Origin: Octopus bimaculoides
Lineage: Eukaryota
Length of the DNA: 38,363 nt
Assembly (NCBI RefSeq): GCF_001194135.2
Contig: NC_068981.1
Coordinates: forward strand, 59,229,228 to 59,267,590
Reading direction: 5' to 3'
Shown: in pieces, positions 1 to 38,363 of the stretch
Numbering within the stretch: position 1 is the first letter of the stretch
How the letters are laid out: each line of letters starts with the position of its first letter
Made by a program: the position numbers and the translations under genes
Notes under the pieces: model-generated
What the model was told of the DNA's origin: nothing
Databases searched by the model: none
Seen by the model: only the letters and a program-made list of their open reading frames with translations

Positions 1-25
1 ACGTTATAAAAATAAAACTACTGAA
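1..25 (+). mobile_element. Last ~25 bp of the 3' UTR of an R4/Dong-like LINE (UTR type i), running into its trinucleotide tail
   Basis: ACGTTATAAAAATAAAACTACTGAA is the exact reverse complement of 12494-12518, which is the 3' UTR end of the minus-strand element at 12467-12718. Confidence 0.85.
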
Positions 26-41
26 CAACAACAACAACAAC

Positions 42-104
<63 letters not shown>
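23..104 (+). repeat. (AAC)n(AAT)n compound microsatellite, the LINE 3' tail
   Basis: Directly visible; abuts the UTR end on the left and an RT fragment on the right. Confidence 0.95.
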
Positions 105-105
<1 letters not shown>

Positions 106-911
106 TCTGAGGTCATCCATGAATGACAAGTGGATGACTTTTTGTTGGCGGCTCGTGAATACATAGCTAGTCTTTGCTTTCCTCAGAATCAGTGTTAGTG
201 ATATCATGCATAGTACAAAGATCAGTGGGGACAGGTAGTCCCCTTTGAAGATGCCTCTCCCGATTTCTATTGTCCCTAAACTAATCCCATATACTGTCAC
301 TTCCGTCCTCTACTTCACCATACTCTTTCTAAGCAATCTCTCAACATTTCGATGCAATACCAAATAGGTTCATACATTCCATAATCCAAGAATGTGAGAT
401 CATATCGTATGCCTTTCGATAATCGATCCATGACATGAATAAGTTAGTTCTCATCCTCTTGTACAGTTTTGTACAGCCTTATTCACCAGGAATTGATCCT
501 TGCTACTTCTGTACTTACGCTTGCAACCCTTCTGCTCATGTGGCAGGACTCCATTTTTTAGATGTCCGTACATTGACTCTGTGACTATTCCAGTCAATAA
601 TTTCCACGTAAGTGGCAAGCAGGATATCGGCCTGTAATTGTTTACCGTATTGCCTTGTTCTATGCTTTTCAAGCAGAGCACTGTCCTACCCATTGTCAAC
701 CACTCTGGTGTTACATGGTTGGCATTTAGCAAGGTGTTGAGTTGTGCAGCTATTTGTGCATGACATTCACCAAATCTCTTGATCCAGTAGCCTTGAACTC
801 TATCTGGTCCCGGGGCCTTTCAGTTGCCCATTTTTTGCTGATTTCCTTCAGTTCCGTAATTGAAATGACTAGTTCTGCCGGTTTTGAACAGATTACTGTT
901 TGCTTGAGTTC
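105..911 (-). mobile_element. Decayed R4/Dong-clade reverse transcriptase, N-terminal half (inverted 5' segment)
   Basis: Minus-strand translation with frameshifts gives NYRPISCLPLTWKLLTG, EQKGCKRKYRSSKDQ, SWIDYRKAYDMISHSWI, GIFKGDYLSPLIFVL and HLSFMDDLR. Confidence 0.92.
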
Positions 912-1150
912 TTTATGATAAAGATGAATCCAAAGTCAGTTCCCTCGTTGATACAGTGTATACTTTCAGTGCTGATATCAGAATGGAGTTCAGACTGAAA
1001 AAGTGTGATGTGTTAGTCTTGAAGAGAGGCAAAATCAAATGTATGTACGGGCTGGCGATATCGTCGGGAGAGCTTATGAAGCAGAAAGAAGAGACGGGCT
1101 ATAAATACTTGAGGATACTGGAAATGGATAGATTGATGAAGAAAAAATGA
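911..1150 (+). mobile_element. Continuation of the same RT immediately after the FMDD motif, in the opposite orientation
   Basis: LYDKDESKVSSLVDTVYTFSADIRMEFRLKKCDVLVLKRGK...GYKYLRILEMD; highly similar to the collinear copy at 31115-31330. Confidence 0.9.
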
Positions 1151-1169
1151 CAGAAAAAAAATAACAATG

Positions 1170-1497
1170 ACGACGATGTCATTATTGTTATTATGTGATG
1201 AAAACTCACAGTTTATTTTGCTGGATATGATGGAAAGTGTCAGCTGTCCACAGCCAGCGGACTAAGGTGACTCTTGTTTACTAGTCATGCTTCAAGAACC
1301 CTACGAAGAATTCTTGCAGTTCCAAGCAATGCTGACGTTTTTTAAGTGTTCTACTTTCACAACTGCACCAAATTTTTTCAGACATGTTGGTAGTTGAGTG
1401 CTGATACTTCTAAGTGCACCAGTTACTATTGGTATCACGTCTACTCTCCTCATTGACCATAATCATCGTATTTTCCACTTCAAATCTTCATATGAAG
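1170..1497 (-). mobile_element. 3' end of an R4/Dong-like LINE: RLE C-terminus, short UTR type ii and degenerate AAT tail
   Basis: Minus strand reads YEDLKWKIR*LWSMRRVDVIPIVTGALRS...(frameshift)SALLGTARILRRVLEA*, then ~90 bp of UTR and an AAT-rich tail at 1170-1200. Confidence 0.85.
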
Positions 1498-3123
1498 CAG
1501 AAAGAAGAAAATATCCTACTGTAGAATAACATGTGGTAGCCAGATAACAAGAATAAGTGTTTTTTTAAATGCATGTTCTTGTGCTACTGCTCGATTTTGT
1601 AACTACGTGTATGTCAACGATTTTTGAAGATGTCCTGAAAGTTTTAATCTGCCATTGAATCCTTACCAGTTACCCACAAAATAAGCTTAGAGGAACCAAT
1701 TCCTTGTTTCTGAGATTGTAGAGAAATATGATGTGTTTCAGTCTTACTAATCGTTATTGGTTTTGTTTACTCGGGTTATGACCTGGTTGGTACGTGATGT
1801 TATCAAGAAGAGTCCAGCATCATCAACTCGTCTTCGCTTCAGACGTTGTGTATCTATGACATCATTATGCTGTGTGTAACGCAAATTTTAAGACAGTTGG
1901 TGTAATTTGAGGAGATTAGGTTGTAGTTTTTAGCAGATTGAGCATTCTTGTAGAAGTGCCGGATCAGTGAGCAATAAATCATTAATTTCAGAATTGCACT
2001 GGTGTAGCAGAAGTATCTGATAGGAATTTACCATTAATCTTGTACAATGTTTTTAAAAGCTGTTAAAATGTCTAAGGTTGTTCATCTATACTTGAAGAGA
2101 TAAGAAGACATAGATAGAAAAGCCAAGGTGATTCACACTTATCTACAATAATCTTATATTATAAAGCTGGCTGTGCATTTATGTAGAAAAAAAGCATACT
2201 AGATTGCATGATAGGCAAATATTAGAAAGTGAACGAAATGCAAAATGCAAAATCACTGAGAGAAATAGATGAAAAATGATGGAGAAAATGAGAAACAGAA
2301 TATAAAAATGGCATAACATTGCAAGATCTCTGTCAATTTTAAGAACGGTAATACGGTTGAATATAATAGCGTTTAGAAACAACTGTAAATTGTTTTCCTG
2401 GAGACAATACTTATGACGCTCGTAGGCTATATCACACTAGTGAAATTAATACAGTTGATATGCAGTTTAAACATCTGCGTAATCTTATTTCACATTCTCC
2501 ATTCATTAAAAGTCTATGTAAATTATAATGTTATTGGTACTGTTTTATAGACATTCGACGGAAGGACGGGGCCTTACCAGACCTGGAAAATTATCAACCA
2601 TTTTAGAAATAGAATTATTTATTTCATCTGAGGACCACAACTAAGAACAGTAATATAGTCGATGAACTGGGCAAGAAATTAACTGCTTTCGGCAGTAAGG
2701 TTCCAGCTCGGGAAGTCAGGAGTTTTGGTAAGTCTGGAGTGACTCCGTAATCACCTTTACTCTCAGGGCTGCTCTGGCTCGGGTGGTAATACCTGTCAAG
2801 GGCCACAGTTATAGGTTAAATAGTAGAAGATGTGCGCCGTGGCTAAGACTTACAGAACGTAAGAGACAGTTGCTTGCTAGACACATGTCATCAGACACTC
2901 CGGTGTGTGGAGAAGTACTAAGGTCACGTGAACCAGTTCCCTTTCCTGAAAGTTAATGTGACCCTTTGCCTGAAGAGTAAGCTCCAGAAACAAGAGACTA
3001 GCAAAGTAAACTGTAAATAAATATACAGAATGGAACAGGACACCACTGCTATACCTCTCAAGACAAACCATGCATCTTCAAACTTTGGCATGGAGGTACA
3101 TACCTGTAGAAGAGGTATAGCAC

Positions 3124-3128
<5 letters not shown>

Positions 3129-3179
<51 letters not shown>

Positions 3180-3210
3180 GGGGGGAAAGAGAGAGAGAGA
3201 AAGAGAGAAA
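3129..3210. repeat. (GA)n microsatellite
   Basis: Directly visible. Confidence 0.95.
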
Positions 3211-4572
3211 AAGACTATAGCCTGTTGCTACTCAAATATTTGGTTCTTCAGCGTTTCATAAGTTGGCATTGGCAAGATCTGAACTCGAAGGGAAATAGGG
3301 AAAACTTTGTGTTTAACACTCTTGTGATTTTGGTAATAAGCCACCCTTCTTCAGCGAAAACACCGCTTGTAACTCACAATCAACACCACAAGGTTGCAGG
3401 ATGAGAGATATCGCAAAATAAATCGATTGCAGTAAATTGTTGGTACATGTTAACGCTGAGAGAAAAATGACAAATTTGACTCAGGCAGGATTCAAACTTT
3501 GAATGCAAGAGGTTATAAATAAATACTTTGCAACATTTTCTTTAGCAGTTTACCGTTTATATAAGGTTTCTATTTTAAAACATTGATAATTATCTTGAAA
3601 GAAAAGTACAAAAATACTCTTAGCAGTAGCGTATATAGACTGTCTATTTCTTGACTATTTATTAAATAAATGATATTCAAAGACATTCCTACAAGTAACC
3701 AAGACAATGACAAACATTTTAACCTCGGCATACGGTTATCTTTGTTACTTCAGCAGTGGATATGGTTTTCCTGGATATTGATTTCCTGAGATAAAGAGCC
3801 AAAACTGAAAAATGTGATATATAAATTCAGAAACCCGAGACATTGAACTGTTAAACACTCACGTAAAAAATGAAATGATTGTTTGACTACTGAGTTCCAG
3901 ATTTGCTGACAGAAATCAGAAATATGTGTGGTTTATTTATTTTACTGCATATTAAACTCTCTGAGAATCTTAAAATGATTTCTTATATAAATAAGATATG
4001 AAGTCTAGAAGGAGCAGTAAACTGTGCGACATAGGTTAATCGAGCGGAACAACGATTTAAATAAAAAAAATTGACAACAGCCAGAAATATCAGCTATGCC
4101 GCAGCAGTTGGCTTTACACTACGGTGCTTGTAGCCAAATGATATGTCAGGTTTCTTATATAGGCTTGAGAGAAACTTTGTAGAGGAATTGAATTATCGAT
4201 TGAGTCTAGTGGAAATTATTACTTGTATTAATTTTAACGTACTCAGAGATAAGACAACGTAGATTACCTTGTTGAAAATTCTGTTATGAATGCAGGCGAG
4301 AGAAACTTGAGAATTCATCATCCAACACAATGGTTAAAAAAAAATCAAAGTAAGGAAATTAACACTAATAGGTAAAATAAACACAATGCTACACTTTTTT
4401 CTAGAAGAATGTTTAGTAATTTAGATCAAGTCAATATTTGATGGGAAAGTACTTCATCGTTTGCGGCAGAACATAAGACAGGATGTGAAACTATAACAAA
4501 AAAGGACATAACTAATATCTGCAAGGTATTTTCTTTGCCTGACCTACTCTTAGTACTGATAATGGGACCAAC

Positions 4573-4781
4573 GGCGAGAGATGGCAGAATCGTTAGCACG
4601 CCGGGCAACATGCTTAGCGGCATTTCGTCCGTCTTTTCGTTCTGGTTCAAATTCCGCCGAGGTCGACTTGGCCTTTTGGGGTCGATAAAACAATTACCTG
4701 TTGACTACCGGGGTTAATGTAATTGACTTAAACCCCTCCCCTAAACTTGCTAGTTTTCAGTCAAAAATTGAAATCAATATT
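4573..4781 (+). mobile_element. tRNA-derived SINE, family 1
   Basis: A-box-like TGGCAGAATCGTTAG and B-box-like GGTTCAAATTCC; homologous to copies at 13290, 20055, 27247 and 28020. Confidence 0.88.
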
Positions 4782-6211
4782 AATAGTGTGATAAGATTAA
4801 TCCAAAATATTTAACTTTTTCTTTTCCATTTGTTCTTAAATATGTGAATGGTTTCTGCATATTTTGTTTTGGCCTGTTTAGCTTTTTAGCTTTACTGTCA
4901 ATAGAACAGGATGATGTATAGCCAAATATTTTTTAAAAAATGACAGTATATATCGCTTGTGTTCTTCAACTCACCTCACTAATCTGTATGTATATAAAAG
5001 GCAGGATATGTATATACGTGTGTGTGTGTACGTGAATGTAATTTATGCACGTCCACAAATTAGCACGCATGTCGCTCCAATTTTAGGAGGACATTCGTCA
5101 TGACTCTAGCTGTATTTTCGTCAACTTATTTTTCCCAGAGGCACCAGCAAATAGCGGTAAAAATAAATTTTCAACCAAAACTTTTAACAATTTTCAAGTC
5201 GGAGAAATGTGTTAGTGTATTTTAGTATTTTTAATCCCTAATAACTTTTTATTTTAGGTAGATTTTCTTTTTCGATATTTTCGTTATTATTTTAGTAATT
5301 ATAATACGCTTCTACCTCTGGGTAATAGACGCCATATTTATCACGTGACCTTTCAGTATAAATTCTATAGTATACCCATTTTGGTCTAATCTACAGTAAC
5401 TCGCCGGCAGATAAATCATGTTCTCTAATTTTAATTTTCTAAACAATATTGACATACGTCTTTTATTAACTTTATACACTAACACATTTTTTTTACTATT
5501 TTTTACTATTATTTACTTCTTCCATAATGATTTAACCTTGTTCACTATAATACTCTTTTTCAATATTTTTAGATTGTAACTCTTAATAACTATATTAATA
5601 CCATTAACGTAGGGATTAGTTTACAGGTTTTGTCTCTTTATATAATTTTTTTTTCTCATGTTTATGTTTATTCCTTGAATGATTTTAGGTATTTTTTTTA
5701 GGAATTTGACCTGAAGTGTGACTGATTTTGGGAGTAAAATCATTTCCCCGTTCTAATGAACTTGGATAGAATTTGCTTATGACTTTATATAGTCCTATTT
5801 CAGCCATGAATCGCGCGTAGTCTATGTACTAGTACTGACGTTTATACATGTATACTTTCACACATTATATTATTGTATTAATTTTTACTGTCCTATTTAT
5901 AATTTATTTGAGTTTTAAATTAATATTTTTATGATGTATGTTTCTTTATATGATTAAAACTATTAAAATTTCAGATTAAAATATTAGATAAATATTGATA
6001 TGGTATATGCCTCACAGCCTAGTTTTGGATGGGTTCTTAGTTGACTGAGTTGTACAGTAGTGGTTCGTCTCTAAATTAGTTATATACATATATATTATAT
6101 ACTACGAAACCCGGTGTAATATTATACCGAATTTTGCCTGTAAGGTTGGAATAAGTTTTTATTCCCTAATATTATTACTATCTATTACTAATATTATTAC
6201 TAATTTTATTC

Positions 6212-6247
<36 letters not shown>

Positions 6248-6506
6248 ACATACATACATACATACATATGTATACATGTGTGTGTATGTGTGGGAGCGTG
6301 TGTATGTGTGTATGCGTGTGAGAGAGAGAGTGTGTGTGTGTATGTGTGCGTGTGTGTATATTAGGCGATATATTGAATATTCTTTCCGATTTGGTGATAA
6401 AGTATCGATTTCATACATACATATACTCATCTACATTTCCCTTACACACATATATACATACACACACACACATATATATATATATGTATGTATGTGTATA
6501 TATTTA

Positions 6507-6538
<32 letters not shown>

Positions 6539-7006
6539 NNNNNNNNNNNNNNNNNNNNNNNNNNNNNNNNNNNNNNNNNNNNNNNNNNNNNNNNNNNNNN
6601 NNNNNNNNNNNNNNNNNNNNNNNNNNNNNNNNNNNNNNNNNNNNNNNNNNNNNNNNNNNNNNNNNNNNNNNNNNNNNNNNNNNNNNNNNNNNNNNNNNNN
6701 NNNNNNNNNNNNNNNNNNNNNNNNNNNNNNNNNNNNNNNNNNNNNNNNNNNNNNNNNNNNNNNNNNNNNNNNNNNNNNNNNNNNNNNNNNNNNNNNNNNN
6801 NNNNNNNNNNNNNNNNNNNNNNNNNNNNNNNNNNNNNNNNNNNNNNNNNNNNNNNNNNNNNNNNNNNNNNNNNNNNNNNNNNNNNNNNNNNNNNNNNNNN
6901 NNNNNNNNNNNNNNNNNNNNNNNNNNNNNNNNNNNNNNNNNNNNNNNNNNNNNNNNNNNNNNNNNNNNNNNNNNNNNNNNNNNNNNNNNNNNNNNNNNNN
7001 NNNNNN

Positions 7007-7066
<60 letters not shown>

Positions 7067-7150
7067 GTGTGCGTGCGTGCATGCGTTTGTGTATGTGCTT
7101 GTATGTGTGTGTGTGTATTCATGCATGTGTGTATGTTGGTGTATATGTGT
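6212..7150. repeat. Compound (TATC)/(TACA)/(TG)/(TA)n microsatellite block containing a 468-N gap (6539-7006)
   Basis: Directly visible. Confidence 0.95.
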
Positions 7151-7949
7151 GTACCCAAGCACACAGAGGTATTTATTCTTTCCATATTCTCTTAAATTCC
7201 GAAATTCTTTTGTATGTTTAGTGTTTACTCCCAGAATGAAGCAGCTGCACATTCGTAAGAACCTAAACAAATAAAGGCATGTACATTTCCCCCACACAAA
7301 GACACTTACACTCCAATGAATGAAATGCACAGAATAGTTACGATTTAAGTTATAGCCAAATCAATGAATTAAAGAAAAGAAAAAAACATGTCAAAGTGGA
7401 AAAGAAAACGATGGAAAGCCATAGGAAGAGCTACTTATAAGACTATATCAGCTTTTTCTAGTGTATTTAGCATTGAGAGTTCATTACACTGGACGATGTT
7501 CATTCAAAAGTACACTGATGGCAATAGTAGTTTGAATAATTTAGGCGCACGACGAGGAGGAGAGAAGGAAAAAAACAAATATAAATGAAAAATGATAAAA
7601 AGATGGACATGAATATAGGAGAGAATATGAATGAAAAATAGTATCTAAAATTATCTACAGAATGGTATAAAAGAAAGACACCTGATTTCGTTTGTCATTT
7701 ATAGGCTGTCCTTTTCCTCAGAGAATTCGCGTTCTTTTGCGCGACACCAGACTGAGCATCATACTTAACGTTAAAATAACTATTTCAGTATAATGTAAAA
7801 CATGACTGAGAGAAATTGTTCGTGAAAAAAAGACCAAAACAAGACAAAAAAAAACAAAAAAAAACAAAACGAAAAATGTTTTGAACAAACAAAAAATATA
7901 ATAAAAGAAGAAACTTAATCAAATGTGCGTTTATATATTCAACTACATC

Positions 7950-7990
<41 letters not shown>
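7950..7990. repeat. (TA)n microsatellite
   Basis: Directly visible. Confidence 0.95.
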
Positions 7991-7998
<8 letters not shown>

Positions 7999-9188
7999 CA
8001 GCGTACAGAACCTCTGGTTTTCTGGTAAAGTCAGAATACCAAGGTTTGTGGCTAAATTTTCTGTACTATACTTAACTGCCATTAGATTCATGAAGGAGAG
8101 CTGTTTAATGATAGGTGAAATGTAAAAAGTATCCATCGTGATAATAATTTTTAAAACGCTTTTATTAGTTTGTCTTCTTAGAGTAGACGTGCTTAGTCAC
8201 CATGATCTATATATTTTCACAGATAGGAATAAAAATTATTTGTTCACACTAGAATATGAGTTAATCTAGTGGAATAAGATTATTTGAGGTGTAAAAAATG
8301 TTAATAAAATATAGTGAATAAAGAATATCAGATACCGCATTTTTCTGGCTTACAAATTGAATTCCCCAGACCAAAATTTATAGCCAAAAATAGAAGAATT
8401 TAGAGGGCTCAGAGTTCCATGTGAAATAAGTAAGATTTGGAAAGATTGTGGTGAAGTTAGAATGCTTGCACTATACGTTTACACTACATAGTACGTCGAC
8501 TTGTATACTGGAAAATACGGTAGAACCTGTAAACACCAAAATAGATACAACGGAAGATATCTATTATTCGCTGATTCGTTTGCAAATTCTGGAATTATAA
8601 CTGATTATTCTTACCATTAATGATTTTGCGCAATCTTTAACCTCGGGTGAGTAGTAAAAGAAGAGTCCTTTGCTAAGTTAGAGAATATTGGAAAGCCAGT
8701 TAAGATTGACATGGTTAGTGTTTAAAGCTATGTGAGAGGAAAATTGGCAAGAAATACGTTGAAAAGCTTTGTAGTCTCAGAGATACGTCTTTGATAAACA
8801 TTGAAGTAGTAACTGTTGTAAAGAATAAGAGAAGTGATATAGGTAGAAAACTTAAAGAGGATCTTTGTAGTCACAATATAAGACATAAAATATTGGAAAA
8901 GGATAGAATAGGGATGTTTTCCCTGTCATGCAATAGTCTGTTTGGTTGGTTGTACTTCCTTCAAATTAACCCTGTTTATGATATTGATATATACAAACAA
9001 CGTTTGATTAGACGACCTATTGCATTGGGCCTTGAGTTCAAAATCATGTATGTTTCATTGATATTGTTGGTGTTGTTTAATCACAAGTAAATTCTAATTG
9101 GGCAGATCGTTAATTTAAGGAGCTTCAGTAGCGACTATTTCGTCATTTAATTTTTCAGATATAATGTATCTAGAATTGTATCGTCTAA

Positions 9189-9541
9189 TGTCTTTCCTTT
9201 TAAAGAACAATTACTGTGCGATTTGAGGACGTTTTGGATGCTATTTCTAGCATGACTCGGGAAAACTTATAGATACCGGAAACTGAGAATTTGTCGGAAA
9301 ATGTAGCTAAAGCTGATCACCGATTGATGGGTAGTTCTGAAGATAAATGGTTAAAACCATCTCGTCTATTGAACAGAGAAATGTTCAGGGTAAATAAATA
9401 TTTATCCAGTCTCAATTATAAATTCATTTGAAGACTGTCTTAACACACAACGTTTAGTCAGTCTACTTTTAGTAGTTTCAAACAATAATGATTAAGCAAC
9501 TTAAACATTAAATATCTGTGCTTCATATTTGACATTTCATA
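9189..9541 (+). repeat. Direct repeat, copy 1 (~350 bp)
   Basis: Aligns by eye with 10998-11297 (GTCTTTCCTTTTAAAGAACAA ... CTTCATATTTGACATTTCATA). Confidence 0.9.
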
Positions 9542-10387
9542 ATCATTGTTATATATCAATAAATGCTTATTTATATAACTTTGGGGCGGTGAGAGTAGAG
9601 AATGTGAGATATGTCAGTATTATTGCTTTTTCTCAAGATTATATGAGACGTATGTGAGAACAGTTCTAAAAGAAAATCAAAAGTTGCTGTGCAAAATGAA
9701 GTCGAATAATCATCGTATAACTGCGAATCTAGAATATAACAATTTATGTGAATGATTCAGATAGAAAAATATTGACATATTTTGAAACATCTTTTATTTC
9801 AATTTGGTTTTTCACGATATACCAACGCATTTATTTTTAAAGAGATTGAAAACCAACGAAAAATAAAAGTTACTTTCAAATGAAATTGGTTGGGTGCAAG
9901 TGGTTTGCAATGCAGTATTCTTTTGCGACACTGAGATCTGAGTTCAAATCGTCTTCGTTGTTTACACAGTATAGACATAGTCTAGTAATGGTGTTTATTT
10001 AATTGAACACCACTTCCTTTAAATTTATGAACATACGCCTCAATTAGAAATTGGTTTCTGAATAACTTTCAGGTTCTAAGAGATTTTCTACTATTGTGTC
10101 AATGGTGTTGACACAGTAGGTTAAAACCTAGAGGACTAATGAAGGGCAAGAACGAAAAGTTTTAAAGAATCAAGGTGTTCACGGAGTTTAACTTCATAGT
10201 TTATGCTGGAGAAGTTTCAACCTAGAGACTTTACCTTTTCATAGCAGTGGTACCAGTGAGTAACGGCCGCTTCGGATAAACTATACAAGTATAAAAATTC
10301 GTCAGCCGGTTATTGGGTATCACATATACATATAATTCAATTTTAGTAAACAGTATACATACATACATACGTACATACAAATTTACA

Positions 10388-10997
10388 TGATGGTAACATT
10401 GATCAGCAAAGCAGTCTATCATAGACCTACAACCGGGTTACTACCTCCCACTTTGAAGGGTATGCGTTTGCAATTCAGGAAAGGAAATATCAACTAAGTA
10501 CCTGATACACAAATGGGGCAACAATGCAGGAAACGTAGTAAAATGTGACAACAGATGCAGACTTTGAAGAGTTAACACCGAAGGTGTTGCCCACATCGTA
10601 AGCAGTTGTCCGAAAATATCATCACAACATTATCTACCGATGAGAGATGGTGTAGCTACGGCACTATGTAATGAAATCCGTCTGAAAGGTAACCTCGAGG
10701 ACAAAGAAATAACTCATAGTATGGTAGAAGCCATAGCCACTCATAATAAAAAGGAGTACTGGTGAAATGTCTGAGTGAAAACTTAAATAAAATGTAAATA
10801 CAATAGAACTGATATAATGATCTGGAATAGAGAAGAAAAACTGTCTACAGTTGTGGAAATCAGCTGCCCAGTGGATGTTAACATAAAGCTGAAAATCAAT
10901 GAAAAAGAGAATACCTACGCTGAACTAGAGAAATTTGCACTGATTTTATCCAGATTATAAGCTCATATTTATACTTATAACTGGGACACTGGGATAA
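10388..10997 (+). mobile_element. R4/Dong-like LINE C-terminal fragment: CCHC knuckle and RLE nuclease
   Basis: TSHFEGYAFAIQE, CDNRCRL*...AHIVSSC (decayed CCHC), YNRTDIMIWNREEKLSTVVEISCP (PD-(D/E) core), ...ITGTLG; several stops and frameshifts. Confidence 0.85.
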
Positions 10998-11297
10998 GTC
11001 TTTCCTTTTAAAGAACAACTACTGTGCTATTTCTAGGACGACTCAGAGAATTTGCCGGAAAATGTAGGTAAGACTGATCACCGATTGATGGGTAGTTCTG
11101 AAGACAAAAGGTTAAAACCACCTCGTCTATTGAACACAGAAATGTTCAGAGTAAATAAATATTTATCCAGTCTCATTTATAAATTCATATTGAAGACCGT
11201 CTTAACACAACGTTTAGTCTACTTTTAGTAGTTTCAAGCAATAATGATTAAACAACTTAAACATTAAATATATGTGCTTCATATTTGACATTTCATA
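10998..11297 (+). repeat. Direct repeat, copy 2 (two internal deletions relative to copy 1)
   Basis: Homologous to 9189-9541. Confidence 0.9.
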
Positions 11298-11456
11298 GTT
11301 ACCCTGGTACCTGTACCACTTATCATGGGATTTAATTTTGTAGTATTCACAAGTATTCCAGTGGATGTACTGTCCTGGTCTGTCATGTCTTATGAGGTAC
11401 TCCTTTTCAGCGAGGACTGGGAAGCCAGAAACACCAGGATCAATTGTCTCTGTGAA

Positions 11457-12466
11457 TTATTATTATTACATCCGCCTTAGCGAAGGTGGAGGCATTATAT
11501 TCAATCGTGTTTGTTTGTCCGTGGACAAGATATCTCAATAACCGCTGAAAAGATTCGGTTGAAACTTTCAGGGATGTGTGGCATCGTGACTGGAACGAAC
11601 GGATTAGATCTTGGGATCGATCCGGTACCGGACAAGGATTCTGGATTATTTGTTGTATTTACCTTACTTTGCATGAAGTATTATTATCTCTGATTATCTT
11701 CCTTGAAAGCACGCTCATGGTTTCTACGAAAATTATGGCAGCATTGCTGTTTCCAATGTTTTCTTTTCTTTTCTCTATTATTAATTTTTACTGACGTCAC
11801 TATCTTACTAGAAACTGCTGGATAAATAAATCAAACTTCATAAGCAAACGGCAGCAAAACCGTTAAGAAATTAAATAGCGTTAACATATTCAATAACAAT
11901 AATAAATTTAATTTATCTTCGACAATTTTTAGTTTTACCAATTTTGAATATATCGCTCCTGTTTAAAGTCTCTTACCTACTTGATAATTGCATTTCTAGC
12001 TCTACCCTGGAGGAAGCTTTACTTGGACTCACGTTTTGTGCGCAATGACGTTGCTAAACCTCCATTGACAGCACCGTATGCAGGCCCTTTCCGTTTTCTT
12101 TCACGAACGGATAAATTTTTCACTATAGACCTTAACGGTCGTAAAGACACTATATCAGTAGATAGACTAAAAAGGCCTTCATAGAGAAAACTGTCCCTGT
12201 TCCTACTGCAGACGACACACACACTGCATTACAAACACGGCCCGCACAAGCACCTTCACATTCCATGAATACCATTGGGATCGATCGAGATTACTTTTCC
12301 GGTTTTTTACTTAATTTTTGAGAGCGGTCGGGTTCACTTTTTATATTCTCGTTTGTGAGAGCAGTCGAGTTTATTTCAGATATTCTTATTTTAAAAATCA
12401 TCTCCAGTTAATCGTTGAGAGGACGTTGGTGTTGCGTTGGAGGAGGTTTGCACTATATGAGTGCTC

Positions 12467-12467
<1 letters not shown>
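11457..12467 (+). mobile_element. Helentron-type non-autonomous element (HINE/DINE-1-like architecture)
   Basis: 5' TTATTACATCCGCC with a hairpin TCCGCCTT-agcg-AAGGTGGA (11471-11490) and a GTTT/GTCC tract; 3' TTGGAGGAGG sub-terminal repeat (12437-12446), stem-loop GCACT-atatg-AGTGC (12450-12464) and T-rich end. Class assignment rests on recalled architecture. Confidence 0.62.
12019..12190 (+). mobile_element. Gypsy/Ty3 integrase C-terminal (GPY/F module) fragment
   Basis: FVRNDVAKPPLTAPYAGPFRFLSRTDKFFTIDLNGRKDTISVDRLK matches the typical Gypsy P-Y-x-G-P-F ... SIDRLKP pattern. Confidence 0.85.
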
Positions 12468-12498
<31 letters not shown>

Positions 12499-12718
12499 TA
12501 GTTTTATTTTTATAACGTGCTTTCACTTCACTACCGAGCGCAGCTCTGTGCGCCTTGGGTATGTGCTGTGGTTTGCTGTGGTGCTCTTATGTTTACTGTA
12601 TTGAAAGTGTTTTGCGTAGAATGTGTGCAGTACCCAGTAGTGCAATTTTCTGTATGTTATATATATTTGTAAGTCCTGCTATTTTTGTTATGTATTTGTC
12701 TGAATATTTTTTTATTAT
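12467..12718 (-). mobile_element. 3' end of an R4/Dong-like LINE (UTR type i) with (AAT)n tail; 5' side lost in the gap
   Basis: Minus strand reads KKYSDKYITKIAGLTNIYNIQKIALLGTAHILRKTLSIQ*, then ~100 bp of UTR and the tail at 12467-12495. Confidence 0.9.
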
Positions 12719-13187
12719 ANNNNNNNNNNNNNNNNNNNNNNNNNNNNNNNNNNNNNNNNNNNNNNNNNNNNNNNNNNNNNNNNNNNNNNNNNNNNNNNNN
12801 NNNNNNNNNNNNNNNNNNNNNNNNNNNNNNNNNNNNNNNNNNNNNNNNNNNNNNNNNNNNNNNNNNNNNNNNNNNNNNNNNNNNNNNNNNNNNNNNNNNN
12901 NNNNNNNNNNNNNNNNNNNNNNNNNNNNNNNNNNNNNNNNNNNNNNNNNNNNNNNNNNNNNNNNNNNNNNNNNNNNNNNNNNNNNNNNNNNNNNNNNNNN
13001 NNNNNNNNNNNNNNNNNNNNNNNNNNNNNNNNNNNNNNNNNNNNNNNNNNNNNNNNNNNNNNNNNNNNNNNNNNNNNNNNNNNNNNNNNNNNNNNNNNNN
13101 NNNNNNNNNNNNNNNNNNNNNNNNNNNNNNNNNNNNNNNNNNNNNNNNNNNNNNNNNNNNNNNNNNNNNNNNNNNNNNNNNNNNNNN

Positions 13188-13235
13188 CTTCTTCTTCTTC
13201 TTCTTCTTCTTCTTCTTCTTCTTCTTCTTCTTCTT

Positions 13236-13266
<31 letters not shown>

Positions 13267-13286
13267 TTATTATTATTATTATTATT
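13188..13286. repeat. (CTT)n(TAT)n microsatellite following a 468-N gap (12720-13187)
   Basis: Directly visible. Confidence 0.95.
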
Positions 13287-13289
13287 TCT

Positions 13290-13420
13290 AAATTCCGCCG
13301 GAGTCAACGTTGTCTTTCATCCGTTCGGGTCGATAAATTAAGTAACAGTCAAGTACTGGGGTCAACGTGATCGACTATCCCCCTCCTGCAAAATTTCAAG
13401 CATTGTGCCTGTAGAAGAAA
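13290..13420 (+). mobile_element. 5'-truncated SINE, family 1
   Basis: AAATTCCGCC...TTTCATCCGTTCGGGTCGATAAATTAAGTA...CTGGGGTC matches the bodies of the copies at 4573 and 27247. Confidence 0.8.
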
Positions 13421-16146
13421 GGATTGTTATTGTTATAATAATTTGGTTGCATTGCAGAATTTTGTTGAGATAATGGACATGCAAGTGTATCTTAAAAGCT
13501 TTCTATCATCTGTCTGTTCAGAGAGTTGAAATCATCCAACAGATATATTAAATATACTTTCTATACCATTTCGAGTGAAAAGCTCAAATTATATCGTTGC
13601 CACCAAATAGAACGTAGAGAGGGCATTCTTTATGTTAGTGAATAGAGATATTAACAACGGTTCCGAGTTTTGAGTAATTTTGCGTTGTTAGTTATACTAA
13701 CCACATGTTTGTAATCTGTACTTTAAAAATACAACTCAAATATAATAATTGTTATAAAATAAATCCCAACGCACAAAAATAAGAGCAAAATTGGTGCTGT
13801 GTTTAGAAAGGCAACGCTTAACTAACTAATAATAATGTGGCGTAGAGAACAAAAATTTATCTCAGTGACTAACGTTGTCATTACTTCCTTTAAAATATAT
13901 CCTTCTTGATCTTTAGAACGTTACAGATACGAGAATGACTATAGTGAAGTACAATTATTTAAGCATGTAGGCGTCAAAAAGTACTATTGTGACTAAGGGT
14001 TACCTATGTAGATGTCGTAGCATCTTCAGTCACAATTGTTCGAAATTAGAGAACGGGGAAACCGTCGTTTATAGGAAACACACAAGTAGTAACTGGCTTT
14101 GTCATTCTTTGAAATCCATGAAGACCCGAACTCAGAACATAATTTGGAGTATCTGAACACTGTAGGACAGTTAAACCTACTCTCAATCAATTTCACCACT
14201 CTACGATAGTGCATCGGCTTGCAATAAGATATAAAGCCAAAACCAATTGTATTCTTTTATAAAGAGAATATCTGATGGGGAGTATAAAAGGAATCAGTGG
14301 AGAGAAGAAGAAACGAAAACTTTGTTGACAATAACACTACCCTATACATCAGCCTCCTGCACTGAAGAGAAAAAACCCCACCAACAGAGTATGAATAGAT
14401 AAGAAATGGAAATCATGACACCTGTTTGTATTAGTCTTGTTCTGCTACTGAATTTGGATTTATTTGTACTCAAGTTATTCGAACATTCTTCCCACTTATT
14501 CTCTCCCAGCCTTCTTCAGGGAAGATGAAGTTAGTGCAGTAAAGAAAACTCGATCTTTTAGTCAGAATATGAATATATTTCAAGTAAAATGTATCAACCG
14601 TCATTATAAGAAAATAATTTGGTTAGAAACAAATGTCAACTAGTTAGAACGTGAAAATAAAAAAAGAAATGAAGAAGTGCGAAATGATCTGTGTCTACAA
14701 AACTGAAATCGATTGAACTTATTTAAATACATGACTGGGTCACGTATTAATCTAGCACAAGATTTTAATGATTTACCTGAATTGATACACTATAGAATTT
14801 TATTAATCTTCAGACAAAGAAAGTTGAAAACATCCATAGCAAGATTAGGACTCAGGAAAATAAAGAATCGCTGGGTATTTAATCTCATGTACAACTATTT
14901 CAGATACTGTAAATGTCTCAAGAATGAATAACAACGCAACTCTAGAATGCATTTACTCGTAACTATTTTCTAACCTTTATTAGAAAGTGTCCATCAGTAA
15001 CACCTGTAGAGCTGTTAACAAAGCTGCAAAACGCACAACTTTAAGTTTAAGTACTATACCTATGTGAGATAATTTAAAACAAAAAGAATTATTGGTGATT
15101 TTCATAAAGAATTACTTAAAGAATTACTTAAGTCCTACTTATCTGAGTACACGGCACGATCTCGATTCTTAGTCAATTCAGTTTCACTTCACTTTTAACG
15201 TCCTTTTGAAAGTTATGTACAACACGAATTAACTTTCTACTTCTCTGCATATCATTCACATGAATATTTGAACAATGCTGCAATATTTCTTGACGAAGTA
15301 TTAACGCTTTGCCTTTCCCTCTTGAAATTTTCTCATTAATATAAATCACTTCGAACATGAAATAAAGATATTAGTTTTGTTTCAGATCACTTGAATTTGT
15401 TTCTCCAGGAAATATTTTAAAGGTAATGCTTATTTTATTGCTGCTGTAATGTAGTAACAGAATACTAAAGTAGATATTTGTAAGAATAAAATATTTTCAT
15501 TAAATAAATTTATTATTATTACTTTCTCATGATGGTCAAGTAGCTGAAACAGTAGAGGGGCTGTCTTACAGAGCATATCGTCGACTCCTTGAGTTCAGAT
15601 TCACCGAAAATCAACAACGCTATTTATTTTCTTATAACTTAAGACGTTAGTACTATGAATGTACTAAGGTCGATTCAACACGTTATATATATTCGTCCAT
15701 TAAAAATATTTCGTCTTGATTTAATATAAGAAAGCAATTTTACATTCGTCACATCGTGGGAGTCTGTATTTGTCCGACATCGCCACGGCACAATGCCTAA
15801 AATGAACTAAAGGTCATACTTGGTAATAATACTGTTTTTTTTTTATATATATAAGTAACCCGCCGTTCATAGAATATAAAAAAAAGTTAGTACCGATGTA
15901 AACGTGTTGTAAATCTAGTACCGTTTCTATTTTTCTCGTATTAATATTTGCGACAGTTTTTTCGCAGAAGGTGCGATTTAAAAGGTTAAATTTCTTTCAA
16001 CTTTTTTATTGGGAATATTTACATTAACTCTACACACTTAATGATTATTATATTTTCCACCGTTTTTCCAACGTGCTTTACATTTACAACATCATATATC
16101 TGTTAGTCCCTCATACAATTTTAGGGTTCTTATTTTGCTAGTGTTT

Positions 16147-16149
<3 letters not shown>

Positions 16150-16195
<46 letters not shown>
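16150..16195. repeat. (TATC)n microsatellite
   Basis: Directly visible. Confidence 0.95.
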
Positions 16196-16196
<1 letters not shown>

Positions 16197-17472
16197 CAGA
16201 AACTGTGATAAATTATGATAAGCACAAGATTATATCATTGGTTCCCTACGTACGTTTAAGCGCTGTGTTTATTCGCAAACTCCGCGTTGGATGTTCCAAG
16301 GGCAATTGTAAGCTAAACCACAACAGGTCATAAAGGAAACCTTTTATTGCGTTATGTGATACAGATAAAATGTCCGATTCAATTTGTGTAAAAAAAAAAT
16401 GCATTACAGTACTTCCCTGGTGATCCATTCCGGTTCAGCACCCAACTGGACCTTGAATAATCAATGCAGAGTTTGGGAATAGTCGCAAGTGTGAACCGTA
16501 CATTGGGAACAAATGATATAAAGTTGTATTTATCATAATAAATCATAATTTCTCCTACATATGTTCTATATATCATAAGCAATAATGTTACCAAGTACAG
16601 TAGTAACTACACTACTATACAGGAAACAGATTGGACGATGATTCTAAATGTGGAGCTCTAAAGTCACCAGTAGCAGTCGTGCACCTAAATGTATACACAT
16701 GATACACTTTATATATCCAATAGAATAAATATAAAAATTAAGATCTTGATACCACGTTTATTATTCAGTTCCAATCGATTCAATAACTGGTGGGATGAAC
16801 TATTTAACATGCTGGAAAATATATAAACAACAAATATGCATCATGCAATATTAATGGAAACCTATTCATGTCATAAATGCCTGAACATTGATATATACGT
16901 TTATAAATACAATATTAAACAATATCAGAAATTAAGTATGTGATTCTTATCATCCTAATAGTTTGTTTGCCTCTATCTCCTGTGTAAATAATACATCTCG
17001 ATTTAACATCAATATTACACTTGATTGTGTTTCTTCCTAAAACATCTTTAGCAGCAATGCAACCAATAGTTCTTTACTACCCAGTAAACCCGATATATGT
17101 GTAACTCTTAGTATCAATATAATTATTTATTGAGTCACGAGTGTCTCCAGACAAACTTACACTGCCAATAAAGTATAGTGCTATATCGGTGTTATACAGT
17201 GTTAGAACATTCAAATTGAGATGAATTTATTACATACATTCTTGCAATAAAATCACAAATTGCATAATGCATCATTAGCAAAATTTATTTGAGACCCTAA
17301 GTATTACATCATCGATTATTGTATCTCACGGTCAATAATATGGACAGTATATAGCCATAAGGCTTCGTGGTGTTATATATGCTTAACTCGTTGTCTGTTG
17401 TATTTATATAATATCTTATTTGTTTCTGTCATAGCACATATTCACTAGCCTTTTTCCAGTAACTTAATAAAA

Positions 17473-17672
17473 TTACTGGTGCCTGCAAAACTGAGCGGTA
17501 TCAAAAGTAATTGGTGTGAAACTGCTATGATATTTTGAGACTTTGAATGAAGAGGAAAGCCCAGTAGCGAATATTTCGTGTATCGTGTCGTCGTCTAATT
17601 TCCCGTCTGTGCAGTTTTCGTCTACTTTCCTGTTTACTCTGCTTTCGTCTAACTTTTCTCCTTGTATTCTTT
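17473..17672 (-). CDS. Candidate terminal coding exon of an unknown protein (acidic, three 9-10 aa repeats)
   Basis: CAG acceptor at 17675-17673; open frame ERIQGEKLDESRVNRKVDENCTDGKLDDDTIHEIF...CRHQ*. No recognised homology and the acceptor pyrimidine tract is weak. Confidence 0.2.
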
Positions 17673-17747
17673 CTGTTGATACACACACGCACACACACAC
17701 ACGCACGCGCGCGCGCACGCGGGCGGACGCACGCGTGCACACATATC

Positions 17748-18154
17748 TTTTATCTTTTACTTGTTTCGGTTATTAGACTGTGGCCATGCTGGGGCACCGC
17801 ATTGAAGAATATTTAGCTGAATGAATCGACCCTAGTACTTTTTTTTATAAGCCCGGCACTTATTCTTTCGAAATCTATTTCCGAACCGGTAAGTTGCTGG
17901 GATATAAACACACCAATACCGGTTGTCAAGCGTCGGTGGGGAAACAAGAAACCCAAAGGCACACACACACATAGATATATACATATATATACGACGGGCT
18001 TCTTTCAATTTCCGTCTACCAAATCCACTGACAAGGTTTTGGTTGATCCGAGGCCATAATAGAATATAGCTTGTCCAAGGTTCCACGCAGTGGGCCTGAA
18101 CCCCCGACAACATGGTTGGGAAGCAAGCTTCTTACCAAACAGCAACGCCTGCGC
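17748..18154 (-). mobile_element. Near full-length tRNA-derived SINE, family 2, with a CORE-like segment and an internal (TA/TG) microsatellite
   Basis: Minus strand: GCGCAGGCGTTGCTGTTTGGTAAG (A box), GGGTTCAGGCCC (B-box-like), GAACCTTGGACAAG (CORE-like), ending in GAAACAAGTAAAAGATAAAAG. Confidence 0.82.
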
Positions 18155-18155
18155 A

Positions 18156-18242
18156 TGTATGTATGTATGTATGTATGTATGTATGTATGTATGTATGTAT
18201 GTATGTATGTATATATGTATGTTTGTATGTATGTATGTATAC
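18156..18242. repeat. (TATG)n microsatellite
   Basis: Directly visible. Confidence 0.95.
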
Positions 18243-19851
18243 ATATGCGTGATTACGTGTGCGGGAATGTGTAAGCGACTGTCTGTGTGTTTATGTGAGC
18301 TTGTGTTACATCAATACAAAATTTAATTTTAAATTTCACCGTGTGGAAGACATAATTCAAAGTCTTGGTGTCTAGCAATGTTCAATTATCAATAGGTGGC
18401 TAACAATAAAATGATTTACAAACGATATAAAAGTGAAATTAAAATGTCTGGATATTTCCAACTTAAGATAATGCGGTGTCAGTTGTTAACCCGTTAATAT
18501 AAATATGTTGTATTAGTATCATCAAAAACTAATGTAAGACTGAAATAAACATGTGTAATGTAGATAACAGCAACAATACGAAACAGATGAAAGTAAATAA
18601 AATACACGCTTTGTTCAGTTTAATTCTTATGTATCAATTTAGACATCTACTAAATCCCATATTCACATAAAAGTGATTCCTTTCACTATCTGCACACAAT
18701 ATTCGACGGATTCGCGGCGACGCCTGTAGTGTAAGCATAACCTCTTCGGTATTCATTTCTCTGTGGAAAATCATGAAAGTTCCAACATTTAATTTCCCTT
18801 CTCAAAATATAATATATGATTTTGCACGAAGTGAGGAACAAATTCTTGAAATGCTTATGCGGTGAGAGTCATAGGATCAGAAGTAAGTTTCCGCTGATCA
18901 TAGATTACCGAATAGTTTCAATTCCAGGTTATGCTTCTATTAGCAGATTACTTCTTGCGAAACGATTTTATGAATTGCTTCGAAAGTCGCTAATACCTTT
19001 GTGAAAAGTATATGAAAAGTATTTTTCTCTCTCACCACTTTGAAATTTTATGTTCGTAAAGCGATGGAAAATCTAATATAAATTGCATCCTCCTGAAGTC
19101 GTAATCGTTGCAGATAGGAAGGAAATGTAGCGTTTTTTGTAGCGTATATCTGTATAGGTTGAATGAAATGAAAAGATATTCGAATATTGTATCAAATAAA
19201 TACAATGCATTTCTTTGTGGCCTTGATATCATGGTAGGACATTTTATGTGTAGAAATTTTGTAAAATTTCTTCCTACATTTCATCTGCATGTTAAATTCA
19301 GTAAAACATTTTCTTTTCTATTGTAAGTAATAGGCATACTATTTCATAAGAAAAATAGATAGCCAATGTTACCACTCATATGTTTTTATGACAGAATTTC
19401 TTTTCATGCAGGTGGATAATAGGTACAAAGGATAAACAGTTAGATGAAACTATTAAGTTTAACCCCTTTATGATTTAAGTTCAGGGTTCCAAGCAGTGGT
19501 GTAATGTCCAGTTGATGTAACGCAATTATATTACAGTATAGCCATGAGCAACACACGTACCGGTAAAGCACGCTTAATTTCATAATTATATCAACATAAA
19601 AGTAAAATTTCTTTTCACTCTCACCCAATCTCTCATTTTATCTCTTGATTGAGGGTTGGTGTAATTAGTACCAAATGGGGTGGGATAGCTATTAAATGCT
19701 TGAATAATTTCGTTATTTTTATCAATTTATTGCTATTTGATGAAGTATTATAAAGCATTGATATTGCTAATTATTAAAATCGATAGTCTCCATGACTGAA
19801 TAATAGCTGTTTTATTGTCGCTAAACGTATTAGAAAAATAAAAACACATAC

Positions 19852-19956
19852 CATTGTCAGCTGTGGTGTTTTCAAAGAAATTCACTTTCAAATTGTTAGT
19901 CTGTACAGAACCGTCAATTCCAAGAAGATTCAAAGCCTCAGAAAAGAAGTCTGCAG
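19852..19956 (-). CDS. Candidate 105-bp phase 1-1 internal exon of an unknown protein
   Basis: Pyrimidine tract TTCACCTTTCATTTCCATGAAG acceptor, donor ATG|GTATGT, open frame ADFFSEALNLLGIDGSVQTNNLKVNFFENTTADN. Confidence 0.35.
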
Positions 19957-20054
19957 CTTCATGGAAATGAAAGGTGAATTTGTTCATGAGATGAAGAATT
20001 ACAACTGCTTTCTGATGTAGATTTATCGTTGATATTACCACTTGTTCTTGGTGG

Positions 20055-20215
20055 CATTTCATCCGTCCTAACGTTCTGAGAACAAATTCCGCTGAGGTCG
20101 ACTTTCATCATTTTGGAGTCGATAAAATAAGTACTAGTTGAACACCGGGGTTGATGTAATCGATTTACTCTTCCCTCAGAATTGCTGGCTTTGTGCCAAA
20201 ATGTGAAACCGATAT
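20055..20215 (+). mobile_element. 5'-truncated SINE, family 1
   Basis: GTTCTGAGAACAAATTCCGCTGAGGTCGACTTT...GTCGATAAAATAAGTAC...GCTGGCTTTGTGCCAAAATGTGAAACC. Confidence 0.82.
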
Positions 20216-20589
20216 TACTACTTATTGAAATAATTTTAATTATTCTGCCACTACAGTGTCCGCTGCGTTTCGGAGCTAGTTGGCTTCATTCAAACCCATC
20301 AGTTAATTAGTCTTTTCTTCTTTCCTTCTTCCATATTGTATCCACCAGATTTTGCCCTAAAAACTACTCCAATCCTTTCTTCTTAGAATGTTGGCTCTCT
20401 GGAACTCCTTCGACGTAGAAGTTTCTTTTTCTGTAGACGTCAACTCGTCACTATTCAAAAGAAAAGCTCAATGTGTCGGTCTCACCAATCTTAGCAGGAC
20501 TGTGAAAGTCGAAGGCACAGCCTCTTCTTCCAGGCCAGATTAGTTAAAACATGGGTTTTCTACAAGCGGTTGCAATTGCGATGCGTTAC

Positions 20590-21070
20590 ACTAGTCAACG
20601 CCAGGAATCTCTGCCCTCCCATTAGGTAGGTCTTCATTTTCCTGTCGTGTGTCTTCACCAGTAACACCAATGCATGTTAGTGATCTTTATTCTCTATTAG
20701 AGTGTGGAAGACTCGAAACTATAACTTAGGATATGGCTTAATGTTCAGCAATAGATAGCGAAGACTACTCTGTATCGAGGAACAACAGTAGACATGGATG
20801 GAATGTGTTCCTAAACTTTCTGTTTGGTTTTGTGTTCACGCTGTGAGATGTTTTGAGCCATCGCAGAATCATCGTCTTGATAAGACTCCAGTCTTTTCTT
20901 CGAAACGATTTTTAAGGCTTTTTCTTTTTAGTTACGGTTTCGGTTCTACAGAGAATACTCTCTACACACATTCTGAAGAGGACCAGCTTGGTCGACTATG
21001 AAATACTTAGTTGGCCAGATATTGTGAAGCATGATACAGCCTTACGCATTTTGTCCTCTTTCTGGTGAGA
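20590..21070 (-). mobile_element. Highly decayed RTE-clade LINE, 3' part of the RT region
   Basis: MLHNIWPTKY(frameshift)S*STKLVLFRMCVESIL...TET and HIPSMSTVVPRYRVVFAIYC resemble the RTE pattern LxNIWxSKxISxxTKLRLFxxCVESILLYGxETW ... RRLRFAGHC. Confidence 0.55.
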
Positions 21071-21519
21071 CCCCGACAAAGTTAAGATTTCCAATTGAAG
21101 CGATTTGACTTCACAAATATTGCTAATGCTCAGATAAAGGCTCAAATATCGGTACTAATATTACAATCTCTTCATCTATTTCTTCAAATATCCAATACTT
21201 CACCGGCTCTTTCATATTGATAATAACTGGCCAAGTATTCCCAGTCAAACTACTGTTTTAACGCCGGCGCTCAACTATGAGCTTAAATGCAATAAACAAA
21301 TGTAATTATTAAAAAGTCTAAGTAGACAATTCTATCTCTAATCGAGAATCAAAATTTCTTTAGTGTATTCTGATATCAAATTGAGTTAAATTGACTGTCG
21401 CCTGTCATAATTGCAATCACTTTTATCCACTGTATAATTTGTTTTACTCATAATTTTAAATTTGGCCAAAATTACATTATTCTCTCATAAGGTTTATTTT
21501 ACTTGTTGATTACACACGC

Positions 21520-21676
21520 ATGGACAGATGCACGAACACGCACACGAGCGTGTGCGCGCACACACACGAGCGTGTGCACGCACACGCATATACACATTGG
21601 GAGAGTGAGTGTGAGAGCGAGAAAGAGAGAGAGAGAGGGGGAGAAAGAGAGAGAGAGAGGGGAGAAAGAGAGAGAG

Positions 21677-21730
<54 letters not shown>

Positions 21731-21735
21731 GAGAG
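21520..21735. repeat. (CA)n/(GA)n compound microsatellite
   Basis: Directly visible. Confidence 0.93.
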
Positions 21736-22844
21736 TTAAAACTCTAGCAAAGATTTCTTTGGTTTTAGAATTGCTTTTAAGTACTTAACCATGCATTACT
21801 GAGCAAAGACAAAAAAGTGTAAAACATGAACGTGAGATTCCTCTGTTGTCTAAGACTCTATATTCCTATAAAATCTATATTGCCATTGTAAATAGCTCAT
21901 TTCAGAGCAAGATATGAAAACTCACATCGAACTAATCAGCATCTACGTTTTATTTATTTGCATTCCCTAGTTACTGTAAGATCTATCTAGCTTGAAGATC
22001 CTATTTACATCAAACCAGTAAACTAGATTTAAATACTTTTGTCATAAGCATTGTGCAACAGAGACAATAAATCATCAGCGTTTGGCCTTCAAACAATTAA
22101 ATTCAACTCCCCATATAAGTTTGGTCAATAACTAAATCCATACAGCTATTTCTGCTTTAAAAGGTAAACTGCCATACATTTATGTCTCAAAAAGTCCCAC
22201 TCTAAATAACCATTTAACCATTGTCTAAAATTTTAATGTTTCAATAAACAAACTGCAAATGTGCATTGTATGAGTCTATCCGACTTTATCTGACAATTTA
22301 TATGCAGCGACTGCAATACCAAATATTATAAAAGCACATAGCTTATGGAGAGGTCAACAGGCAACCTCTACATAGTCGCTCGACTTGGTAGAAAACTCAA
22401 CCCTCAAATGACATTTTTTAAACACTAACGTTTTAACTAAAGTAGTACATCAACCATTCTCTGTATAAAAGACGCGATGCCCATAGTTGGAATAACATCA
22501 ACTAGATCAGAAATTACTTGGTAGTTACACACAGCCACCAACAACACTATCACTATGGCAATATTTTTAAACAAAGAAATAATTCCTGTTTTAACACACG
22601 TAACATTTAAAATGTACTTCGTTCCGTGCAATAGCAATAATACAGTTTTGCTCAGCCTGGCTTTTGAAGTATTTGTAACCTGAGACCATTGTTTAACAAG
22701 TATAATGTTCTGCTATTTCTATTTTAGTACACATTGATTTCTTGCTTAGACATAATGCACGCACGCGCACAAACATAAACATATATACGTAAAACTTACA
22801 TACTTACATTCATACATATGTGCCTATGTACGTTTGTGTATGGA

Positions 22845-22852
22845 TGTATATT

Positions 22853-22915
<63 letters not shown>

Positions 22916-22980
22916 ATGTGTGTGTGTGTATGTATGCATATATATATGTATGTGTGTGTGTGTTTATGTGCGTGCGTGTG
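22845..22980. repeat. (TA)n/(TG)n microsatellite
   Basis: Directly visible. Confidence 0.95.
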
Positions 22981-23239
22981 TTTGTAATAAGGAATTTGTA
23001 CGAGTTTCATATCGTACTGAAGAACATTCACATTGCAATTGAAGTGAACTGAATTGGCTTCAAGAATATGAATAAAATAACTGACGAACTCTTGTCATCG
23101 TAAACGCATGAATTGTAAAATATTTCCATACATTATACATCATATTGAGAAATATTGTTTAATGGGAGAACGATCACAAAATATTTTGATTTTTCTGTAT
23201 ATGTATTGTTACAATTCTGAAGTCTGAGGCTTACAGTTA

Positions 23240-23430
23240 TCATTTGGGTATTTGTCCTTCTAGCAGTCGGAAACCATGTCCTGCAAATCTTACTCTCCTT
23301 TCCGTCACAATCTTCTGCAGGCTATGCAGATAGCCTCTCTTCGAGAGTTTAGTGTTTGTAATTTTGTTCCTGTGTGAGATCTTGCATATTTTGCATAGAC
23401 AGTATTGGTGGAAGGCACTCAACTTCAGAG
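23240..23430 (-). mobile_element. RTE-clade LINE C-terminal fragment
   Basis: SAFHQYCLCKICKISHRNKITNTKLSKRGYLHSLQKIVTERRVRFAGHGFRLLEGQIPK fits the RTE motif AFHxxCLRKIxxIxWxDKITN...RRLRWAGHxxRM...PK. Confidence 0.8.
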
Positions 23431-23670
23431 TGATAATATACTTAGTTAAGGTATTCTTGTTTCATTGACTATTTTCCTGTGTTCATAAATAGTTAAAAAA
23501 ATTTAGTTATTAACTTGAGACTTTAAGATGGAATTGAAGGAGACTTTACAAATAAGAAATGTTTTTCCATCATATGTATTTGATGTTTATACATTTTAAC
23601 TGATATTCATAATTCACAGCTTCCCACAGTATCGATTTTGTTTTATTCCAAAATAATGTTATTTTGTGGG

Positions 23671-23671
<1 letters not shown>

Positions 23672-23708
<37 letters not shown>

Positions 23709-23800
23709 CTCGTCACACACACAGACATACATAGACACAGACACACTTTTCATGCACACACACGCACGCACACACACGCACACACACGCACACATACATT
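23672..23800. repeat. (GA)n/(CA)n microsatellite
   Basis: Directly visible. Confidence 0.92.
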
Positions 23801-24494
23801 ATGAGGAGAACTAAGAAAAAAGTAATAAATTATGATGAAGGATTTGCAGTTCTCCCATCAATGCCCTGCACTTCCTTTTCAGCAATCCAAATTGCTGGTA
23901 AGTACACTATTGTAATTTTAACTACATATCACGATATACAAATACTTTACGCTGCATGCATGTATGTATATATATTTTATACATATACTTATGTATATGT
24001 ATACATAAGGTGGATTTGAGTATATGCGCACACATTTTTATTAAATTTCTCTTTGCATTCTGATAATTTTTATAAGTTCAAATGATTTTATCTGGCTTAA
24101 TTTCTATTGATTTTATTTCTCAAGTATCTGAAGGTTTTATTTTATTTATTTATAAATCTCTAGATGTTTTTCCATTTCTGAGATGACCTTTCAATTTAAC
24201 CTCATGCATACAGCACGTGATTATTGGTCATGTTACAGCCAATAGCAACATTCAAGGTGTAGTATCTTGTGCCTGATAATATCAAAAACATTATGGGTCA
24301 TGTTTTATTTCTTTACTGAAATAATTTGGTTTTGCAAATGTAAAAAGTAACAAGACTGCTTTCGCACGAATGGACACAACTTTTTGAGTGGACTGCTTTG
24401 TAATTGACAAAATGAATTAGATCGCATCGGTTTGCCCACAATCTCATATCCTTTCATCTGCTGTCGCTGCCGCCATTTCTTCTTGTCCTTGTTG

Positions 24495-24625
24495 TAGCTG
24501 TTGTTGTTGTTCTTGCTGTTCTTGTTGTTGTTGTTGTTGTTGTTCTTGTTGTTGTTGTTGTTGTTGTTGTTGTTCTTCTTCTTCTTCTTCTTCTTCTTCT
24601 TCTTCTTCTTCTTCTTCTTCTTCTC
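24495..24625. repeat. (TTG)n(TTC)n compound microsatellite
   Basis: Directly visible. Confidence 0.95.
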
Positions 24626-26678
24626 AAATCAGCATAAGACTTAACAGTTTGAAAGTTCTCGAAATACCAGCAAAATTTTTACTGACTAATTACATTAATA
24701 TTAAATTCTTTCAGTCCTGTACGGTAGCTTTTATTCGTGATTTAGGAACCAGTACTCGTTTCTAATTTGGTTGTAGGCAGATGATCATCAACAATAATTC
24801 TTTGATAAGTTTTCATACCCCAAATAATGTGCAAATCAACGTAGGAACTCCAGCACCTTTTCTCGTTCAATTAACTAACATAAAACTACCATAGTCTGTT
24901 CTTAAACACCAGCTGCTTGGTTTCAGTTTCTTACAAGAATCGTCTCTATTCGCAACACTAAAACATATTTTGATCTAATTTTAATCAACTTAACAATCTT
25001 GAAGTTGTCACTGAGTAGACAAATAAACGTTAATTACACAGCTTATAACGCAATCCATTATCTATATATAGATAAACAGAGGTATAATTAGAGATAAAGT
25101 GAAATAGAATATCCATACCCAGGTCGAAGACGTATGATAAAACACTGATATATAACTACATCAGTTTTCAATAGTAGATATGTAACAAATTCAATAAGAA
25201 ACAAAAATGAATATAATAAAGTATTGTATTTTAAATGGCTAAAATTAATCCCTCTCAATACAATAATTTTAGTCCCAGCACACAATATAAAATAGAATCT
25301 CAACAAATGAAACTCATAAATACACTCAGTATAGTTGCAAAGATTGTTTAGGAACCAAATTTATCTTTTCATTTGACAGCACATAATAAAATAACAAGAA
25401 CGATCGTTAATTGGTCCACTGCATTTTTGATTCTTCTGAATTCTTTCTTATATGCTCACCACGAATTTATGACAATTTGCTGATCATAAATACTCTAATC
25501 TTCCCAATTAGTCTAAGTAATATTTATGACATCAGATTAACGTGTACATGGTGTATATTTATATATAGCAAATACACGATAAATGATTTTAGCATTCAAC
25601 TGTAGAGATAACTGTGTTCGAACGACGGTGCGACTATGACAGAGTTTATAGCTTTGAAAAAAGTTCCATCAAAATGTTTTGTTCTAAAACTATTTGTATG
25701 AAAATGAACTTATCTAACCTCTGCTGAAAAGAGACATGTAATGCTAACGTTGACTGTGATTGACTGTAAATGTTTAGCATACACGCAAACCAGCAAAATA
25801 GCTTTCTTAGAAATAAATTATGTTATATAATACTCTACTACAATGACGACTAAACCATACGTTGGATGTATTGAAGAGAGAGACAGTTTTAAAGCTACAT
25901 AAGAAAACCATCCCAGATATTTAAGACGAAAAAGATAAAAATGTTATTCAATGGGAAAATATTGGTTAAATAAGGACAACAATCAGGTGTGAAAACAATA
26001 TAATTTTGCCTGTGGGAAAATATTTTGAAACAAAACGATAACGACATTCGAAAACAGACAGTCGAGAAAACTTGAACAGAAGTTAATTGCACTCAAGATT
26101 GAGTTAAGAGGTAAAATAAAAGAAACATCTTCCTTAGAAATAACTGTCTGCAAGAAAATGTAATGAACGCTGATATATATAATCTTAAATGGTTCTGCAG
26201 TGACATCGAGAGGGCAATCAATAGGAAATTTGAGAAGCTATTTCTCAATTTAACGTGTTAGAGCTAATTTTTTAGTCGGTTTAACACCACCATTTGTAGT
26301 GTGCAGTTAAGCGGTGTCCACTGTGTTGCAAATACATGAACGAGGTACCCGGTCTTAGGATGTCTCGATATCTTGATTGATTGCTTCACTATACAGTAAC
26401 CCATGAATCGGCTTCTTCCCTTTTCTCTCACCAGTCTCAGCGACCATAAGAAAGGACATGGATATTTGCTTTACACTTCTCAATAAGCTCTTTAGAAAGG
26501 TTGACATAAAAACGGAAAGAATTTAATCAAAATGAATAAACGGAATCAGCAGCTCAGTACAACATACCAACATTATAACTATACTTAAGATGCGAAATAC
26601 TGTATTTATAGTGGTATTTGAAATGAATATTTACAGAAGAGATGTACTGGCATATATTAAAAAAAATATGGTGTACTG

Positions 26679-26679
<1 letters not shown>

Positions 26680-26723
<44 letters not shown>

Positions 26724-26780
26724 NNNNNNNNNNATATATATATATATATATATATATATCTATATATATATATATATATT
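26680..26780. repeat. (TA)n microsatellite with a 10-N gap (26724-26733)
   Basis: Directly visible. Confidence 0.95.
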
Positions 26781-27243
26781 ATAAACTAGGTATTGACAAG
26801 TGAAGCAAGAAGACTTGAACTTTAAAAAATCGATATATGAAGCTAGTTTTATAAAGAAACATAAAATTGTTAATGAAAGGCAAAGTATTCACATGAATAA
26901 GAATTTTATGATAGACTATTGTATAAATATGTCTCTATACAATCCCTCAGAAATTTCTGTAGCGCTATTGCGAAATCAACAATGTACTTAAATATTAGAA
27001 ACAAATTAAGAAAAATAAAACAATTGGAAATTAAATAGTTTGAGGCAAGTTTGCTACTGGGCTAGCTGTAAAGGAGACAGCTAATGTATTGGTTTAAAGT
27101 GAGAATCGAAACTAGCTACTGCTCACCGGGGTCTATCTCTTATTGAACAGCACTCAATAGAGATGTTCGTCAGACACTGGCTTTCATATAAAAAAAAAAA
27201 ATTAAATTAAATGTTTTTCTTTCATATATTTAGAACGCCAAAT

Positions 27244-27468
27244 AGGGCGGCAAGCTAGCAGAATCGTTGGGCACGATGGGCGAAATGATTTGCGGAATTT
27301 CGTCTGCCGTTACGTTCTGAGTTCAAATTCCGCCGAAGTCGACTTTGTCTTTCATCCTTTCGGGGTCGATTAAATAAGTACCAGTTACGTACTGAGGGCG
27401 ATGTGATCGACTTAATCCTTGTTTGTTCCCTCTATGTTTAGCCCCCTGTGGGAAATAAAGTAATATGT
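27244..27468 (+). mobile_element. Full-length SINE, family 1, with a 20-bp target-site duplication (27224-27243 and 27843-27862)
   Basis: A box TAGCAGAATCGTTGG, B box GAGTTCAAATTCC; the 20-mer ATATATTTAGAACGCCAAAT is identical at both sites. Confidence 0.9.
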
Positions 27469-27837
27469 GGATCTTTTCCTTTTCATGGGCAGTTCGATTA
27501 ATTAATTTTCTTAAACTAAACACTTTGAAACTTCGTATACTGGTAGAATGCATCATATAGAACATTTTTTACTCTTTGCGTTGTTGAGAAAAGTTTCTAT
27601 TTACGAAGTTATTTCGTGTTAAAGTTGTCGTATTTCGGTAATTTCAACCAATCAATGACGTGTATTTAGCTGAATAGAATTACTGCTATTGTTTGTCAAC
27701 AACAACTATCGAAATAACTTCTTAGATAGAAACTTTTCTCAACAACGCTAAGAGTAAAAGATGTGCTGTATGACACATTCAAAGTTTCAAAGTGTTTAGT
27801 TTAATTAATCGAGCTGCCCATGAAAAGGAAAAGATCC
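27469..27837. mobile_element. Foldback MITE with ~130-150 bp terminal inverted repeats and a probable 9-bp TSD (Mutator/Foldback-like)
   Basis: Left arm 27469-27616 is the reverse complement of right arm 27710-27837 (GGATCTTTTCCTTTTCATGGGCAG ... GAAGTTATTTCG); flanks are GTAATATGT and GTAATATAT. Confidence 0.88.
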
Positions 27838-28019
27838 GTAATATATATTTAGAACGCCAAATTGTATTTATTTGTATACGTATGGGCGTGTGTGTGCAAG
27901 TACGTGAGTCTAAGCGAGTATGAGCATGCGTTTCTTTTAGCCGAGAGGATCTATTATCCTGATAACGAACATTTGTAATATTTCTCATCATTTGTAATAT
28001 TTCTCATCGTACATGTAAG

Positions 28020-28210
28020 TTGGTGAGCCGACAGAATCGTTAGCACGCCGGGCAAAATACTTGACAGCATTTTGTCTGTTTTTACGTTTTGAGTTCAAAT
28101 TTCATTCTTTAGAGGTCGATGAAATAATTACCAGTTGAAAACTGAGGTGGATGTGGTCGACTTACTCCTCACCCGAAATTGCTGGCCTTGCGCTAAAATT
28201 TGAAATCAGC
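28020..28210 (+). mobile_element. SINE, family 1, with an internal deletion and a ~15-bp TSD
   Basis: GACAGAATCGTTAGCACGCCGGG ... GAGTTCAAATT; flanks ATTTCTCATCGTACA and ATTTCTCATCATACA. Confidence 0.85.
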
Positions 28211-28296
28211 ATTTCTCATCATACAAAGCACTATAGATTCTTATATAGGTACAACGATGATTCTCACTCACATATATATGAGGTTGTGTGAAGCTA

Positions 28297-28333
<37 letters not shown>

Positions 28334-30639
28334 TCACATACTCATACATATGTAATGTTTATACATATGTGTGTGAGTAAGTATATATATATATACATAT
28401 GTATAAAAATACATATATACATAAGTTTCATTCCGTTCAGGAATATTTTTCGATGTTTTTCTTGTGGCATAATATTTAAAATAGTTTCCAAATATAAAAA
28501 TTCATCATATTCTTCAAAGTATTAGATGTTAATATTTAATTTTAACCAAATAGAAAATAAAGAAAAATAAATGAAACTAATCCTAACTATTGCTAAACAT
28601 AAAAGAATAACAGTTTGATGTATCAAAACCATGGATTAAATTTTTTCGTTTTATGCTTTGTCTGACAGTTATCTTTAGATAAAAAAATATAATAAACTAG
28701 AAAAATAAAATATCTCCAACGTATCTCACTAATCCGTTTCTGATTTCAATACTGTGAATAATTAAATGTTTTGATACCAATAATATTGCATAGAATACAC
28801 TTTGTTAATGGAACATTTTGAAATAAAACAGTAAAGGAATAAACTCATTGCCTCCGAGGCCATGGTTTGTCTGATACTGTCTGATGCAGAATGCTAAACA
28901 GAACCGAATGCTGTTAGAATTGAAATGGAAATTTTGAGAAGGGAAATGAATTAATTTTATAGTTTGTTCATTTTCTCATATGTCAATCATCCTCAAGGAC
29001 ATCGTGACCGTCAAAGTTTATATAGTGGGTTTGATGAACATGGCAAAATTTAAGTTTCATTTCATAATGCTGAAATAGTTTATACTAGAAGGAAGGAAGT
29101 AAATAACAAATTGACTTCGCGTGAATAATGATCAGCCTAAAAGAGAGCAAGTAGTGTATAAGGAGGCTTAAGTCCATATTTTCGAGGAAAGGCATAATGT
29201 TCAAACGGCTTGGATTTGATGGCCTCATAAAAATATATATGGTGTCATTTACCTTTAAATGGAGATCTGCATTTATCTAAGTGCTGTGTTTACCGTAGGA
29301 CAGTAAATCCTTGAATATCATGTTACTTTATGACAATTTAGAATATTTAGCAGCAATAAAAATAATCAAATGTAATATCAAAGTTTCCTGATTGATTTTG
29401 AAATCTGTTTACGAAACTTTAAGAAAGAAGGAAGCTTGGTAACACTCCTGAGTATTTATATCAATAAATTATTGTTAAATAATTGTTATATAGTTATCCT
29501 CTTTTAGTTTTTAAATTCAAATTCAGACGGTGTGTAGACCGACATATAAATGTACCATTGAAAAACTAAAGTCTATTTAATCTAATGAAATTTGGAAATC
29601 AGTATTTCAGTTGATATGTGAAGTTTTTCAATTATAATAAGTTGTTTACATACTGAATAGCATTAATGCATGAATGAATATGCGTGTGTTTGTGCGACTG
29701 TATGTTTATGCCTATCTTGTGTACAACTATACTGAGCGATGTCTTGATATGTTAATATTTGAGAAGATCTTTTGATTATCTTTAGCATAATTATTAATCT
29801 GCTGTAGCTAGAAATTGTCCTTAGGATAAATTATGTATGAGCAGTTCTTAAGTCGCAGGGTGTCCTAGTAGGGCATCTTAGTAAGCTGATTATTTATTGT
29901 TAATTTCCCTCAACTTTTATTATTCCAAAGAATTATGTAACAGAGCATGATATACTTCCCACAAATACTAAAGATGGGTGAAATATCAGGCTTCCTAAAG
30001 AAGAGCAATGTTTAGTACTAAGTTGCAGGGTTCCATTTTAAGCTGCTTATTTTTGTCGTTCATTTCATTTTATTTTTACCCTATTAAATTAGGATGAATC
30101 CAGAGAATTGTTAACATAGCAAATTATTCTCGCAACAAACGCTGAAAATGTGAAATCATGCTAGAATAGTGTTCTGCAAATTATCCAGTTGAACCACCCA
30201 TCGACTGAATGCACACTTGTCCCAGCAAAAATAATGGAACTAAAATCAACCACAGCTAGAAAGACATCAAAGCAACCCTTCTAAGATGCAACAATCCCGC
30301 ACACTCATAAGCACAGAAAAATGAACAAAAACAATATCAATCAAAACGTTAGTGCACACCATCAAACAGCAGGAACAGGATTTCATGTCGATACTATGAC
30401 TGATGTTCAAGCAGGCTGGATAGGTATGCACAGGAGAACCAGTTCGCCTCATTGCAGAAAACTTTTGTGTTGTGACCAGGTATCTCGAATCGGTGACTAA
30501 GAAAAGGTGTACAGAAATTAAGACAAGACGGATCGATATGCTATATTCTGGAATGTGTTGTCTGATGTTCAAATAAGCAAGCAGAAATTGATGGATATTC
30601 TATCGAATAACAATACAGGCGATATCGTGTAAAGACGAT

Positions 30640-31590
30640 AATGTAACATACTGTTACATTTCCTCCTATGACTAGAGTTCATACCATTGATGATTATTGT
30701 AGTTTCATAATGTTTGAGTGTGTCTTCCGTTATGCCTTTCTATCATAGCGAGTCTATCATATAGACAGTACTGCAGAACTAGAGATGAGGCTAGATTATT
30801 ACCAAAGTGATCGCAGAACCTGCAGTTCAGATGTACACCAATTTTTTAATATATTCATCTCGATAGTTTCTGATAAAGAAACTCAAGTCTTGTGCTGCTG
30901 ATATAATCCACCAGTCTCTGCTTTTAGCCCAGAAATTTTCAGTCACTGATGGATTATTCTCTGATTTCCATCAAAATCTTTGTTTCAGAGTCCTTACTGT
31001 CCGCATAGATTTTTTTTTTAGCCTTGCTTTTATGCTATGTACTTGGTGCTATGTGCTAACTGTCAGAGTTTTCCTATTGACCTATTGAAAATATCCGGCA
31101 CTTTTGTGGTAAATGTATCCATTTCCAAAATCCCCAAGTACTTATAGCCCGTCTCTTCTATCTGCTTCATAACCTCCCCCGACGGTATCGTCAGTCTGTC
31201 CATACATTTGTTTTTCCCCTCTTCAATACCAACACACCACACTTTCTCAGTCCGAACGTCATTGTGATATCAGCACTGAAGGTATACATCGTATCAACGA
31301 GGGAACTGACTTGGGCTTTATCTTTACCATGAATAACAAATGGTCGACTTTTTGTTGGCGGCTTTTGAATACATGCCAAGCTTTTGCTTTCCTCAGAATC
31401 AGTGTTAGTGGTATCAAGCACAGTACAAAGATAAGTGGGGACAGGTAGTCCCCTTGGAAGATGCCCCTCCTAATTTCTACTGTCCCTAAACTTTTTCCTT
31501 ATGCTGTCAGGTCCGTCCTTCAATTCGCCATACTTTTTCCAAGCAATCGCTCAACATTCGATGCAATCTCAAACAGGTTCATACACTCCA
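30640..31590 (-). mobile_element. 5'-truncated, internally deleted R4/Dong-like LINE (RT core plus C-terminal knuckle region)
   Basis: RRGIFQGDYLSPLIFVLC, KAQVSSLVDTMYTFS...GYKYLGILEMD, then IHQ*LKISGLKAETGGL/ISAAQD...CRFC and QWYE; near-identical in places to 105-372 and 911-1130. Confidence 0.88.

Positions 31591-31672
<82 letters not shown>
31591..31672. repeat. (TAT)n, the (AAT)n tail of the element at 31673-32990
   Basis: Directly visible. Confidence 0.95.
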
Positions 31673-32990
31673 GAGTGAGAGAGCAAGGCATGCCATCACA
31701 ATGACACTGGGGTAAAATATACGAAGCCCAATATACCCATCATGACTATAAGTCTGATAAGGGTACACCGGACACATGCATCACAACCAAATGTGCGTGA
31801 CATGGCGATCTCATATCAAGATAAACAGTGCATGACCTCGCAGGTGGGGCCCAGTTAAGATTTTCTTCAGGTCGAATAGCCCATCCTGTTCAAATGATCC
31901 TTGAATAAGGATTGTTTAAGAATGTTGAACGAAACACCTATATTTCCAGAGATGAATTATTCCATCTCCAAAGGAATCCTCTCAACACATGATGGTCCCT
32001 TACTACTTCTGCACGTGATCAGACATGCACATATCATCATCCACCAAAGGAATGCTCAACTGGTTAAGGTCAAACACCTGACAAGAAAATATGTTTTATT
32101 GAGCATATTTGCTGTAGCCCATCTTTTATACCAAAACAAAACATGTACACGATAACACTTTCAATCAGTTAAGATCAGAATCCATGAGAGCCATTGCCTG
32201 GTACTACTCAGAGCGCTCGGTCTTGTTTTCTCTGGTTGATTATGTGAGAGCGGAGAGCAGCCTGTTGTCAGAGGTCTCACAGGGTCTCTTTCTGCATATT
32301 ATAAGCTTTGATACTTGGTAGTTAATTATCGTGGGAGGCATTCAACATCCAAGTACTATCTCAAAATTCTAGCTGTCCCCAGCGGAGCACAGTTTTGGGC
32401 TTGCTCTACTCTCATGTCAATTCCAATTTCTTTGAGGTATTTCTCGAACTTGGTTGTTAGTGTTCCGAGTGCTCCTACGACTACTGGAATGCCGGACACT
32501 CTCATCATAGTTCACACTCTTGCTATTTTGTTTTTTATAGTCTGTACTTTTCAATCTTTTCTAGTCCTTTGTCACTTATGCGTGCATCCCCAGATATTGC
32601 AATATCTATAATCTTGGTTTTCTTTCCCCCTTTATATATCATCATATCTCCATTGATCATACATACGTTGTCGGTATCCCCTAATATGAACACTATTTTC
32701 GTCTACAGGGTTTCTCAGGTAGTAACACTCCATGACCACAGCATTAATTTGTTTGTTCCATCTACACCGTGCGTGCTGGTCCCTTGCTAGATAACGACAG
32801 GCTGGAGCCTACCGGGTGCAACACTGTCACCATCAAGAGCTTTAGTTTCATTACCACCGTTACTTATAATATTTTGTTTTTTCATTGTTACTCGTATGAG
32901 GTAGCGTTTATCAGGTTGCGCAATTACCAGTGTTTTTATCGTGACACCATCATTAGATGTATCATCAATCAGGACATGGGGAGATTCCAA
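31673..32990 (-). mobile_element. Internally deleted (RT-less) R4/Dong derivative: N-terminal ORF region fused to RLE, followed by a ~660-bp UTR (type iii)
   Basis: RCRWNKQINAVVMECYYLRNPVDENSVHIRGYRQRMYDQW joins at ~32650 to DMMIYKGGKKTKIIDIAISGDARISDKGLEKIEKY...IPVVVGALG...LGTARILR. The 5' boundary is approximate. Confidence 0.8.
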
Positions 32991-33179
32991 CCGCTTCCTT
33001 TTATTATCATTATTATCGTCACTGATATTATTATTTTCATTGCTTTTACTATTTGTCATTGTTAATATTTCCTTTGATCCGACATTAGTTTTGGCGAAAT
33101 TATTAGTATTATTATTGTTTTTTTTCTTGTTTCTTCAAATTTTCTCCCATTTCTCGCCGAGTGTTTTCCGTACACCTAG

Positions 33180-33640
33180 GGCAGAGAAGCTCATTGTATG
33201 CATTCCCAGTTTACACACGCAAATTCACAGGTAAAATATGTATTTTCCAGAAAGCTATATACTTCATCTTCTTTGGGGTCAGTTAAAAGTTTTCAGAGTT
33301 CAGGTAAAACAGTATAGGTCTACAATTGCTGACTTCCCCTTTCATTTCTTTGTCCTTTCGCATCAACTGCCTCCTTCGTCACCCATGTTGGTGTTCCATT
33401 TTCTTTGCAGTCAGAATACCTGTCGTATATAACTGTATATACTTGGAATATTTTTGAGTGAGAAAACCTGGATACCATCTTGTGCAGAGTATTTCCAATT
33501 TGGTATTCTTTGATTATCGCTTTTTCATTCTTATCTATGATTGCTATATTTTCTTTTATATTTTCTTGTGTTATTCTATCTTCCGTTTCTCTTTTAAATT
33601 CCCGGAACAAGTCTACTGTTATATTATGTTGGACTTCTGT
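33180..33640 (-). mobile_element. Older, heavily decayed R4/Dong RT N-terminal fragment
   Basis: Across frameshifts: RIPNWKYSAQDGIQVFSLKN, ENGTPTWVTK, KDKEMKGEVSNCRPI, EVYSFLEN. Confidence 0.55.
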
Positions 33641-34520
33641 TCCCCTCTCTTGACTAACATTACACATTTATATATGCCTAATTCCATGCCTATATCTTTG
33701 TCGAAAAGTCTTACAATCTGTATTAAGGAATCTATCTCTTTTTCATTCTTACTAAAAAGCTTCAGCTCATTCATGTAGAGAAAAATGGTTAATTTCTCCC
33801 TTACTATTTCTGAACTGATACCCTGCCTTTGTCTTCTGTAATACTAAACTGAAGGGGATCAAAATAAGACAAATATTAAAGGGGACAACGAGTTCACCTG
33901 GAATATTCCTCTTTTGATATTAACTTTCCCTAAGAGTGTGTCACCTGAATAGAGATCTACGTTCTATTTTTTCATGCTAAAGCTAATTAATTCTCTTATG
34001 TTTTTTGCTATACTGAATATACTCAAACATTTACTTATCCATGAGTTTGGGATCATGTCATAGGCTTACTTATAATTTATCCATGCTATTGTTACATTTT
34101 TCTTTCTAGCTGTTACTTCATTTAAAACTGTTTTTGTCTATATATAATAGATCATGCCTTTCACTAACCTTCTTCCTGCAACCTATCTGCTCTTCTGGTA
34201 TTAAATTCTGGTTGTCAAGGTGCCCGTAAATGCATTCTGAAAGCATTCCTGTTAAAAGCTTCCATACTGATGGTAAGCAAGTGATTGGTCTATAGTTGCT
34301 AGCTGTATTACTCATGCTCTTATCCTTCATAATAAGTATTGTTTTCCCTCTAGTCATCCAATCTGGTATTGTTCCTCCATTAAGGCAATCGTGAAGTTCT
34401 TCCCTCAGCCTCCCATGTAAACTACCGAATTTCTTTAGCCAGTACACTTGAACTAAATCTGGTCCTGGACCCTTCCAATTCGGCATTTTTCTTAACACTT
34501 TACTCATTAACGCACCAGTT
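33640..34520 (-). mobile_element. 5'-truncated R4/Dong RT fragment
   Basis: MPNWKGPGPDLVQVYWLKKF...NYRPITCLPSVWKLLTG...IPEEQIGC, AWINYK*AYDMIPNSWI, RGIFQVNSLSPL, LYMNELKLFSKNEKEIDSL...KCVMLVKRG. Confidence 0.9.
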
Positions 34521-34522
34521 GT

Positions 34523-34593
<71 letters not shown>

Positions 34594-34610
34594 TTAATAT
34601 TATTATTATT
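34523..34610. repeat. (TAC)n(TAT)n, the tail of the element at 34611-34975
   Basis: Directly visible. Confidence 0.95.
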
Positions 34611-34975
34611 GAGTGAGAGAGCAGTGCATATCAAAGTGACAGTGAAGTAAAATATACGAAGGCCAGTATACCATTCATGACTACAAATCTGATAAGGTTA
34701 TACCAGGCACATGCATCACAACCATGTGTGCGTGACATGGTGATCTCATATGACCTTGCAGGTGGGCTCCAGTTAGAATTTGCACATATTGTCAGCCACT
34801 AGAGTACATGCTCAACTGGTTAAGGTCAAGCGACTGATAAGCAAGTTTGTGGTATTGAGCAGTATATTTGCTGTAGCCCATCTTTTGTACCCAGACAAAA
34901 CAACATACATGATAAAACTTTCAATCAGTTAAGATCAGAAGCCATGAGAGCCAGTGTCTGGTACTGCATCAGAAC
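34611..34975 (-). mobile_element. Second copy of UTR type iii (5'-truncated, with internal deletions), bounded by (CAT)n at 34977-35015
   Basis: Homologous to 31673-32210 (GAGTGAGAGAGC...AATATACGAAG...CAACTGGTTAAGGTCAA...CAGTTAAGATCAGAA). Confidence 0.88.
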
Positions 34976-34978
34976 ATG

Positions 34979-35014
<36 letters not shown>

Positions 35015-35941
35015 TTAATAATATTATATTGTTATTTTATTAATATCATTGTCATTGGTGTTCTTGATGTTGATGTTGTCATCATCATCAATATTGTTTT
35101 AGTATCATCTATTATTCTGTAAAATTATTTTCTTTTAATTTTTAGTTTGCTTTAATGCTAAATTCAGAAATTTTAACTCTAGTTCAAACTTTAATCCGTA
35201 ACCCATTTATTGGTTTAAATTTTAAAACTCGTGTAATGAAGTTAATTTGAATTTACATTTGACTTTCAACAACTTTAACTTGACCTCATCTCATTTCAAC
35301 CTAACATCTCTCAATCTATCTCCATTTTATGTTCTAGCTAATTAGAGCTTTCTTATCCTGTACATCACAATATGATTACTACTGATATTTCTTCATCTTC
35401 TAATATAATTCCCTTGCTATGTTTGATAGCAACGATCACCAAATATTAAAGTCTTAGGTTGTCCATGTGTATAAATGGCCCATATCAAATTTTCACACAA
35501 CACCGATAAACAATGCCAGTATGGCAATTTGTGCTGACCTGACTACAAACACTAATGTTTTTTAATTGTTACTTTCCCAAATTTAGGTCATCCAATACCC
35601 CTGCTTCTATTCAGTGACTCCTTCCTCTATCATTTCCTTACTCCTCTTCACATCTTTGTAACCTGTCTTCCGCTTTTCTCTATGCTACTTGCATCTTTCC
35701 AGTTTTTCCTTCCTTCTCCCATGCACTCACTATTACATCAATGTTCTGCTTTGTTATAATCAGAAATGGCTCTGATGTAAGTAGCATTAATTTTTTTAGG
35801 TCGTTCAATTTTCTCAACTGACCAATAAACCAAATAGAGTTAACCTACCAGTAGTGTACCTATAATGACTACTGGAAACAATTGTAAGTCAAATTTGCTC
35901 CAATGAAGGAAAAATATGTTATGACCATTATTCTTAACTTG

Positions 35942-35942
<1 letters not shown>

Positions 35943-36014
<72 letters not shown>

Positions 36015-36050
36015 TGTGTGTGTGTATGCATGTATGTGTGTGTGTGTGTG
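35943..36050. repeat. (TA)n/(TG)n microsatellite
   Basis: Directly visible. Confidence 0.95.
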
Positions 36051-36185
36051 AAAAAATATATTTGTATGTGTTTATGTATGCATGCATGCAAATTCTAAGC
36101 AGTATAGTTTCCTTATTTCTGTATTATTTTCGCTTTAGATGAACTTTGATAAAAGATCGTTAGGAGAGTAATTTATCTTGTTTAC

Positions 36186-36318
36186 CTCGTCAAAACTGGT
36201 GCAGTAGAAAAATAGTGGGGTGAAAAGTGGTTTCATCGGAGAAGCAGTAACACCTGGTGTTATGTGTAACGATCCTATCTCTGGTATTTTGAAAGAAAAT
36301 TTACCAAAGCTAAGCTTT
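36186..36318 (-). CDS. Candidate 133-bp internal exon of an unknown protein
   Basis: Strong acceptor CTCACTTTATTCTTTTCAG and donor GAG|GTAAAC; only one open frame (KLSFGKFSFKIPEIG...FYCTSFDE). Confidence 0.25.
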
Positions 36319-36701
36319 CTGAAAAGAATAAAGTGAGAGAAATCTAATTCTGTAAATCGCGCGAAGATTGGCATCGTAGGAAATAATCATTGGAGTAAAA
36401 ATCTAAAACTATACTGCTTGTTTACATTATTTATGCGTTGCTCTCTCATGGTCGAATTGGAAAAGGAGTAAGGCCTAAATCTGTCTTGAATCCATTACAT
36501 CCCTCTTATATTATTAGAAGAACCAATCAAATTAAGCCATTGGGCTGTGGTTTAGTCAATAACGAATATGTAGTTTTTTCACCTTATTTCAAAATAATGC
36601 TCCCTTCATTAGATGCATGTTTTTCATGAAGGATATATATTTAAACAAAGTAAAAAAGTTTGCTGTTACAGACTCCAATTTATAGTTAAAATATTCATGA
36701 A

Positions 36702-37013
36702 AGCGCGAAGCTTGGTAGTTAGGGGTGTCCATTTCACGATTTTAAGGTCGTGATTTCGATTCCATTGTGTCCTTCAGCAAGACTCTTTATTTTACGGGGT
36801 CTGCAGTACATTCAGCTGATAAATATGCGCAAAGTATTTATTTCAAAGGACCAGTCTTGTCACATTCTGTGTCACGCTGAATCTCCCTGAGAACTACGTT
36901 AAGCATATGTATGTGAGCGGAGTGCTCAGCCACGTGTACGTTAATTTCACATGTAGGCTGTTCCGTTGATCGGATCAACTGGAATACTAGTCGTTATAAC
37001 CGACTGAGTGCCA
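36702..37013 (+). mobile_element. tRNA-derived SINE, family 3 (degenerate)
   Basis: AGCTTGGTAGTTAGG (A-box-like), GATTTCGATTCC (B-box-like), then TGTGTCCTTCAGCAAG and a tail resembling a recalled octopus repeat. Confidence 0.6.
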
Positions 37014-38184
37014 ATTTATTTTCATTAAAAATATTCTATTTCAGTCGATCAATCCCTTCAGTATATGATTCAATGGAAGTATACTCAAGGTATTAACACT
37101 TTCGCAAACACAATCTTCGAAAACTGTAAGAGTTCATTTCGAGCTTCTCTTACAGTATTTAGATACTAAATAGTAATATTTAGGAGTTATATGATATTTT
37201 GACACAGGCTATAAAAATATACGCAAATCTTAATGTATTTTTATTTGGTGTTATATTCTTTTATGTTCAGAATGTAAAAAGAAAGAAGACACTAATTTAA
37301 TTCTCCCCTCTGTAATAAATACTGCTGCAGTTATTATTTTTATGATCATGATGGATAAGTATGATCGGATTCAATATAACCGAATCCATCTACACTTAGG
37401 ATAATGATTAGCTATCAATGATAGACATTTGGAAAATATTTTATTGATGTGCATTTCTCATAAAATCACGTACGTTATATTTAATCTGAAGTTTCTTTAT
37501 GTTTGAAACTTCCTCATCTGTCACAAGAGGTTGAGATTGTTCTATGTGGGCTTGATTGAAATATCACCTGTTGATTCTTGTCTCAGGTCTTATTAATACA
37601 ACTGCCGTGTCACCTTGATCCCGACTAGTAATTCTGAATTTATTAGGGATATGACAGAAATTATTTCCATCCAGTTTGGTTTCTTTCTTTGTATGATAGT
37701 TACTGTGTTTTTAATAACCAACAGTTGCAGTGTTGTTGAACCAATATTAAAGAAAACAAGGCTGGCACTGTCAAGAGATCGGCAACGAAAATCAATACAG
37801 AGATTTATATTGTAGCGAACCGTAGCTTCATATCATCAAGTACTGTGGTCATTCCTTTTCATTTTAAAATTACTGTTAAAGTGAAGAAATTTCAAGTAAT
37901 AACACTTAAAATCCCCGAATGCAATGAAAAGCTTCATATATACCTGTTAATAAGCAACCACGTTTACCGCTAAGATCGGAATGCAAGCTGGAACGACATG
38001 ACATCTTACTGGTCAGGGAAACAAGTTTGAGTAACACCTCTAGTGCCTGAACAATTGAGGATATTCGAATCGAAGTCATAGAACAAGAAAATTTGAGAAA
38101 TTTTAGTATCTCAAGCGCAGGATGTAAATACGGTAGAATGTCGACTATAGAATCTTTAATGATTTAAATAAATAGTTAACTATA

Positions 38185-38185
<1 letters not shown>

Positions 38186-38266
<81 letters not shown>
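38186..38266. repeat. (TATC)n microsatellite
   Basis: Directly visible. Confidence 0.95.
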
Positions 38267-38363
38267 ATGGACAGAGGGTAGACGTGTCGGCTCCGTAAGT
38301 TTTGCCTTTTTCATGTTTTAAAAAGTTTGTTTGTAAAGTTTATTTTATATAGAAAGTTGTATA

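Follow-up and report, generated by a model that had tools for sequence, protein, structure and literature searches.

Twin priming is textbook knowledge for L1, and 5' inversions are its classic footprint. The capture of LINE cDNA without the endonuclease or by repair of double-strand breaks (DSBs) is likewise known for L1. L1 twin priming with 5' inversion was described by Ostertag & Kazazian 2001, as cited in PMC4245944 and PMC6895275. In cell culture, 5' inversions were found only for L1 in human cells, together with one Nimb-2_DR insert, and none were found for ZfL2-1, and the experimental literature treats these inversions as all but confined to L1 in human cells (PMC4245944). Second-strand priming by RLE-type LINEs such as R2 is still unsettled (PMC6895275). 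R2-type reverse transcriptases (RTs) jump templates and copy DNA (PMC6895275), template jumping by the R2 RT having been described as an in vitro property (Bibillo & Eickbush 2002, 2004, as cited in PMC6895275), and target-primed reverse transcription by R2 is reported to be less dependent on pairing between RNA and target than that of R1Bm and several other site-specific LINEs (PMC6895275). Insertions driven by R2 proteins in human cells include junctions of the upstream target to antisense cargo as well as snap-back products (PMC11371274). Dong elements (R4 clade), including DongBg of a snail, are known (TAA)n specialists (PMC3812793; PMC4640811), although microsatellites are targets of some families of the HERO clade as well (PMC4640811). 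Octopus genomes contain "Dong-R4" LINEs in abundance, with recent activity (PMC13282606, PMC8967140).

The window analysed here is a stretch of 38,363 nucleotides from Octopus bimaculoides (contig NC_068981.1, positions 59,229,228 to 59,267,590 of the forward strand). An initial annotation had read positions 105-1150 of the window as a 5' inversion with twin-priming geometry in an RLE-type LINE. The inversion proved exact. The locus as a whole is a four-piece mosaic and not a canonical twin-priming product, and for that reason twin priming explains only part of it.

Structure of the inverted locus

The coordinates of all pieces are given in Table 1. We write x and y for the ends of the inverted piece B, y and z for those of the sense piece C, and c1 for the 5' truncation of piece F. 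The order along the locus is flank, antisense (y to x), sense (y to z), tail, spacer, inverted tail, antisense (3' end to c1), sense 18-mer and truncated foreign repeat. The joins along the mosaic overlap by 3, ~3 (an A run), 2 and 2 nt.

Table 1. Positions of the pieces of the mosaic, of the second copy in the window, and of the related inverted copy at locus L001.
Feature	Position	Strand	Length	Description
Upstream sequence	1-25		25 nt	Unique sequence at the window start
Compound microsatellite (CAA)6(TAA)20T	26-104	+		Upstream flank/target; (CAA)6 at 26-43, (TAA)20 at 44-103, then T104 and G105; top-strand 3' end is the proposed primer
Piece B	105-913	-		Inverted 5' segment; antisense RT region, ~aa 201-450 of relative
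CTT	911-913		3 nt	Microhomology common to the 5' end of B and the start of C; internal inversion junction
Piece C	911-1158	+	248 bp	Sense RT segment LYDKDES...YKYLRILEMD..MTEK, ~aa 451-532
Palindrome D/spacer/E	1159-1193		35 bp	D = AAATAACAATGAC (1159-1171), spacer GACGAT (1172-1177), E = GTCATTATTGTTATTA (1178-1193)
Piece F	1194-1492	-		Antisense true 3' end of the LINE: last ~66 codons and 3' UTR
Piece G	1491-1508	+		TATGAAGCAGAAAGAAGA, exact sense duplicate of 1075-1092 in piece C
Unrelated-repeat scrap	1507-1547		41 bp	Right boundary; many contigs match 1507-1547 alone
Window copy 2, same family	31112-31670	-		Collinear across the junction; 5'-truncated directly at (TAA)n (31593-31670)
L001 upstream (TAA)n	5740-5889
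L001 antisense 5' part	5890-~7986		~2.1 kb	aa 406 back to the N-terminus
L001 sense part	from 7997			GGGAATATTTCAGGGAGACTCG..., from aa 398 to the stop, 3' UTR and (TAA)n at 9639

In reverse complement, positions 105-125 give TTC ATG GAT GAC CTC AGA C (FMDDLR + C) and stand directly against (TAA)20T, and the sequence from 911 onward reads CTT TAT GAT AAA GAT GAA (LYDKDE), continuing in the plus-strand frame as LYDKDESKVSSLVDTVYTFSADI...YKYLRILEMD. Both observations agree with the initial annotation, in which the minus-strand piece ended at base 105 on the microsatellite edge and the plus-strand piece resumed at the next codons. The inverted piece spans ...ELKQ... via NYRPISCLP and WIDYRKAYD to FMDDLR(+C) and is decayed, with stops and frameshifts. 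In tblastn searches with relatives, amino acids 1-243 of the protein P0001 matched 831..106 (minus) and amino acids 244-319 matched 911..1138 (plus), and no codons were lost or repeated at the 243/244 junction. The start base of piece C adjoins the flank-side end of piece B in family order, so the layout described initially, namely flank, reverse-complemented 5' part and adjacent sense part, is exact.

Raw reads of the same species were aligned at 85% likeness; the family is very abundant, and most of these reads stem from its other copies. Some 200 family reads join 105 to 912 or 106 to 911, on opposite strands and with one common letter, which shows that the family is collinear across the inversion point and that the 1-bp overlap that had been proposed is real. 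Family reads on the inverted piece extend to 913; beyond it they read GCAACCATTCAGCATCC..., which is ...KKDAEWLQ in reverse complement. Since the family homology of piece B runs to 913, the CTT at 911-913 belongs to both B and C and forms a 3-nt microhomology.

Support from reads across the junctions was obtained from unique-depth Logan contigs (runs of three studies), which cover 85-200, 798-974, 1023-1211 and 1433-1500+ with 0-2 mismatches, the contig over 1023-1211 spanning the palindrome. The junctions are not an assembly artefact. The two main pieces belong to one subfamily: window copy 2 (31112-31592, minus) matches B and C at 85.4% and 85.5%, and the more distant L001 relative matches them at 72.7% and 73.0% identity. 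The chance of two independent fragments meeting within +/-1 nt in a ~4-kb element is ~1e-3.

To the right of piece C, the locus departs from the initial description. The inverted copy had been given an end at 1150, which is roughly right, the family homology of the plus-strand piece actually stopping at 1158. This piece had also been taken for the 3' part of the element, which was not borne out, as it ends within the ORF, with a 3' truncation at an A5 run. At locus L006, near 11400, a copy is likewise cut short on its 3' side at an A-rich internal site beside a (TAA)-like patch. Beyond 1158 the family consensus reads TTTAAGGTGGAGTAC... / TTTAAGGTGGAGTACTTGCGCAGACTGAGA (FKVEYLRRLR), where the window has AAATAACAATGACGACGATG.... 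Because the sense piece ends short of the 3' end, a defining feature of twin priming, a sense segment that reaches the element's 3' end and tail, is missing in the window; it is present in L001.

The sequence that follows is a palindrome, in which the tail-like arm AATAACAATGAC is followed by the spacer and then by GTCATTATTGTTATT, the reverse complement of AATAACAATAATGAC. Piece F has its (TAA)-like tail in arm E, and D is the same tail reversed, a 3-nt indel apart. We considered the palindrome as part of the family 3' UTR and rejected this, as the depth of family reads drops sharply to the left of ~1181-1195, where (ATT)n stands in other copies. Other copies of the family of piece F carry this (ATT)n tail before ~1181, and their 3' end is followed by (TAA)n.

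The minus-strand ORF of piece F ends with YEDLKWKIR.LW..VIPIVTGALR..LLGTARILRRVLEA* and corresponds to aa 861-926 of the L001 ORF; the 3' end of L001 is also matched by 1287-1351 in blastn. Family reads past 1492 continue as GTTGTTTATTTTTTCTTC (...KEEKINN, then YEDL), and because the family sequence extends beyond 1492, piece F is 5'-truncated there. An assignment of 1491-1508 to the family of piece F was rejected, since the family instead reads GTTGTTTATTTTTTC after 1492. This 18-mer, piece G, shares 2 nt (TA) with F and 2 nt (GA) with the repeat that follows, and it has just two occurrences in the window (1075-1092 and 1491-1508). The near-private A at 1086 is present in both C and G, and 925 of 956 family reads have T at this site. 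Pieces C and F are each off the family majority at ~7% of sites.

The flanks were compared with contigs of three sister organisms (B, D and E), which carry the unique flank from 1509/1562 rightward at ~92% identity. In organism B, an X13 contig (1671 nt) aligns from 1509 rightward and includes 84 further nt, with the loose-end consensus AGGAGTTC.ACATGT..CAGC.CTGG. Leftward, the orthologous contig of organism B has more of the unrelated repeat in place of the LINE pieces. The comparison suggests that the right junction is specific to this lineage. The right boundary cuts into an unrelated repeat of which the sister species has more, so a deletion was involved and the target is not reconstructable. 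A target-site duplication (TSD) is unreadable in the microsatellite of the left flank, and the right flank is the truncated unrelated repeat. No contigs spanning 1168-1175 were found in X13 or X18, and no collinear or empty allele was readable in the contigs of sister organisms B, D and E. To the left of window base 1, no extension of the locus was obtained by exact look-ups with 11 variants of the window's ORFs. A census of reads with (AAT)n/antisense junctions in the same genome, anchored on 22 nt of repeat and thus of little power, gave 7 joints, none of them with the microsatellite. One unlisted hint in this census joins 105 to 178 plus an A, at unique depth.

Element type and a second inverted copy

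The nearest protein match led to locus L001, which holds a nearly intact relative with a 926-aa ORF. This ORF starts with a basic region at its N-terminus, followed by the RT, a CCHC knuckle and a nuclease-like region with KPD-x14-D, and closes with the conserved C-terminus ...VIPIIVGALGT...LLGTA.ILRKVL. A Pfam search with the 926-aa ORF gave RVT_1 and a weak zf-RVT, and no Exo_endo_phos (AP-endonuclease domain). Its best matches among solved structures are R2 proteins, ahead of L1 ORF2p. The CCHC-type motif CRVCGDKGETVWHITSQC and KPD-x14-D, both C-terminal to the RT, were spotted by eye. The RLE-type assignment of the initial annotation is consistent with the single ORF with an RT and without an N-terminal APE domain, and its nuclease motifs are by-eye readings; from its sequence, the family looks RLE-type with an R2-like architecture.

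We surveyed 13 loci fetched via related proteins, which yielded 25 non-redundant Dong-like copies in 11 non-redundant loci, a single copy among them having a 5' inversion, a sample biased to copies with intact ORFs and drawn from other genomes. All 25 copies stand in arrays in which they are separated by (TAA)n, on both sides, on the sense strand, and in a single orientation. Window copy 2 also has sense-orientation (TAA)n directly upstream. The family thus appears to be (TAA)n-targeting and Dong-like by target and architecture, as it combines residence in (TAA)n arrays with an R2-like ORF.

The search for further copies with the same geometry, whose absence the initial annotation had named as a refutation, found one, at L001 5890-9563, in a related Dong-like family of another genome. 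Its inverted part reaches the conserved 5' terminus TGTC(A/C)TGGGTATGAC / TGTC(A/C)TGGGTATGACATTAAAC, and the same terminus directly follows (TAA)n in four full-length copies of locus L010. A short partial repeat lies between the inverted part and the sense part, which is an intact 3' part of the element. A stretch of 17-18 nt, GGGAATATTTCAGGGAG(A), is duplicated, occurring at the flank-side end of the inverted part and at the start of the sense part. Such a duplication at the inversion point is expected from two overlapping cDNAs and is impossible by conservative DNA inversion. L001 is a complete and cleaner case of the twin-priming geometry than the window locus. The geometry was found in 2 of ~28 copies, a small and biased sample.

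Formation of the mosaic

Our preferred reading is that twin priming combined with further template switches during an aberrant insertion of a (TAA)n-targeting LINE, to which we assign a probability of about 0.55. The element endonuclease would open the microsatellite, and bottom-strand cDNA (piece C) would be copied from the RNA, this first-strand cDNA reaching y from its 3' side. Second-strand cleavage would free the 3' end of the top (TAA)n strand, which would then prime the same RNA at the internal AU-rich site y, and a second cDNA would be copied for 0.8 kb upstream from y, giving piece B. Annealing of the two cDNA 3' ends via CTT/AAG, followed by sealing, would give flank, antisense (y to x) and sense (y to ...), which is the product of twin priming. 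The 3-nt microhomology at the internal junction fits this, because annealing of two cDNA 3' ends is expected in twin priming.

On the right side, a jump from the tail to the internal A5 run, or internal priming at this run, would account for the end of piece C. The tail could then have acquired its own inverted copy across the 6-nt spacer by snap-back-like hairpin copying, and the cDNA of the genuine RNA 3' end (F) and 18 nt recopied from C (G) would have followed. The last join would be made by microhomology into neighbouring DNA, with loss of target sequence. We infer that the right-hand chain reflects serial template switching in the same event, and that the joins were made by the reverse transcriptase in one event rather than by later repair or replication. 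A single event or a single template is favoured for the right side because C and G share the near-private variant and C and F diverge alike, at ~7%. The right junction is tied to the same template because G carries the variant of C that is found in ~3% of family reads. The left junction lies in the specific target and the tail of F is canonical, so an endonuclease was probably involved.

The initial annotation had proposed that a second-strand nick in the microsatellite primed internally on the RNA. The geometry fits this proposal and the pairing at the site does so in part; the absence of a 3' end from the sense piece and the extra pieces do not. The y site forms 6/9 pairs with an ...AAT-3' primer, with the terminal base mismatched, and only 10 of 1043 positions are as good (top 1%). 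At the L001 inversion site, the pairing is ~2/9 by manual count. Given the terminal mismatch at y and the poor pairing in L001, annealing is not a consistent feature, and pairing of primer and RNA may be helpful but not required.

The strongest competitor is a later DNA rearrangement, in which an ordinary collinear 5'-truncated element, or two elements tail-to-tail, in (TAA)n was scrambled after insertion. Breakage at the fragile microsatellite or palindrome would be followed by end joining or by replicative template switching (FoSTeS/MMBIR, or templated insertion by polymerase theta), such that x..y was inverted in place, z..c1 was deleted, the 3' end was inverted and the 18-nt filler was added. 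The alternating pieces, the 2-3-nt microhomologies at every junction and an 18-nt filler from 400 bp away are equally typical of MMBIR/polymerase theta template switching. The alternating orientations and the microhomologies at B/C, F/G and G/H suit a rearrangement, as do the copying of G from nearby C with its near-private variant included and the D/E palindrome with its 6-nt spacer. The right-junction repeat is intact further left in organism B, which points to a deletion in this lineage, and a two-break inversion is conservative, matching the 0-1-nt change at y. However, a rearrangement demands that one break fall exactly on the edge between microsatellite and element and that the second restore exact adjacency, and it leaves to coincidence that y ranks in the top 1% of positions for pairing with the (TAA)n 3' end. 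L001 repeats the geometry with a 17-18-nt duplication that inversion cannot create, and contigs from several individuals showed no collinear allele. Judging from one locus, we regard a rearrangement as less likely than twin priming, at well under even odds.

A further alternative is a pair of independent tail-to-tail insertions: a twin-primed plus copy (B-C) and a minus 5'-truncated copy (F) would each have used one arm of an already existing (TAA)/(TTA) palindrome as primer, with a later deletion adding G. The 3' junction of piece F is canonical and bears a (TAA)-like tail as in other family copies, the 3' end of each palindrome arm is (TTA)-like when read on that arm's own strand, and (TAA)n arrays gather several insertions. 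Against this, the near-private variant of C is present in G, and the odd variants AAC and GAC occur in both arms, suggesting that one arm was copied from the other. Piece C would remain without a 3' end, and all other surveyed copies show a single orientation per array. This origin is improbable.

Much less probable still is cDNA snap-back, in which first-strand cDNA folds back and copies itself, as for insertions driven by R2 proteins. Junctions of antisense sequence to the flank have been reported for R2 proteins and ascribed to snap-back (PMC11371274), and the D/E palindrome may be a small snap-back. However, snap-back would duplicate sequence of the sense piece, and B (x..y) lies wholly 5' of C (y..z) in single copy, as likewise in L001. 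As the origin of B, snap-back is ruled out by these coordinates; it is possible for D/E only. An assembly artefact or a chance meeting of two unrelated fragments, conceivable in so highly repeated a family, has a negligible probability in view of the unique-depth contigs over each junction, the exact adjacency and the equal divergence of B and C.

Implications and comparison with known systems

Full-text literature searches found no paper on twin priming in natural RLE-type, R4 or Dong copies, in line with the initial annotation, whose author knew of no such characterisation for R4/Dong elements. To judge from these searches, the twin-priming footprint is new for natural, apparently RLE-type copies, with two examples of which one is clean; the window locus is messy and not a model case. 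We tentatively suggest, as a generalization with somewhat less than an even chance of being correct, that RTs of microsatellite-targeting RLE LINEs regularly twin-prime from the second-strand 3' end and then hop between RNA and cDNA templates. If this is true, a measurable share of Dong-like copies (~2/28 here) would be 5'-inverted or mosaic, and twin priming would be common to target-primed reverse transcription in general and no longer peculiar to L1 in human cells. Natural RLE-type copies with this footprint would show that the upstream 3'-OH is accessible to the RT after top-strand cleavage and can be extended on RNA. This would bear on models of second-strand synthesis and on the by-products, such as inverted and snap-back insertions, of R2-based gene-insertion tools (PMC11371274).

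The PRINT insertions made by R2 proteins resemble the window locus in that an RLE-type LINE protein joins upstream target to antisense element sequence, and in their hairpin-like copying and internal gaps with microhomology (PMC11371274). They differ in being inverted duplications of the cDNA itself, made from engineered RNAs in human cells (PMC11371274), whereas the window holds a natural genomic copy whose inverted piece is upstream sequence present only once. Template jumping as described for the R2 RT is also comparable, since continuous synthesis over discontinuous RNA and DNA templates would yield the chain B-C-D-E-F-G. In the literature as far as it was accessible to our searches, no natural mosaic of this kind ascribed to R2 template jumping was found.

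Capture of LINE cDNA during DSB repair shares with the locus the 3'-truncated and rearranged pieces, the joins at microhomologies and the target deletion. It is unlike the locus in that here the left junction lies in the family's own target and F has a canonical tail.

The likeness to L1 twin priming has limits. The element is a microsatellite-targeting R2-like LINE and not of the APE type, and in the window the sense segment stops short of the 3' end and is followed by more inverted pieces, with no readable TSD. What is alike is the succession of flank, inverted 5' segment and adjacent sense segment, the inverted part lying immediately upstream on the RNA, together with the 0-1-nt overlap in the window, the 17-18-nt duplication in L001 and the microhomology at the internal junction. 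With Dong (R4), the family shares (TAA)n flanks in a fixed orientation and, as far as its motifs read by eye suggest, the architecture of a single ORF in which the RT is followed by a CCHC knuckle and a nuclease-like PD..D region at the C-terminus.

Related elements at loci from other genomes

Among the loci fetched from other genomes through related proteins, the element at L001 runs from (TAA)n into an antisense 5' part of 2.1 kb, which extends to the conserved 5' terminus, then through a junction duplication into an intact 3' part, and ends at (TAA)n. The duplication at its inversion junction is 17-18 nt long, GGGAATATTTCAGGGAG(A), and is accompanied by a further partial repeat, AAATATTTCAG. 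In the L006 copy, a 17-nt string, AAGTGCACTATTATTGA, is present twice, on both sides of a TAATAATATATAGAG patch, and this copy is another 3'-shortened piece ending at a (TAA)-like patch.

Features located in the window and at loci L001 and L006
Feature	Location	Strand	Remark
Dong-like element related to the window LINE	L001:5740-9680		complete 5' inversion
Dong-like copy	L006:11380-11480		internal jump, ~aa 555 to aa 838
41-bp fragment	window 1507-1547		repeat family separate from the LINE
tRNA-like SINE, four copies	window 4584-4785, 20047-20220, 27258-27418, 28032-28208
N run (assembly gap)	window ~6500-7080		in a (TA/TG)-rich tract
Self-inverted repeat	window 27469-27837		370 bp
Copy 2, same family as the inverted copy	window 31112-31670	minus	begins directly at (TAA)n
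Dong-like element	window 32359-34519	minus	aa ~201-926; older, more divergent

Truncation points, junctions and the right boundary

Many LINE 3'-end reads from other copies were joined to one perfect 28-nt palindrome, GGTTCGTCCATCGATCGATGGACGAACC; this palindrome possibly represents a different element or a hairpin product that recurs. The joins were found at differing truncation points (1421, 1428, 1443 and 1470, all within window 1421-1470). For window 83-400, one unique-depth contig of sequencing run X1 was observed in which position 105 is joined to 178 with one extra A; this join, whose sole record is the between-letters table, may represent a second (AAT)n/antisense junction of the LINE family in the same genome.

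The repeat family at the right boundary of the mosaic copy has the consensus ...AGGAGTTCCACATGTGTATCCAGCCCTG, followed by the 41-bp fragment and TGGCATAAGAGCTCTTAAATGCATG..., and the orthologous copy of this repeat in the sister species (organism B) reaches further left.

Second copy and tandem array in the window

Copy 2 has lost 19 bp (ATGACCTCAGACTTTATGA) with ATGA repeats on the flanks, and the deletion covers exactly the inversion point of the mosaic copy (the 105/911 junction). Its homology ends some 30 bp upstream of the position at which the sense RT segment of the mosaic copy breaks off. Copy 2 and the older Dong-like element lie in tandem within one (TAA)n array, an arrangement that is typical of array-building by a site-specific LINE.

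What the first reader, a model, noticed from the sequence alone, without database searches (positions are those of the whole stretch)
30640..35015. Self-renewing target: same-strand stack of R4/Dong retrotransposons joined through their own trinucleotide tails
Seen: five RLE-LINE pieces lie on the minus strand over 4.3 kb. In element order they are (ATG)n, UTR iii, (AAT)(AGT)n, RT fragment, older RT fragment, degenerate AAT (32995-33125), RT-less element, (AAT)n, RT/knuckle fragment. Twice a UTR iii tail runs straight into the 5'-truncated start of another element, and the same pattern opens the window (1-105). Established: Dong-lineage members of the R4 clade target TAA microsatellites. Inference: each insertion deposits a fresh (AAT)n target, so several lineages pile up serially, producing both LINE stacks and microsatellites.
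Basis: partly seen in the sequence, partly recalled or inferred. Interest (0 to 1): 0.8.

Follow-up and report, generated by a model that had tools for sequence, protein, structure and literature searches.

The report
Stacked Dong-like LINEs in AAT microsatellite
This is a pile of broken copies of a known kind of jumping gene (a Dong-like LINE that inserts only into TAA/AAT microsatellites). The copies landed one behind another in the same orientation, which is real and instructive but is what this family's known target preference predicts.

Summary
On the minus strand of 35014-30640 lie, in order:
- (ATG)12
- a 368-bp 3'UTR-only copy
- (AAT)6(AGT)23
- an RT fragment
- a weak RT-like fragment
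- a decayed AAT tract
- an internally deleted copy (5'UTR, first 23 codons, RLE end, 683-bp 3'UTR)
- a pure (AAT)27
- an RT-plus-zinc-knuckle fragment

Two tails run with no gap into a 5'-truncated copy. A third such junction, from another UTR family and on the plus strand, opens the window; its downstream copy carries a twin-priming-like 5' inversion.

A near-full-length relative is flanked by (AAT)n on both sides. Its C-terminal domain matches only the knuckle and RLE region of R2 structures. Contigs from five other assemblies show the same same-strand stacks separated by (AAT)n. Their members are only 64-68% identical, so they are independent insertions and not duplications.

(TAA)n targeting by Dong is published, and Dong-R4 is a known active LINE group in octopus. 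The "self-renewing target" idea is consistent with the data but unproven. Three pieces are 3'-truncated, which the model does not explain. R4 versus HERO placement could not be tested.

Verdict: new member of a known kind, modest interest.

The parts
34979..35014 (-). (ATG)12 tract at the 5' junction of piece B. Upstream of it (35015-35092) lies a decayed A-rich trinucleotide tract.
   Evidence: TRF. The decayed tract has 17 of 25 triplets within one change of ATA. GAT/ATG is one substitution from AAT.
34611..34978 (-). Piece B: a copy 5'-truncated within the 3'UTR, ending CTCTCTCACTC.
   Evidence: Aligns with the 3'UTR of F at about 83% identity, apart from a 157-bp indel.
34523..34610 (-). 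Tail and tract (AAT)4 ATT AAT (AGT)23 joining B to C.
   Evidence: The AAT units are proximal to the UTR and the AGT run abuts C.
33625..34522 (-). Piece C: RT fragment (RT residues 1-278 of L001), truncated at both ends, with stops and frameshifts.
   Evidence: Pfam RVT_1 at 1e-14. R2 and L1 ORF2 are the best PDB hits. tblastn identity is 48-58%.
33130..33624 (-). Piece D: a weak fragment resembling the RT N-terminal region. Its lineage is uncertain.
   Evidence: tblastn E=0.015. BLASTP gives 30% over 53 aa, E=3e-4. No nucleotide match to the copy at 106-1138, so it is not part of H.
32996..33125 (-). Tract E: a decayed AAT microsatellite at the 5' side of F.
   Evidence: 27 of 43 triplets are within one change of AAT and 14 are exact. 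About 1% of random windows reach this.
31673..32995 (-). Piece F: an internally deleted copy. It comprises the 5'UTR (32995-32734), ORF codons 1-23 (32733-32647), the RLE C-terminus (32645-32356) and a 683-bp 3'UTR (32355-31673).
   Evidence: tblastn to the L001 N- and C-terminal ORFs. The 5'UTR block GGTGTC.CGATAAAAA.ACTGGT is shared with L001. RLE motifs IIDIAISGD...EKIEKY...VVGALG align in A2.
31591..31672 (-). Pure (AAT)27 joining the tail of F to the 5'-truncated start of H.
   Evidence: TRF shows 100% matches. Homology of H to the copy at 117-383 starts at 31592.
30640..31590 (-). Piece H: RT residues 151-319 plus the CCHC knuckle, 5'-truncated and cut just before the RLE.
   Evidence: RVT_1 at 1e-4, tblastn, knuckle CRFCDH...C in frame translation. 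85% nucleotide identity to 117-383 and 908-1134.
1..104 (+). End of another Dong-like 3'UTR (1-23) followed by its tail (AAC)6(AAT)21.
   Evidence: Bases 1-23 match the UTR end at 12518-12496. The blastn match continues into the repeat: 1-52 versus 12518-12467, 88%.
106..1138 (+). Dong-like copy of the H subfamily with a 5' inversion. RT residues 1-242 are antisense (831 to 106, extending to about 905) and residues 243-319 are sense (911-1138).
   Evidence: tblastn and ORFs. The breakpoints are contiguous in the element (FMDDLR then LYDKDESK).
12467..12658 (-). 3' end of a further minus-strand Dong-like copy: ORF end (LLGTAHILRK...), about 100 nt of UTR, and an AAT tail of about 10 units (TRF 9.7 copies).
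   Evidence: Its body lies in the N gap 12721-13187.
13188..13286 (-). (AAT)7(AAG)26, the 5'-flanking tract of the copy hidden by the gap.

Best explanation
The region is an old (TAA)n/(AAT)n microsatellite locus that was hit repeatedly by several lineages of a (TAA)n-specific LINE of the Dong type. These elements carry an RT, a zinc knuckle and a restriction-like endonuclease (RLE).

Inferred mechanism, by analogy with R2 and Dong:
1. The element's protein recognises the repeat and nicks one particular strand.
2. The (UAA)n 3' end of its RNA pairs with the nicked repeat, and target-primed reverse transcription (TPRT) copies the RNA. Copying often stops early, which gives 5'-truncated copies.
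3. The target is asymmetric, so every insertion into a given tract has the same orientation.
4. Every new copy is again bordered by (AAT)n: its own tail plus what remains of the tract.
5. Later insertions therefore land directly behind or in front of earlier ones. This gives head-to-tail stacks in which a 3'UTR and tail run into the truncated start of the next copy.

The tracts later mutate and expand into one-step derivatives of AAT (AGT, AAC, AAG, GAT). Ordinary deletions then removed the 3' parts of C and H and the interior of F. D is only weakly RT-like, and how it came to lie in the stack is unexplained.

Shown here: the anatomy, the RT and RLE identity, the (AAT)n flanks on both sides, the orientation lock, and the independent lineages. 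Inferred: the cleavage and priming steps, and that tails replenish the target.
For: - RT identity of C and H.
- A profile of the C-terminal domain hits only R2 proteins in the PDB, in their knuckle and RLE region (E=1.5e-6; alignment with invariant PD...D...K...Y columns).
- Relative L001 is nearly full length and is flanked by (AAT)n on both sides. The same holds for L003, L006 and L007.
- Zero-gap junctions between a tract and a 5'-truncated copy occur at 34522/34523 and 31590/31591. The same occurs in L004 (12712/12726 and 14995/14994), L006 (9993/9998) and L008.
- All 10 additional Dong-like copies in the 20-kb related loci share the strand of the index copy (P about 0.001).
- Stack members are different lineages (64-68% identity), while L004a is 96.7% identical to a copy in another locus.
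- Every (AAT)n tract of 5 or more units in the window abuts a Dong-like end.
- Boundary-to-tract adjacency has P about 8e-9.
- Literature: Dong targets (TAA)n in insects, molluscs and cnidarians (PMC7998251; PMC3812793). Dong-R4 has 5 recently active families and 1129 insertions in Octopus vulgaris (PMC13282606).
Against: - C, D and H lack their 3' ends, and D has no tract at its 5' side. TPRT always preserves 3' ends, so extra deletions must be assumed.
- The tracts at two junctions are (AGT)23 and (ATG)12, not AAT.
- No empty site or polymorphism was seen, so the order of insertions is unknown. Whether the tracts come from tails or from slippage is also unknown.
- The window is from a gapped assembly.
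- RT phylogeny against Dong, R4 and HERO references was not possible.
- No 5' ribozyme was detected.
- The supporting stacks come from other, unidentified genomes.
Confidence: 0.75

Rival explanations
1. Individual junctions where a tail meets a 5' end were made in a single integration event. The reverse transcriptase would have jumped from the end of one RNA template onto the (UAA)n tail of a second RNA, giving a two-element concatemer at once.
For: Template jumping is a known property of the related R2 reverse transcriptase (my own knowledge, not tested here). The junctions are seamless. The 5'-inverted copy at 106-1138 shows that irregular priming does occur in this family.
Against: Neighbouring pieces belong to different lineages and are decayed to different degrees (C versus H; L004 members 64-68% identical). 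Stacks of four or more members with long tracts between them are hard to make in one event.
Confidence: 0.1
2. The stack is an assembly chimera. Contigs that all end in (AAT)n-type repeats were joined wrongly through the microsatellites.
For: The window contains an N gap (12721-13187) directly beside a microsatellite, inside another Dong-like copy. So the assembler had trouble at exactly this kind of site. Every junction in question is a low-complexity tract.
Against: The stack contains no N. The tracts are 36-88 bp. The same architecture, with longer tracts (up to 59 units), occurs in Mb-scale contigs from five other assemblies.
Confidence: 0.08
3. The array arose by tandem duplication or unequal crossing-over between (AAT)n tracts, not by separate insertions.
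For: B and F share a UTR at about 83% identity in the same orientation. Microsatellites promote unequal exchange.
Against: There is no periodic unit. The pieces cover different, overlapping parts of the element and belong to different lineages. In related stacks the members are 64-68% identical, while one of them has a 96.7% twin elsewhere.
Confidence: 0.03
4. The pieces accumulated passively in a TE-rich region, and their shared orientation and nearness to microsatellites are coincidence.
For: The window is TE-rich and microsatellite-rich throughout.
Against: Boundary-to-tract adjacency has P about 8e-9, and 10 of 10 neighbours share orientation in related loci. Full-length relatives are precisely flanked by (AAT)n.
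Confidence: 0.02

Closest known systems
Dong (Bombyx mori) and its relatives DongAg and DongBg (Biomphalaria glabrata), R4 clade
   Same: Single-ORF LINE with an RT followed by a zinc knuckle and RLE, no N-terminal zinc fingers, and insertion into (TAA)n with the repeat on both sides (PMC7998251, PMC3812793).
   Different: Membership by RT phylogeny was not tested. The window's copies have a much longer 3'UTR (683 bp against about 65-110 nt in the related loci). No HDV-like 5' ribozyme was detected, although one is reported for Dong (PMC3774820).
Dong-R4 families annotated in octopus genomes
   Same: Abundant and recently active in Octopus vulgaris: 5 families, 1129 near-full-length insertions, about 4.2 kb each (PMC13282606). 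Shared across coleoids (PMC8967140). An element of about 3.6 kb, as in L001, given the long UTR seen here would be about 4.2 kb.
   Different: The source species of the window was not verified. Searches of those papers for microsatellite, simple-repeat and tandem terms found no description of microsatellite junctions or stacks.
R2 (28S rDNA-specific RLE LINE)
   Same: R2 proteins are the only solved structures that match the C-terminal knuckle and RLE domain, and R2 is the best RT match in the PDB. The mechanism proposed here is modelled on R2.
   Different: R2 targets 28S rDNA and has N-terminal zinc-finger and Myb domains. Here the target is (TAA)n and no zinc-finger or Myb domain was detected.
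HERO clade (RLE LINEs, some families microsatellite-specific)
   Same: RLE architecture. Some HERO families are reported to target microsatellites (PMC4640811). HERO is present in octopus at low copy number (PMC13282606).
   Different: Cannot be separated from R4 here without reference sequences. It is far rarer than Dong-R4 in the octopus annotation (13 against 1129 recent insertions).
Other repeat-specific LINEs that form same-orientation arrays: TRAS/SART in telomeric repeats, and Utopia inserted in tandem in U2 genes
   Same: Strand-specific insertion into a tandem repeat leaves target on both sides, so copies line up head to tail (Utopia: PMC4640811; TRAS/SART from my own knowledge).
   Different: Different clades and different targets. 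In those cases the target is renewed by telomerase or by gene arrays, not by the element's own tail.
Birth of microsatellites from LINE and SINE 3' tails (Alu and L1 poly(A); RTE in Lepidoptera)
   Same: Tails seed microsatellites that mutate to new motifs and expand (PMC3812793, PMC2887409). Here AAT sits next to its one-step derivatives AGT, AAC, AAG and GAT.
   Different: In those cases the tail is not also the element's specific target.

Membership tests
RLE-bearing non-LTR retrotransposons (R2, R4, NeSL, CRE, HERO) | Reverse transcriptase of the non-LTR type | tested here: met
   Pfam RVT_1: C at 1e-14, H at 1e-4, L001 at 4e-27. The best PDB hits are R2 and L1 ORF2.
RLE-bearing non-LTR retrotransposons (R2, R4, NeSL, CRE, HERO) | CCHC knuckle and PD-(D/E)XK restriction-like endonuclease on the C-terminal side of the RT | tested here: met
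   Profile A2 hits only R2 proteins, in the knuckle and RLE region (E=1.5e-6). The motif columns (the D of RPD, the D of IID, and K..Y) are invariant. In the window, F keeps the second half of the RLE and H keeps the knuckle.
RLE-bearing non-LTR retrotransposons (R2, R4, NeSL, CRE, HERO) | No AP-endonuclease domain upstream of the RT | tested here: met
   The 319-aa N-terminal ORF of L001 gives no Exo_endo_phos hit. This cannot be tested on the truncated window copies.
R4 clade, Dong lineage | Insertion into (TAA)n microsatellites, with the repeat on both flanks | tested here: met
   L001, L003, L006 and L007 are flanked on both sides. The window copy at 13286-12467 has (AAT)7(AAG)26 at its 5' side and (AAT)10 at its 3' side. 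Every AAT tract in the window abuts a copy end.
R4 clade, Dong lineage | N-terminus without zinc fingers, with only a highly diverged Myb/SANT-like domain (PMC7998251) | tested here: inconclusive
   Pfam finds no zinc-finger or Myb domain. A conserved N-terminal block M.C....P..RGYRKRM...W...G.F..SEQRL.DQA..I..N.W is present. The HHpred-type comparison that revealed the Myb-like domain could not be run.
R4 clade, Dong lineage | RT phylogeny grouping with Dong, R4 and Rex6 rather than HERO, R2, NeSL or CRE | not testable with these tools
   No reference sequences of these clades were available. Homologues found are unnamed ENA ORF fragments.
R4 clade, Dong lineage | HDV-like self-cleaving ribozyme at the exact 5' end (reported for Dong and R4, PMC3774820; not a strict definition) | tested here: inconclusive
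   Rfam gave no hit at gathering threshold or at E up to 10 on the L001 5' end. A hand fold of the L001 5' end did not give canonical P1.1 and L3. All window copies lack the first 75 nt or more.
R2 | Specific insertion in 28S rDNA, with N-terminal zinc-finger and Myb domains | tested here: not met
   Flanks are (AAT)n, not rDNA (no rRNA hit). No zinc-finger or Myb hit.
HERO | RT phylogeny; mostly non-specific insertion | not testable with these tools
   The observed target specificity argues against a typical HERO element, but some HERO families target microsatellites (PMC4640811).

The most novel reading that the evidence does not exclude
Dong-like LINEs and (AAT)n microsatellites form a positive feedback loop. 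Each insertion adds a fresh, pure (AAT)n tract of fixed polarity, and that tract recruits further insertions. One ancestral tract would then grow into tens of kilobases of same-orientation LINE arrays. The family would also be a major source of AAT-type and derived trinucleotide microsatellites in cephalopods and other invertebrates. The evidence is compatible with this reading: inter-element tracts stay about 170-230 bp long in a four-member stack, the summed tract length is about 0.9 kb in L004, and AAT units sit next to the UTR ahead of a different motif at 34610-34523. The evidence does not separate this reading from subdivision of a tract followed by slippage.
Probability: 0.35. Interest if true: 0.5.

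Novelty: new member of a known kind. Interest (0 to 1): 0.3.

Why it matters
The locus is a clear worked example of how a repeat-specific LINE shapes its surroundings. It shows orientation-locked stacks, 5' truncations placed exactly at tract edges, an internally deleted copy, and a 5'-inverted copy.

If the feedback between tails and target were shown genome-wide, it would help explain two things: why Dong-R4 is so successful in octopus, and why AAT-type compound microsatellites are common there.

There is also a practical point. These stacks are places where assemblies break (see the N gap at 12721-13187) and where repeat annotation will fragment elements.

Tried and rejected
- Rfam scans of the window and of two related loci at gathering threshold, and of the L001 5' end at E up to 10, gave no ribozyme or other RNA family. 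A hand fold of the L001 5' end as an HDV-like ribozyme failed on P1.1 and L3.
- A single-sequence search of the C-terminal domain against the PDB found nothing. Only the profile built from related copies worked.
- Pfam on the conserved N-terminal block gave nothing meaningful. The DUF4895 and L_protein_N hits are sub-threshold.
- I asked whether D and H are one copy split by F. I rejected this because H matches the copy at 106-1138 at 85% while D does not match it at all.
- I asked whether C and H are one split copy. I rejected this because they overlap over RT residues 151-278.
- I first took the SINE-like sequence next to (AAT)7(AAG)26 at 13290-13376 for an AAT-tailed SINE. The tRNA-like head shows that the SINE is plus-sense, so the tract lies at its truncated 5' side. 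The tract belongs to the gap-hidden Dong-like copy.
- The original Dong paper and the mosquito R4 paper are not held in the library.
- The protein search returned only unnamed ENA fragments, so it gave no clade names.
- The species of the window and of the ENA assemblies was not identified.

Full report
**What is in the sequence.** I read the minus strand from 35014 to 30640.

- It starts with (ATG)12.
- Piece B follows at 34978-34611. It is 368 bp, ends in CTCTCTCACTC, and runs into (AAT)4 ATT AAT (AGT)23.
- Directly after the last AGT, with no spacer, piece C begins. It is an open-reading-frame remnant reading ...TTGALMSKVLRKMPNWKGPGPD... Pfam calls it a reverse transcriptase (RVT_1, 1e-14). 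Its best solved relatives are R2 and L1 ORF2.
- C stops at about 33625, in the middle of the RT. Piece D follows and is only weakly RT-like.
- A decayed AAT tract lies at 33125-32995. It has 27 of 43 triplets within one change of AAT, and about 1% of random windows reach that.
- Piece F comes next. It has a 5'UTR and the first 23 codons of the element's ORF (MECYYL...). These are fused at 32646 to the last 100 codons (KIIDIAISGD...EKIEKY...VVGALG...LGTARILR). A 683-bp 3'UTR follows and again ends in CTCTCTCACTC.
- F's UTR is the same sequence as piece B, at about 83% identity apart from a 157-bp indel.
- A perfectly pure (AAT)27 follows.
- At the very next base piece H begins. It covers RT residues 151-319 and a CCHC knuckle, and it breaks off near 30640 just before the endonuclease motifs.

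The only weak item is D.

**More copies in the window.**

- Bases 1-23 match the end of the 3'UTR of another minus-strand copy, at 12518-12496. The blastn match (1-52 versus 12518-12467, 88%) continues into the repeat.
- The window therefore opens in the last bases of a plus-strand copy of a second UTR family, followed by (AAC)6(AAT)21.
- The next element, at 106-1138, belongs to the subfamily of H (85% identity) and is rearranged. RT residues 1-242 run antisense from 831 to 106, and residues 243-319 run sense from 911 to 1138. The two breakpoints are contiguous in the element. This is the layout expected from twin priming. So the claim that the same pattern opens the window holds, with that twist, and on the other strand.
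- The copy at 12658-12467 has (AAT)10 as its tail and (AAT)7(AAG)26 on its 5' side. Its body is hidden by an assembly gap at 12721-13187.
- Every AAT tract of five or more units in the window touches the end of such a copy.
- Four of six 5' boundaries lie within 12 bp of a trinucleotide tract edge, against 0.5% expected per boundary (P about 8e-9).

**What the element is.**

- A protein search with C returned only unnamed ORF fragments from ENA assemblies. Their contigs could be read.
- Locus L001 holds a nearly intact relative of about 3.6 kb. It has a 337-nt 5'UTR, then three ORF segments that together make one protein: a 319-aa N-terminal part, a 368-aa RT, and a 307-aa C-terminal part. About 65 nt of 3'UTR follow.
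- L001 is flanked by (AAT)n on both sides...(AAT)14|ATATCCCCGAG... at the 5' end and ...GTTAGCTC|(AAT)20 at the 3' end.
- A profile of the C-terminal part from nine copies, including F, matches only R2 retrotransposon proteins among all PDB sequences. The match covers their zinc-knuckle and restriction-like endonuclease region (E=1.5e-6).
- The N-terminal part has no AP endonuclease, no zinc finger and no Pfam domain. It does have a conserved block near the start.

This combination is what the literature describes for the R4/Dong group. That group is RT plus REL-endonuclease, with no recognisable N-terminal motif apart from a remote Myb-like domain. [quoted passage not shown]

Dong-R4 is also the most abundant recently active LINE superfamily annotated in Octopus vulgaris, with 1129 insertions averaging about 4.2 kb (PMC13282606).

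I could not run the RT phylogeny that defines the clade. HERO, some of whose families also target microsatellites (PMC4640811), is not formally excluded. No HDV-like ribozyme of the kind reported at the 5' end of Dong (PMC3774820) was found by Rfam. That search is insensitive, and all the window's copies lack their first bases in any case.

**Is the stack a general property?** I fetched eight loci from five ENA assemblies. I mapped Dong-like segments and trinucleotide tracts on them.

- L004 carries four copies on one strand, separated by (AAT)n. Twice a tail runs straight into a 5'-truncated RT, at 12712/12726 and at 14995/14994.
- L006 has a 5'-truncated copy starting 4 bp after a tract. Its 47-unit tail leads to a full-length copy.
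- L008 has a chain of short 3' fragments, each followed by its own tail.
- All ten additional Dong-like copies share the strand of the index copy (P about 0.001).
- The members of a stack are only 64-68% identical to each other. One of them is 96.7% identical to a copy at another locus.

The stacks are therefore independent insertions of different lineages and not duplications. This also argues against the idea that the window's stack is merely a mis-assembly. These contigs are megabase-sized and carry longer tracts.

**How it most likely works.** The shown facts are strand-specific insertion into (TAA)n, tracts on both sides of every complete copy, 5' truncations exactly at tract edges, and orientation-locked neighbours.

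By analogy with R2 and Dong, I infer four steps:

1. The RLE nicks one strand of the repeat.
2. The (UAA)n end of the RNA pairs with it and primes reverse transcription.
3. Each new copy is again bordered by target of the same polarity.
4. Later copies therefore line up behind earlier ones.

The 3' junctions are mostly ...C|AATAAT. A hairpin spanning the stop codon is conserved with compensatory changes in the relatives (11 of 16 pairs), and F has a stem at the same place. This hairpin is a candidate protein-binding site in the RNA.

The tracts then evolve. All partner motifs seen (AGT, AAC, AAG, GAT/ATG) are one substitution from AAT, both in the window and in L003 and L007. This matches the published route by which retrotransposon tails give rise to new microsatellites (PMC3812793).

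**What is not explained or not proven.**

- C, D and H have lost their 3' parts and F its interior. TPRT does not do that, so later deletions must be assumed.
- The claim that each insertion deposits a fresh target fits several facts. AAT units lie between B's UTR and the (AGT) run. A pure (AAT)20 lies next to L001's UTR, followed by decayed triplets. Tracts stay 170-230 bp long at every junction of a four-member stack. However, splitting of a tract followed by slippage would look the same.
- Template jumping could produce single junctions in one event.
- The order and dates of the insertions are unknown.
- The source species was not verified.

**Comparison and verdict.** In kind this is a known system: a (TAA)n-specific RLE LINE of the Dong type, in a genome group where Dong-R4 is known to be abundant. 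Head-to-tail arrays are the expected outcome for any LINE that inserts strand-specifically into a tandem repeat, as with Utopia inserted in tandem in U2 genes (PMC4640811).

The searches I could run in the held library found no explicit description of Dong stacks joined through their tails, nor of a tail-to-target feedback.

I rate it as a new member of a known kind, with interest 0.3.

Noticed in passing
window 106-1138: One Dong-like copy has a 5' inversion whose breakpoints are contiguous in the element (RT residues 1-242 antisense, 243-319 sense). It abuts (AAC)6(AAT)21. This is the twin-priming layout known from L1, seen here in an RLE LINE.
   Followed up: partly
window 1150-1492 (minus strand): Another Dong-like 3' end (...ALLGTARILRRVLEA*, a UTR, and a short decayed AAT tail) lies tail-to-tail against the 3'-truncated end of the copy at 106-1138. 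A short inverted repeat lies at about 1160-1195. An opposite-orientation junction of this kind is not expected from the target model.
   Followed up: no
window 12721-13187: A run of 467 N (assembly gap) lies directly beside (AAG)26 and hides the body of a minus-strand Dong-like copy. Assemblies break at exactly these LINE and microsatellite junctions.
   Followed up: partly
window 4584-4785, 20047-20220, 27258-27419, 28032-28208, 13290-13376: A tRNA-derived SINE family (plus-sense, with a B-box-like GAGTTCAAATTCC) has four copies plus one 5'-truncated copy. The truncated copy abuts the (AAG)26(AAT)7 tract.
   Followed up: partly
window 10541-10927 (+) and 11283-11450 (-); also 9285-9541 / 11046-11297: Two more distant fragments resembling a knuckle plus RLE (25-37% identity to the L001 C-terminal domain) lie in opposite orientations. 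A 92%-identical direct repeat brackets them. They may belong to another RLE LINE family.
   Followed up: no
L001 8122-8217 and nine other related 3' ends; window 32355-32312: A hairpin spanning the ORF stop codon and the start of the 3'UTR is conserved. Of 16 predicted pairs, 11 show compensatory changes across 10 copies. F in the window has TACTTGG...CCAAGTA at the same position. It is a candidate recognition element for the reverse transcriptase.
   Followed up: partly
window 24-104, 13188-13286, 24489-24624, 34523-34610, 34979-35014; L003 12110-12238; L007 8672-9135: Compound trinucleotide microsatellites are built from AAT and motifs one substitution away from it (AAC, AAG, AGT, GAT). The (AAG)17(AAC)n tract at 24489-24624 has no recognisable LINE next to it.
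   Followed up: partly
window 32646: F joins ORF codon 23 directly to codon 208 of the C-terminal segment (a deletion of about 2.8 kb) while keeping both UTRs and the tail. It could be a one-off deletion or a member of a non-autonomous family.
   Followed up: no
L004 4583-7200 versus L006 12870-16493: Two copies at different loci of the same ENA assembly are 96.7% identical over 2.6 kb. That genome therefore holds a recently active Dong-like family that inserts into pre-existing stacks.
   Followed up: partly
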